Assembly (NCBI RefSeq): GCF_006345805.1
Contig: NW_021833025.1
Coordinates: 62,001 to 126,000 of the forward strand
Direction of reading: 5' to 3'
Source: Octopus sinensis
Lineage: Eukaryota
Length of the DNA: 64,000 bases
In this document: positions 1-64,000 of the stretch, in pieces
Layout of the letters: each line of letters begins with the position of its first letter
How positions within the stretch are numbered: the stretch's first letter is position 1
Position numbers and translations under genes: made by a program
Notes under the pieces: model-generated
Database searches by the model: none
What the model was told of the DNA's origin: nothing
Seen by the model: the letters and a program-made list of their open reading frames with translations, nothing else

Positions 1-205
1 TACTAGTTCAGGCTTATTTTATTAACTACCCGTAGTTTACACACGTTCAAACTTTCCACAGATAAACTATAGAAAAAGAGTAATTATCATTTCCCATATA
101 TAAAATCAATATATTTTCTAGACAATGTAATATTAATTAATTTATGCAAAAAAAATATACAACATATGGGAAAAAGTATAAATAGAAATTTAACAGCATT
201 AAAAA

Positions 206-807
206 ATGTGGATATTATTTTTGACTATCATTCACGAAATTATCTCTTTGGAATATAGTATTTAGTAATACGATATATAAAAAGAATGTTTTGATTCAAA
301 ATGTTATTCTTTTATTCTGGAGAAAAAAAATTATGAACAGGCTAAGCTATTTTGCAAAGATCGTGGGGAAATGCTAGGAGTGATTGACAGCAATGAAAAA
401 AACAACTTTATAATTGGTATTTGTGTTAATTTGTATCAATAAATAGAAAATCTGTATATACCAAGTGGCGGGGAACCTTTTTTCATTGGATTAGACGACG
501 AAGGTAATGAGGGAACTTTTACAAATTCTTACGGGAAAATTCAGGCAAAAAATATTAATCGACATACATAGAGTTATTCAAACTGGAATGGTGGAGAACC
601 AAATAACAGCAACCAAAATGAACATTGTGTTGAAGTAGTAAATTCATTTGGTGGATGGAACGACATTGATTGCTATTCCCAAAGAAATTTTTTGTGTGAA
701 AAACCAAGTTTGTATAATATTTATAAACAGTAAACACGGAGAGCTCTGTTTCCTCAGATTCATCAGATCAGCAGATAGAACGCACTATTACTAGTTGTGA
801 TAATTAA
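206..807 (+). CDS. Secreted single-domain C-type lectin (EPN/WND, mannose-type), 5 exons
   Basis: Manual splicing of introns 258-284 (27 nt), 417-446 (30), 545-571 (27, GC-AG) and 708-730 (23) gives an open frame MWILFLTIIHEIISLEYKCFDSKCYSF...FFIGLDD...SNWNGGEPNN...EHCVEV...GGWNDIDC...FLCEKP...*. It has a signal-like N-terminus and canonical CTLD cysteines. Confidence 0.92.
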
Positions 808-1641
808 CCAAAATAACTTAATAAACGAATTAACTTATTTTTAAAGATCATCTCTAAGTTAATGTTTGTTTTCAAAGTCGAGATCGAAAAAGTATGATCT
901 CCTATCCGAATAGTGTCAAACTCATTTCTTTCGCGGGCAGGATTAAACAAATTTTGGATTCCGCGGGCCAGACTATTAATTTTTGAATTTTTCGATTTAA
1001 CAAGATATTTGTTTTCTACTATAATTTTTATATTATTTTGAAACTTTTTTATTATTTGAAAGCATTTAGCAACAGATTGATTAATTTTTATAATTAAAAT
1101 GTGTTCCAGGAACATGGCATTTTTTTCTTTATAATAGCGGCAACTCGATCTAAATTTTGTTTTGTTTATATTCATTAAATAAAAAATTATTTAAATATGT
1201 ACTTCCAAAAATTGACTAAATCTTCGCAACTAAGGCTGTTAAGTTGGGATACTTCAGCAAGAGATATTTATAAAAGCTGTCTAAGCTTATCATGGTAAAT
1301 TTATTCTTCAGATCTGAGTCATGTTTCAAATCAATTATTTCCAATTTTAAGTTACTGTCAGGTAGAAATTTGGCAAAAGAAGATAGCTGATTTTGCAAAC
1401 ATGCAAGCAGTCCATCAAACTTATCCGTTCTCATTTTCCCCATCAATTTATTGTATTCGTATTGTCGTCAAATGTTATATTCTTTGACCACTGAAATTTC
1501 TTGTGCACACATCAAACAAATAGGTTTCCGATTTAACTCGCAAAGAAATATTGAACTTTTTTGGAATGATCTGCATTCGGTATCAACTCTACGTTTTGTT
1601 GAAAAAGGCATCCGCACAAGAAAAAAACAATTAAAATAATG

Positions 1642-2968
1642 TGTCACAGGCTGGATAATGCCCTGGGTTGGATAATACCCCCTTAAAAATTTTATTAAAA
1701 TCAAACGAAAATAACCTGATAATCAATTAAAAATAACTTGATAATGAAATTAAGTCGATTTATTCAATTTTTTATCAATTTTTTGATCGAATGAATTTTT
1801 CCAAAAGTCGGCAAAAACCGGCATCACCAATTTTTCCGAATCAATAACGTTTTTTATTATAATTATACAATTTTTTAGGTCTACCATTTAAAAACAAATA
1901 TTAAAAATTCATGAATTTTTATTATATAAAAATTTTTTATAAGAGTCATATTTTTTTATAGGACTTTTGTGTACATTTTTGGATGATTCGTCATTCAGAT
2001 CTTTAAGTGCGCACGTGTCTTTATCAACTTCCGATATTTCATATATAGTTGAATCGATCTGATCGTATAGGGGGTATTTTCGATTATTTTGATTTGCATC
2101 AATATCATGTCTCAGTAGGACATTATCTCCTATGGCTAAATCTTCATTAAATTTCCATTTCCGCCTCCTTTTCATTTTTTCTCCTGCGAAAACATGGCTT
2201 TCATACACACTTTGTTGATTCAAACAATCGTCCTCGTTTTCGAAATAATCAGATCCAATTATCTCCGATTGACTTGATTCAACCGCTTCATTTCCATCGA
2301 ATGACAATAACGCCGATCTTATTTCCTCCGGGATTAAATTATTTCCTCCCATAAAAATTTCGATAAATTTACAAATAACTTGCCTTTCTACATGACCCTG
2401 AATCCATGGTGCTTTAGGGCGTCCACTTATGTGTATGATTTTCAGATCATTACACATTGCTTCCATACATTTGTTCTTAAATTCTTTCACATTATCCGTC
2501 TGTAGAATACATGGGGGACCAATCATGTAAAAAATATTCTTTTTCTAGTAATTTCCTCCGCTGATTTCCGCCTGCAAGTTTTACAACTGCGAATTTAGAA
2601 AATGAGTCTATAACCACAACCAACTACAATTTATACAAAAAGAAATACCCATCCATTATCGCTATTAAGGCTAGCATACCTTCTTAAATCCACTAAATCT
2701 GCAATCGGTCCATATAAAAAACATCTATTTGAATATTTTTGATTACTTCAAGTTCATCTTTGGTAAGGTTGAGTAAAACCATTTCTGAAATATAGATTTG
2801 ATCAATTATACTTATGCTAGATTAATTTGAAAAAAAACTTTGATAAATTACTAAAATAATTAAGAAAATCAAAAAATCTAATTAAAATTAATTTGAAAAA
2901 ATATTTATTTTTTTAAAATAACGTTGAGTGGGTATTATCCAACCCAGGGCATTATCCAGCCGGTGACA
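1642..2968 (-). mobile_element. Ginger2/TDD-like DNA transposon (rve integrase, KRBA2/SCAND3-like), internally deleted
   Basis: 39-bp TIRs TGTCAC(A/C)GGCTGGATAATGCCCTGGGTTGGATAATACCC with TGT..ACA ends. 5-bp TSD TAATG at 1637-1641 and 2969-2973. ORF 1909-2526 carries integrase motifs GPPCILQTDN..EF..ISGRP..PWIQGHVER. Confidence 0.88.
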
Positions 2969-2973
2969 TAATG

Positions 2974-3900
2974 TGTCACCGTCCGCTGAACGGACCATAC
3001 CGTTGAATGGACCAATATCAAAATTTCATTTCAATCAATTCTATCCATATAAAATATCTTATTTTTTTCTACCGAAAAACTGGACATAGAACAAAATCAA
3101 CCGAACCTTAAAATTAAAAAATTATTGAATTCGTTATCGTTTTTTACTGATTTTAGAAGTTTACCAATTTAAATAATCATTTTTTAAATTAAAAAAATCA
3201 CTTCTATTAAAAACTACAAATTTAAATTTAAAATTATCGAACATAACTTTTAAAAAATGAAACCCTAACGTTAATTTTTACCAAACCCAACCAAACACAA
3301 CCCTAAGGTTTACTGAACCTCATTTTAGAAGCCAACCCTAACTCAAAAAATCCCTATTAAGCCCTAACTTTTACAAAGCCATAATTTTAAAACCAATGAG
3401 ATTTAAAAATTTACATTAAAAACAAATAATGTTAAAAACAGTGTCACTTAAGCTTTTTCAGCCTCGAAATATGTACGTCAGTTAAAATGTTTCCTTTATG
3501 TTTCTGACCCATGAACACATAAAACGGGATTTTTTTAGTAGTTTTGTGAACGGTGGAGTTATAATCAAAGACAATGTCTTTGAGAATGTCTACCTGACAA
3601 AATGAACATGCTGAAACAATTTGAGCAACCTCAGTTCAGGTAGCATCGTAACAACAACTACGAAGCTTATCCGATAAACGATCTCGTCCGAAGTGATCCA
3701 TATTATGTTCTGACTAACCATGTTTAACAATAGATAACCTAAATGTCTTTGAGTTTTAGCTCTTATTTCTTGACCGCCAAAAAACGACGTTCAGCATCTT
3801 CCTGCAGAATGTAAATTTTCTCCGTCTTTAAATCAGATTCCAATTTTTTTAATCCGTATCTTTTTTTCTTATCAACATCCTTAAAAGATGACGAATCGAA
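2974..3900 (-). mobile_element. Second, truncated Ginger2-like element (one terminus plus integrase H2C2 zinc-finger remnant)
   Basis: Starts TGTCACCGTCCG. The minus strand at ~3590-3720 reads HNMDHFGRDRLSDKL..EVAQIVSACSFCQ (integrase HHCC). No matching right TIR seen. Confidence 0.6.
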
Positions 3901-3998
3901 ATCAGAATTAGAATAATCTTTAATTTTTTTATTTTATGCAAAAAAGCTTCATTAAAACCAAATTAGGCCGTCCGCGCGCCGCATCTTTGACACCCCTG

Positions 3999-4330
3999 TC
4001 ATATCCAAAGAACTGGAAGTAATTCATCATGCAAGAGTGAAATTAGTACCTATTGTATTAACATGGAATGGCCTGGTAACTTTAAATTTCTACAATATGC
4101 AGGTTTGTCTAACATTAGTAAGAGAACGCACGCATACATTCAATCACTTACTATAAAGAAAACCCTTGAGAGCATGATTGTCTCTTATAGAAACAGAGTT
4201 GAACCGTGGAAAAGGACACTTAAAATGGACAAAAGAATAAGAGATTTATCACCAAAAAGGTGTGTCTTCAACATTGCCTGTGCTTGCCAGCACCCCGAAA
4301 GAGAAGAGGCAGGCTTGCCTACCTGAATCA
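3999..4330 (+). mobile_element. 3' fragment of an R4-like (REL endonuclease) non-LTR retrotransposon
   Basis: ISKELEVIHHARVKLVPIVLTWNGLVT..HAYIQSLTIKKTLE, homologous to 29780-30049. Confidence 0.7.
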
Positions 4331-4856
4331 CTGTGCAAATAGAAGATATATCGACCAGAAGGAAAAGATTATTTAATTAATTAATACTTTCTTTACGTTT
4401 TTGGATTATTTTGGTTAAAAAAATATTCTTTTTCAAATTCAAGAATTCCACTTTCATGATCAAAAAATGAAAAATCTAAGTACACAAATTTTTTGATAGC
4501 TTTTAATTGTCATACCAAGAATTTTAAATGATCTATAGACACAACAGTCGTCAGGAGATTCACAAAATTGTACTTTTAATGAGCTATCACCAATGGAAAT
4601 CTAAAGAATCATGTTTTACTTATTAATTCTTGAGTTTTAATGGAATAAAAAAGACTATAATCAAAAAAAACTATGTTAGTTTGTTAAGAATTGTTGAACA
4701 CAAACATGGCATGAAGAACTATAATGATCAAAATTTCAAAAGAACAAATTGTCTTGTCGCTAAAAAATAAGAACTCTGAGTGTTTGTTTAAATACAATAT
4801 GAGTCAGCTTTTTTACTGAAATAGGACGAGAAAAGATTTCGGGATTTGACGTGTTT

Positions 4857-7264
4857 TATTTATTTATTAACTCCAAGATCACCGAGAAAGATAAGTAAGA
4901 ACTAACTAATTAGGTGATCCCTGCCTCCAACAACAGCCGTACTCTCCTTACATGATTTTCTGATGACCCGACCGTAATCCGGAAACGCCTTCTCTTCCTT
5001 CTGCAGAGGAACTCAAGACAAGACAAGACAAGTTTTATTTCCCAACAAACCCATAAATTAAAGTTAGGGAGAAAGCCAAGAGCAGAACAAGAAACTAATT
5101 AATGTGGGTTTGATTTCATTGTATAGGGTCATTTTATGAGACACCACATGTCTCTTCTTCGCATATACCCAAAAAAATTACATCATAATTTCCATAAGTG
5201 ACGTAACAAATCTTCTATCTTTCTGACTTTAGCGTCATAAGCATCTTCGATTTTTGAATTTAAGTTCAATCCAAATGCCAATTTAATAGCAAATCTTCTG
5301 GTCTTTTCCAACTTTTTCACAAAAATGCTACTTTCTTCGGACCTATACCACCCTTGATAGCCATATATCAAGAATGGCTCAATACATGTAGAATACACAA
5401 AAAGGAAAGTTTCAGGCTCCAAATGAAATCGAGTTAAGGATTTCAACATTCCTGTAGCTTTCTCTCTTCGTGTTTTGATATGATCTTTAAAAGATCCTCT
5501 TCGATCTATCGATACTCCGAGATACTCCAATTTTCCAGAGTTTTTTATATCTCCTGTATTTACATATTCATTGATATTTTTTCTTTTACTTGCAATCCAT
5601 GTGACTGTTGATTTTTCTCTTGACAGAGTCAACCCATTGTTTTGGCACCACATCCCAATGTTTTTTATATGGGTTTCTACCCTTTTCCATGAAATTTGTT
5701 TACTTATGCTTGAATCAAGCACAAGAATGTCATCAGAATAAATAATCATACGACTATTTATGCTCTCAGTTTTTGGTAACTCATTCATTACACAATTGAA
5801 GAGTAGCGGGCTGAGAATTGATCCCTGCGGAACCCCTCTTCGTAATTCAATTTTCTTAGAAATTAAATTTCCAACACGTATATACGACCTCCTTCTTGAA
5901 AGAAAGTTTTCTATCCATAATAATGCGGTTCTCCCAATTCCTGCTTTTGATAACGTATCAAGAAGTCCGTAGTGCCAAACACTGTCAAAGGCCTTCGTTA
6001 TATCCAAGCACGCTATTGTAAGAAATTCCTTTTTTCTCCTCGAACTATCAATTGCAGATCTTAGCTCTCTGAGACAATCTCCAGTCCCTTTTTTATGTCG
6101 AAAACCCAATTGATTGTCAGAGAGAAAATTATTAAGGAGGTGTTGGGATTCCTTTGACTCCCAAGAACTTAAAATCCAGATCAAGTTAATAAAGAGGAAG
6201 ATAATGGATGTTGTAAAGAAGAATGAAGAAAAAATATGGAAAAGGGAATGTTCAAAGCTACATCGAAAGAATCCAAAATTTTGGAAACTATTTGCAAGAA
6301 TGGTTTCGCCAAGTAATAAAAAAGAAGAAATTTCTCTGAAATCAGATGATGGTTTTACTATTCCGAAGGAAGAAATACCGGATATATTACGCAAACAATT
6401 GTCCAGAATTCAAGAGACTGATCCAGCCACCTTTATTCCACAAGAAGTGCAAAATAAAAGAAGTAATTATAAAGAAACGTCGAAACTGAATAGTCCCTTG
6501 TGCCAACCTATAACACAAGAAGAAATAAATACTGCGATAAAAGGTTGCAAAAATAAAGCACCAGGATGGGATTTCATCCCAATGAGTATTTTCAAGAATG
6601 CGGACCAGACGTTAGTTGGATTACTAAATATTTTGTACAATTCTTCGTGGAGTTTTGGACATGTTCCGTCGACCTGGAAACGAACAATTGTACGTATGGT
6701 CGTGAAAAAAGGAAAGCCTAAGTCAAAAGCAGATAGCTATAGGCCAATTAGCTTAATCTGCTCAATTTTGAAAATTATGGAGAAAATTGTTTTCAATCGT
6801 CTCTCAAGAGGAACTCAATTGGAGTGCATTTCTTTATAACAGACCGAAATTCCTCTGCATGGGCCACCTTTTCCTTGAGTGGGTTTCCCAGTTCCTTGCA
6901 GAAACGTAGGAAACCCTGTCCATTCTTCTGCGTCGCCTCCTCGAAAGCAAGGCTGCCAACTGAGGTGTCATAATCTTCCTTCTGAGTGAGTTCAAACGTT
7001 CCGCTTTCGAACAAGCAATTGCAAACCTCCAGGCTGAGCAGGCATACTCAACCGTCGGGGCAATCACTTGTTGGTAGACCTTGCTGACACAATCTTTCAG
7101 GGGGAAGGGACTCTTCTTTAACAGAGCTTTCAAGACGTTCCACCTCCGAAGACCTTTAGCTAGGGCCTCCTCTACGTGACTTGAGAACGTCATTAAGGAG
7201 TCGAAGACCACGCCAAGGATCTTCTGGGTACGCGAAGAGGGAATAGGATTGTCTCCAATGAATA
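4857..7264 (-). mobile_element. 5'-truncated LINE (APE-type clade) with (TAAA)n tail, interrupted by another LINE
   Basis: 9-bp TSD GACGTGTTT at 4848-4856 and 7265-7273. C-terminal RT region ..LGVVFDSLMTFSSHV..VYQQVIAPTVEYAC. Joining across the nested insert gives ..CTPIEFLCRRK..LLLEAGIT*, similar to the end of 21137-21520. Confidence 0.85.
5017..6806 (-). mobile_element. LINE (Jockey/L2-type RT) with 5' inversion and (CTTGT)n tail
   Basis: 12-bp TSD AGAGGAACTCAA at 5005-5016 and 6807-6818. The RT core is on the minus strand (NQLGFR..LDITKAFDSV..GVPQGSILSP..YSDD). The immediately upstream segment (KAPGWD..YRPISL..EKIVFNRL) is on the plus strand at ~6135-6806. Confidence 0.9.
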
Positions 7265-7379
7265 GACGTGTTTAGTTGCCCAGAGATGAGAAAAAATCTT
7301 AATTAATTTTATTTGTATGTTAAATATACAAATTATTATATTTATTATAAAAAAATTGTTGTGGTTCACGTGCTCTACA

Positions 7380-8449
7380 ATGGAAGATTCAGATGAGAGA
7401 GAAATTATGAGTATGCGAGACCTTATAAAATTTGCGACAAAAAATTCTGGGTCCTCTTCAGAACAAAAAGAGCCAATAAGCGAAGAGGCAGAATTTCCAT
7501 TGTAATTTAATTTAGAGAATTGAATTTCTAAAGGAAGCACTTGGTTCTCTTACCGTAGACATATCTTCCAAATTAAAATCAGCCATAAAGACAATTAATG
7601 ATTTTGCAACTGGAAAGCAAGATGAAAGCTTTTACGATTTTGCAATAGACACACTCCTTGAGTATACACAACAAATAGATTTTGCCATCAGTATACATAA
7701 CCTGATTTTGTTAATTTCCAGATTTTGTTCAACTCGATGGCCTTGAAGCAGCGTCTCTCGTGTTTAATAACATCAAAGACTCTTCAGTACACACAAAAAT
7801 GTGCCAACTCATGGCTTTGGTTGCTCAGAACAATCCTTTTGTACAAAATGCTTTAAAAGAGTCTTTGATTCCGAGTTCGATCTTATTATTAAATAAGACT
7901 ACGACTGATTTGGAACTAAGTATAATGTCATTTCACGCACTATCATGTATTTTTAAGTTCATCTATTTCAAAGGTTATGCAAGAAACAATCCTGACTCTC
8001 TGAGACATTTTGTCTCTATTGGTGGTGTAGAAATTATTGGAAAGTGTCTAAATCACGAACTTAGTCCACGTCTGGCAGCAAAATGTAGCTTCTTTCTCTC
8101 TTCTATTGCCAGTGAGGACGCCGATATTTTAAGTAATTTTATCAATTTTGTTATTAAATAGTGAAATTTTTTGAGTCAGATCGGAATTTGTTCATTACAA
8201 TTGTCGAAGTGATTGAACGTGGAATGTTATCAGTGGTGACGCATCTTCTGACGCCATTGTCGGTATTTATCTCCAGAGTGCATTCGATTGACGTGTCCGT
8301 CGTTATTAGACTCCGAGAATGTATAGGAGTTGTTTTCTTTAAGATGTCGGAAAAATCTTGGTCTTATGAGGTAGAAAGTGATTATTATGCTTTCACAGGA
8401 GCAGATTGAATCTTGTCATAGCATTTTAAACAGACTTAAGGAGTTATAA
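7380..8449 (+). CDS. HSPBP1: Hsp70 nucleotide-exchange factor HSPBP1/Fes1, multi-exon
   Basis: Spliced product ..PISEE|RIEFLKEAL..QIDFAI|NFVQLDG..VAQNNPFVQ..HALS|CYARNN..FVSIGG..KCSFFL. Micro-introns at 7488-7515 (GC-AG), 7691-7721, 7947-7973, 8133-8161 and others. Confidence 0.85.
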
Positions 8450-8594
8450 TTAATTTTCAAATTCTTCTCTTAGCTTAAATAAATTTTTGTTTCGTAAACC
8501 AAAATAAAAAACGAACACTACATTTTTCCTAAAATTTCCAAGAAACGAATCAAAAAAAATATTTAAATAGAATTTTAACAATATAAAAAATATT

Positions 8595-11250
8595 CCTGTC
8601 TTGAAGAAATGAAAACATAGCTTCAGATTTAGGAGATATATTTCCTTTCTTAAGCCATGTTGAAGACGATTGAATATCAAAATTGTTATCATCAAGGGAT
8701 TCAAATAGCTTCGAGTGAAGTGTTTTCTTCTTGATATTGGACAGTAAGGAATCAATCTGCAATCTATTCAGTGATTTGGTTATCTCTTCTTGGGTGTTCG
8801 TTCCATATTTACAATGCAGGAATTCTGTGATCGTGGCCATATGGGATTTTCTTTTCTGCTCGGCCCACAGAATTGCTGCCTTTCTTGGGGAGATTAACTT
8901 TCGCCTCTCCAGATTTTCACGAAAGTCAAACAGCATTTTTTCCGACCTGAAGGTAATCGAGGCAAGCCCTCTTCCAAGTTTATCCCTCGGCATATAGCCT
9001 TTCCTTACAGGCTGGTTTCATATGAATATTTAGATCCATTAACAGCTTCCTGACAATTTGTCAATTTCATCAAAAACGGACGGTTCCAAATCCAGAAGGC
9101 CGATATAATAATTGTACAAGATAAGGCATGTTCATTAATTGCCTTAAACAAATTCACCGAATTTAGTTTCGTCTTCGACAATCTTTCGATACGTTGTTGA
9201 ACCTCTATCCGTAAATTTTTCAAAACTTCTTCTTTACAACCTGACTAAACTTATTTTCCAATACACCCAAATAACGGTAAGTATCCAGTCCATCCAGCGT
9301 TTGGCATCATTTCTCAATAAACAACTATTTGTTGCCGACTTCTCATAATTCTTTTCCAAACCCGAAGCTTTAAAAAATAAATCCACGTCTTTCATCATAC
9401 ACCCGAGTGTGACCTCATCTTTGGCGAGCAGTTTCAAATCATCAATGAACAAAAAATGGTTCGTAGAAAAAAACAGTGAATTTTCTTGATTGGTATTGAC
9501 TGATAAATTTGGGTATTTAGCCGATAACAATCTGCTCAACGGATCCAAAGTCAAAATGAACAACTGAGGAGACAGGGAATCTCCTTGGAGTATTCCACGT
9601 TCTATGTTAACAATTCCTAGATGCTGCTTTCCTAATTTGAGGGAGACCTTCCAATTTGGAATTATTGACATTACAAACTTTGTTATCCATTCAGGAAGCC
9701 CTGAGTTTTTCAGAATAACTGCAAGGAATTCGTGATTGATTGAGTCAAAGGCTTTTTTTACGTCTACCCATGAAGAAAATAATTGTACTCATGTGACCTG
9801 TTCACACAACAGTTAATAAGTGCTTGCTCCTTTGCACCTTGACAATGCCTCTTAGTGCCAAGTTGACACTCAGAGATTAGATCGTATACTTCCACATACT
9901 CAGCAATTTTCTCATCTACACACTTTGTGACGAGTTTATAAAGGCACGGCATACAGGTAATTGGTCTGAAATCACCGGCTTCAGTGGAATTATCTTTTTT
10001 CGGAATAAGATAAGTTATCCCGGTATAAAACCAACTCTGAGGTTGACTGCTTCCAGTAATGATATTTCTGATCTCATCAAATAGAAATTTATGTAGGGAG
10101 TCCAATTTTTTGATGAAGAAGTTGTAAACTCCATCGCAGCCAGGAGCTTTCCAGTTGGGGAGAAATTCGATAATGTTTAAAATGAAGGTGTCATTAACAT
10201 CAGGTTCGTGATATTCGGCACCAGTGACTCTTCTATTCACACCCAATTGATACTCACTTATATCTCTTTTTTTCCATACATTAGTCCAAAACTTCAAGCA
10301 ACGGTCAGTGTCAATACACTCATTATGTTGGATGGTAGAATTGAGTCTTCTATAAAAGGATTTTCTATACAACTCAAAATTTCTGTTATCCTTCCTGAAC
10401 TGTCTTCTTGAATCAGAAATATTCACTTTCTTCATGAGAATTTTAATTTTATCATTTATGGCTGTCGAAATTCTTTCAAATTCACCACTTTTCAATTTTT
10501 TATAATTAAAAGAGCAAAGAATATCCGTTGCTTTCTTCTTCTCCTCATCACTTACTGTTGAGGTAAAAAACTTTGTAATGATAGACTCATTTTCAGTTAA
10601 AGACTCAATCTTCCTTTTCACATTGTCCACCCAGTTTGATGGTGAAAATTCTTTCTTTGTAATTCGATGATAAGTGCATTGTGAGGAATATATCAAAGTA
10701 GAAATGTCATTAATCGATTTTGGGGGATTATCTGATGTATATTGGATCAAAGCCCTGTTAATCAAATCGATAACCAGATGATTAATATATTGAGCAGGGA
10801 CTTTCGGAGTAGGCATTCTTTCTTCAAAAGGTATTGAACTATTTTCTTCAATCTGAATCAACAATTCTTCATAGCATTTAGTATATAAGGTTAAATTGGT
10901 GCCACCTTTATCGTTGCTGGAGGCATCATTCCTAGCATTATCTCTTACTGAAGCATTATTTCTAAATGAAGCAATAAGCCTCTTTAGTTCAGATATTGAT
11001 TTCTTCTTCCCAAACTTCAGATTGAAGTAATCCACAGTCAAAGGCCATCCTCCTCTAGGCATCCGCTTAAACCGATCTTTGACAAGCCCGAAGAGCTGAG
11101 TCACCCATTCACCAGGATTCGAAGAGTTGACAGAGTCACACAAAGCTTTCAGAGGTAGCAGACTTGTCGATATCTGCTGGGGAGGTCCAGTGAGTGAATT
11201 TCCGGAGGAATAAGGACGGCCATGAACATTTAAATCCACTCTTCCATTAC
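8595..11250 (-). mobile_element. R4/Dong-like non-LTR retrotransposon, frameshifted, 3' end (CCHC/REL) deleted
   Basis: ORF pieces 9764-11239, 9234-9671, 9005-9223 and 8550-8993 give NWKAPGCDG, DFRPITC, GAKEQALIN, DVKKAFDS, GILQGDSLSP, HFLFIDDLKL and FLQDRN. Confidence 0.88.
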
Positions 11251-11672
11251 AATTTTCACTATTATTTTGAGTATTTGAAACCTCTTTGTTTTAGTGTATT
11301 TCTGATTGTTTCAGTTGTTACATTTTCCCATTTCTTCTTTCAGTGCCTTCGCATATTTTACGCAATTAAAATTTGGATCTTCAATCCTTGCCTTATTGAT
11401 TTTTTTAAAATCTTCTTCATTTAGGAGCCGGGGACGACCAGAACCATATTTTCTTGTGCATGGAATATTTTGTTTATATTTTCGAATTGTTTTCGATATG
11501 GTATCAAGTGATCTTTTACACCATCTTTTAGTTATACGTTGTATTTCGCGATACGTCTTTCCGCATTTGTAAATACCGATAATTGTTCCCTTTTCTTTAA
11601 AACTCAATTGTCTGGCCATAATAAGTTATTATAGCGTCCCAAATATTAATAATTTTTTAAAAAAATCACATA

Positions 11673-12756
11673 CAGTAAAGTCTCTCGAATCCGCCGACTC
11701 TCGAATCCGCCATACCCTCGAATCCGCCAATTATAATTAATAAATTCTCTTATCCGCCATTTTTCCTAGAAAAATTCTCGAATCCGCCAAATTCTCGAAT
11801 CCGCCATATTTTTTATAATGAATCCGCCATGTGTCCTAATTTTAAATAAATTTTTAATTAAATTTACTGATATATAATCAATTTATTAACACGTTACATC
11901 TGTCTTTGTTGTTGTATTAATGAAACGTAACTGTACAAGACTAAAAAACAATCAAAAATTGAGATTTTGAATTTTATTCAAACAAATAATGAATTATCTT
12001 CACTAAAAATTTCTGAGATTTTTTCAAAAAAATACAACTTGCCTGTTTCTCGCCGATCTATTGATGATCTGAAAAGTAAAAGAGGATCTAACATTATGTT
12101 TCATAACCTAAGATCTGACATTTCCCGCAAACAATATTTAAAGTTTGTTTGCGGGAAACTAAGCATAAAAGATTCAATATTATTTACATATTATGCTTGG
12201 AATAAAATAGAAAGTTCCTTAATTTTAAATTGTTCCATTCATGCAAAATGTACTCAAAACAATGAAAATATTAATTATGAAAATCCCTTAATTGAACATT
12301 ATGATAATATTCTGGAAAAAATGAATATTATTGATCCGTTAGAAGAAAGTCTTTATATTGAGATTGAATATAATGAAAGTGAAGAACTTGAATTAAATAA
12401 TTCAGAAAAAATAGAACAAGAAATTAGCGAAGAACCGTGTGAACAAAGTCAGAAAGTTGTTACCATTAACGAGGCTTTTATCGCTTTAAACAAATTAAAA
12501 GAGTTCTATAATCAAGAAGAATTCTTTAATGTAGAAAATCTTGAGTATATTGAAAACATTGGATCTTCATGATCCAAACTCTAAGAAGAAACAAGTCGAG
12601 ACTTACTGATTTTTTTGTTTTTAATTTATTATTTTGGCTTAATAATTTAAATTATTAATGGATTAAAAAATCGATAAGTCTCTCGAATCCGCCAAATTCT
12701 CGAATCCGCCAGATTTTGCCGATCCCCGAAATTGGCGGATTCGAGAGACTTTACTG
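11673..12756 (+). mobile_element. pogo/Tigger-family element, internally deleted
   Basis: Perfect 23-bp TIR CAGTAAAGTCTCTCGAATCCGCC with TA TSDs. Multiple subterminal CTCGAATCCGCC repeats. The residual ORF 11967-12572 has a CENP-B-like HTH start and a Tigger-type C-terminus but no DDD core. Confidence 0.9.
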
Positions 12757-13066
12757 TATTTAATAACATTTACAAATAAAAAATTTTGTTCGTTTTTTAT
12801 TTTGGTTCAGATTATACTTTTGCCGTAAAAAGGCGGTAAATATATTTTTTTTGCAAAAATAAAAATATTAGTTATTGTTTATATATTGTTAAAATTCTAT
12901 TTAGATATTTTTTTTGATTCGTTTCTTGGAAATTTTAGGAAAAATGTAGTGTTCGTTTTTTATTTTGGTTTACTGTACATACTTTGGATACTGGGAAAGG
13001 TTTGTTAAATTCATTTTATTAGTAAGAAAAATTAAATTTTTAAAAGAAACAATATATTCTTATAAC

Positions 13067-16000
13067 TAGGGCAACCAAAAGTCATTAAAGTCATATCAAA
13101 AAAGAATTGTTAGTCTATTATTTCCATCATTTAAATTATTATTATTATATTTTTATTTACTTTCGATGTAGTTTTATAGGTCATTAATGTCATATTTTTT
13201 CCATAAAGTTATATTTTTTTCATTTAGTCATATAATTAAATTTACAAATTAATAATTAAGCACGCTTAAATATATAAACCTAAAAAATCAAATAAAAAAG
13301 AAAAATTTTTTTTTTTACCTAGAATTTCGAAATAGAAAAGAAAATGGAACAGGAAGTCAGCTACTAGCCGCAGAGAGAATAGAGAAACTGTTCCCCCTGA
13401 GTACGGCTATTGAGACGCGCTCAAAAAGCCGATTGACCTCGCGGGGGTCGTTTCTAATCCTCCCGAGGAGACGGCCTCTCTCGGTGAGAAAACGTAGCGT
13501 GGCTGGGCCGAATGTGCCTGATGTTTCGACTGAAACAGGCACAAAGAGGAATCTGTCGGCGAGCGAGGCGTACTTGTCTTTCTTCCGGGTCTCTGCCCTC
13601 CTCGCCGCTGTGCCAGCTTCGATCGCGGACGCGAGAAGGCATGTTGACGCAAAAGTGTCAGAGCATGTCGCGTCCCAGACGATCGCTTTGCCGCACTTGA
13701 ACGGGAAGAGCGAGACGCCGTCCGGCCTCTTGCCATCGCCCCTGTTAAGGCCAGAGGGCTCCAGCTGGCACGGGATGCCGGTTGCCTCGAGCAGACGCTT
13801 TATTATGGAATTAAGCTGTCCGTGCCTGGGGAACCTCCCAGGGCATTTGCGGCAGGAGAGCGGGTGTAGACCTTTGCGGTCTATATGAGCCCCGCAACGG
13901 CATTGGTGAGGCTGGCAAATGTCCAAGCCGAGTCGGAGAGATATTCCGATTCTCAAACAGTCTGGGTCCAGGAAGGTTCCAGCTGCAGGGGAAGGATAGG
14001 CGTTGATCCAGGCGCCAGTCCGTGGAGATGCTCCGAACAACAGACAAGCACGCCGGTGTTGGTCTCCGTGAGACAGTAAATACCGGAAAGACTGAGAGCT
14101 GCTGATCTCCGTCCACTCGCGCATAAGGCATAGGTCAACGGGAGTTTTTAGTCCGCAATCTGTCCACAACGATGTGCCGTATGAAAGCTCTGAGTCCGTG
14201 AGCGATCCAGAGGGAGGAGGAAGGATCTGGACTACGAGAGGCATGCATCGGTGAGAGGAAGAAAGAAAGCATGGCAAGGAGAGGACCGAGGGGGCTTGGA
14301 ATCCGAGACCCCCGTGCCTGATAGGCAGGATAGCCTGTTTCCAGCCCATTTCGTCAAAATGTACGTTTGAGATTTGAACGAGAGTATTCCTGAGCAGCGA
14401 ATCGAATTCTCCGACTGCATCCGGGAATTGGAAACAGGGAGAAGTGCGAAGTGCGTACTCCAAACGAGGAAAGGCAAGAAAGTTCTTCAGTAGAAAGAAA
14501 GCCACATGGGCGTCGATGGATTTAAGAGTGTCGAATGATTTTTCCATATTAAGAAGTTTAGCGCGGAGGAAAGATGGGATTCCGGACAAGAATAGAGGCG
14601 TACCGAGAAGAGTAAGTTCTTCGGGCAGAACGGTGCGTATGGCTGGGAGATGATGGTCGAACAGGGGCTGGATTTCCAGAGTAAAGAGTGCATGGTCGTA
14701 TCCAATATTGAAAATCTCTGATTTTTGTGGGTTCACGGTAAGGCCTATAGAAGCCAGTATCGGAGCCACATTGTTCAGGTCATTTACAACACTATCGGCC
14801 GGGCCTCCAATGGAGGCGTCGTCGAGGTACCAGACGTTGAGCTTAGAAGTGCACGAGCGGACCGCTTCATCGATGGCCAGCGAAAAAAGGAGAGGGCCGA
14901 GAGGATCGCCCTGTTGTACACCGGTGGCGGAAATAATGGTAGAAGAGCCGGAGATAAGAAGAGTAGGAGAGCCGTAGCTTTGGTGCACGAACCGATAAAT
15001 GGATGGGCAACGAAGAAAGCAAGATTCCAGCAAGTTCAATTTGTTAAACAATTGATGATTGCTTACGAAATTACCAAGTTGAGAGAAAAAACTTTGTTTT
15101 GTTGTTAACTGATGTTGCACCGTATATGATGTCAGTCACAATTAGCATACGTATATTTTATCCGAATATGATTCACCTTACTTGTTTCGCCCATTTACTT
15201 CATAATTGTGCACTAAAAGTGCGTTCTCACTATCAAGACATTGATTTCTTAATATCATCGATGAAGATTGTGACGCTTAAAAATAAAGTCGTCAAAAGCT
15301 TTTTTCAGAATTTGGTCTACCTCCAGATGTTGTTGTCACAAGATGGTGCAGCTGGCTTAATGCTGCAACATATTATTCAAAACATTTGAACAAAATCCGA
15401 AGGATTGTTTCCTCGTTCTCGAATAATGGAAAATTTGTTTTGAATGCAAAGAAGGCGATAGATTCTGATTCACTGGAGCGGAACCTAGCAAACATATCAT
15501 TTTACAACTGTCTAAGCGAAGGAATAAAGAAATGTGAAGATACTTTTTATACTGTTAAAGATGCTATTCAATGTATTAATTCTATCGACTTTGGGGAAGA
15601 TCCATGTGAGATTGCACAATATTTAAAAAAAGAACAAATTCAATGCCATGGAATAGCATTCAAGAAGCTAATTTGAGAGATTTCCCTCCTGAATTATTCG
15701 TGTATTTATGGAAATGTCCGGGAACCACATTATCTGTCGAAAGAAGTTTCTCGATGCTAAATAAACTTTTAGCAAAAGGCAGAAACTTCAAGGATAAAAA
15801 TATTAAACCTTATTTAATGTGTTATTTTAATTCTTAATGATATATAAGTTCCACTAGAACTGACGTAAGGTAAATGATTTATTAACCATGTTTTTCTGGG
15901 AAGTACGTGGTTGTTGGTAAAATCCCAGCCTTTTGGAAAATTTTATTTGAAATTTTGAATTTATGACTATTTTAATTTAGATCATTACAAGTCCAAAAAA

Positions 16001-16224
16001 TTTAAAAATAAGGTTTGTTACTAAAAATTAGGTTATTTTTAAATTTTAGTCCCGATTTTTGGTTCCCGCCTGCGAAAAAAAGGCCAAAAGATTGCTAAAT
16101 TTATCTGGCCATAAAGTCATATTTTCTAACCAATAAGGTCATATTTTCTAATTATAAGGTCAAAAAAGTCATATTTTTAAGGTCATATTTGAATCATTTT
16201 AAGGTCATATTTGTGGTTGCCCTA
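13067..16224 (+). mobile_element. hAT element (DUF659/CGGBP-type transposase) with nested CRE retrotransposon
   Basis: TIR TAGGGCAACCA. 8-bp TSD CTTATAAC at 13059-13066 and 16225-16232. Subterminal AAGGTCATAT repeats. Frameshifted transposase C-half at 15070-15837: TDVAPYM, HLTCFAHLLH, TRW, SVERSFS. Confidence 0.9.
13305..15035 (-). mobile_element. CRE-clade non-LTR retrotransposon, 5'-truncated, RT plus CCHC plus REL, poly(A) end
   Basis: Open ORF with GVQQGDPLGPLLF, WYLDD, CRCG..H..SC, KRPDG, WDATC, K.DKY, VETSG and RGN. GC-rich relative to the host. Confidence 0.9.
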
Positions 16225-17251
16225 CTTATAACTAAAAAGCAGAAATTATATGAAGAAGACGAATAATTTGAACTATGGTGGTCATTTATTCTAAAAAAGT
16301 CATGAAAAATATAAAATACGAATATCTAATTTTCACCTTTATGTATTCTTTATAGACCTTTGTCACCACCCTATTCCATGTCAATAAAAATGAGATTATC
16401 GTTACTTTTTAATAGTCGATCTGAAGAAATTATCGAGAAAATAAAGTTTAATTGTTGAGGTTCTTGTCTCTAATTTACTTTAAGCAATTGTAAATCTCAA
16501 AGAAGGTGCAGATCAGAGTTTCTCGCAGACTAAATGGCAGGAAATTACCTGATTGTTAAATTTTAAACAAGATACTCTCCAGATTTTCCTTAAAAACATT
16601 TGATTGCATATAAGCTTGTAGGGACTTATCCACACCCACCTATTTTAAGTAACCTTTGTGGTATTTGGTGACCAGTGGATCCTATGTCAGCAAGAGCTTT
16701 TACGGAGTGACGGACTGACATGGATTTTAGACTGGTGCACTAACCATAGCTCGTTTGTGAGGAGTCTTATTTCCTTCTCTTTTCCAATTCCACTATCTGC
16801 AAATAATCTGGGCATTTGATGCCTACCTAAAAGATTGCAATCTCCGAGATGACCTTATCGTAGACAACAATATTAAATTTGTTGTGCTGGACAACAATCA
16901 AAGTGCCTATTAGAATATCCATTTTAATACACACTTTCGAGTCCTCATACTCCGATTAAACTCTATGTGTTCCAAACCATACTTATTTGAAAGGAAAAGA
17001 TAGATGTATCTTACCAACTCGTAATGCATCCACGTGTAATCATAGTACAGCATACTTCACCACTCGTGTGTAAATGGTCAACAATCATCGCCTTACTCTT
17101 AAGAAACCACATGAATCATATATCAATAAACTAAATCACTACTAAATGGATAAAATAAACCAATCACATGAATAATTGTATCCTTAAAGGTCATAAAATG
17201 AAAAAAGCGAATAAAACTAGCAAATATTTATGTAGAATCACAGAAAACAAA

Positions 17252-18627
17252 TTAACTGGTAGAATCATCCTGTTCTTCAATGTTCTGACCAACCAATAAT
17301 CCATTTATGATATCATGGAATGATCGTCGAGCTACCAATGAAAATTATAATCTCACTATGGGAAGGCTCTTGATTTTGCTCAGGAATCTCAGGGACTTTC
17401 TCCCTATATATTTTTTCAATCAAGGAAAATCTAAACACAATCAGCGCAAATGAATACTTTGCATGAATTCCACCTCCAGGAGGAAGGAAATCAAACTGTG
17501 ACTCGCTTACAAACCTAAAAACACGATCAAGATACACTTTTGGACCCTCCTGCTCAATAACGGCTACAAATAATAAAATGTTCGAAATAAACCAGTAACC
17601 AACGAATTGATTTTTTCATCCAACATGCGACTTTGAATTACTACTTCCGAATTAATTGTAGGACACTTTGGAAATGATATAAAAATAACACTCATGTTAT
17701 CACGACTTCCCTAAATAGGTAATAAATTAAAAATACAACCCTATGGAAGCATGTATTTATTATAGAATTGCATATTTCTTCGTTATACTCTCCACACTGA
17801 AGGAGGTATGTCGTCAAAAGACAGAGATCCTCGTTGGAGATGACATCGAAAATACCATCGCATGCCAATATTATAAACTGGTCTGTTGAATATCGTTCCA
17901 TAATAGTAATGTCAGGTTCTGGGGAAACTTGTTGCTCTCTTGTTGGCAGTCCTTGAGTATTTTTGTAGTCAAAGTCTCCTATTGCTCGAGAAACAGCCAG
18001 CTGTCCGTTCACTCTTTGAAGCGACACAGTTCCACCAGCATTTTCAATTCTGAGTTTTTCAATTACATTATTAGGTTTGTGATCGACAGAAACAAATCGG
18101 AGGTCCCCACATCCCCCACACAGAACACACCGAGAGTCACCAACATTGATGAAAATGTAATGTTTGGGAGCAATTAAGACCGCCACGGCAGTTGTTCCAC
18201 TCTTCTCTGGATCTGGTTTTCCGAGAGGCTCGAGAAACTTAATTCGCAGTTCGTCGTCAAAATTGATATATGTCTTTGAAATACTCTCTTCCAGAGCTTG
18301 GAAAGCACTTTGGAGTTGATCTGTCTCCATGTCATTTTGAAGAGATTCCATGTATGCCTCCGCAGCCTGAGTAAAAGAATCCTCTGATAAAAGTCGTTGA
18401 ATTAGCTGTTCAGCACAATGATTGGCTGCAACTGATCCAGCGTGTCCATCAAAAACTGCAAAAAACGACCAATCTGATAGTGGCTCTGGAAGGGTAACAA
18501 AAGACGAATGTGCATCTTCCATCTCTTGCCTCCAACCTTGCATGTGACTTAGTGCATATGTCATGTTGTTTCCTTGACCGGAGGAAGTTGTTTTGTCCGT
18601 TTTGGGTTTAGAAAGAAAGACGCCCAT
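17252..18627 (-). CDS. PPM1A: Protein phosphatase 2C (PPM1A/B orthologue), 5 exons
   Basis: MGVFLSKPKTDK, SHMQGWRQEMEDAH, VFDGHAG, DHKP, LAVSRAIGDFDYK, LACDGIFDV, then after micro-introns GSRDNMSV and LPPGGGIHAK. Confidence 0.95.
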
Positions 18628-19099
18628 CTAAGCTGATTATGTACAAATGTTAATTAGTTTAATAAAAAAATATAAATAAATTTATATCTAGACTAAAGTT
18701 AAAATTGATAATAAACTGTATTCAATTATTTTTCATGCCACAAGAAACAAACATGATTAATAGGAAGCGTAATTAAGACACAATAACTAAAAATATAAAT
18801 AGGCCAACCGTTTCAAAAATTTATAAAATAAAGATTTAAAAATATATATTAAATAAATTAATAATATTTGCATAGGTATTAATTTATATGATTTAAAAGA
18901 ATACCTTTAACAATAAGACATTACGACAACCAGATAGATTAAAATGATATCCAATGGAAACAAAATTAAATTAAATAATTATTTATTCTAAAATGATATT
19001 TTTTATAAGCCAAAGTGTACAGCCAAAGTGTTCTTGTCTCTTCAGTGTGCGTTTTGAAAATAATTTTCTGATCTTATTCAAGAGTGATTTTGTCCACTT

Positions 19100-19230
19100 A
19101 CCGATGACACTACTTGTATCAAATCAAAGTGAAACAAATTTCCACATTTTTCTTGGAAGATTAATGAAATGAATCCCAGATACACGTTTTCTATGGCAGT
19201 AGAGACATAAAAATATTCTACGTTTTCGCT
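19100..19230 (+). mobile_element. Possible Penelope-type RT remnant
   Basis: DDT..NEMNPRYTFSMAVET..ILRF resembles the PLE RT motif LNxxHPxIKFTxExE..LPFLD. Short and decayed. Confidence 0.35.
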
Positions 19231-19763
19231 ATCTTTTTTTGTTATCTATTTTTTTGAAATCAATAGTGAAATCGGGAAGCGTACACATCTTGGATCTTCA
19301 CGGAGCCTAATAACTATTGCTAGACCAACTGGCTGCCCCAAGGATTTCATTTGCTATCTTTCAGGAAAAATGTTATTCAATTTTTTAGCAGACCCTGTCA
19401 TCAATATTTTTATTTTACGATAAATGAATGATGTTTCTTATGTAACGCGAAACCGAGAGAACGAAAATACATTATTTGGTTAAAAAAAACAATCTTTTTA
19501 TGAGACTTAACATACCCTCTTTGTATTGTTGCTCGTTTCCAAAAACCCCGAATTATCTGTCAATGTTGAAAGTCCTTATTCTCTGTTTAATCAAAGCGCC
19601 TATCGTATCAATCGAGTTTGCTTTTAGGTCGTCTTGCGGAGTATCCACTCAACGCTTGAAGGCTAACTTCATAGCATATCTTCTTGTTTTGTCAAAAATG
19701 TCAATAATCCGATGTTTTACGTTGGAAAACATCCAACTTTTGCATCCATATAAAAGTCATAAT

Positions 19764-20360
19764 TAGGGAAAGTTTTTTCTAGCACTTAAAAAAAATTTTT
19801 AGCGCTAAAAAATCACAAAATCTAGCATTTATAATTAAAAAAATTAGCACTTAAAATAATCAAATCTAGCATTTAAAATTGTAAAATATGACGGCCTAAC
19901 GACATTTAAATTTTATTTATTGTAATATAATATAAAGTAATGCTTGATATTGTTTGGATCGAAGTTCCCATCCTTTTTTAAAATATTTTTCGGCATTTTA
20001 ATTGCTCTTTCAACAAATGCAGAGGATGCCTGACAGCATGAAAGTAAAAAATAATCTTGTTGGCTAATTTTCGGTTCAGTCATTTCAATAATAGATTTAA
20101 ATTCATTTTCCTCTATTCTTTTATTCATATAATTTTTAATATTTGCCTTGTCATCATAAAAATTTAGTCCTTTTATATCATAATATGCCCGATTGATTGA
20201 GTAGTCGAAGCATTTCGAAACTAAGAAGATTTATTATTTGTAAATAATTGGATATGATCTCCGTTAATTTAAGTTTAATATCGGGATCAATTACATGATC
20301 TTTAGCATTTTATACTAAAACTCCATCTGACTGAAATCTGTTAACAATTTCACAAATACA
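19764..20360 (-). mobile_element. hAT (DUF659-type) 3' remnant
   Basis: TAGGG terminus followed by repeated TAGCA(C/T)TTAAAA. C-terminus SCCQASSAFVERAIKM..NFDPNNIKHYFILYYN parallels 15643-15837. Confidence 0.7.
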
Positions 20361-20364
20361 CACG

Positions 20365-20985
20365 CACAGGACGAATGGGACAGGATTCTCTGTGATCAGA
20401 AGTCGAACAATCTCAAGCCTAAGCTTAACCAACATCGCTTGGCTTGTTTATTGGCTGCCTCGCAACCATATTCGGGGGCTTGGTTGACCGCCATCCCTAT
20501 GGGATCGATTGGAACCTTATTGGACGATGATTGCCTGAGGATCGGCGTCTCATTGCGCCTGGGGCTAAACGTATGCCAAGAACACCGGTGCCGCTGTGGA
20601 TCGACTGTTGACCCCTTTGGATTGCACCCATTATCGTGTCAGAGAAGCTCCGGACGCTTTCCCCGACAGGCTGCCCTTAACGACATAATCAAGCGTACTC
20701 TTGAAACTGGCGGATTCCCATCATACTTGGAACCGGTCGCCCTGGTTCGGGAGGATGGTAAACGTCCTGACGGCCTAACGACTTTTCCCTTCGAAAATGG
20801 CAAGTCGCTCATATGGGACGCAACTCGCACGGACACCTTCTCCGCCGGAAACATCTTTACGTCAGCCGCAGAGCCGGGGTCCGCAGCCAACCTTGTGAAA
20901 ACATCAAAAGTCAAGAAATACAGTGTATTATCGCACCGTCATATCTTTACCCCGATCGCAGTGGAGACGTCGGGAGTTCTCGTTA
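20365..20985 (+). mobile_element. CRE-clade retrotransposon fragment (zinc knuckle plus REL)
   Basis: SGAWL..LRLGL..HRCRCG..HPLSC..GKRPDG..WDAT..PIAVETSG. Confidence 0.88.
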
Positions 20986-21108
20986 AATATTAAATAACAG
21001 ATTATTTTGATTTCTCATTTGAGTTAAAATTGAAATAAATGTCAGAAGTATTTTACAAATTATTTTGAAATTCGTGAAATAATATTTCGCTGCTTTAAAC
21101 CAACTTCT

Positions 21109-21566
21109 TAAACCACGCAGACAACCTACTTCACAAATGCGAAAAAAATTGAAAATCCTCCAAACTCTATCCGGCAAATGGAAAAACGGTTCGCACCCGG
21201 TACTGGCGAATATCTACCGCCAGTACTTCGAACGTTTCATCGCCTACGCCTGGGGATCATGGGGTCCGCGGTTATCGTGGTCCAACAGGAGGCGAATCGA
21301 GGAGACCCAACAAAGGGCCCTCAGATTAACCGATCGTTGGTCGCATGATAGCGAACGCCCCGGTCCAGCTTCTCTGGAAGACCTTATCAAGCTGAATCTC
21401 GGTCCGTCAGCAAACGCCCCGTCAAAAACGGCCTGCCGCCCGGTGCGATTTTGTGTGGGCTCGTGGAAAGATCACCGAGCGAAGATGAGGTCTCTGGTCA
21501 AGTGCATCGGGATAACGTGACTTTTGTTTGACTCTCATCGTGGTCTTGGCGGTTAAATAAATAAAA
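21109..21566 (+). mobile_element. 5'-truncated LINE with (TAAA)n tail
   Basis: 13-bp TSD TAAACCAACTTCT at 21096-21108 and 21567-21579. IYRQY..YAWGSW..IEETQQRALR. The 3' UTR motif is shared with 4857-4920. Confidence 0.85.
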
Positions 21567-21697
21567 TAAACCAACTTCTGCATCTGCATAAATTAAGAAA
21601 AAGAATACCTAGTAATTACCACATCAGGTGGGTATTCTACATCCTTGAACAACTTACAACGTTTTCGGTTTTTTACTTTTTCAGCTTTAATGGTTTT

Positions 21698-21772
21698 GTT
21701 TGTCGATGTGGGTCACCTTCTCGTGGTGGCAAATGATAGTTTCTCATGGAATTAACTACCAAAAGACCCACA
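21698..21772 (+). ncRNA. HDV-like self-cleaving ribozyme (Pr77-like 5' hallmark)
   Basis: P1 GTTTGTC/GGCAAAT with G1-U wobble. P2 TGTGGGTC/GACCCACA. P3 ACC/GGT. L3 TTCTCGT. P1.1 TC/GA. P4 TAGTT/AACTA. J4/2 CCAAAA. Confidence 0.85.
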
Positions 21773-24700
21773 ACCCCCCCCCCCTGTCGGATCGGATACC
21801 TTCCGTGACGTCGGTGGCAGCAGAGCAGGCGCGAAGCCGTTGCTCCAAGGACCTCTCTTTTACACTCCCAACTCGCCCTTCTCCTCTCCGGAGACATCGA
21901 ACAAAACCCTGGACCCGCCAGGAAGAACCTACTTCGTATCCTGCAAGTAAACATTAATGGGATCGCCCACAAGACCACTGAACTCTGTTCCTTCATGGAG
22001 AAGTACGACGTGGACATTGCTTTGGTGCAGGAAACGAAGCTCTCGCCCAAAAACCGCCTGCCCGATTTCCCGGGTTACTCATACATCCGGCGAGACAGAC
22101 CGAACTCCGTAAATGGCGGGGGCCTTTTAACCCTTATCAGAAAATCAATCCCTTTCTCTAACTGTACATCACAAGCTTACACACTAATCGATAACGACCC
22201 TGTAATTGAGCTGACGGCTATAACGGTCTCTACAGGGCGCTCAACCAGAAGGCTGATCAACATGTACATCCCTCCGTGTTCATCCTGTCCTCACGGTTGG
22301 ACCCCTTCAATACAAAACCTCCAGTCACTCAGTAATGTCTTTATCTGCGGCGATATGAACGCAAAGAGCCCGATTTGGCTAAAAAATCAATGCCTCAACT
22401 CAAGAGGAACTCTTATACTTGATCAACTTGACGGTCTGGTCATCCTCAACAACTCCTCATCCCATACCAGAACCCCGTCAAGATATGGCGACGCAATCTC
22501 CTCTCCCGACATCTCACTGTGTACTCCTATTCTGGCCTCCGTTACCTCCTGGAAGGTGGTTTATGACCTAACCAGTGACCATAACCCAATCATAATCGAG
22601 AATGCTCTAAAATCTAACATTGACCTACAACGCCGCTGTTACACTAACTACAAAAGAGCTTCCTGGGACGAATACCGCCTTGCCCTAGAAAACTCTCTGA
22701 ACGATTTCAACATCAACAGCTTTCGCTCGACTGATGCAGCAGTCAATCACCTTAATGCTCTCATCATTTCCACCGCCAAAAAATTCATCCCCCAAGGAAA
22801 AATTGAAAAGTTCCGCCCTAATTACAGCAACGAAGTGAAATCCCTCATAAAGACTCGCAACAAGCTGAAACAGACATCAAGGCACTCTGCCGAGTCCTCC
22901 ATTGAATTGGCTAACCTAAACAAACAAATCACCGCTGCCATTAACTGCACGCAGATTCTAAGTGGACCGAATTTATCACCTCAATCGACTACAGATCTAA
23001 CAGCTCCAAAATCTGGAAGACCCTGAAGGACATGAATGATCTGATTTATGAAAAGCCCAAGTCCCATGAATCTGCCACTTCTAACTCAAACATCCCACTG
23101 AATCCGGTTCAGGAGGCAAACTCGCTCATGAACTACTACGCCTCCTTAAGCCACAAAACCTCAAACAAAAACGATCGGAAGGTCGCCAAATCTCGGAGGA
23201 GCTTACCTCGCACGGAATCCTTACCGCCTTTCACTGCAGACGAAGTTTCGCAGTGTATAAAAAACTCGAAGAATTCCCCCGCCACGGGGCCTGACAACAT
23301 TTCTATCCACCACCTTAAAAGACTTGGCCCTAACGCCATCAACGCTATAGTGTCTATTTTCAACAATTCGGTTGTAAAAAACGAAATTCCATCTCTTTGG
23401 AAAAAATCACGTATCATCCCGTTAATCAAACCGAACAAACCGGCTGGCATTCCAAGCTCATACCGCCCAATCTCTCTTTTGTGCACGCTATCTAAAATCC
23501 TCGAAAGACTAATCCTTTCACGAGTCTCGAAGCACTTACCAACATCCCACACCCAACATGGCTTCAAACCACTGCACTCAACAACCACTCACTTAACAAC
23601 GCTTTCCCAGTTCGTCCTGGACGGCTTTAATGAGAAGAGGCCCCCTAAACGAACAGTTCTAGCTTCCATCGACATATCTAAAGCTTTTGACAGCGTCCCC
23701 CGTTGCGGTCTCACCAAGAAAATTCTCACGACCGGCCTAGACTCAAACTACAAATCCTGGCTTGCTAACTTCTTATCGGGCCGCATGGGCTACGTCTCCC
23801 TCATGGACCATTGTTCCAAACAACGCTATCTTCCAAACGGGGTACCGCAGGGCTCCGTGCTGTCTCCGTCCCTGTTCAATCTTTACTTGCATGACTTCCC
23901 GGCAAACGACCCTAACAACTTGACACTATCTTACGCTGACGACATTATTATTGCCTCAAAACACGAAGACTACAAAGCTGCCTCCTTCAACCTTCAGCAA
24001 CAACTCCACTCCGTTGAGAATTGGCTCAGAGAAAACAGGCTCGAGGCCTCGTCCTCCAAGTCCTCGGTCACCCTATTATCTTCCGACAGAAGACAATCAA
24101 ACATACATCCCATCCTATCTCTCTTGGCTCTGTTCTCCCACTATCAAAACACCCCACTGTTCTCGGACTAACCTTCGACCCAACGATGTCCTTCAACAAA
24201 CATGTCTCGAAGATCTCTGGCAAGGCTAACAGGCGTACAAATATCCTGAAAGCAATAAGTGGTCACATCACTGGTGCGCAGAAACCACTTCTCAAACGTG
24301 TGTATAAACAATACATTCGCCCTGTCCTAAGCTACGCGAGTCCGAGTTGGGCTCCCTGTCTATCTATGAGCTCCTCTTTGGCTCTCCAATCAATTCAAAA
24401 CAAAGCCATGCGCATCATATCCGGGTGCCTGAAATCAACACCCATCGACCATCTGCACTGTGAAACCAACCTCCTCCCGATAGAGGAACATCTAAACATG
24501 AGAGGAGCACAATTCCTATTCGCTTCGCGAAAATTCTACCACCCTTGCACTGCCCTAAACACGCTAAATGACAACGGCCGTGCTTTGAAGAACACGCCTG
24601 CCAAACTATACTCCCGGGTACTTGCCAAAATCAATGGCCTAAACCAATGTTCACAGCCAATGAAAAAAATCCACGACTTCATTTCAACGTCGTCCATTCT

Positions 24701-25028
24701 AAAGCTGAAGCCTAACTCTGTCCTCAACAAACTCCCTCCGGAAGTTCACCCCTCCGAATTGCTTCTGGAGCGTTCCGCTCAGATCAACCTTGCTCGTTTC
24801 CGCTCGGGCCACCACCACTCACTAAACTCCTACGCTCACTCATTGAACGCCGTGATCTCCCCGGTATGCAACCTCTGCTGTGCCGAAGATCACTCAACTG
24901 ACCACCTTTTCCGCTGCCCTGTTCTCCTCCCTGTCCGCAGGAAATTTGCTGTCCACTCCCCCGAGGTCCTTTGGGAGCAACCCGCGAAGGCGCTGTTGTT
25001 TCTGCTAGCCGCCGGTCTCATACCTTAA
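21746..25028 (+). pseudogene. Vingi polyprotein: leader-2A-APE-RT-CCHC, with one in-frame TGA (21806) and two frameshifts (~22950, ~24120)
   Basis: The ATG at 21746 is in frame with LALLLSGDIEQNPGP (ending 21916) and with ORF 21995-23026. It continues in ORFs 23032-24171 and 24021-25028. Confidence 0.85.
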
Positions 25029-25079
25029 TGTGAGACCGGGGTTATGCAACAACAACAATGCTCGCAATCGAACCATCTA

Positions 25080-26611
25080 CAGTCTGTACCAAAACATTAT
25101 AATATTGACAAATTTATCAATAAATCATTTGTATCTCTACTTATATCAATTTTTAAGTGTTAATTTTTAGCATGTAATTTGTAAATTGACTTATCTAACT
25201 ATTCTTAAATAAATTAATTCTTAAAAATATATTACATGCTAAAAATATATTGTCATGTACCAAAACATTATAATAATTTTTGTCATGTAACAAAAGATTA
25301 TAATATTTTCTAGTATTTGATGTTTTTCCCTCGAGATTTTAGTACAGCATCTACTCTTTTTGGCATTGATTCAATTAAAACTTTTATTTCTTCAATTTTA
25401 ATTTCATTCCATCTGATTTTCAGTTCATTTTTCAGATCCTCTATCGTTTTTATTCCACGAGCCATAACTTTTCGTTTCATTATTCTCCAAAGATTTTCGA
25501 TTGGATTGAGATCAGGCGAATTAGGAGGCTATTTCATAAGATTAATTTTTTGGTTTTGAATCCACTCAATCGTATCTTTTGCAGTGTGTGCAGGAGCATT
25601 GTCCTGATGAAAAATGTAATTACATCCATCATATAACTTTTGACCAGTTGAAATTAAATTTTTTCTAATATTTCTCTGTATACTAATCCATTTACAGTTG
25701 AATCAATAATTGAAAGCGGGCTCAACCCATTAAAACTCATCGCTCCCCACACCATAGCTCCTTTTCTGTAATGAAGCTTTTGATTTATGCATGAAGGATG
25801 AATTGTTTCATTTCTTTTACGCCAAACATAGCACCTTTTTCACCAATTGACAGCAGAAACTTAGATTCGTCAGAAAAAATAACTTTGGACCACTGTTCTA
25901 TAGTCCAGTTTATTTTCCCTTTAGCCCATGCTAATCTTTGCTTCTGTTGTTTTAATGTTAGGAAGGGCTTGCAAACAGGGGTTCTGGAAAAAAATCCCAA
26001 TTGGTTTAGACGTCTGCTTATTGTCATTCGGCTCAAATTAATTCCGTGAGGAATAAGTTTTTCGGAAATTTCCTTAATAGAGATGAATCTATTTTCCATC
26101 AAAACTCTTTGAATAACTCTTTCTTCTCGTGAAGACGTTAATTTCGGCCTTCCCTTTCCGACACGATTGTTTTTCTCGTTATTCTGCTTTCGCAACACGT
26201 TGGAAACTGATCCTTGTGAGCAATTTGTGATTTCCGCGATTTTGTTTTGACTAAGTCCAAAGGTATGGAGATTTAAAATAATTTTTTTGGTATCAAATGA
26301 CAAGTCGCTTTTTCGTTCCATGTAAATTAAATAATAACGTGTTAAATTTAAAATAAATTTGTTTTTGTATGAAAAATATAAAAATTATTATAATGTTATG
26401 GTACATGACAAAAATTATTATAATGTTATGGTACATGACAATTTGTATCACCAAACCAGTGATCTCGTAAAATCAAATAATTTTTTAAATAGTTAAAGAA
26501 AGTAAATTTGAATTTGGATGTAAAAAATTAAGTCATAAAAATGGATATTTGTGAAAATAGAGTTATATTTTAACTAAATTTACGAGTATTATAATGTTTT
26601 GGTACAGACTG
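25080..26611 (-). mobile_element. Tc1 (DD34E-type) element, IR/DR ends, frameshifted transposase 25310-26321
   Basis: TA TSDs. Outer 25-bp TIR CAGTCTGTACCAAAACATTATAATA, repeated twice more internally at each end. GRP, VIFSDESKF, FHQDNAPAH, SPDLNPIENLW. Confidence 0.93.
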
Positions 26612-27048
26612 TATTTCCGGATATGCACCATAAAACCGTATTGTGTAACAAATGAAAAACTCAAGTCACATGATGCATGTTGTTATACATGACCATTAAA
26701 GTTTTACTACCTATTCATTTAGATACTTTTATATCACCAGAAATCATAAAAGGAGCGGCATTTGAAATTAATAGATAAAAACTGTCACGAAGAGTCTTCA
26801 TTTCTCTAATGACTATTCTAAGAATTATTTTTAATGCTTTTTTAAACCGACTTTCCAGGTATGAACAATGGGTACAATTTTCACCTTAGTTTTGTAAAAT
26901 AATTGAAATTGCCTAGCTAGAAAGGGATATTTATGTAGTTATATTTATGTAGTTATATTTATTTATTATTAATATAAATTAAATAATAATATATTATTTA
27001 ACTACGGAAATAACTATAAATAGATTAATTATTCGTATCATTCTTGTT

Positions 27049-29192
27049 ATGCCACCATCCTTAATTTTGGGTATGTATTATTTATATAATTCTTAATCTG
27101 TAGATAAAACATTTCCACCATTGCCTGAAACAGCTCGAGCTACACCAATCGTGTTAGGCAGCAATCCAAATTCTCCCTTCTTTTTGTATTGTAACGATAA
27201 GTATGTCATCATGCGGAACATCTTGGTATTAATATTCTGTTGGATTCACATTTTAGTATCCGGAAGTGTGCAGAATTTATCCAGGTCACCTCAGTAATGT
27301 ACACTGCGCTCGCTTCTCGCCTTCGGGGAATTACATAGCCAGTGGAGGTTTTTTTTATATTGTCCATTAAACATTTAAGATGCTCAAGGAAAGGTCCATA
27401 TTTGGGCTCCTAATCCGGAAGAAATAATAAAGAAGTATGACCATCAACTTTTGTCAGGACCTGTTAAGGATGTGGCTTGGTCCCCTGATAACTCCAAATT
27501 AGTCGCTGTTGGAGGCGCTGGTTCAACGTATTTTCTTTTTAACTTAAAAACAGTTTTGCACGTTTCTTTCGATGGGACAGCTCGAATAAAATAAGCGATG
27601 TCAGCAGGAGCTCAAAATCTATAAATTCTGTTGATATAGCTCTCAATATGCCTCTACGCTGCTGTATGGCTTCCGAGGATCAGAGAGCCCATTTTTTTAC
27701 AGGAACTAAGTTGGAAAAGTACACCGATATCAGAGTTTGTCATTTTTCCATTTTAAGGACAATACCAGTTTTGTCCAATGTTCTCGGTTTACCCCCGACG
27801 GTAATGTTTTTATCACGGGAGGTTCTGATTGCAAGATTTGTATATACGGTGGAACAGAGGGAAATCTCCTCCGAACGGTTAATCCTTCTCATAAGGGTGG
27901 AGTCTACGCAGTCGCCCCATCCCCAGACTCAAGACAATTCTTGACTGCCTCTGGCGACAAAACTGCAGCGATTTATGACATTGAGACAGGTCAACAAGTC
28001 CAGTCCGTGTATTAGTCAACAAAGTTTCAGGTTATACAAAATGGGGTCAACTCTCGACGACATGCAGGTGGGATGTCTGTGGGAAGGAAATAATTTAATA
28101 ACTGTCTCTCTTTCTGGCTATATCAACTACCTCGATATTAATGACACTGCCAAGCCGGCCAGAATAGTACAGGTTCATTACTCTTAGAAGTGATTGTTCA
28201 GGGACATAAAAGGGCGTATACTTCTTCGTTCTTCGACAACGATTCTATTTTCCTTGGAAGTTATGACGGAATAATATGTGAGCTGATCTATGATGATTAT
28301 TCCAGCAAAGTACGACATTTCAAGTTCTCAGACGACTGTTGTTTCTGGGAACAAGGAAGTCAATGTTCATAATATTGTGCCACAAACTCCTGATTCTGTT
28401 CTATCTATGTCTGTCAATAATTCTGTCCGTGAATTCGACAGGAATACTCTTGAATGGAGGTTATTCTCTATTTTTATTCTCAAGTGATTGGAATATTTTT
28501 TTGCCTTCCCAACCATTGTCAGCTTCGTCTGATCAAGAAGATATTGTTATTGGATGCACTAATAATGTCCTATATTTGGGGAAAATTATTATTAGATTGT
28601 ATTTATGAGATCAAAGCAAGTAGTCGGCACGTTCGATGTGAAGGAACCGGTCAAATCTTGTGCGATATCAAAGAAAGCGGGGCATATCGTGTGTTCGCAT
28701 GAGGTTTTGTGGTTTTGTATCAAATTTGTCAGAATACTTCAGTTTATGATATTCCTAGTGATGGGAAACTTATTTTGATAAAGACACTACCTGATCTGGC
28801 TACTGTTCTTAAGTACTCTCCTGATGAGAACTTTATCGCGGCTGTAATATTTACTGAAGTCGTTGTAATGAAGGTCCCAGAATACGAGGTATGGTTTGGC
28901 ATATTTTTATTTTAGAATGTCGGTCGTGGTTATTTTGGGAACTCTTCTTCGATTGTGAGCATTTCATGGTCTCCAGACTCCAAAAGATTTATGACAGCGT
29001 CCATTGATTCCTCCATTTTGATTTGGGAGATTGGGAAGAATCGAGCTCTTATTTGTCTAGAGAGTATGTTTTTGTGTCATTTTAATAGGAGCCCACAATG
29101 GATTGCCATTAATTTCTTCATTCTTTATATCTGAAGAAAAAGTAGCATCGCTGGGCTCTGACTCCTGTCTGAGCATTTGGTCTATACAATAG
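27049..29192 (+). CDS. WDR1: Actin-interacting protein 1 (WD-repeat), ~14 exons
   Basis: Spliced product ..FPPLPETARATPIVLG..FLYCN..ARFSPSGNYIASGDAQGKVHIW..SGPVKDVAWSPD..HKGGVYAVAPSPDSRQFLTASGDKT..DMQVGCLWEG..VSLSGYINYLD..SWSPDS..DSCLSIWSI*. About 13 introns of 23-33 nt. Confidence 0.93.
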
Positions 29193-29637
29193 GCGTCAGG
29201 TTTTAAACTGACGGATAACAGGATTTTGGATTTTATTTATTGGAATTTTAATCAATAAATATCTTAAATATTTCTAGACTATATTCGACTATAGCTTATT
29301 GATACTATGAATGTTTACTTAGTCAAAACATTAAAAGTTTAGCTTATAATCTGACGATTTATAAATTTTATTTTCGTCGAAACAAGGGGACCGATTTTGT
29401 GGGGAAGGTTTAAGCGTTTGACCCTCCAAAAATTTTCATTAACGAATAAAACGATAAAAGCGGTTTAAAAGTACGAATTTTATTTTAAAGAACCGAAATC
29501 TTGCATTTCAATAATTCGAAACTCAATTAAAATACAGTGCCCGACAAAAAATAGATTTGCAATAAATCGACTTTTATTTTTAAAAAATTCTTTTATTAAG
29601 CAAATCCAAATTAGTAAATTAATTGAAGTGAAAAAAA

Positions 29638-30190
29638 TCATGAAAATTTTGGTTCCAACTTCCTTCCCTTTGCTATCGTTCTGCCTCCTCCCGCTAGATT
29701 CATGGGCTGAAAAACTGCGTCTGTATCTTTGACAGGTTTCTCTGGTGTCTCGTGGTGAATGTTTCCTTTATTTAGTCGTTCATTGATCGCATCCTTCGCC
29801 GTTGTAGGCAAGAGTTTGTACTCCGGGCGCATGCTTTCCAGTGTTTTTTTTGATTACGATTGTCTGAGCATATGCACGCTTTGAGTCATGGACTTGTAGG
29901 GAGTTTTGGTAGTGCTTGTAAAATTTGGATGTTATTCCATCCCACGTGAGAACCAACGGTACGACATTCACATTTTCATTATGGATTAACCTCAATTCGC
30001 TTGCCAAAAGGTCGTATTTATGTAATTTCTCAACTTTCACATGCTTCAAAGATTATTGAGAAGTAATCCCAAATCGATCAGCGTAATGATGTTCCAAACT
30101 TTGTCGTAGACAAAAATGTCCGGTTTATTATTATTGACTTTAGTATCCGTCTTGATAGTCGTGTCCACCCGTATTTCGACCACCTCATTA
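29638..30190 (-). mobile_element. R4-like retrotransposon 3' (REL) fragment
   Basis: VEIRVDTTIKTDTKVNNNKPDIFVYDK..GITSQ..VKVEKLHKYDLLASEL..VVPLVLTWDG. Confidence 0.8.
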
Positions 30191-30199
30191 GATCGCCAC

Positions 30200-30990
30200 G
30201 TGTGGGGTTTCTCCATGTCTAAGGCGCTGGCTATCGGGATTCCTTCAATCTCGCGGACAGGTCGTGCGGCATCAGGGGGTCTTTTCTGAAGTCACAACAG
30301 TTCTTTGCGGGGTCCTCCAGGGCTCTGTGCTGAGTCCCACACTTTTTAATGTCTTTAAGGCTTCTGCGCCCATGTCAGTCAATGCTCGTACTGAAATTGT
30401 GATCTATGCAGACGACATCATCCTCTGGGATCAGTCGATGAAACCTGAGTTTGAGTGTGGTAGGCTACAGGTTGCTGTGGATGGACTTGGAAAGTGGTGT
30501 GGGAGTAGGGGTCTAAAGATGCGTTTGGACAAGTGCAGTGTTCTCAAAGTCTGTAAAAGGACGAGGGGTTACACTAATTACGCCCCCAGGTTATTGCTGA
30601 ATGGGTCAGCAATTGCTGCAGTTGATCGGATAACTTATTTGGGCGTGCTCTTCAACCCGTCCGGTAAGTTTGATACGCGTGTTTAACGACATGGTGTTGA
30701 CCTACGGCGTACATGCCTGGCACTTCTGCGAGGATAAGGAGAAGTACGTTGACGCGCTCAAGAAAGTCAGAAGACGAGCCATCCGGCTAACCCATGGCTT
30801 AGGATGGCGAGAGAAGCTCTCGGATGCCCAGGAATTATCCCTCAAAGGCCTTCCTGAGGTTCTAGAGATGATAATGTCTGGGTGGTGGATAAGGCGGTAA
30901 GTCTTATTTTGCGACTGTGGGGTGAGCGTGTGTGCGGGACTGAAAAGGCAGGAATGCCAAAGGTCTTTATCTACCTTCTACTAACAGTCT
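30200..30990 (+). mobile_element. LINE RT fragment (same group as 5017-6806)
   Basis: GVLQGSVLSPTLFN, IYADDI, YLGV, LTYG..W..LKKVRRRAIRL. Confidence 0.8.
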
Positions 30991-31599
30991 TTTTTTAAAT
31001 AAATATTTTTCTTTCTCTCTATTTAATAAGTAGAAATCCCCCCCCCGTTTTTTATAAACTTCTTTTTTCATCGACATGACTAGATTTTCTAAGTATTTTT
31101 TTAGGTAGTGCTTCCCATATTGAAAATAATTTTGTTTCCAAATCTTTCAAATCTTTGGTGGATTTTGCAATAATTTACTCTTCATCGTCACCCAAACATT
31201 CTCTATTGGATTCAGGTCAAGTGATTGAAAGGCCTAATCAAGAATGGTATATTTTCTATCTTTTATATATTCAGTTACTGCCCACGAAGTATGGCAAGGG
31301 CAATTATCTTGCTAAAAAAACAACAGAGTTTAGTCCCATTTTCAACGCTGATTGTTCCAGATTATTTGACAAAATGTTTATATATTTTCCAGTGTTCATT
31401 TTTCCATTAATGATGACAAGATTCCCCATACCTTTATATGAGAAACATCCCCAGACTATTAACTTTCCTCCACCATACTTAGCAGCAGACACGATATTTG
31501 GCTTTTTATAGCTAGAGGCGTTTTCACGGTTAACAATCTTTCCTAGTTTACTATCATAAACTTCAAAACACGATTCATCCGAGAAGATGACTTTCTTCC

Positions 31600-34080
31600 A
31601 TTTTTTTTTTTACTAAAATAATTGTTAATTAAGTAAATTAATGATGTTAATTCTTTGATTGAGAGGACGCGCGAATAGATAGGCAGTTTCCGCGCAATAT
31701 CGCGAGCGAAATGCGCTGAAAAAGCCAACTAGACTTACGTCTCTCGTGACTCTTCCTTGAGATCATCAAGCCGATTTCCGAAAGGAACTCAAGAGCTTTT
31801 GGGCCGATTATCCCGCTCGTTTCGAAAGCCAGGGGGACGAAAAGGCAGGTGTTCTCCAATGAGGCATACTTTGTTATTTTTTTTGTTTCGGCATGTGCGG
31901 AGGCTGAGCCAGGGCGGGAGGCAGAGTCCATGAGAGATGACGAGGAAAACGAGTCGACACAGGTCACGTCCCAAACGAGAGCGAGTCCCCCCTTGAACGG
32001 GAATAGCGTGGACCCGTCGGGACGTTTTCCGTCGCCACGGTCTAAACCAACCGGCTCTAGGACCGAAGGGAATCCAGCGGCGTTGAGCGCGCGCTTGACA
32101 ATATCATTCAAGGCGGCATGTCTGGGTATACGGCCGGTACTGAGGCGACAAGAGAGGGGGTGTAGCCCTCTCCTGTCAATGACCTTTCCGCATCTGCACT
32201 GATGTGGCAGGCAAATCTCTATGCCAAGCCGTAAACAGATTCCGATGCGGACAGATTCGTCGTCCAGCAACATTCCAGCAGAGGAAATCGGCAAAGCGTC
32301 AAGCCAATCGGCCGAGTGGGGTTGACAGGCACAATTGATGCTTGCCAACTGAAACTGGTCAGCACGTAGGCGGATATCTTCGAGTGTATGCAAACAATGT
32401 ATCTCATCCCAGTTCTTTTGAACTGAGGGGACGTCCGGGATTTTAAGCCCACGAGAAATCCACATGTTGACACCCGCCGCATATTCCAACAACTCGGGCT
32501 GTTCAGGGAAGGGGAAGAGAACAGAGTTGAAGGAAGTAGCAGAGGCAGACAACAAGGAAAGGTAACATGGAAGGGATAAATCAACACAAGAACGAATGCC
32601 GATGCCCCCGTAACGAATAGGTAAATTAACCCGTCGCATGTCTGAAGGTTTGAATTTGATATTTACGAGGAGTTCAAGAGCTTCGGAGACCATGTTGTCG
32701 AGACGAAATAAGTGATTTTGTTCGAGAAAGCACGGCGATGAGCGCAAGAGATAAGTTAGCCTCGGTATGAAGAGATAGTTCTTTAGCAAAAAAAGGCCTA
32801 AATGGGATTCGAGTTTGGAAATGCGGGAGATTAAAGTTTCCAATTCTTCGAGCCTGCCATATAAAGCCTTCTTAGTAGCCTTGCTATTGATTGGTGAACC
32901 CAGAATGATGAGGTCATCAAGCTGGGTGATGCCCAGGCCTTCAATATGGCGAGATAAGGTCGAAAAAATTAATTTGAATTCCGAAGGGCTCGCAGACAGG
33001 CATTATCAGCTCGGATTTGGATCCATTCAAAGCGAGCCCAATAGACGCAAAACCAGAAATAATTTTTTCCATATCCTTCCTGACGGTCTCCAAAGCCCCG
33101 CCGAGAGTAACATCATCGAGGTACCAAATGTTTACCTCGGAGGACAATTGGCGGGCAATGTGATCAACCCCGAGTGAGAATAAAAGGGGCCCAAGAGGGT
33201 CGCCTTGTTGGATGCCAGTTTCGGACATAATAACATTGTCGGCAAACAAGAGACAGCTGGGGGAGGCGTAAGACAGATGGACGATCGGATATAAGGCAGG
33301 GAAACGACAACGGACAATTTCAAGGATATGATCGCGCCGAATCGAGTTGAACGCGTTTTTGACATCAATTTTAAGGAGGAATGGGATTTCAGTACATTTT
33401 GCAGAAGACAGCTGCCGTATGCTATGGGCGGCTGCTTCGCAGGCTCCTTTAACGCCCACGCCCAGTTGAATTGGCATAAGCTTAGCACTTGCTTCCGGAA
33501 CCACTGATTGACAAATAATTTTAGCAGCAAGGCGTCTGAAGATGTTGCCCACAGCGATAGGCCGTACACCACCATCACTTTTGTTAAGAGCAGTCAGATT
33601 TGCGGAAAAGAGTACGTCCCTAGCGAAAGGAGGGATCGTACCAGAGATGATTCTTGAGCAGAGGGAAGTGATGGCCAACAATAAGCGTCTTCCACCCTCT
33701 GCAGTCACAGGGGAAATCAGATCTTTTATATGAATCGGTTTCAAGCCATCGATACCCCCACTGCTGCTGAATGGGAAAGAGCTGAGGGCGGCAGTTACAT
33801 CCGTCGAAGAGACGGGATATATAGAATCAGTCACCGGATCCGGGATTTCGGATAAGTCATCCGGGGCGCCGGGGTGTTTAGAGCGCAATTGGTCGAGGAT
33901 TTTGTCAGAAGGGGGGGCAATTGTGGTGTTGGAGGAAATAACACGTACTGCACTCCGAACGTCGCCTTGCATAAGCTTGCTGCGAACCATTCGGGAAATG
34001 TCCTGAGTGCTCCGAATTAAACGAGAGAGCCTTTCAGCAGCATCAAGGGAAAAATAGGGTAATCTCCAAGTTTCGACCAA
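31600..34080 (-). mobile_element. CRE-clade retrotransposon, largest copy, one frameshift, poly(A) end inside Tc1 transposase
   Basis: ORFs 32941-34080 (LRSKHP, SSGGIDG, GGVRPIAVG, QLGVG, DVKNAFNS, QQGDPLGP, WYLDD) and 31647-32843 (CRCG, KRPDG, WDVTC, FETSG, RGN). Confidence 0.92.
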
Positions 34081-34437
34081 GTAAAAACCACAAGAGAATA
34101 AATTATTTAAAATTTTATTAAAATAATTCCTTGTTAGAAATAAATAATTAATATTAATAAATTAAAGAAAACACACATCGTCAATAAACTAACAAATAAA
34201 CCAACCAACCACCTACCCTTTCAACCGTTGTTTCTCGCCAAACTTCTCATATAATTAAAAAAAATACCTCAAAAACGTAGAATGCAATGGCCAACATTGA
34301 CTAATTTTAAATGGGATTGTCTATTGTTGATGCGGCTGCAATTTCTGCTCCTAATAGTTAACAAATATGTTTTTTCGGCTTAATTTTTATTTAAAAAAAA
34401 AATATAAAATCCTGACAATCCGATTGACAATCCGATA

Positions 34438-35663
34438 TTGGAAACGACCGCCCCACGCTGTGTGTCGCTTAATAGCAGCTGGCTTCCTGCATGTCAGGGA
34501 GTTCGGGGCTACTAACTAACTAATTCTATTCCTTGTCTTATCATAGACAATGATATCCGACTTGTTGTTTCCTACAGCAGTAGCACTTCAGTTAAGAAGA
34601 GTTATTCCTATTTATTAGTTACCCTGGAGATATGTATTTGTCAGGAACTGATATAAAATTGAGTGTAAAGGTTTCTTTTCAATTTTTTCTAGCAGATTTA
34701 TAATTTTAATCTCCTTCAGTTCTTCGGATGTCAATTCAGTTCTTCGGATGCGAATGTTGTACTTTTGAGAGACAAAATACACAATAGTGACCATATTTGT
34801 TTTTCTTTTCTGTATAACCATTAGGTTTTCTGATCTTTTTAGAAGTCAAAAGAGGTTTAAAATATTATTTTATAATTTTTTAAAAATAAAAGTCGATTTA
34901 TTTCGAATCTAATTTTTTTGTCGGGAACTGTAGCTCTTTCCCTTAAATAACTTTTTCCCTTAAAAAAGATCGACATTAATACACGACTTTATCTCCACGA
35001 AAGCCATCCGGAGACTATCACCGAATAAAATAATTCAAGAACTTCCCCCGGAAATTGATGAATCTGAATCACTATTCCCAATAATAAAACCTGTGATTCT
35101 CGCAAGACTTCGCTGCAAACATCACTCCTGCCTTGGACACGATTACATGGGAAAAAAACAGAAAGAGAACCCTGCTACGTGTGTAACTTCAATCAACCAC
35201 TTGTTTTCCTATTCTATACCACCGGCAATGTCGCTACCACACACAGCGCTTCGGCACCTTTGGAAACGACCGCCCCACGCTGTGTGTCGCTTAATAGCAG
35301 CTGGCTTCCTGCATGTCAGGGAGTTCGGGGCTACTAACTAACTAATTCTATTCCTTGTCTTATCATAGACAATGATATCCGACTTGTTGTTTCCTACAGC
35401 AGTAGCACTTCAGTTAAGAAGAGTTATTCCTATTTATTAGTTACCCTGGAGATATGTATTTGTCAGGAACTGATATAAAATTGAGTGTAAAGGTTTCTTT
35501 TCAATTTTTTCTAGCAGATTTATAATTTTAATCTCCTTCAGTTCTTCGGATGTCAATTCAGTTCTTCGGATGCGAATGTTGTACTTTTGAGAGACAAAAT
35601 ACACAATAGTGACCATATTTGTTTTTCTTTTCTGTATAACCATTAGGTTTTCTGATCTTTTTA
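34438..35663 (+). repeat. 404-bp apparently identical direct duplication (34438-34841 = 35260-35663)
   Basis: Direct comparison by eye. The ORF track also shows identical peptides at 34615-34821 and 35437-35694. Confidence 0.92.
34970..35345 (+). mobile_element. Vingi-type 3' end with hairpin and (CTAA)n tail
   Basis: LPPEIDESE..LARLRCKHH..HLF..LWKRP..LIAAGF, homologous to 24730-25028. Confidence 0.8.
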
Positions 35664-35975
35664 AACAATGATGTTTCTTGTTCAAGGTCTCCAAAAAACT
35701 GTAGAAGCATTTGTTTGGCTTTATCTCATATAAACTTAAGACCCTCTCCCAATTTGTCTATTGGTAAATTTAGTTTTTCTTCGTTTGCCTCCCTGAAGTG
35801 TATTCAATTTTCCGTTAAAATTTGACGAATTTTCATTTCGATGTGTTCAATTTTTTGTTGCTTGATTTCAATAAGCACAATATAATAATTCTACAAAATA
35901 CAGCAAATTTGTTAATTGCCTTGAGCAAGTTCATTGAGTTTAGCTTTTCTAGATTTTTAATTCGTTTAGATCTGA
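35346..35975 (-). mobile_element. Decayed R4-like fragment
   Basis: KLNSMNLLKAINK..KIEKKPLHSILY..NNKSDIIVYDK, matching 8550-9223 and ~30100. Confidence 0.7.
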
Positions 35976-35986
35976 GGTTGTCAAAC

Positions 35987-36260
35987 GGTGTACCGCGAGA
36001 CGATTTCTAATGTCCCGCCTGACAAATACCAATTTGAATAAATTTTTTTACTTAAATTAAAATAATCATTTTTTAATTATAGGGTTTCTTGATCTATTTC
36101 GGATTTGTCGCAACAAAGAAATTTTATTCATTAATTATTTCTCCTCTCTCCGATATAAAAATATAATCGAGCATTTTTCTATAAAAAGAATCACAATGTT
36201 CTCGAGTTATTTCAGTAAATTTTTCGGAAATTAAGTTCTTTAATTGCCTTGATGCTGCTA
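35987..36260 (-). mobile_element. IS630-Tc1 family 3' remnant
   Basis: C-terminal LKNLISEKFTEITREHCDSFYRKMLDYI..RGEII* followed by a CGGTGTACCGC terminus-like sequence. Confidence 0.5.
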
Positions 36261-36879
36261 CTCTAACATAAGATGAATTCCCTCCTTTAGATCGACCTCT
36301 TTTTGACCTGCACTCCACATAACTCCCTTTTAACTTAGATAGCAGATATATTTGATATTCTGAGTATAAATGACAAAACCTAATCTTTACGAGTTTTTGG
36401 CTATTAAATCAATCATTTTTTATCTATCAAAATTAATTGTAAAACATTTTATGTTCATGATATCGCGTTTTGGCTAATCACAGTGAGATAAAAAAATACT
36501 GACGTCACAAAAACTATGACCCGTTGATCAGAGAGTGTTCTAAAACATGAAAACTTGAAGAAGGAAGAACATTTTACGGCCGTCGCAGGTAAACGCTTGT
36601 CAACTAATGGATTTTTACATTCTGCTTAGTGCAAATTTTGGCACAGGCATACTTTGTTCAGGTATAATGCATAATCAGTTTAATCGTCTACTTGCTGATG
36701 CTTTTGACTGAAATTTTGCACATTAATAAGATAGAGTTTACACTTTCTTTTTTACTTTATGCTAACAAGTTGATTAGTGATACAATTTTGAACAACTAAG
36801 ACTAATTCCCTTTTAAATCAAAATTATCTCATCTATTATTATAGATTTTTCATTCGAGCCAAGAACGAGGAATGAAACA

Positions 36880-37838
36880 CAAATCCAACGGCAGCATGTC
36901 GCCAACTTCAACCATTCATTGATACCCAGTATAACTGGATCACTCTAAACGGGCAAAATACTCGGGATAACGTACGATCCCTCTTTATCATTTTGGGAAC
37001 ACATTGAAAATCTGACTCACAATTGCAAAATGAATGCTCTCCGCTCACTCACCGGAACAGACTTTGGACAAAACAAGGAATTCTTAATACTCATGTACAA
37101 ACAATACATTCTTCCAACATTTTACTACACAAGTCCATCATGGGCGCCTCTGCTGTCAAAAACAATCTTCCAGAAGTTACAATCAATCCAAAACCAAGCA
37201 CTCAAAATCATTACGGGTTCTATGAAGTTTATTCCGACCGACCATATGCATCAGGAAACCAACATGATCAAACTTACAGACCATTACGACTTCCGTGAAA
37301 CCCAATTTTTCGCCTCCGCGAGTATGATCAAAAATTACCCAAGTCACAATCTCACGACAATACCAACCCCTGACAGGAACATCAAAAACACGACAGCACT
37401 CCACTACTTCCGTATTCTAAGCTCATTCCTCAACAAAAAACCATCGGAAATAAAAGAACTAATAACTAAATCCTCCTTGAACGCACTAACCGCAAACAAT
37501 ATCCTCAGCAACCACCCCCCAAAAATAAACTCAGCTGAAAAGGATCTTAGCCGCAAAGATCGGATCGAATTCGCAAGATTTCGCTGTGGACATCACCCTT
37601 TACTCTTCAACTATTAAAACAAACTGGATAAGGACGTAGATCCGTCCTGTCAAATCTGCCATGACGGACAACACACAGTAACGCACGTCATCTTGGATTG
37701 CAAAAATCTCAGCGTCATAAGAAGATCTTATAAAATTAACTCCCTTCTTAACTTATGGTATGACTCTAAAAGGTCTATTGGTTTTCTTCGTGCCGCATTC
37801 CTCCCAATTTCAGGGGGAATGGGGTTAAATAAATAAAA
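36880..37838 (+). mobile_element. Vingi-type 5'-truncated copy with 3' hairpin and (TAAA)n tail
   Basis: ILGITYDPSLSF, YKQYILP..YTSPSWAP, IQNQALKIITG, ARFRCGHHP, CQIC..HTVTHVILDC. Confidence 0.88.
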
Positions 37839-37909
37839 GAATCTTAGCTGGAACATCAACAAAAAGTACACTTATTAAATTATTAGGAAAGTTATTTATT
37901 ATAAATTTT

Positions 37910-38962
37910 TCATTCGAGCCGAGAACGAGGAATGAAGTGTGCAAATGCTTTATCCGACCCTATAAAACAAAGAATCTTGGCTGCAACATCAACAGGAAGT
38001 GCACTTATTAAATTATTAGGAAAAGTTGAAACCTGAAAATTGGAATAAATACAGAAAAGATCCTCGGAATTATAACATCACTTTTTTCCATTAAAATCCC
38101 ATCAAAAATAGAGCTAGCGACATGTTCGGCTTCTAATTCAGGAACTGATAAAAATTTTCGACTAAGTTAAAAATGAACTAAAAATGGTTTACTTGGCACT
38201 CTTGAACATGCGAGTATTGATCAAATATGGGCATACGATGGTCATTGGAATTGCCTTTCCAAATCCTTGACAAAAAAGCTCAGCCCTTATAGAATTATGC
38301 ATTCCCAATAAAGCAAATTTTGACCCGCAATAACCTGACAAATGGGGAGCTCCCGTATACGCAAGAATGCTTGAAATCGTCACCAAATGTCCACTTTTCC
38401 GAGCCTTCATGTGAGGCAAAAATTCTTTAAATAACTTAATTATATTTTCCAATTAAACTATATAATTGGAAATAACATTGACATCATAAACATTGACAAT
38501 TTCTCGGTCAGACAAATCCTCTAAGTTTTGTCCATAGACAATTCCAGCATTGTTAACTAATATGTCAGGAATTCCTTGTTTGATTATAATCTAATAAGTA
38601 TAAAAAACAAACATTTTTGCAGGTATTCTTCAGTTCAGCCCGGTTAGCCAAATCGACTTTATAGCAAAAAACATGTAACTCTGAGCCGTATGAATCCTCT
38701 ATTAGTCTCTTGGTTTCCTCAAGACCATCATTGTCAATATCAATTAGAATGAGGCTAGTTTGACCTTTTGCAAAAATTAGTGCCAATTTTTGGCCCAGAC
38801 CTCCCGCTATATAAGAAATATGATATTTTAAATATTATTACCAGCACCTGTTATCAAGACGAGATTGCTTTGTATGCTTTTCCGCTTTCGGAAATAATCA
38901 AATGTAAAAAAATTGAATAAACTCAAAATGATGTCGTAAATTAAATCATACAATAAAAACAT
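37910..38962 (-). CDS. Short-chain dehydrogenase/reductase, SDR16C family (RDH10/HSD17B11/SDR16C5-like), multi-exon
   Basis: N-terminal hydrophobic segment, then VLITGA|AGGLG, DILVNNAGI, GHLVTISS, YCGSKFA and VCPYLINT. Confidence 0.9.
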
Positions 38963-40592
38963 TTTAAATATAAAATTTTAAACATTTATATATAGAAAAT
39001 ATTTCATTTTCAATTTTTAAAAAGTAAATGTTGAAAAGTGTGAGAACCAAAATTATCATAAGATTTTTTGTGATATTTTGACTTTTACTTAACTATTCAA
39101 TTTAAATTATATCAAACCGAAAACGAGTTAACAATTAGGAGGCAGTTGCTCCTAAGAAGAGCAACCGAGATCTTTTCGTTCGTTGATGACTCTTTCCTGA
39201 GTCAAAAATCAAGATCACGTCATTTGTGGATTCGAGAAAACTAGTAGTGTTGTTATTCATGGATTTGTTATCTGCCATGATATATTGAAAACTTTCGATT
39301 CTGTCTGACATTTGAATTTTTTTAGATCAAACCTTAAGTGTGAACCGATAAAAGAGCAATTCAAATGGCTTTTGAAGTTTCCTGATCGATCAATTCTTGA
39401 TAATTGAATAGTGTGGATTTAAGTCAAGATCTATCTTTTTGATTAAGATTACCTTCCGTTTCTTTACAAAGTTCAAACAGACTTTCTATTTTACTCTACG
39501 GCGTTCTTGTTTCGACATATCAAAGGACATGTATCTATCGGACAACGAATTACATTGCCTCCATTTTTGGTGCTACAGCTGAAAAACGCATTTTATCGCT
39601 TACATAAAATCTGTGATGGGTTATTCACCGTAACAAGGTATCTCCGTAAAACATGTAATTGAAAATATTCGAAAGTTGAACTCTTTTCAGCATTTCGAAT
39701 TAAATCACTATTACAAAAAACAACTTTTATGTGAACATCTCTCTGATAAATACAAAAGCTACCAATGTTTTCTAATGCCTAATGAAAATTCATCCAAATC
39801 TGTCTACCTTTTCAAATTCCAAAACAAAAAAGTTTGAGAAAATCCAATAAGGTTAATAAGTCTAAATCTGAGATCATTCGTTTTTCAGGTTATTTCGAGT
39901 CCTTCATCACGACTTAAAAAATGTAAAGGTCTGGAATTTCTTGCTATTCCAAATAGAAGTCTCTATGATGCCTCTTTTTCCCAAAGAATTTTTTTATCTT
40001 AAGCCTAGTTGTTACAAATCGGAAAGTGTGATTTTCCATTGATTCTATCGTGTCGCGTTCGTTGACGAAAATATGAGCACTAATATTGATTTTCCAATCG
40101 TGCTATACGGGCATCTACAATTTGTCACGAGAGCGTTCTCTTTTGTAGTTGTGCTAATCTCACTTTTCTTTGTTATTTGTCTTCCATGGCGGATTTCTCG
40201 AACTTTACCAACTCTGTTCGCTTCCCGCGTTCCACTGACTCCGGGACATATCTCTTCCAGATCAAAAAGACAAGATAAAAATATGCTTATTTTTTGGAGT
40301 TATTTTGTTTCACTTGCTTTAGATACAATAGTGTTATTGGCAAGCGTGCCCATGCCTTTCTTTCTGAGATCGAGGCACGGATTTTTATCAGGTAGCTGAT
40401 CCAAATGACTTCATTTTCTATTTTTCGGGATAATTGTAAATCAATCCTTTCTCAGGGTGTGTCTTCAATATTTAAATATTATTCAACATATGTTGCTTTA
40501 TGCGAAAAAATAGTGTACATCTCCTTAGCGGAAGTCCGTTGAATTAATTTTTCTGTTTCTTTTAATAGTCTTCACTTTATAATTTTTGAGTC

Positions 40593-41540
40593 AAGCTTGA
40601 CATCAGAAATGCATTCAACAGTATTCGACGAAACCGACTTTTGGAGGTCTGCTCTGAGTATTGTCCTTCTTTATTTGGACTAACTTTCCAATCATACGGC
40701 CAACCATCCTCCCTTATCTTTGATTCCGACACTATCCCGTCTGCTTCGGGAGTTCAACAGGGAAACCCTCTGAGGCCACTCCTTTTCTGTCTTGGAATCT
40801 CCGATGTGATCAAGCTTCTATCTTCTCGATTAAACCTCTGGTATTTCGACGACGCCACTCTTGGTGACCCCCTGGACATCGTTCTGCAGGACATAATTAA
40901 AATTATCCCGGCTCTGGAGAAAGTCGGCCTCAGTTTAAATTTCTCCAAATGTGAAATTTCTAACTCCGGGTGCTCGCAATCTACCTTCGAAAACGCTGTT
41001 TCCTCTCTCTGTGATCTTATCCCGGGAGTGCAATCTACTCCCATTGACGAACTTTCTATCCTCAGAGCCCCGGTAGCTGGCAATTCTATTGATGTGGCCC
41101 TACGCAAAGAAGAATAATTTTCGAGGCAGTTTTCGAACGTATCAGACAGTTGGACTCACACACAGGATTATTCCTTCTATGAAATTGCTTTTCAATCCAA
41201 GAGCTCTCCTATTTGCTGCGCTCTTCTCCGTGTTTTGCTTTTCCAGAGAGACTTTCCGCCATTGACCACCTTATCCGTACTTTTACTCAGAACATATGCA
41301 ATTCCCCCTTCGACGATATGGGTTGAAGACAGGCAACCCTCCCGTTATCTGTTGGGGGCTCGGGAACCGCTCATGTTCCGACTTATCGTACGCTACTTTT
41401 CTCTCGTCCCTCTCCTCGAGCCACACACTTGTCATGGAAATTCTACGCTCCTTTTCTGAATTTTCCTTGGACACAAATGTGGCTCATTTCAGCGAAGTCT
41501 GGAGAGAACAAGGTCTTGACTTTCCGGATGACTTTTCGTA
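40593..41540 (+). mobile_element. Decayed CRE-clade RT fragment
   Basis: KLDIRNAFNSIRR, GVQQGNPL, LWYFDDATLG, YLLRSSPCF. Confidence 0.85.
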
Positions 41541-41853
41541 AAGATTTTGACAAGAATATGACCGACTTTTAAAAATATAAGAAATTGTCATCGGTACCAT
41601 TAAAATGAAGATATTCAAATATACAGAAAAAAACTACAATCAAAAACAATTGATATGTCAGATTCTCGCGTGTCTCGTGAATATTTTTTATTTCTCCTGT
41701 ACCTATTCTGTTTTTCTCTTTCAGTAAAAAAATATTCCTACTGAAAACTAACAAAATCTCAACATTTCGTAAAAAATAAATAAAGCTTTCCAATATTCCA
41801 ATCCACAAATGCAACTTAAAATAAACAAGAATTTTTATTAAATGTTAGTTATA

Positions 41854-42452
41854 TTACTCACATGGCAATCTTCCAGTGATTTCACATAGAGATGCGTAAA
41901 CATTAAATCTAGTATTAAAAATTGTCCAACAGAATCCAAAAAATGAGCCTAGAATGCCTCCAATGACAACTTGAATTAAAGAATGATATCCAAAATAAAC
42001 TCTAAACTAAATAAGTAACACAACCTGCTATAACAAACGCAAACAGAAAGGGCTAAAAGAGCAATAAAATTAAGTGAAATACGAACGAGCGACATCTTGA
42101 ATCTGATGAAGCAATAAATATTTCGGTATACCTTTGATAAAGTTTTTCAAATTGGAAAGTTAGGAAGAACCAAATAAACTGTGAGTGACTTGACGGCATT
42201 CCATATTTTTCAGTGAAAATTGGAATTAGTCTGTTTTTATTGGTAGGGCGCGGTTGTTTAATTATTATTTTTAGAAGAGAATTTATCAATTCGTTCAATA
42301 TCAACCCTAATAGAAGGATAACCTGAGAAAATGTTATCAATATAATTTACTGATGATTTTCTATTGGTCTTGAGTGATGATATCAGTAATAATGCCAATA
42401 TAATATAAGGAAAAAACCCACACAAGGCAAAAAACAAGTCATTGCTCTGCAT
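41854..42452 (-). CDS. DOLPP1: Dolichyldiphosphatase 1 (PAP2 family), multi-exon
   Basis: LNELINSLLKIIIKQPRP, YGMPSSHSQFIWFF, CYSR|VYFGYHSLIQVVIGG. The 3' end is approximate. Confidence 0.88.
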
Positions 42453-42554
42453 TTACTGTTAATTAATAAAAATGATTTAAATTTAACAAATAAATTATAT
42501 TTAATAATAAAAGTGATCAATTTGAATTATGGCAGTTATCAAAATTGTGTTGAA

Positions 42555-44645
42555 TTCAGAGCATGTCGTACCCAAACTGGACCAGGAATTCTTGCTTTTC
42601 CAGCTCGGTTTTAGCCTTCAAAGGAGAATCGGAATGGCTTGCTATTGCACTCAGCAACTGATAAAGTCGAAGCTTTCAGGTGTTTTTTTTCCTTATGAAG
42701 CTTGACATTCATAACGGTTTCAAAAGCGTCTAAAGCAGGGGTGCGCAAGCTTTTTGGGTTTGCGGCCGCATAGCATTTTTTTTCCTTCTCTTCCACGGCC
42801 GCACATTTTCTGCATTATTTTTTCGATGTAATTTTTTTTAATTATTAAAAGTGACCGCATAAGTTTCCCATTGTCATCGAGACCGAATGAGTTCTTGGAC
42901 AGGAAATGCTCTCGTTCATCAGGGACATCATATTATTAAAATAAATAATTATTTCATGGACAAAAGATAAGAAAGAAGGAAAATTAATTAAAAGAAATGT
43001 ATTATACAAGTTATTCTAATGACGGCCAGGATCTTTGGTATTTTTTGCGAGCTTATTGAAATCCACTGGTAGGGTAGATATCATTATGCGCAAACATGAC
43101 TCTAAGTTTGCATCCGTTATCCGAGATCCATATTGACTTTTTAAATATTTCATTTTGGAAAATGTAGACTCACATAAAACTGTCGGCGCTGAATTGTGTC
43201 ACGTGAAAGTGGAATTGCTTCAAAGTTATGCTCCTTGTCGGGATCAATGCATTTAACTGATTCCATGATACATCTTTTCACAAGTTCGCCGTCTGAAAAA
43301 GGTTTTCCAGCAGATCCAAGGATATGAGCAACTCGAAAGGATGCTTCAACTCTTGCATTTGCCACATTTAAAAAAGTTTTTAAACATTTTTTTTGTTGTC
43401 TTAATTTGTATTTCAAATTTTCGACGGAATCTTCTCTTGAACACTTGGACTTGAGAACTAGGTGGTCTAAATGTCTTTGAAATGTTGTTTAGCATTGTCC
43501 CGTTTTATAGTTTTCACAATCTCATGGCACAATAAGCATTGCATGCTATTGTTGTCTGTTTCAACTACGAAGTATTCACTTTCCCAGTTGATATTAAATT
43601 TTCTTTTTTCTTCATTCAAAGAACGTCGTCTTTTAACATAAATAAATTAAGCCGTTTATGATAATTACTTTTAATAAAGGTTAACCATTATATAAAAATA
43701 GAATCTTATTTAATATGAATATTTTTAATTATTATTTAGGGTTTTTCTTGATTAATTAACACTATGAGCATTATATTTAAGATTAGTTGCTCGCTGACCT
43801 AATTGTGCCCACGGCCGCACTTGCGCACCCCTGGTCTAAAGGATAATATACTCGAAGCCGCAACTTCCACAGCCGAAATATTTTTTCCCACGTCTGAATT
43901 ATAGCCAAATCGAATCTGACGATTTTCGAGGCCCCCATTGGTCCTTCTGCCCTTGAAGGCTCCCTGTCTGAAAAAATTTTCAATCTATTCAAAGTGATTG
44001 AGAAGATCAAAGACATAGAGCCTCATTGGGCTTTTTTCTTTCTACGAAACTACTTTGTTTAAAGGCTCTCCCTCTCCCTTCTGGTAGAAAACGATTGCCT
44101 AAGAATCGCAATCTCCCTTCGTGTCGGACTGAAGATCTGTCAGACGCATAAATGCCGCTGTGAGGGAAATGTTGACGAGTACGGTTAGCACGCGCTCGCT
44201 TGCCGTCGGAGTGCAGGTTGTGCCCCTCGTCACAGCTAACTCAACGCAATCATTCAGAGAGCCCTCGCTTACGCGGGTGTCCCGTCAATCCTCGAGCCGG
44301 TTGGGCTGAGCCGAAAAGACGGCAAACGCCCAGTGTGACCAGCAAGGGAAATCCCTTATTTGGGACTCCACCTGCTCGGATACGTTCTCGCGCGGAAATC
44401 TCCCCCTGTCCGCTGTCAATCCTGGGCACGTTTTGCAAGATTCTCAAGTACGGCCATCTCTCGAATTCTCTCCTTTTCACCCCAATTGCTTTGGAGTCTT
44501 CGGGGATCTTCGGTCCTAAGACGCTTCGCTCCCTCGGCCGACGGATATCAAGTGTAAGACACGATTCCAGAGAATCATCCTAGGTCTTGGAACGTCTATC
44601 GATCGCCGTGATCCGCGGGAATGGCCTCGTTATTCGCGAGACGCC
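42555..44645 (+). mobile_element. Decayed, internally deleted CRE-clade copy interrupted by hAT
   Basis: QLGF..MKLDIHNGFKSV|RDNILE across the hAT insertion. HKCRC..HALAC, LEPVGL, PIALESSG, IAVIRGN. Confidence 0.78.
42736..43833 (-). mobile_element. hAT (Buster/SPIN-like) deletion derivative
   Basis: 14-bp TIR CAGGGGTGCGCAAG. 8-bp TSD GTCTAAAG at 42728-42735 and 43834-43841 with central TA. Transposase remnant ASFRVAHIL..GKPFSDGELVKRC..PLSRDTIQRR. Confidence 0.93.
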
Positions 44646-45111
44646 ATTTTGGTTAAAATGAACAACAAGCATGTCCTCGACTCACATGATGCGGTCATTT
44701 AAACCTTCTCGCCAAAATAATAATTTTTCCATTTTGTTTAAAATAAAGAAAGTTAATGTCTTCGATACGCATGATGAGGTGCATTAAAACCTTATAGCCC
44801 ATCCGCAGGAACTAGATAGTTTTATTCCCACTTTAGCCTTATGATCGCGAGTGATGGCAGTTATTGACAAGTGTACAAGTTTAGTCAATAGTCAAATTAG
44901 ACGACCTGATGGCCCAATTCTTTACACTTTCTGTTTTCTTTTGAAATAGAAATTCATCAACTTTAAGTTGTTGGGTTTTTTCTAGTAATATTGGTCATTA
45001 ATCACGAAGAAGTAGACATTTTTGTACAAATACCTTGTAAGAGCGTTTAGAAACTCATTAGAGACAATGTGGTTTTGAAGAAGTCGCGAAGGTTCAAATT
45101 ACCTTTCACTA

Positions 45112-46633
45112 CAGTACCGCTCAAATGTTTCGGACCACCCTATTTTTCTCAATTTCCAAGTCAATCCTAAATTATTTTTATACGGTTCTTTAGAGAAACT
45201 TATTAGATAAGCTTAAACACATTTATTCTATTTTAAAAACTTGGACAGATATTCATGTTTGGCGCAATTTTAAAATTATCGATTTTATACTCGATCATAT
45301 GTTCCGGACCAGTTTAAAAAAAACCGAAAATTTATTAAACTTATAAAAAGTTAATAATTAATATTTCCTCCGTTGTTCGTTATAACAGCATTTATTCGCT
45401 CTGGAAGTGAATTGTATAATTTTTCAATGTACGAATTATCAATCTCGTACCAAATTTTTTGGTCAAATTCCAGAGCTCTGGAAGATCTTTTGGTTCCAGA
45501 TCATAAAGTTTTTGTTTTAGTACCGACCACATATTTTCAATAATATTCAGTTCGGGTGACTGGCTCGGCCAAGTTTCTAAGATTTTTATTTGTTTCCTTT
45601 GAAAAAAATTCATTGTCGACATGGACCGATGGGAAGGAGCGCCGTCTTGCTGGAGATACATGGTCTCATCATAAAAATTTTCGAGTCCAACATTTATAAT
45701 TCTCTGATACTCTGCGGAATCAACATTTTTAATGCATAAGACAATGTTTCTCCATCCATTTGCAGCAATAGCTCCCCAGACCATAATGCTAGGAGAAAAT
45801 TTTCGTGTTTTTAAACAATATTTTGAGTCAAATCTAGAGTTTGGTGGCCTTCTAACATAATTTTTTGTGTTTGAATGCAAATTTATTTTGCATTCATCAC
45901 TAAAAAAATAATTTTACCCCAATCATTTTGGCTCCAAGTTAATTTCTCAATGCACCAATTTTTTCTAGCCTTTTTATGGCATATGGAAAGACTTGGTTTT
46001 GGGCATTGCTTTCGCCCATTCAAATTATTTCTTTGTAGGCATCTTTTAATTGTATTTGTGCTTACAATAGAATTTAATTTCATATCAAATTTAATTTGAT
46101 TTGCCGTTTTTGTGGGGTCTGCTTTCGAAATTCTCACTAATTTGCGTTCAGATCTTGGGGATAACAATCTCGGTCGACCAGATTTGGGTCTGTCGGAATA
46201 TAGTCCAACGGATGAATATCTGGAAATTGTTCTTTGAACAGCAGTTTTGGATATTTTTAATTTTTCGGCAATTTCTCTTTGTGAAGCTCCATCTTTAAAA
46301 AAAGTGATGATAGCGACCCGATCAACCAGTGAAACACGCGGCATTTGTTATTTATTAGTCTTTTGTTTTTAATTGAATCAAAAATTATTTAAATTTAAAG
46401 AGATTTAACTGGTTCGAAACATATGATTGCAACTGGTCCGGAACATATGATCGAGTCAAAAATCAATTATATTCAATTGGCGCCAAACAAAAATATTTAA
46501 AGAAAATTTTAGAATAGAATAAATGTATTTAAGCTTATCTAATAAGTTTCTCTAAAGAACCGTATAAAAATAATTTAGGATTGACTTGGAAATTGAGAAA
46601 AATAGGGTGGTCCGAAACATTTGAGCGGTACTG
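45112..46633 (-). mobile_element. Tc1 (DD34E-type) element with ~200-bp TIRs, frameshifted transposase
   Basis: TA TSDs. First ~105 bp of the TIRs identical. ORFs 45883-46344 and 45392-45880 carry SGRPR, SDEC, QQDGAPSH, WPSQSPELNIIENMW. Confidence 0.94.
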
Positions 46634-47000
46634 TACAACAAATGCAATATAGGCGAGTTAAATTAGAAAGAACGATATTACATGGCAGGATGTCTCCACA
46701 TCTCTTTTTGAAATTCAAACAGATTTCAATAGAAGATGATGGATGAGTTTTATCATAACCATCTCATGTTTATAGATGGCATCAAACTGTTTCCTCGGTT
46801 TGAAAGATCCCCCATCCAATAGATAAAACTTTTGTACTTTTCTCCTAGGCAACTAAACGTGGATTGAGTAAAGTCGCCAGTTTAAGTTTGCAAATTTCTA
46901 CTAAGAATATGTATTCCAAATGATGCTTGCTATAGGAAAAGCACGTGTTGGACACCTAAGGTTCATTAAAAACTTTTTGTCGGCTATGTATGCTTTAAAT

Positions 47001-47408
47001 CAGGCATTCTCAACCTTTTTTTTTCATCGCCCCCTTAGATATTTTATCGCCCCCTTTGAAATTTTATCGCCCCCTTGTCCACATACAATTTAAAAATTTT
47101 TGGGCATTGTCCCTTAATTGGTTGTTTTTTGTATATAACTCAAAAATCAAAATTTAAAATAATAAATCAAATGTAAAAAATTGAATTTTTATTAAAAATT
47201 ATTAGTGAGACCCTTGATATTGATGCTTACTCGCTAAATATAGGGTTTTCGGATCAATATAATAATTTTTCGAACCAATATAATAACTTTTCGAATCATA
47301 AATAATTTTTCGAATCAATATAATAATTTTTCGAATCAATATAATAATTTTTCGAATCTTCTGAACATTCCCCTAGGGGGGCGATTCGCCCCCGGTTGAG
47401 AACACCTG
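47001..47408. mobile_element. Non-autonomous hAT (Charlie-type MITE) with internal minisatellite
   Basis: TIR CAGG(CA/TG)TTCTCAACC. TSD CTTTAAA(T/G). 3x ATCGCCCCC subterminal repeats. ~5x 22-bp TCGAATCAATATAATAATTTTT at ~47250-47358. Minus-strand ..HQYQGSH* tail. Confidence 0.85.
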
Positions 47409-47900
47409 CTTTAAAGTTTATCAAACTTACAAGGAATTTTCTACTAAAAATTTTAACTTAAAAGTCCTTCACAAAACACAATCTACCCTGGACAACACGC
47501 ATACATATCTTCGTCCTAACGTGACTGAAATATTGACTTAACACTTACCGATTAGAAGAGTTTGTTTTATATTTCCAAGATAAAAACTGCCTGCAAACGA
47601 ACTGTTGTTTCTTAATGAAGCAAAAATAGAGATTATTGCCTCGACACAAAAATAGAAAATGAAAAAAAGTTTGTAGCAAACTCTTATTCCAAGCAAAGAA
47701 GAGGAATCACTGACGATCTGGACTTTTAATTAGATAATTTAGTTAATGTTGTTGTTCCTATGATAGTGCTAGGTTAAATATAAAATTCTACTTGACAGCT
47801 TATGTCAAATGAAACATTATAAAATTGATTTTTAAAATCTGTCAAAATTAGCAATCTGTTGTTATAAAATGAATAAATAGAAAGGAAACAATTTTCTAAA

Positions 47901-49448
47901 ATGTGTAATTTATTTTTCATATTTGTAGTAAATCTTCTATATACAGAAGAAGGTAAATTTGTTATATACTTTAAGCAAAAAATGTCTGAACGACAAATGC
48001 TATACAGTGCAACCCCTTATTGGGACGACCCCGGACGTGGGGCACCCTCGGGTTTTGGGGCAATTTGAATTTCTACTAGGAGTTTTTCTGTTTATTCTTT
48101 ATAAGATAAACCCCGTTATGGGGCATTTAATATTTTATATATTTTTTAGTTATAATTTTTGCATTTTATTTTATAATAACTAATAATAACGTGTTTATGT
48201 TGTTTTGATGGATGTAATTTTGATGGATGTGAAGGTTCTGAGGGCTTCAGAGAACCCGATAATAGTGATAAACATTCATTTCCCGACAAGATCGTTTTGG
48301 ATCGATTAATTTGACAATGGATCGATTAATTCAAAAGTACCAATTCGGAGCGAAAATAACGGATTATTTCCCGACAAGTAAAGACTAAAATTGTTAAATG
48401 AAATTAAGAATAAACATCTTTTGGTTTTAAATTAACAAAACGTTAGTTTTTTTCGTTAATATTAGAAAACCCCTCTATCTGGGGAAACCCCTGTTTTTGG
48501 GGCACTAGGTGCCCCAAAAAGAGGTTAGACTGTACTCATTATTTTAACGAATTTCCATATGACAGTGCTAATTCAATCTGTACAGGCTTGGGAGGAAGTC
48601 TTGCTGTAATCAGAGATGCTAAGACTAATAAATTTCTTGTTGGTTCATATCATAAATATATATTGTAAGATACCTTTTATCGTCCTACCAAAAAATATAT
48701 GTACATCGGAGTTAATGACAGGTTAAGATACGGACATTATGTAGATAGTTACGGTGAAGAACAGGTAATTTTGTTCATCTCTAAAAGTTTTAGAAATTTT
48801 TTAACTGGCATAAAGGACAACCCAGTAATAATAATGGAAATGAACATTGTGTTCATATGTATCATACAAACGGAGAGTGGAATGATAACGAATGTTCCGC
48901 AAGGATGACTTTCCTTTGTGAATTTCCAAGTTTGTATCATAAAATATATCAATCGTGAAGAAAGAAACTTCTGTTTGAAACAAAATTGTTATACATTGAT
49001 TACTGAGACTCCCCTAAGTTTTAATGCGGCCGAAAAATATTGTCGTAGGAAAAGAGAAAAACTAGCTATAATAGACACAAACGAAAAAAAACAATTTATA
49101 GTAGGTTTATATTAAAAATTTTCAAATTTCGGAAACCTTTTTTAAAAAGCAAAAAGTTAAACAATTTTATTTTGGACTGAATAAACTGAATTATAGCAAA
49201 GAGGAGTATTACGGTTCTTATTTTCACACCCAAGTATCTTTTCATATATTAATTTTAAGAAAGATAATATTAATAATAAAATAAAATGTGTTTTTTTCTC
49301 AAAAAATGAAAAAAATTCCTGTAATGATAACTTACCGTTCATTTGTGAAAAATCAGGTTTTCCTCTAAAAATTAATTATTTCAGCACCTCCACTACAGTG
49401 TCGTACACCCAATTATTGAATATCACCAAATTAAATACTAATGATTGA
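47901..49448 (+). pseudogene. Two-domain C-type lectin, disrupted
   Basis: Same 52-nt first exon length and intron positions as 206-807. KCLNDKCY|[MITE]|THYF..CTGLGGSLA..YIGVND..NWHKGQPS..EHCV..EWNDNEC..FLCE, then a degenerate second CTLD. The MITE sits in exon 2 and the first intron lacks an in-frame AG. Confidence 0.8.
48005..48532. mobile_element. pogo/Tigger-derived MITE inserted in lectin exon
   Basis: TA TSD. Imperfect CAGT..ACC.CTT.TTGGG TIRs. TTGGGGCAC subterminal repeats shared with 49740-51136. Confidence 0.85.
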
Positions 49449-49739
49449 CAAATTTAATAACTGTATCTAACAAATTAATAAAAATTAACCAAAATTCATA
49501 ATAACTGTATCTAAAAGGTTAAGTAGGTTCCAGAATAACGACCCATGATAACGACTTAATTTTTAGTACGTTTCCTATAGCTTGAGAGATGACCATTAAA
49601 GGCCTGATAAGATACAATTTCGCTGCATGAATTTTTGCGGACTTTCATGATACCTTTAAGGCTCAGAAGTGTGAGGAAGTTTACTCTCATAATTTGTCAA
49701 CTTCAAACTTGCTTCCTTCATCGACGTTATTTATATTTA

Positions 49740-51136
49740 CAGTCCGACCCCAAAATGGGGCAGACCCCAGGGGTGGGGCACCCTCGGATTTTGGGGCACC
49801 CCCGCAATTTGGGGCACTTTATTCCAAAAGTACATTTTGGCAGAAAAAAAATAAAAATCGATAAAAAATTATGGAATTTTTGGGGCACCATAAAATCATT
49901 TATAAGGAATTAAAAATAAAATAAAATTATAATAAATTAATTATTTTTTGTTTTATTTTCAATTTATATTTTTATTGTTGTGGTTATGGATTACGAAACT
50001 AAATTGAAGATTGCTAAAGAAATTTTGAAGAAAAATTTATCTGAGAGGCAACTAATGAAAAAGTACAACACAAGTAAAGGAACAATATCAAGAATAAAAC
50101 GAAATATTGTACCTTTCTTGCAACACGGCAATACTATTTCTGAGGAATATGAAAAAAAATCATTTGTTGAACAAGGCGAACCGTGTTTTGGTTATAAACA
50201 AGGGAAAGAAAGACTCACTGTTCTTCTATGCTGCAGTTTAATCGGGGAAAAACTTAATCCATTGATTATTGGAAAATATAAAAAACCTCGGTGTCTAAAA
50301 AATTTTGATGTTCAAGATTTTGGGTTATTGTATTCATCTTCTCAAAATGCATGGATGACTGAAAGACTTTTATGAGTTGGCTTACACTTATAAATGAATC
50401 GTTTTGCAAAAACAACAGAAAAATATTATTAATACTTGACAATGCGGATGCCATAAAACTGCCGAATGTTCGAACATCGAATTTTTATTTTTGCCGAAAA
50501 ATACAACGCCCTATTTACAACCTTTGGATATGGGAATAATCAAGATTTTTAAAGATTATTATTCCTCTTTCTTAATGGAATTTTTATGTTTTCAAGATTT
50601 CGAAAACGATTTTACACATTCTATTGGTAAATTAAATTTGCGTCAGGTTATGATGCTAATTTCAAAAGGATGGGAGAAAATAGATGCTAAAAGTATTGTT
50701 ATTGTTGGAAGAAAATCGACAGGAACCGTGATTCTTATGCAACAAAAAACTGTCTAACAGATGAACATTTAGATCAAGTTGTTAACAAAACAATTGATGG
50801 AGATGCGAAGACATGAACAATAATGTTTATGATACATATTCAGAAACCGAAAATAGTGAAAATGTCGTAGCAAAAACAAAAGATCTGCTTAACAATTTAG
50901 AAGAAAAAATTTCTAATGTTGCACCAAGTATGCTCCGAGATTTTTTTGATTTTCGGCTGAAATTGACGAACAATATCAGACAAAACTCTACAAATAAAAA
51001 GAAATAACTGAATATTTTAGTAAAAATGTTTTTTGATGTTTATTAATGGTTTAATTTTTAAAAAAATAACAAACCCCTGTTTTTGGGGCACCCCCGCATT
51101 TTGGGGCACTTGGTGCCCCATTTGGGGGTCGGACTG
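49740..51136 (+). mobile_element. pogo/Tigger element, internally deleted and frameshifted transposase
   Basis: TIR CAGTCCGACCCC(A/C)AAATGGGGCA with TA TSDs. KERLTVLLCC..GEKL.PLIIGK..KPRCLK..NAWMT..LILDNA..LPKNTT..QPLDMGII. Confidence 0.92.
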
Positions 51137-51251
51137 TATTGAAATAAATTAATATTTGTAGTTATTTTATTTTTCCCTAGTAACAATTATTTTGTGAATT
51201 TTAAATTTTCCGTCGCGTTGTTATATTTATTTGCATTTTATTTTTGGTGAA

Positions 51252-51844
51252 ATGAGGACTATAAATACACTAATCCCCAATCTGAGAATCTCCAATCTGA
51301 TTTTATCACGTAATATCTGGCTTTATTCTTGTAATTCTTACAAATATGCTTCGAAATTAAAAAATATTTATTCACATCATTATCTTTTTGCTCCAAACAA
51401 AATATCTGCAAGGCTTTTATGTAATGAACAAAATGAAGAATCTATGTCTCTTGTCCAGAGGTTTAAGTTCCTTTTTAAACGCTACGGGAAAATAGTATTG
51501 GCCGTTCATATTGTATTGACCGGCTTTTGGCTCATTTTTGCTTATTTAATATACCAAAGGTACTTTTAAAGCTTATTTTTAGTGGATTTGACGTGGTTTC
51601 ATATATTCTAAAATTAAATCCTCCGTCTTTTATTCAAGATGTTATAAATAAGCCCGGCGTTGGAATAGGGGCCAATATATACATTCTGTACAAAGTAATG
51701 ACTCCTTTACGATATATCGCAACTATTGGTATCACCACCCTCGTTGTGAAAACACTCATACGTCGAGGTGTGATGCAGCCTTTGCCAAAAAACGAACGCA
51801 TTGCTAGTATCATTAAGGAGAAGGCTATGAAACTTAAAAAATAA
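51252..51844 (+). CDS. FAM210/DUF1279 mitochondrial membrane protein, 2 exons
   Basis: Basic N-terminal presequence. SLVQRFKFLFKRYGKIVLAVH..|GFDV..YILYKVMTPLRY..TIG.T. 23-nt intron at 51560-51582. Confidence 0.85.
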
Positions 51845-52276
51845 ACAATTTTCCTATTAATCGTTAAAATTCCTTACTTTATGTTCAAATAAAGAAACTT
51901 TTGGTTAATTTTTATTGGACCATTTTCGATTTTTGGATTATTTTTATAAAAACGCTAATTTTATAAGCTAATTAAAATTTTTGCGACCTTTTATTGGGAG
52001 TTTTTCAATAAAATTTGGCAAGCAGAAGGAAAAACGATCATCGAGAACGGACATGGCTTTTCCAACGCATATCAATAGCCATCTTGCGTGGGAATTGCCA
52101 TTCCATCTTGTCCTCTGCCGAAAATTAGTTACAAAATAATATAATATTCAGTTAATTTTTCAATAAAATAATTTAGTAAAAATAAGGTTAGTAAATTCTT
52201 ACAGACAAATTCTTCATTCTACATACATTGCTTGGAAAGTTTAAAGAAATAAAAAAAGAAATGATACTTTAAAAAA

Positions 52277-53518
52277 TTAATAGACTCTGTCATATACAAC
52301 ACCAGAAACTGTCTCCCGTTTTGGATGATTTTGTGTGATAGGATTGCCTCGTCTATTCGGAGCCAAAAACTCAAACATCGTGCTTCCATGTAAAGCCAGA
52401 GTATTCGCTATGCACATGGGCTTAGGATCAACGTAAAAATAGTCATCCTCCAAAGCCTGTGCGCAGTCAAAACGTTTTGCAGGATTGTAAACCAACATTT
52501 TGTCGACTAAATCAGATGCCGAAGGATCAGATATGTAATATTTCAGTCTCTGCTTATGCATACCCCCACTTACATTCGACGGGGATGTAGACATAGACTT
52601 GAAATGTCTAAGGGAAGATGCCTCAGGCCAATCGCTAGGATCAATTGGTCCCAAAAGTTTAATGATAAGCTTCATCTGATGTATTTCATTACTGCCCTGC
52701 ATGATTGGAGATCTTGTAAACAACTCTGCGATAATACAGCCAACTCCCCATATATCTACAGCAGTGGTATATATTTTTTCTCCCAATAACAACTCTGGAG
52801 GGCGATACCACAGAGTTACAACTCGGTTTGTATATCCTTGATTGGGTTTCAATTGCTTGCAAGCTCTTGCCAGACCAAAATCAGCGACTTTAAGTACTCC
52901 ATTTTTTGAAATCAATATATTGGCTGCTTTTATATCACGATGAAGTATATGTGAGTAGTGAAGGTAATGCAGTCCCTCTAAAAGTTGTTTGGCAATCTAA
53001 CAAATAAGAAAAGGTAATAAACAGTTTTAAGTTCTGCATTTTGGAACTTTACTTTTTTGTTTAGCAGGAGTCCAGCTAAATCGTATTCACAGTATTCAAA
53101 GACCAAATAGAAATAAATAACTAAGAAATTAAAATTCTCTAATATGACAGTTGTTTTCGCCAGAACTACAAATTTCAAGTAGTTGGACGACATTTGGATG
53201 GTGAACATGTTGTAAGATTTTTATTTCTCTTAATGCAGTGATTGGAAACTTAAAATCAATTAAATAAATACCCCATCCTTCTCGTTTTCAGTAAGAATTT
53301 TCTTAAGAGCAACATCTTTGTTGGTTCTCAGATCCTTGGCATGGAACACTTCGCTTTTATTTAAAATAATAAAAGCATTTAAACCCAAAGGTTCCTTGGC
53401 CAATTTTTAAGATTTTTTCATATTTTAAAGACACATCTGGACATTGGGACGATATACTTGCATTAGAATTATACTATTGTGGTTTTATTGAATAATAACA
53501 AACTAGAACAGTGGACAT
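52277..53518 (-). CDS. CDK9: Cyclin-dependent kinase 9 (P-TEFb)
   Basis: KIGQGTFG|EVF, EKDG|FPITALREIK, HRDIKAANIL, VLKVADFGLAR, YTNRVVTLWYRPPELLLGE, TRSPIMQG, C-terminal YDRVY. Micro-introns in the 5' half. Confidence 0.95.
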
Positions 53519-53655
53519 ATCAGGGAAAACAAAACACCAACGAGAAACCAGCAAATTAAATTTTAATATTAAATTTTTAAATATTAAAATAATAATAAAA
53601 TAACAAAATATTAAAAGTTAAATTTATTGATCCTTCACTACTATAGTCTAGTCTG

Positions 53656-54185
53656 GGGTTTTCCGACCTTAACATAGAAAGCGCAAGCATTGGTGTTGAC
53701 CCCTTAAAGATTATTCTAAACTAGCTCGCCAGCTCGCTTCACTCACCGCAACCTATCTCCTGCGGAGGCGTGTTTCATCAAACAACTATAGGTTTATGTA
53801 AACGATGTTTGTTGTCTGTCGTTCTTTGGCATTATATATGAATAATTTTTCTCTTCTACCTATCCTTGGGAAAAGCACTTGCTCTCTAAAAATAAGCCAA
53901 CTACCTTTAACGACTGTCACTGGGCCTTGTTTATTGTCATCGCAAAACTTATCTTCAACGGAAACAGATTAACTAACAGAAACACAAGTTAAATAACAGA
54001 CACATCAGATAACTAACACATTAAATAGATAACAAAAAATTTGACCAAAATCCAGAAAATATTTTTCTTAATTTTTTGGCGGGAAGGTTTTAAGGGATCT
54101 CATCATTGAGGATTTTCTTAGTATGTTAGGATATTTTTTTTCAACACTAGTGCTTGCGCTTTCGACTTTAAAACTCGGAAAACCC
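53656..54185. mobile_element. Unclassified MITE-like element with ~45-bp imperfect TIRs
   Basis: Left end GGGTTTTCCGA..GAAAGCGCAAGCATTGGTGTTGA. Right end, reverse-complemented, GGGTTTTCCGA..GAAAGCGCAAGCACTAGTGTTGA. No clear TSD. Confidence 0.7.
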
Positions 54186-54304
54186 TATACATATACGAGT
54201 TATACTTTTGTAAAATTAAAAAATATAAATCAAATCCATAAAATTAGACAATAGATTTTTGTTTAGAGTTAAAAACAAGTTTATACTAAATTAAATTGAT
54301 TAGT

Positions 54305-56093
54305 CTAGGTTGATGGGTTTAATCTGACATTAAAATCAAGCTAAATTAAAATATCAAACTGTATAAAACCTCAATTTTTTCTTTTTCTGTATATGAGTTT
54401 TTATTTTCTTTTCCGGTTTTCATCTTTTTATTATCTTCTCCTTTACCGAGTTTTTTGCCATTTGAACCTTTTTTCTAGTCATTATTTGTAAAAATTTAAA
54501 AAACACATTTTCATCAGAAGATATCTCTGGAAGATATTTAAAATCAAAATTAATTTCCGATTCAATAATTCTTTCCATTGGAACTTCAAAACGAGCAATC
54601 GGAGTTGTTTCTATCGAATCTATTTCATAATTATCATTTTTCTTTTTTCCATTCTAAAATAAGTTTTTAGCAACCTTCTTTTTCGTCACTAGAGTTTTTT
54701 TTGATTTTTCATTGGATTCTTCTTTCAACTTAAATGTTATCTATTCATTTTTAACAAACGTAATACCTTCTCTTGTAAAATAAAAAGAGTTGCTGGAACA
54801 TTTTGAAAAATTTGATACATTTCTAGAGTTGCGAAAGATGTTATATTTGTAATCCAGTTTAAATTAACTGAAGAGCTTTCTATCTTTTCAGAAAAAATGG
54901 TAAATTTATTATTATCGTTGAATATAATTGGGTAATCTTATTAAAAATTTCCCAAGATGTAAAACCATTTAGATTTGTTTCTTGATTGTTTTGAGGTGGC
55001 GTTTTGTTTGTCTCAGACATAAACCGATTTAATGTGAATGCGGCCAAATATGCACATGTCTGGTAAGAATTGGAATCTTCTTTAAGATTTGTTGAGAAAT
55101 GAATTCCTTTAATTTGATTTAATTTAAGCTGTATTGTAAATTGATCGTTTACTATTTAGTAATTTGTTTGATTGTACCATTTTTTTCTTTAAGATTCATA
55201 TTGCAAATTCTTTTTCTTTCATATGATACCGGATTGTTGTCGAAGTAAATCAAATCTAATGTTCCTATTATGCACAATTCATAGTCTTTTGCCAACTTTA
55301 ATATTATTCATTTATGCTATTATACCGAAAGTGGATTATTGTACAGAGAAACACTTTTAAGTTTTGATAAGTTTTTTAGTATCCTGGTCACTGAATTCAA
55401 GTCTGTAAGGAAATTGTTACTCAAATCCAAACTTATTAAAGAACTCCTTAAATGAATAATTGGAGATTTACCAAATTTCGGATTTTTTTAAAAAATCGAT
55501 ATTTTCTATATTGTTATAACCTAATCCAAAGTGTTGTAATCGGATGTTAGATTCATTATGAAGGTCGCAAATTTGACTTATTTTATTTCCGCAAAGTTCT
55601 AGATTCTAAAATTATTTTTACTTAGAACAACTTTTATACTTGCCGGAAAATTTTTAAAATTTATTTTTTCAATAAAATTACCAGAAACATTTATTGAAAC
55701 CAAATTTATAAATTTTTTCATTAGTTCATCTAAAATATGAATCTTAATTTTCTAATAATATTTTTACTTTTCTGTTCCGTAAAAATAAACTTTTAATATG
55801 TTTGAAAACATTTGTAATTTTGCCATTTGAGTCTAATTGTCTAATTCTTAATTCCAAGATTTCATCACTCCAATCGTTTGGTTTGTACCATAAAGATTGT
55901 GATGATTCGATTAAGTCTTGTTGAAAAATATGTTCTTCATATAAAACTATTTTTATCAACAATTTTTTATATTACTTTGATTATCTATTTTATCGTTATT
56001 TTCAGGACAATGTGGATTTTCGAAATGACAAGGAAATTCACAAAGATTTAATTGTGAAATTAAAGTTGACACAGTGGAAGAAAATGAGTTCAT
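54305..56093 (-). CDS. LRRC43: Leucine-rich repeat protein 43-like, many micro-introns
   Basis: Spliced product LNLCEFPC..KSLFLRNRK|IHILDE..NVSGNFIEKI..NFPASIK|NLELCGNKI..LQHFGLGYN..LISLDLSNNFLTDL..LYNNPLS, with a Lys-rich C-terminus. Matches the LRRC43 motif order from memory. Ends approximate. Confidence 0.72.
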
Positions 56094-56559
56094 CTATAGG
56101 AATAAAATTTGTATATAGATTAAATATTTGTATTAAAAAGAAAAAAATAAGAAAAATATATTTGTATTAATATTGTTTTTTTGTTAAACAATATATTATT
56201 ATTCCCATTATCATAGGAACATGTAAAGAAAAACTAATTAAGTTCCTAAATATGCCGTAAGGAACAGGACCCAACTTCCTGGTCACAATCACTAATGTCT
56301 ATGCGCCGATAATAGGGTGACCTGGAAAAGTATGTGTGGAGTGATACTAACCGTGGCACAAGGAAAACTTAATTAGCTTATAATTTTCTGTTAGTGCAAA
56401 AATAATAATGTGCCACACATGAGACTGGTGTTTTGATCATATTTTTCCAGCATATCAAGGTCACCTCAATTTTTCAATTTTTTTATAATTTTTGGTTTAT
56501 AGAAGGACAAATTAAGTTAGGAATATACGGAAGGGAAACTCCGGGGGAGCTAAAGCACG

Positions 56560-56745
56560 CACCCTCTTGCGGAAAGTACCGCATGCGTGTTGCTACGGAC
56601 AATGGCGATTGATATCCGCTGCAATAGCCACGAAACCTCGCGTGGCTCTTTCGTCCTGTGGGCCAATTTCCTCCCGATGTCGCTGATGAAGGCCGAGGTT
56701 AGAGGCCCTGCAACGCCCAATGTCTCCAAAGCGATTGGTACGATT
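56560..56745 (-). mobile_element. CRE-clade 3' terminal fragment
   Basis: VPIALETLGVAGP..FISDIGRKL..EPREVSWLLQRISIAIVRSN. Confidence 0.8.
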
Positions 56746-56749
56746 TTTC

Positions 56750-58030
56750 AATTGTTTTTTAATTTATTGAAGTTCTCTTGAGATAACAATACGTATTGTT
56801 CTTCGTGGACGTCATCAAAATGCCGATTTGTCGTCTTTGTAATGATTCAATTTCCCAGTTAGCGTATACATCTGGATTGAGTATGTGCACGAATAGGCGC
56901 CAACGAGCTTCGGTAATGTTCATAGTGACGGTTCTACTGTTGCAAATATGATATAGAGTGGAGTTGTTGATTTTCTTTGATTGATGGCTATAAGAAGTCT
57001 TAACTGTTTTCTGTGAAACGCATCAAAGGATTTTAGTTCAGACTCAGATGCCCCATGTTCCTCCGTTGTACAAAAGTATAGGTTTACAAAAGCATTGTAT
57101 AACTTCGAATTTGGATTTATCATGAGACAAAAAGTCTACATCTTCGAAATATATCACTTCGGTTATTGATTCAGTCTTCACTAGTTTTTCAAATCTCTTA
57201 GTGCCCTTTCAAATAGACAATAAATAGTACAGACGTTATCGAATCACTTTGGGACGTTCCAATATTTGTCTTGAAGGATCTTAATTTTACGGGCTTGATC
57301 TTCACTGTCAACTTGGTGTCTATAAGGAGTATTCAAACCATTCTGATCGAGTCATCGTCAAGAATACTTTTGAAGACTTCCATTAGCTTGTCTCTGCGGA
57401 TCGTATCGAATGCCCTGCTCATAACAATGCCAAATATTTTGGTAGCCATTTCAAATTCCTGACATACGGCACAAATCCATCTATGTCCCCATATTGCATA
57501 TGCAGTTTATGTTCCAGGTCTGAATTCACTTAGTCATTGACATGGTCTTTAATGAATTCCAGTAGTACAAACAAGATTTTCCCTATTTTGTTTAGGATTG
57601 TGATCGGACGAATGTTGTTAAAAGGACCTTGCGGCTTTTTGGGTTTTTGAAGAGGAATCAGTGTTTCTTTCAACATAAGTAATATAGTATTAGCATGGAA
57701 TATCTCGCTCATTAAATTTTTGATTATAGTTTAGATCTCTATTGGGGAGTACTTTATCAATTCACCGTTAATTTTGTCTGTCTGGAATAGCATTCGACGC
57801 AATAAACAGATAGAAGCTGATGAAATTGCTTGAGAAAATACTGGATGAATCGTCGGCTAAGATAATCGGACTACTACTTGCAAACAAAGATTATCTGTAA
57901 GGACAGAAGGAGCAACTTACCGCAGTTTCAAAACAAAGATTGAGAAATTCCAGGGTAACTCCCTCTCCCCTTTACAATTCACCATATAGTTTGAATCTGA
58001 ACTCCGCGACCTCCACAAATGCTATATAGA
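56750..58030. mobile_element. Decayed RTE/RTEX-like LINE fragments in both orientations
   Basis: Minus: LIPLQKPKKP..NIRPITILN, MSRAFDTIRRDKL, DAFHRKQLRLL. Plus ~57840-58020: FQGNSLSPLQFTI. Confidence 0.65.
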
Positions 58031-58149
58031 AGAGAAGAATAAAATGGTTTTATTGACACAATAGCAGGAAAGAAAATAACAAAAAATTATCCCAGCAAGA
58101 AAAATATCCAAAGAATTAGAGGTTAAGGGGCTTGAAAACGAGAACCATG

Positions 58150-58950
58150 AAGATCTCAAATGCAGTTTTACCCACGGAGATTATTCTCATCGCCAGCAAC
58201 GAATTCGAGTTTTGGATAGGATCGCGTCTTCGTGTCAATACTCCGTTCATGTAAGTCTTCTATCATCCTACTAGTTTGATGGCAAATTGTCTAATTTTTT
58301 CGATTTTGGCGATTAGACGGCCACTTTTGTCCGTTTGATACCAGCCCTCCGATCCATATATTAGTAGAGGCTAAACTCAGGTCCGGTAAACGTGAAGAAA
58401 CGTTTTCGTGTTAAGACAATCCTTTTATGATCTTTGCACATTGTTTACGCTTTGTGCCTACGTGTACTTTATAAGACCCGGTGATGTATACTGTTACTCC
58501 CAATTAGTGTAAGTTCCACAATATAATTGAGTTCCCCTAATCTTTGAACGTCGGTTTTTTGTCGTGGCCAATCGAAATCAAACAAATAATGCTTTCGTCC
58601 TGTACGAGATTCAAGCCTTTATCCCTGCACCAGATTTTTAGTTCTTCCAAGTACGGTTCAAGTCTCCTCCAAGACAACTTCTTCTTGTGTCAGGGTCCCC
58701 ACATCGAGACATCCGTAACCAAGATATCGTCGGCGTAGAAAATTAGTCTGTTTGTCAAAAAGGAGACGTAGAAGAGGGATCATTTGCGGATGATGTTGAT
58801 TTCGTATCACTGGACTGACAATATTCCAAAATCTTCTCGAAAATGCACCTCCCGAGATTGAAAATAGCTTCCGATCTTTGGTATAAACAAAACTGAAACT
58901 ACGGAAATTGAAAAAGAAGAGTATATTACTCATGAAAGATGGAGACATAC
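58150..58950 (-). mobile_element. Decayed LINE RT (group of 5017-6806)
   Basis: FYADDILV..SWRRLEPYLEELKIWCRDKGL..IEKIRQFAIKL. Confidence 0.7.
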
Positions 58951-59189
58951 TAATAAGCTTTAATCTTTACTAGAAACGTTCAAGATATACTAAGGAGGAA
59001 AAAAAGTGGAAAATGCGACATTTCTGCCACACTAGTAAAGCTAATCAACCTTTTGATCGATTGATTGAATCTAAAGATAAATTTACAAATAACTTGCTTC
59101 TTTTACAAGAAATTGAATTCAAAAGATACAGTGTTTTATACAAAATAATTTGGAAAGACGTATCAAAAATTTTTTCAAAGTTTTTCTAA

Positions 59190-62100
59190 CCTACAGGAAA
59201 CGAGGCTAATGTCGCTTATCGATCTCCCAAAATGAGAGGATAGTCGACTGTTAGAGCTGATCGAACTGATGGCAGCGGTGGCGGAGGCGTCCTCACTTTC
59301 ATCAAAAACTCAATTCCGTTTATAGATTCAACAGGTGCTACTCGTTCCTTACTAAACCAAAATATGCACATTGAGTTTACACGAATCATGCTGTATATTA
59401 ACGGCTTTCCGTACACACTGGTGAATATATACATCCCTTCCTCCTCCTGCTGCAAAATTGGATATCGTCCCGACCTATCCAGACTGCTAGCAATAAAAAA
59501 CCCCATTCTTTGTGGTGATCTCAGTGCATAGAACCCACTATGGCTCACTAACTAACCTAAAGATCAAAGAGGCGACCAAGTAATTTCTGATCTGGAGGAC
59601 CTAGTCATAATGAACAATCCTCGCTACTATACACGAAACGGGAGCCGCCCTGGTGACCCAAACACTTCCCCGACCTTAACTTTGTGCTGTCCATATCTTT
59701 CTGCTAGGACCTACTGGAAGGTCGTATATGATCTCCCGTCTGATCACAACGCCATTTTGATTGAAATTAAACCACAATCACTACGGGATATAAAATGAAG
59801 ACATTTATCAATTACAGATGTGGTAGGCAGTGTTCCCTCTAAGCTGCGCGCGTGCGCGGCCGCGCAGCAGTTTGCACCTTGCTGCGCAGCGAAATTTTTT
59901 TCTGCGCAGTAGAAAGTATAATATTAAAAATTGAAATATTACTCCGGACTGTTTATACTGTTTTCAGTCGATCAAGTATAAAAAAAGCTGCATTTCAGGA
60001 CCTGGCTAATGTTGTTGTTGAAGATGTCGTTTCATTTAAGCCACTAAATGAAGTGAGATGGATGTCTCGGCATTTTGCTGTTAAAGCTTTGATAAAAAAC
60101 TACACAATTTTAATTGAATATTTCAAGAAACAGGTTGAAGATGATAATGATCCGATTGCAAAATATTGCTTAAAACAACTTCAAAATCCTCTTATTCATG
60201 TTGCTTTAACTGTCTTAAATGAAATTTTGGCTGAATTAGCAGATTTGTGCACAGTTTTCCAAAGAAGCTGTATATCGACCATAGAAGCTGTACAGTTTGC
60301 CAGAGCAAAAATTTCGAAGCTGAAATCTCAATATTTGGATGGAAATGAAATTTACTGGAGAGACAGTGTGAAGATGTTGTTATCAACAACTGGTTATGGA
60401 GATACAAATACAGATGAAATCCTATGCTTTATCGAGCATGTTTATCTGCATTTACAAGAAAGATTTCCAGCTGACGAATTAAGAGAATGGGTAGCATTTG
60501 ACACTCAAGCAATTCAAAATCACACAAACTTTGAATTTGGAAAAGAGGAGATAATTAAATTAGCGAAAAAATATGAAAATTTACTCTCTTCAGAAGTCCC
60601 ACTCATAAAACTGCAGTCGGAATATACAGATCTCAAGTTTATTTTAAAAGAAAAACTGCACTCTGGTGCTTTGAAAACATTTGAAGATGTAATTTACTAT
60701 ATACTAGCGGAGAAAAAATTTTCAGCCACTGCAACATTTGTGGATATTTGTGGCACATTTCAAGCGTCAAGTGCTGATGCTGAACGTGGATTTAGTTTGA
60801 TGAACTGTATCAAAACTAAACTACGTAATAGATTTGAGATTGACCATTTGGAGATGATCATGCGAATCAAGTTCTATTTAACAAGTGGGAATACAGTGGA
60901 TCTTGATCGAGTATACAAATTTTGGATACAAAATAAAAACAGAAGAGAATATCCAATTGACTAGACCTATTTTTTTAACCATTGGTTTTTTAATTGTAAA
61001 ATTTCCCCCCCCAAAAATTTTTTGCACACGTCACTTTATAACGCTGCACAATGCAATGTGCCCAGTGCGCATAGCTACCACTCGCTTAGAGGGAACACTG
61101 GTGGTAGGTGGGATGAGTATCAATTACTTACGGAACAATCTTTCCTAAACTTCGATGCCTCTTCATCCTGTAGAATTCTTTAACAGTCAAAGCAGCAGAT
61201 AAGAAATGTATCCCTCGAAGGATCATTGAGGAGTTATTTCCTGTATTCACAAGAGAAATCATCGACCTTATTCACAAAAGACGCCAACTCAAAAGAACGA
61301 GAACATCAGATATGATCTATCAAGAAGATATCACCCAACAATGAAACCTGAACAATAAAATTACCAGGCTCATTTCACATCAGAAAACTGTCAAATGAAA
61401 TTTTTTCATCTCGTCTATTGGCTCAAGGACAAAACCAAATCAATTCTGGAGAACACTCCGTGGAATTGATCCTTCGAAATCAGACGAATCTCATGAGACA
61501 TTTCTATCGAAAAAACTTTTACCTATGTCCATGCTCAGGCAAACACACTAATGAATCACTGTGCACAAATTAGCCAGATTCAGAAATCAAAAAACTCTCG
61601 AACAAAAAAGATCAAACTCCCTCTCAATGAAAATCAGCCTCATATCCCAATACCTAAAGCATTAAGTGAACAGTTAATAAAAAAACTTAAAAAATCCAAC
61701 GCAATAAAGTGCGAAGGCATATCCATCCACCCTTTAAAGCATCTTGGGATTAATGGAACAAAGGCATTTGTAAGCGTCCTCGAACTCTCATTAAACTTCG
61801 GACAAATTCCGATGATATGGAAAAAATCATGCATTGTCCCCGTTTTAAAACCAAACGGCGATTCCAAAAACCCAGCATCATATCGACTTATCTCGCTTTT
61901 ATCCGTTGTCTCAAAACTTATTGAAAGAGTTTTTTATCTATCCTTTTTTTCCATTCGCAAAATAACAACAAAGTTTTCGTCTACACTATTCCACCACAAC
62001 ACATCTAACAACCTTAACTAAATTTATCGCAGATAGATTTAACAACTTCAAACCTCCTCAAAGAACTATACTTGTGTCAGTCGATCTCACTAAGGCCTTT

Positions 62101-63250
62101 GATTGCACTTCGAGACCCGTTCTGAGTAACAAAATTGCAATGACCGATATCCCAGCAACCCTGAACCGCTGGCTAAAAACTTTTTTATCGGGCCGCTTAG
62201 GTCAAACAGAAGTCAGATACAAGATACAAGTCTCGTTTTCGATACCTATCGAATGGATTCCTGCAAGGCTCAGTGCTATCGTCAGCTCTCTTCAACCTCC
62301 ATTTAAGTGATGCACCAGTCACCAAGAACACCTTACTACTTTCATGCGAGACGACGTAATCATTGCATAAAGAGATAGCAATCTACCAACGGGCACAAAT
62401 CACCTACAATCTCATCTGGATTCCATTGCTGTTTATCATCAACCAGCAATTTATCTCATCATCTAAATCAACTGCAATGCTTTTCACGACGAACAAACGT
62501 GAAATCATGAACCCTCACTCTTTAGATTTGGAAATCGTTTACCCATAACAAAAAAACTTTAAAATTCTGGGCATCACCTGAGATCAATCTCCGAGTTTCA
62601 TTACCGATGTGAATAAGATATGTACTAAAGCCAGACGAAAGCCGAATACACTACGTGCAGTCTCGGGTTATTCTTTTAGACAAACCAAGGAAAGCTTACA
62701 GTTGATATACAAACAATTCGTTCGAACAACAATGAATTATGCCTTCCCCTGCTGGTCTCCGTGCGTCTGGCTTACATCCCTTGAGTCCAGAATGCTGGGC
62801 TCAAAACAATAACAAGATGTTTAAATCTTCCCCTATCGATCACCTCCATTGGAAAACAAAAATTTTGCCTGTTGCTGACCATTTCAAATGCGCGGACTCC
62901 AATTTTTGGATGACTCCACAGCTGCTTACCACCCGGCATACAATCTTCTAATTCTGCCAACAAAAGGGAAATACGTGCTACCTTTGCTGATATGAAAAGA
63001 ATTCTGTTGAAAATCCCCATGGGAAACGGAAAAAAGATCGGCTCTAATACACGATTTTATCTTCACGAGGACCATCTGGAAACAATCAACAAACCAAATA
63101 CTCCAGGAACCTCCCCGGAAATCGATGAATCAGAGTCACTACCACCAAGAAAGGAACGTGTGACTCTCGCAAGGCTCGCTGCAGACAGCTTTTCCCGATG
63201 TTGGACTCTGGACCCAACGCAAGAAAGGACGTGCGAAGAACAGTTTACGT
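59190..63250 (+). mobile_element. Heavily decayed Vingi copy interrupted by hAT
   Basis: QETR..GGGVLTFI..NIYIP..WKVVYDLPSDH..INYRCGR|WDEY..SYRLISLL..VDLTKAFD..YKQFVR..PEIDESE..VTLARL, colinear with 21995-25028. Confidence 0.85.
59828..61100 (+). mobile_element. hAT element (ZNF862-like transposase), 5'-internally deleted
   Basis: Perfect 17-bp TIR CAGTGTTCCCTCTAAGC. Perfect 8-bp TSD GTGGTAGG at 59820-59827 and 61101-61108. Open C-terminal ORF with EVRWMSR and SSADAERGFSLMNCIKTKLRNRF. Confidence 0.94.
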
Positions 63251-63359
63251 GAGGAATTGAATCGGGGTGATGTGCTTCTGGTTGCTAATCATCTAAAAAT
63301 AAACTCATATTATATAAACAATAAACCAAAAAAATCAAGCTGAAGTTACAGCGGTAATT

Positions 63360-63800
63360 ACCAGTAAAAAATCATCCCTATCCTGTAGACCAGACTTGAT
63401 TCCAACAACCTTGCTAAAGCACCTTGATCCCATCGGAATTGATGCAGTGAAAAACATTTTCAACTATTCCGTTAACCAGAATCAAACCCCAAATATATGG
63501 AAAAATTCTCTTATAAGCCTAATTCTCAATCCGGGCCAACCGAAGAACGTCTCCTCCTCCTATGACCCATCTCACTTTTATGTTTAATTGCAAAGATTCT
63601 CGAAAACTAATTCTCAATTTGATCACTCCTATTCTCCCCCTAACATACATCCTTGGACGCGATTTCATGGAAAAAAGCCAGACAAAAGGGCCTGCCACGT
63701 GTGTAACCTCAACCCGATCTCCGTTCATCACTTGTTTTCTTGTCCTGGACCACCGGTAATTTTGCTACCACGCAGAGCGCTTCAGGATCTCTATAAATGA
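63360..63800 (+). mobile_element. Vingi-type fragment with large internal deletion
   Basis: PDLIPTTLLKHL..PNIWKNS..SSYDP joined to ACHVCNL..SVHHLFSCP..LQDLY. Confidence 0.75.
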
Positions 63801-64000
63801 CTTTTAAGTTGATCTTTTTGATTAGCGATTCCCTCTAAAGTTTCATTAACTCCTTCACATTAACTTAGACCATATCTAGCCGACACGTTGCCTTTTATGT
63901 TCCCAAAGTGTTTACCACGCGGTTTTTCAACGCCAAGGGTGGAACCCTTCTTTTGGGATACACTTGACCCACTCCATGAGATGTCGTGCCTCTTAGTAAG

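Follow-up and report, generated by a model that had tools for sequence, protein, structure and literature searches.

What does the 75-base stretch at positions 21,698 to 21,772 do for the LINE retrotransposon that it opens? A sequence-only reading of the window (the whole 64,000-nt stretch of the Octopus sinensis assembly that was analysed) had described it as a complete HDV-like ribozyme occupying the 5′ end of a Vingi element. We find that the stretch is a conserved HDV-type fold at the front end of the element. Our main reading, with a probability of roughly 0.68 and built on comparisons of sequence, is that the fold forms the first 75 bases of a LINE without RNase H, likely cleaves 5′ of G21698 through C21759, and likely serves as coding sequence too, with translation from the AUG at base nine yielding a leader that would be shed by a 2A peptide. 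The in-fold AUG and its frame, the 2A motif and a set of sister families with an altered core are additions to the sequence-only reading.

Geometry and conservation of the fold

The nested double pseudoknot lies on the forward strand, and its five helices, as proposed in the sequence-only reading, were confirmed base by base. P1 joins 21698-21704 to 21728-21734 through seven pairs, including G1-U and one U-G, and G21698 is both base 1 of the element and the predicted cleavage site. Inside P1, the P3 helix (21715-21717 with 21725-21727) closes the 7-nt loop L3 (21718-21724). A 2-nt J1/2 separates P1 from P2, which has eight Watson-Crick pairs (21707-21714 with 21765-21772). P1.1 (21719-21720 with 21735-21736) consists of one U-A and one C-G pair, P4 pairs 21737-21741 with 21754-21758 around a loop that is 9 nt shorter in family B, and J4/2 spans 21759-21764. 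The order of P1, P1.1, P2, P3 and P4 is correct for HDV-like ribozymes, and the core features are all present, i.e. a G1-Y first pair, the U and CG of L3, and a paired P1.1.

An HDV descriptor, written with knowledge of the 21698 site and allowing a J4/2 of 4–6 nt, matched that site alone on both strands of the window and gave no match in 200 dinucleotide shuffles; restricted to the canonical 4-nt J4/2, it had no match in the window. Rfam scans returned no HDV-type family, only chance-level matches to unrelated ones. The HDV-type models in Rfam each cover single lineages, and a match to them is not a defining requirement. The nested minimum-energy fold is ordinary (z = -1.39, with 21 of 200 shuffles equally good), which is expected because the folding program cannot score pseudoknots. 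The proposed P4 is present but weak when taken alone, at -0.8 kcal/mol versus -3.8 kcal/mol for a local alternative, and it is backed by the shorter stem of family B.

A protein search of the same genome revealed related families at 40–50% identity, the 5′ ends of which carry the same scaffold. Among 23 hand-picked copies from 11 related families, and with P4 left out of the set, P1, P2 and P1.1 covary, as the sequence-only reading had asked to be checked. The covariation score is 0.32, versus 0.17 in shuffled and 0.06–0.12 in slid alignments, 8 of the 20 pairs vary in both partners (a figure reached in 8 of 500 shuffles), and pairing holds in 86.5% of cells versus 78.2% after shuffling, all figures that relatedness can inflate, since related sequences can beat a shuffle without any structure. 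By helix, 4 of 7 pairs change on both sides in P1 and 3 of 8 in P2, the outermost pair of which is unpaired in 16 of the 23 sequences. Alternative paired versions of P1.1 occur in family C and in three loci from other samples (L222, L223, and L230), where the helix differs yet stays complementary; this supports the U-A pair of the window copy and bears out its description as a compensatory UC/GA version of P1.1.

These three loci were recovered with a relaxed descriptor, loosened after looking at the sequences; of 81 loci from other samples, it picked out the fold in these 3, each time directly before a 2A motif, and it matched nowhere in 18.2 Mb of shuffled loci. They represent 3 of the 7 metagenome loci that have both a 2A and upstream DNA. 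A metagenome scan that used one protein as query gave no relative; searches of prokaryote and viral collections gave mostly distant reverse transcriptases (RTs), and a PDB search gave distant LINE-1 and R2 proteins only.

The element, its ends and its host

Downstream of the fold, and on the same strand, the element encodes an apurinic-type endonuclease domain (21941..22582; Pfam PF03372 and PF14529), an RT domain (23437..24075; PF00078) and a C-terminal Cys/His motif (24867..24917), seen in the translation without a Pfam match, which we take to be CCHC-like. A 9-bp hairpin (25012-25020 with 25031-25039) takes in the stop codon, right ahead of the tail, and may be recognised by the RT; the 3′ end is marked by a (CAA)4 tail (25047-25058). 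In the window copy the ORF is split over three overlapping frames; in copy L131 it is unbroken and encodes 1098 aa. An RNase H domain is absent from all three intact ORFs at E ≤ 1, and no RNase H accession occurs among 120 listed homologs, the entries of which bear no clade names. This architecture supports the Vingi label of the sequence-only reading, as Vingi elements are defined by a single ORF with endonuclease and RT and by the lack of RNase H (PMC13708176). Membership in the strict Ingi clade, for which the criterion is an RNase H domain, was considered and rejected.

Searches within the genome place the start of homology at about 21698, the DNA upstream of it being a different repeat. 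Copies with independent flanks also begin at this G, as had been proposed for checking. Specifically, G occupies position 1 in 10 of 11 copies of family A, 5 of 6 of family B and 12 of 16 of family C, with mixed bases upstream; these counts cover copies with independent flanks that match an anchor motif, and thus exclude 5′-truncated ones. In contigs from 3 sequencing runs (3 studies), matching starts at 21696-21698 and the flanks differ. Of 11 core-intact copies with both ends present, 8 are flanked by a target-site duplication that reaches position 1 to within about 1 nt, one of these 8 duplications being only 5 bp long; of the remaining copies, one has a 14-nt self-duplication of ribozyme sequence in between and two have no duplication. 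For the window copy there is no clear target-site duplication, the match found being judged to be chance, as were the matches for four family-E copies and for L145. Family 5′ ends at G21698 and covarying pairs are thus what the computational part of the refutation test found, where the sequence-only reading had named 5′ ends elsewhere and no conserved pairing as the outcome against it.

Some copies have unusual joins. In L043, L045, L059, and L147, matching stops at element base 73-74, i.e. at the end of P2, and in L147 this base is joined directly to base 1186 and, upstream, the first 12 bases recur in tandem. The stops may reflect jumps of the RT at the edge of the fold, or alignments that end before a C-run. 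In L135, L136, and L137 the first bases of the element abut an inverted segment of its 3′ part, which suggests that the template RNA ended at base 1-3.

The sequence-only reading also spoke of a micro-intron host, and one example is indeed present: a 29-nt intron (17712-17740, reverse strand) in a neighbouring PP2C-type phosphatase gene. A pattern for families C–K has 99 matches in the assembly, versus 7 for a reversed control; 94 of the 99 are on contigs with numbers over 1000, and the other 5 on very large scaffolds with low numbers. The runs that contain the element are labelled with organisms other than the assembly's species. From the small-contig bias, the run labels and the 29-nt intron, we infer that a second, micro-intron organism was co-assembled with the large host genome.

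The surroundings of the element are themselves rich in repeats. A high-copy repeat (21566-21694 and 26611-26812) was split by the LINE, followed by a transposon of Tc1/mariner type (25078-26613, with inverted ends at 25078-25318 and 26374-26613) that holds a transposase fragment on the reverse strand (25785-26384). Directly upstream, 21083-21570 looks, by eye, like a family-I relative's 3′ end with its tail. Further upstream, 20331-20993 is an ORF fragment without a Pfam match, presumably akin to the C-terminal portion of a retrotransposon of the restriction-like-endonuclease type. Elsewhere in the window, 404 bp are repeated exactly and in direct orientation (34438-34841 and 35260-35663).

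Candidate catalytic base, reading frame and core-altered families

If the fold cleaves, which base would do the work? The candidate catalytic C of the sequence-only reading is present in J4/2, although the linker, at 6 nt, exceeds the canonical length by two bases and not by one as had been stated. J4/2 begins with C in 10 of 11 copies of family A and in all 6 of family B (in family C such a count is circular, as the search pattern itself demands the C), and the second is C, G or A depending on the family. Combined with the placement of the catalytic C at the first base of J4/2 in PMC10879173, this makes C21759 the candidate; C21760 was rejected for this role, as its position varies by family. 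The G1-U pair, the U...CG of L3, P1.1 and the first-position C all agree with the descriptions available in PMC6326823 and PMC10879173.

Three traits argue against high activity: the 6-nt J4/2, the 2-nt J1/2 and a competing helix (21724-21729 with 21756-21761) that buries C21759 with a probability of about 0.8 in a nested ensemble, where pseudoknots are unscored. J4/2 is given as 4 nt, plus one active elongated case, in PMC6326823 and PMC10879173, it is 5–6 nt in the metagenome relatives, and short J1/2 spacers slow cleavage (PMC4908430). Our reading is that the fold likely cuts the element RNA free at G21698, a step for which the precise junctions of core-intact copies give indirect support.

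The same bases also appear to be coding. An AUG at the J1/2-P2 junction (21706..21708) is in frame with the ORF in intact copies, and families A and B have a second in-frame AUG (21733-21735). Between the fold and the endonuclease domain, a 2A/StopGo-like peptide (21863..21916) ends in D-I-E-Q-N-P-G-P (Asp codon at 21893), all on the forward strand. It has the D-x-E-x-N-P-G-P form with a hydrophobic tract upstream, near the ORF N-terminus, by which 2A sequences are recognised in PMC3894237, and a strict 2A-like pattern occurs in 46 of the 120 nearest proteins among the matches listed; the motif alone does not guarantee an active 2A (PMC3708506).

The 2A was located in 44 copies of families A–H; in 35 of them the distance from AUG to 2A is divisible by three, and in 29 the AUG is present, in frame and followed by a stop-free stretch, with family spacings of 186, 174, 168, 159, 156, 150, 150 and 138 nt. 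Only 1 of 5 assembled family-A and 0 of 3 family-B copies pass all three tests. The window copy is out of frame, with a spacing of 187. In short-read contigs from runs X1 and X2, two C-runs have other lengths and the spacing is 186, so assembly error or decay of the copy likely accounts for the 187.

In family C, the in-fold AUG is the sole Met from 80 codons before to 120 codons after the 2A, and in family A the next Met past the 2A is already within the endonuclease. In family D the junction codon is GUG, and the first base starts an in-frame AUG instead. The 2A is gone from family I, where the AUG is in frame with the endonuclease in 1 of 2 distinct scorable copies; family K is in frame but with a stop, and the single family-J copy is out of frame. 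Among the metagenome loci, L223, an unrelated element, shows the same layout, with an AUG in frame where P2 begins, L230 has an open frame without an AUG, and the ORF of L222 starts downstream of the fold. These patterns suggest that the fold is likely translated as a throw-away leader that the 2A-type signal would shed. Two side observations concern single families: in L089 and L173 (family I), which represent one and the same locus, an arginine-rich run stands where the 2A motif would be, with the AUG in frame, and several of the family-E copies L094, L095, L099, L102, L158, and L187 have an extra AUG, also in frame, that precedes P1 position 1 by about 11 nt.

Eight sister families, D–K, keep P1 (5–6 bp), P2, P3 and P4, mostly retain the AUG, and fail the descriptor that families A, B and C pass. 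By eye, family D has no C between P4 and P2, families E and F have an L3 of 6 nt without the conserved G, and families G, I and J have insertions in L3. In an endonuclease tree of 43 rows, D–K fall on one side of a branch found in 93% of bootstrap trees, with support of 91/94, which is under the star threshold of the tool, and they are probably a single clade. Family N, also without the C, sits on a long, unplaced branch of this tree, and families M and O were not classed.

The 5′ ends of the core-altered families differ as well. Upstream of P1 position 1, family-E copies have several bases in common and family-I copies two. All four family-D copies with both ends have 13–33 extra bases between duplication and element, one family-E copy has 8, and the extra 5′ bases of the family-D copies were not found at the other loci compared. 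Among copies with a readable duplication (six without one are left out), junctions are precise in 8 of 9 core-intact versus 0 of 5 core-altered copies (Fisher P = 0.003). The imprecise D and E junctions fit a loss of cleavage; in R2, deviant folds can still cleave (PMC3774820). It may be, as part of the wider reading given below, that one sub-lineage dropped catalysis while keeping the pseudoknot and the start codon.

Proposed mechanism, competing explanations and known systems

Under our main reading, a read-through transcript would fold and self-cleave at G1 by means of C21759, releasing the element RNA with a protected 5′-OH end that would be copied to its last base at insertion. A ribosome starting at the P2 AUG would require the same RNA to be unfolded. 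Since the AUG lies within P2, a folded state (template) and an unfolded state (mRNA) would alternate. The 2A skip would then throw away a leader of 40–60 residues, and with the leader discarded, the RNA fold would be free to vary as long as the frame is kept. A wider proposal, which we put forward tentatively and at slightly under even odds, is that this one 75-nt RNA serves as 5′ processor, protective cap and coding start, that its folding acts as a switch between template and mRNA, that the 2A exists to discard the leader, and that one sub-lineage lost catalysis and retained the pseudoknot and start codon.

How well do other explanations account for these observations? Chance resemblance to the HDV fold would sit well with the absence of an Rfam match, the ordinary nested energy and the use of descriptors tuned with the sites known, and is effectively refuted by the failure of the descriptors to match any of 200 window shuffles or 18.2 Mb of shuffled loci, by the exact placement at element ends, and by compensatory changes within and between genomes. 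A fold that is real and cleaves slowly or never is a more serious proposal. Here an internal promoter would set G1, and the pseudoknot would act as a nuclease shield or a protein-binding handle. The long J4/2, the short J1/2 and the competing helix all point this way, an internal promoter predicts the precise G1 end equally well, and families D–K retain the scaffold without a recognisable core. There is also precedent, as the first 77 nt of L1Tc are a promoter that starts at +1 (PMC3185411), and protection by structure and not by activity has been proposed (PMC11331408). Nonetheless, every core base is kept in families A, B and C although protein identity between A/B and C is about 45%, and the contrast between precise junctions in core-intact copies and imprecise ones in core-altered copies (8 of 9 vs 0 of 5, P = 0.003) speaks against it; we regard this explanation as unlikely.

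The ribozyme could instead be active and its AUG not the true start, with initiation at a downstream or non-AUG codon in an IRES-like manner, a route suggested for R2 and L1Tc. A start codon that lies 8 nt from an uncapped end and within a helix is poorly placed for initiation. The open frame of L230 has no AUG, families A and B have the second in-frame AUG, and IRES-like initiation has been proposed for HDV-like ribozymes (PMC6765202). Yet initiation downstream of the fold would need no open frame through it, and the length changes in P4 and L3 preserve the frame; moreover, the U of the AUG is kept even where it is unpaired, and family D shifted its AUG instead of losing it. We consider a start elsewhere quite improbable, and prefer the reading of a cleaving and translated fold.

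HDV-like ribozymes at LINE 5′ ends and 2A sequences in the Ingi clade are already known. In the literature searched, which lies outside Ruminski 2011 and Kojima 2011 (the likeliest prior sources) and outside supplements, we found no description of a Vingi ribozyme; with the same two papers outside its scope, the search gave no start codon within an HDV-like ribozyme of this sort and no lineage with the scaffold and without the core. How translation starts on uncapped, ribozyme-cut LINE RNAs, and why some of these elements carry a 2A, are questions left open in PMC3383444 and PMC3894237, and an AUG inside the ribozyme with a 2A downstream ties the two together. One genome contains both families that retain the catalytic core and families that lack it, so that cleavage could be told apart from the structural role of the fold; if our wider proposal is true, the core-altered sub-lineage is a natural experiment that reveals a non-catalytic job of the HDV fold. 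Given that Vingi elements are under development as gene-insertion tools (PMC13708176), a 5′ ribozyme and a 2A in this group would also bear on the understanding of their RNA ends.

Compared with the HDV/CPEB3/theta consensus (PMC6326823, PMC10879173), the fold shares G1-Y, the 3-bp P3, the 7-nt L3 with U...CG, the 2-bp P1.1 and the C at the first position of J4/2, and differs by a U-A in place of one C-G in P1.1 and by a J4/2 of 6 nt versus 4–5. Like R2, the element has a 5′ processing fold with a flexible periphery, a structure thought to shield the RNA end (PMC3774820, PMC11331408); R2, in contrast, is site-specific, uses a restriction-like endonuclease, often has a long J1/2 and carries its ORF downstream of the ribozyme. 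As in Vingi LINEs, the element is compact, with a single ORF of the endonuclease type and no RNase H (PMC13708176, PMC5786205, PMC3708506). However, Vingi is not among the six clades with 5′ ribozymes in the available text of PMC5786205, and no 2A was found for Vingi in that of PMC3708506, whereas both the fold and a 2A motif are present here. A close parallel in layout is L1TcRz/Pr77 from L1Tc and ingi of trypanosomatids, in which an HDV-like fold occupies the first 75–77 nt from +1 (PMC3185411, PMC3383444, PMC4035085), one ORF places a short peptide together with a 2A ahead of endonuclease and RT, and target-site duplications occur. In L1Tc/ingi the ribozyme is described as 5′ UTR and RNase H is present, whereas in the octopus-assembly element the fold appears to be coding, with an internal AUG, and RNase H is absent.

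Follow-up and report, generated by a model that had tools for sequence, protein, structure and literature searches.

HDV-like ribozymes are reported from the 5′ termini of LINEs that include R2, RTE and Baggins (Ruminski et al. 2011; Eickbush & Eickbush 2010). Their hallmarks are a G·U wobble closing P1 and a cytosine at the start of J4/2. They cleave where P1 begins, at its first nucleotide, and in a LINE this is also the base with which the element starts. To our knowledge, no 2A peptide has been reported for LINEs of the R2, RTE or Baggins type. The HDV-like ribozyme is a nested double pseudoknot with P1, P1.1, P2, P3 and P4 (PMC4908430). Excerpts of PMC6765202 and PMC4908430 describe 5′ processing of the R2, RTE and Baggins co-transcript at the first P1 base and record that a role of LINE HDV-like ribozymes in translation initiation has been proposed. 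The start codon of R2 is still called uncertain (PMC12222951).

The closest described systems are the L1Tc/ingi elements of trypanosomatids, in which an HDV-like ribozyme in the first ~75 nt cuts at nt +1 and an in-frame 2A peptide precedes APE and RT within one ORF (PMC3185411 and PMC5814959, in excerpt). The L1Tc 2A has a measured activity of 0.76 (PMC12338488, supplementary file 2). Single-ORF LINEs with an N-terminal 2A directly upstream of APE were described in 2013 from hosts that include molluscs, echinoderms and cephalochordates; that paper contains no mention of ribozymes and leaves initiation open (PMC3708506). Our literature search, which most subscription journals lay outside, found no report that joins a 5′ HDV-like ribozyme and an N-terminal 2A outside L1Tc.

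Here, we describe a LINE copy in a 64,000-nt stretch of Octopus sinensis DNA (contig NW_021833025.1, positions 62,001 to 126,000), referred to as the window. Its family, called family A, resembles L1Tc/ingi in its predicted 5′ ribozyme, in its single ORF, where an in-frame 2A precedes APE and RT, and in its 2A core, LLLSGDIEQNPGP, which is identical. It differs in its host, which is an animal; in its 1098-aa protein, which is without a detected RNase H domain; in its 3′ end, a hairpin and (AAC)n where L1Tc/ingi have poly(A); and in the AUGs that lie inside its ribozyme, whereas Pr77 as printed in the excerpted text of PMC1874656 has none. As in the R2, RTE and Baggins type, the predicted cut falls at the first P1 base. 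Family A shares the single ORF and the N-terminal 2A directly upstream of APE with the elements of PMC3708506, but its 2A follows a leader that would be encoded by the ribozyme.

A single-ORF LINE copy in the window

The copy at 21698-25058 on the plus strand is a single-ORF non-LTR retrotransposon (LINE) with APE and RT domains (Pfam). It belongs to the young subfamily of family A and carries two frameshifts and two leader indels. Its main parts are as follows.

21698..25058, plus strand: element copy, with Pfam APE and RVT_1 and with sequence common to the copies from 21698 on
21941..22582, plus strand: APE endonuclease domain (Pfam PF03372, E = 1.3e-11)
23437..24075, plus strand: reverse transcriptase domain (Pfam PF00078, E = 7.1e-36), in a second frame of the broken window copy
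25012..25058, plus strand: 3′ end, the same in the window copy, L061 and L064, with flanks that differ past the tail

The target site duplication (TSD) of copy L061, GCAATGGTTT, fixes the first base of the element at 21698. Public contigs from four runs, three studies and two organism labels were also compared, and their flanks diverge upstream of 21698 in X1 and X4 and upstream of 21696 in X3. At the other end, the ORF stop TAA (25026-28) lies in the loop of a hairpin, CCGGTCTCA/TGAGACCGG (25012-20/25031-39), and the (AAC)n tail follows at 25047-58. The features of an APE-type non-LTR element were all present: one ORF holds both APE and RT, there is a TSD, the 3′ tail is defined, and some copies are 5′-truncated.

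An earlier note on this DNA had counted two frameshifts in the copy, and the ORF map (21809-23026, 22945-24171 and 24018-25028) agrees. Because of these two frameshifts, which come on top of the leader indels, the window copy cannot make the protein. An unbroken frame of 1098 codons was found in the 5′-truncated copy L064, where it runs from the ATG at 21733 (ATG1 below) through 2A and APE to RT. Pfam detected only RVT_1 and two APE models in the 1098-aa protein (P0001), and no RNase H domain was found downstream of RT.

A predicted 5′-terminal HDV-like ribozyme

The first 74 nt of the element could be assigned to an HDV-like fold. The parts, all on the plus strand, are given below.

21698..21771: HDV-like ribozyme fold (double pseudoknot), with covariation within family A and across five families
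21698-704/21728-734: P1, first pair G21698·U21734
21705-07: J1/2, by fold assignment
21708-14/21765-71: P2, by fold assignment
21715-17/21725-27: P3, by fold assignment
21718-24: L3, which reads TTCTCGT
G21735-C21720 and A21736-U21719: P1.1, by fold assignment
21737-41/21754-58: P4, by fold assignment
21742-53: L4, the loop of P4, which holds the ATG at 21746
21759-64: J4/2, CCAAAA, with C21759 as the candidate catalytic C

Among 24 distinct family A sequences, 90.1% of the cells were paired, compared to 31-52% in slid controls, and the ribozyme helices were 85-94% paired. Five pairs changed on both sides; one P1 pair is UA in 12 of the sequences and CG in seven. Further families were sought by a protein query of the same genome. 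Across five families, P2 and P3 together were 96.3% paired with 5/9 pairs changed on both sides, which was reached by none of 500 shuffles. In families A, B, C and D, P4 also forms a stem, although its sequence is unrelated from family to family. Compensatory changes were seen in P1, P2 and P3. By these comparisons, 21698-21771 is conserved across copies and families, beyond chance, as an HDV-like fold. The fit varies between families: family B has an A·A mismatch in P3, and in family C, P1 is paired at only 5/7 positions. Folding energies were unexceptional, at z = -1.39 for the ribozyme and z = -0.57 for the first 150 nt, both scored on nested pairs with the pseudoknots outside the scoring. 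A loose HDV-motif finder returned mostly spurious AT-rich matches and missed family C, and it was replaced by explicit helices for each family.

Another possible explanation is that the conserved 5′ structure does not cleave itself and that an internal promoter or a protein-binding RNA fits the HDV layout by chance. No Rfam ribozyme family was matched in 20900-22300 at E <= 10, where the only matches were chance-level ones to lncRNA and miRNA models; the same 77 nt of L1Tc also act as a promoter (excerpted text of PMC3383444); and family D has no C in J4/2. We nevertheless consider this explanation improbable. Covariation supports both helices of the pseudoknot. The L3 sequence is TTCTCGT, and in families A and B a C precedes an A-rich J4/2. 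P1 opens with a G·U pair in 15/24 sequences and with A-U in 4/24, and the first P1 base is also the first base of the element, G21698, on which the copies, the TSD and the contig flanks agree, although this agreement is one of position only.

A scan of metagenomes with an 18-nt core pattern gave at least 119 loci, and among the matches listed none had a 2A downstream. Three of the listed matches had a P2 complement, which is attributed to chance, and lay in GC-rich sequence.

A conserved 2A peptide upstream of APE

21854..21916, plus strand: 2A coding stretch ending in SLLHSQLALLLSGDIEQNPG/P, with the predicted skip between 21913 and 21914

GDIEQNPGP is encoded at 21890-21916, directly upstream of APE. 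The placing of a 2A ahead of APE, which had been noted for this one copy, holds for the family: most copies of the young and the older subfamily retain D(V/I)ExNPGP, and L064, the unbroken copy, has it in frame. A homologue search returned metagenome proteins. The homologues P0002 and P0004 also have an N-terminal 2A. Judged from sequence, the motif is conserved across copies and families beyond chance.

The last 13 residues of the window 2A are identical to the L1Tc 2A, and the context further upstream differs from that of L1Tc; 2A needs an appropriate upstream context (Odon et al.). The 2A of the older subfamily resembles that of STR-51_SP, one of the elements of PMC3708506, which was scored active (PMC12338488 supplement). 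For family C, a 14-residue version scored only 0.1 in the published screen, and Trypanosoma entries in the supplement of PMC12338488 match the 16-residue 2A exactly. The family C 2A is also found at residues 43-58 of predicted Octopus vulgaris proteins, which are gene predictions only.

The stop codon is outside the family reading frame

The earlier note read the window copy as a recoding cassette, in which translation would start at the AUG in loop L4, pass a UGA-C stop by readthrough aided by the hairpin at 21823-21845, and shed the leader by 2A. Each literal feature is there: a frame from 21746, TGA-C at 21806-21809, the hairpin, and the 2A before APE. The translation of 21746-21961 reads MELTTKRPTTPPPCRIGYLP, the stop, and then RRWQQSRREAVAPRTSLLHSQLALLLSGDIEQNPGPARKNLLRILQVNING. 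As in type II readthrough (UGA-C plus a 3′ structure), a hairpin stands 14 nt past the UGA-C, in the window copy only. The following features bear on this model.

21774..21784, plus strand: C-tract, 11 C in the window copy and thus 2 nt longer than the 9-nt family state, CCTCCCCCC
21806..21808, plus strand: TGA triplet, which in the family frame spans the codons CGT GAC (R-D), with C21809 next
21807..21855, plus strand: block of ~50 nt, invariant between the subfamilies, which contains the hairpin at 21823-21845
21845..21846, plus strand: CC where the family has CCC, a 1-nt deletion private to the window copy

Both landmarks are present in 24 copies. In 21 of these, the triplet at 21806 stands at offset 1 from the 2A/APE frame; it is in the 2A frame only in the window copy and in the decayed copies L014 and L023. 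The unbroken frame of L064 reads ...TFRDVGG... across this place, and L061 reads LSMWVTFSWWQMIVSHG...GDIEQNPGP without a stop. Contigs of all four public runs have C>T at 21776, lack 2 nt at 21777, and carry an inserted C behind 21844, which restores the family CCC; the triplet is out of the 2A frame in all four. The TGA lies inside the 2A frame of the window copy because of two private indels, one in the C-tract and one in the CC, and a frame that joins the L4 AUG, the TGA and the 2A was found only there. Programmed readthrough was rejected, since the stop is outside the family reading frame and the defining feature of readthrough is thus absent. The C-tract was considered as a programmed frameshift site and also rejected: its length is 7, 9 or 11 among young copies, as in a homopolymer prone to mutation, and most copies have a tract with which no shift is needed.

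In favour of the recoding model, the TGA is common to 8/8 young copies that hold that place, but as a triplet and not as a codon of the family frame. Older copies mostly have CGA or CAA there, and the older subfamily codons at the site, CGC GAC, are synonymous with the family CGT GAC. The null hypothesis of the earlier note, decay from CGA to TGA, was right in that the cassette is an artefact of a broken copy, but the cause is the two indels and not that substitution. The hairpin (GAGCA-GGC-gcgaa-GCC-gt-TGCTC) appears in the minimum-energy fold and is located in the invariant block, which has no fixed subfamily differences compared to 24 substitutions in the other 142 nt; no other 50-nt stretch of the element is as conserved (0.92). 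Its folding energy is ordinary, however (z = -0.53; 49/200 shuffles fold equally well), and that of the leader is unexceptional as well (z = +0.66). With the stop out of frame in nearly all copies, the L4 AUG missing from older lineages and two further frameshifts in the window copy, we consider readthrough from the L4 AUG extremely improbable. Instead, it is very probable that the window holds a decayed LINE copy whose AUG(L4)-UGA-2A frame was made by two private indels, with no readthrough, and that the family itself carries a ribozyme-leader-2A module.

AUG codons inside the ribozyme

Three AUGs within the predicted ribozyme were considered as starts of the ORF.

21706..21708, plus strand: ATG0, at the J1/2-P2 junction (element nt 9-11), which opens the family frame MWVTFSWWQM...
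21733..21735, plus strand: ATG1, which covers the last bases of P1 on its 3′ strand plus the first P1.1 base, in the frame of ATG0; an alternative initiator
21746..21748, plus strand: ATG2, in loop L4, specific to the young subfamily (8/24 copies)

The position of ATG2 in the L4 loop, as had been proposed, was confirmed by the fold, in which L4 is 21742-21753. Its role as the initiator was not: it is in the 2A frame only where the C-tract length has changed (the window copy, L004 and L005). In the older subfamily, P4 is 9 nt shorter and ATG2 is absent, and in the older long-P4 lineages L4 reads TCGTCGG, again without ATG2. ATG2 was therefore rejected as the initiator of the family. The general idea of an ORF that starts inside the ribozyme survived, with the start moved to a likely 21706 or 21733.

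In copy L003/L061, the frame from ATG0 reaches through the 2A without a stop. The window copy has ATG0 out of frame, and several older family A copies are without it. ATG1 is present in 21/24 copies with a ribozyme core and heads the unbroken frame of L064. Among the 16 family A copies with both a ribozyme core and a 2A, ATG0 was in frame and stop-free in one, ATG1 in four and ATG2 in two. The conservation of ATG0 and ATG1 is not independent evidence of their use because the fold also constrains those bases. In families B and C, an in-frame, stop-free ATG lies at element nt 8-10, likewise at the J1/2-P2 junction, and opens MWFTFS..., followed by 2A and APE. It was found in 5/5 family B copies with different flanks, where open frames reach 1118 aa, and in 3/3 family C copies, two of them independent. 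From the sequence comparison, ATG0 at 21706 is likely the initiator of family A.

Alternatively, the ribozyme and the 2A could be real and initiation could occur downstream of the ribozyme, by an IRES-like or non-AUG mechanism, so that the open frame across the ribozyme is incidental. The leader would be compatible with this, as fixed leader substitutions between the subfamilies fall at codon positions in the ratio 8:7:9; there is no third-position excess and thus no visible amino-acid selection on the leader peptide. The fold by itself constrains the bases of ATG0 and ATG1, several older copies are without ATG0, and J1/2 carries GTG in family D. Reviews suggest an IRES-like action of HDV-like ribozymes for R2 and L1Tc (PMC6765202, in excerpt), and the Pr77 oligonucleotide of L1Tc carries no ATG in the excerpted text of PMC1874656. 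On the other hand, the leaders of families A, B and C cannot be aligned to one another, and all three keep the J1/2 ATG in frame and stop-free to the 2A. Between ATG1 and the 2A, the subfamilies differ by two indels, one of 9 nt (inside P4) and one of 3 nt, and both preserve the frame. The family C 2A at residues 43-58 of the predicted Octopus vulgaris proteins also fits a start at the J1/2 ATG. Downstream initiation seems rather unlikely to us, and a start inside the ribozyme, at ATG0 or ATG1, is preferred.

A ribozyme-leader-2A module

For family A, the following course can be suggested. The first 74 nt would fold as an HDV-like ribozyme and, if the fold is active, self-cleavage would sever the co-transcript right where the element begins, at its first base. 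The ORF likely begins inside the ribozyme, at AUG 21706, which is 9 nt from the cut end, or at the in-frame AUG 21733, and initiation there would be cap-independent. From there, the frame would cover what remains of the ribozyme and then a short leader. The 2A (LLLSGDIEQNPG/P) is predicted to release a ribozyme-encoded leader of 60-69 residues by skipping, and the APE-RT protein would then start with proline.

A broader proposal, which we regard as possible rather than probable, is that a group of animal LINEs, with at least three families in this genome, encodes its initiator AUG inside the catalytic core of a 5′-terminal HDV-like ribozyme (J1/2-P2), only 7-8 nt from the self-cleaved 5′-OH. 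Three roles would then fall to the ribozyme at once: it would direct processing, replace the cap or serve as a landing pad for ribosomes, and code for protein. The 2A would discard the peptide that the ribozyme encodes. That trypanosome L1Tc/ingi elements have this module too, with 2A cores that are identical, could mean that it was inherited from an ancient common source or that it was transferred horizontally.

The readthrough artefact warns against inferring recoding when only one decayed copy of a repeat is in view: type II readthrough calls for a stop in the reading frame, and the stop here is outside that of family A. For animal LINEs, the literatures on 5′ HDV-like ribozymes and on N-terminal 2A peptides have been kept apart, and the two are joined here in one module that, within the literature searched, was previously documented only for trypanosome L1Tc. 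With an AUG inside a double pseudoknot, 8-9 nt from the 5′ end, the module is a defined test case for the translation of an uncapped, ribozyme-capped RNA. It also suggests a reason for the N-terminal 2A of single-ORF LINEs, which was left open by Odon et al.: the 2A may serve to detach a leader that is dictated by the ribozyme sequence.

Boundaries of the LINE

The frames downstream of the leader carry APE (PF03372, PF14529) and RT (PF00078) domains, as found by Pfam, and belong to a single-ORF LINE that we call family A. The coding part is spread over three frames (21809-23026, 22945-24171, and 24018-25028) and, therefore, the window copy has two frameshifts. In L064, a 5'-truncated copy, APE and RT lie in one uninterrupted 1098-codon frame, in which Pfam found no RNase H domain.

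Copies were searched for across the 2.7-Gb genome with two queries, 21560-22060 (43 matches) and 21697-21880 (40 matches). With the first query, the matches reaching the 5' end all start at about one base, and the sequence shared among copies begins at GTTTGTCG. The genomic copy L061 has a 10-bp target-site duplication, GCAATGGTTT, immediately before the first G and again after the 3' tail. Contigs from public runs diverge in their flanks before 21698 (X1, X4) or 21696 (X3). Together with the 3' hairpin and tail, these findings bound the element at 21698-25058. Copies comprise a young subfamily (97-100% identity, 8-9 copies with a 5' end), which includes the window copy, and older lineages (72-84% identity). 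In one young copy (L024; G000:C10278, around 60215), the 5' end abuts the inverted 3' end, hairpin and tail included, of another family A copy.

Features of the LINE and its surroundings in the window
20331-20993, +, open frame of 220 codons, Cys/His-rich in one stretch, no Pfam match; perhaps the tail end of a different retroelement
21567-21695, different repeat adjoining the element's 5' end, at least 7 copies elsewhere in the genome at 90-91% identity; might be a source of read-in transcription for the LINE
21706, +, ATG0, element nt 9, where J1/2 meets P2, in the L061 open frame
21733, +, ATG1, at the P1 end/P1.1 start, in the L061 open frame
25012-20/25031-39, +, 3' end hairpin with the ORF's TAA inside the loop
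Reaching 25058, +, (AAC)n 3' tail directly after the hairpin
25310-26384, -, Tc1/mariner-type transposase remnant just beyond the LINE's 3' end, whose HTH_Tnp_Tc3_2 and DDE_3 matches fall in different frames
27379-28600, +, WD40 repeats in exon-like open frames; probably part of a host gene

An HDV-like fold shared by five families

The HDV layout was fitted by eye to the first 74 nt of the element. PMC4908430 defines this layout as a nested double pseudoknot that is cut at the first nucleotide of P1.

Parts of the family A fold
P1, GTTTGTC / GGCAAAT, first pair G·U
J1/2, GAT
P2, GTGGGTC / GACCCAC
P3, ACC / GGT
L3, TTCTCGT
P1.1, GA paired with UC of L3
P4, TAGTT / AACTA
J4/2, CCAAAA

An Rfam scan gave no match for the ribozyme fold. 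Among 26 copies (24 distinct), 90.1% of cells were paired, compared to 31-52% with partners slid. Both partners have changed in five pairs, among them a P1 pair that is UA in 12 and CG in 7. Since the fold had been derived from family A sequences themselves, independent families were sought by using the 2A-APE start as a protein query (850 candidates, 150 matches scored), and the HDV-like layout was found at the 5' ends of further LINEs.

Fold elements in related families of the same genome
Family B (L093-L097), P1 GATCGTC / GACGATT, P2 TGGTTC / GAACCA, P4 7 bp, 49% amino acid identity
Family C (L103/L105/L112), P1 paired at 5 of 7 positions, P2 TGGTTC / GAACCA, P4 5 bp
Family D (L106/L113), P2 TGATTC / GAATCA, P4 6 bp, J4/2 without C
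Family E (L110, 5'-truncated), P2 CGGTTC / GAACCG

The L3 of family B is identical to that of family A, and its P4 sequence is unrelated. When nine sequences covering the five families were aligned, pairing in P2 and P3 came to 96.3%, with both sides changed in 5 of 9 pairs; none of 500 shuffles reached this pairing and slid controls gave 31-52%. As P2 encloses P1, P3, and P4, its pairing across families supports the pseudoknot.

In this genome, the 5' order HDV-like fold, leader, 2A, APE recurs in at least four more LINE families. The same layout is also seen at G000:C9496:10233-10598, on the window's contig beyond the window itself.

The 2A peptide

The 2A is retained in most copies, as GDIEQNPGP in the young subfamily and GDIEPNPGP in the older one. 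The last 13 residues of the window 2A are those of the L1Tc 2A, which is listed with an activity of 0.76, and the older version resembles STR-51_SP, which is listed as active (PMC12338488, supplementary file 2). In predicted Octopus vulgaris proteins, the 16-residue 2A of family C, RLLLLTSGDVEQNPGP, is listed at residues 43-58 (PMC12338488, supplementary file 3), a position consistent with a start at the J1/2 ATG. The same 16 residues are listed for Trypanosoma proteins, and a 14-residue version scored 0.1 (same file). This identity across kingdoms, like that of the window's 13-residue core with L1Tc, is striking and points to shared ancestry, horizontal transfer, or strong convergence. In the distant homologous proteins P0002 (40% identity) and P0004 (31%), PHD-like fingers come after an N-terminal 2A.

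The TGA in the leader

The earlier note proposed that a UGA-C with a downstream hairpin limits output by readthrough. Its literal sequence was correct: 21746-21961 translates as MELTTKRPTTPPPCRIGYLP*RRWQQSRREAVAPRTSLLHSQLALLLSGDIEQNPGPARKNLLRILQVNING, a TGA at 21806-08 is followed by C, and the hairpin GAGCA-GGC-gcgaa-GCC-gt-TGCTC lies at 21823-45. Each copy was then anchored on its 2A codons and the frame was scored for the triplet preceding CGTCGG. The triplet is at offset 1, and so forms no codon, in 21 of the 24 copies holding both landmarks. Only the window copy and two decayed older copies (L014, L023) place it in the 2A frame.

The family frame across the site is TTC CGT GAC GTC (F-R-D-V), and the older subfamily has CGC GAC (synonymous) or CGC AAC. 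By this comparison, the T of the triplet is a synonymous change of the whole young subfamily and no stop. The window copy alone lacks one C (CC at 21845-46 versus CCC in all others), and its C-tract at 21774-84 has 11 C, where 4 of 8 young copies have CCTCCCCCC (9 nt) and the remaining ones 7, 9, or 11 C. The combined +2 and -1 changes put the L4 AUG of the window copy in the 2A frame overall; the stretch between them, where the TGA sits, is in the wrong frame. As an independent check, contigs were compared from four public runs, which stem from three studies and carry two organism labels; all four have C>T at 21776, two letters absent at 21777, and an extra C behind 21844. These data refute programmed readthrough: the in-frame stop is an artefact of the window copy, and the stacked cassette is not a real feature. 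Its hairpin folds no better than shuffles (z = -0.53, 49 of 200 as good).

The C-tract after the ribozyme differs in length (7, 9, 11 nt) among near-identical copies. Being a mutable homopolymer, it switches the frame from one upstream ATG to another.

The block 21807-21855 has 0 fixed differences between subfamilies versus 24 in the leader's other 142 nt. No other 50-nt window of the element is more conserved, and the APE active-site segment equals it. The hairpin lies inside the block, as does a second occurrence of GGTGGCA from the ribozyme's P3'/P1' strand. The block may act as a ribozyme switch, RNA binding site, or promoter, or may encode a constrained peptide.

The site of translation initiation

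The earlier note also placed the start at the AUG in L4 (ATG2, 21746). This is not the family start: it occurs in 8 of 24 copies with a ribozyme core, all of the young subfamily. The P4 of the older subfamily is 9 nt shorter (TAGT-TTTAT-ACTA), and older long-P4 lineages have the loop sequence TCGTCGGATT.

L061, which has the family state, is open from the flank across the ribozyme (LSMWVTFSWWQMIVSHGINYQKTHNLPPVGSDTFRDVGG...GDIEQNPGP). In family B, the ATG at element nt 8-10 is in frame and stop-free to the 2A in 5/5 copies with different flanks (MWFTFSWRRLDADF...LLLIRCGDVEQNPGP), with open frames of up to 1118 aa. Family C has an equivalent ATG in 3/3 copies, two of them independent (MWFTFSGGAGYS... 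up to its 2A). From this ATG, both families begin MWFTFS. The A, B, and C leaders cannot be aligned past the ribozyme-encoded residues, though the frame is kept in all three, and, from ATG1 to the 2A, indels separating the family A subfamilies are limited to one of 9 nt and one of 3 nt. Against this, starts are rarely intact in decayed family A copies (ATG0 in 1/16, ATG1 in 4/16, ATG2 in 2/16), fixed leader substitutions between subfamilies show no third-position excess (8:7:9), and family D has GTG at J1/2, with an ATG at element nt 1-3. Weighing these, we lean slightly toward initiation inside the ribozyme core, with ATG0 and ATG1 as candidate starts.

Relation to known elements

In L1Tc of Trypanosoma cruzi, the first 77 nt hold an HDV-like ribozyme that cuts at +1, and a 2A lies downstream in frame with APE-RT (PMC3185411, PMC5814959, PMC1874656). 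N-terminal 2A peptides in animal LINEs were reported without any mention of ribozymes (Odon et al. 2013; PMC3708506). HDV-like ribozymes at the 5' ends of R2, RTE, and Baggins are described in reviews, with an IRES-like role proposed for them (PMC6765202), and the R2 start codon is still termed uncertain (PMC12222951). Beyond the L1Tc papers, the combination of ribozyme and 2A was not found in the literature searched, mostly openly readable journals.

At the level of sequence, the ribozyme-leader-2A module is real and conserved. We infer a mechanism in which the HDV-like fold would self-cleave the element RNA, translation would initiate inside the ribozyme, and the 2A would release the leader. 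The octopus elements share the ribozyme-2A-APE arrangement of L1Tc and differ in being animal LINEs, whose start codon likely lies within the ribozyme.
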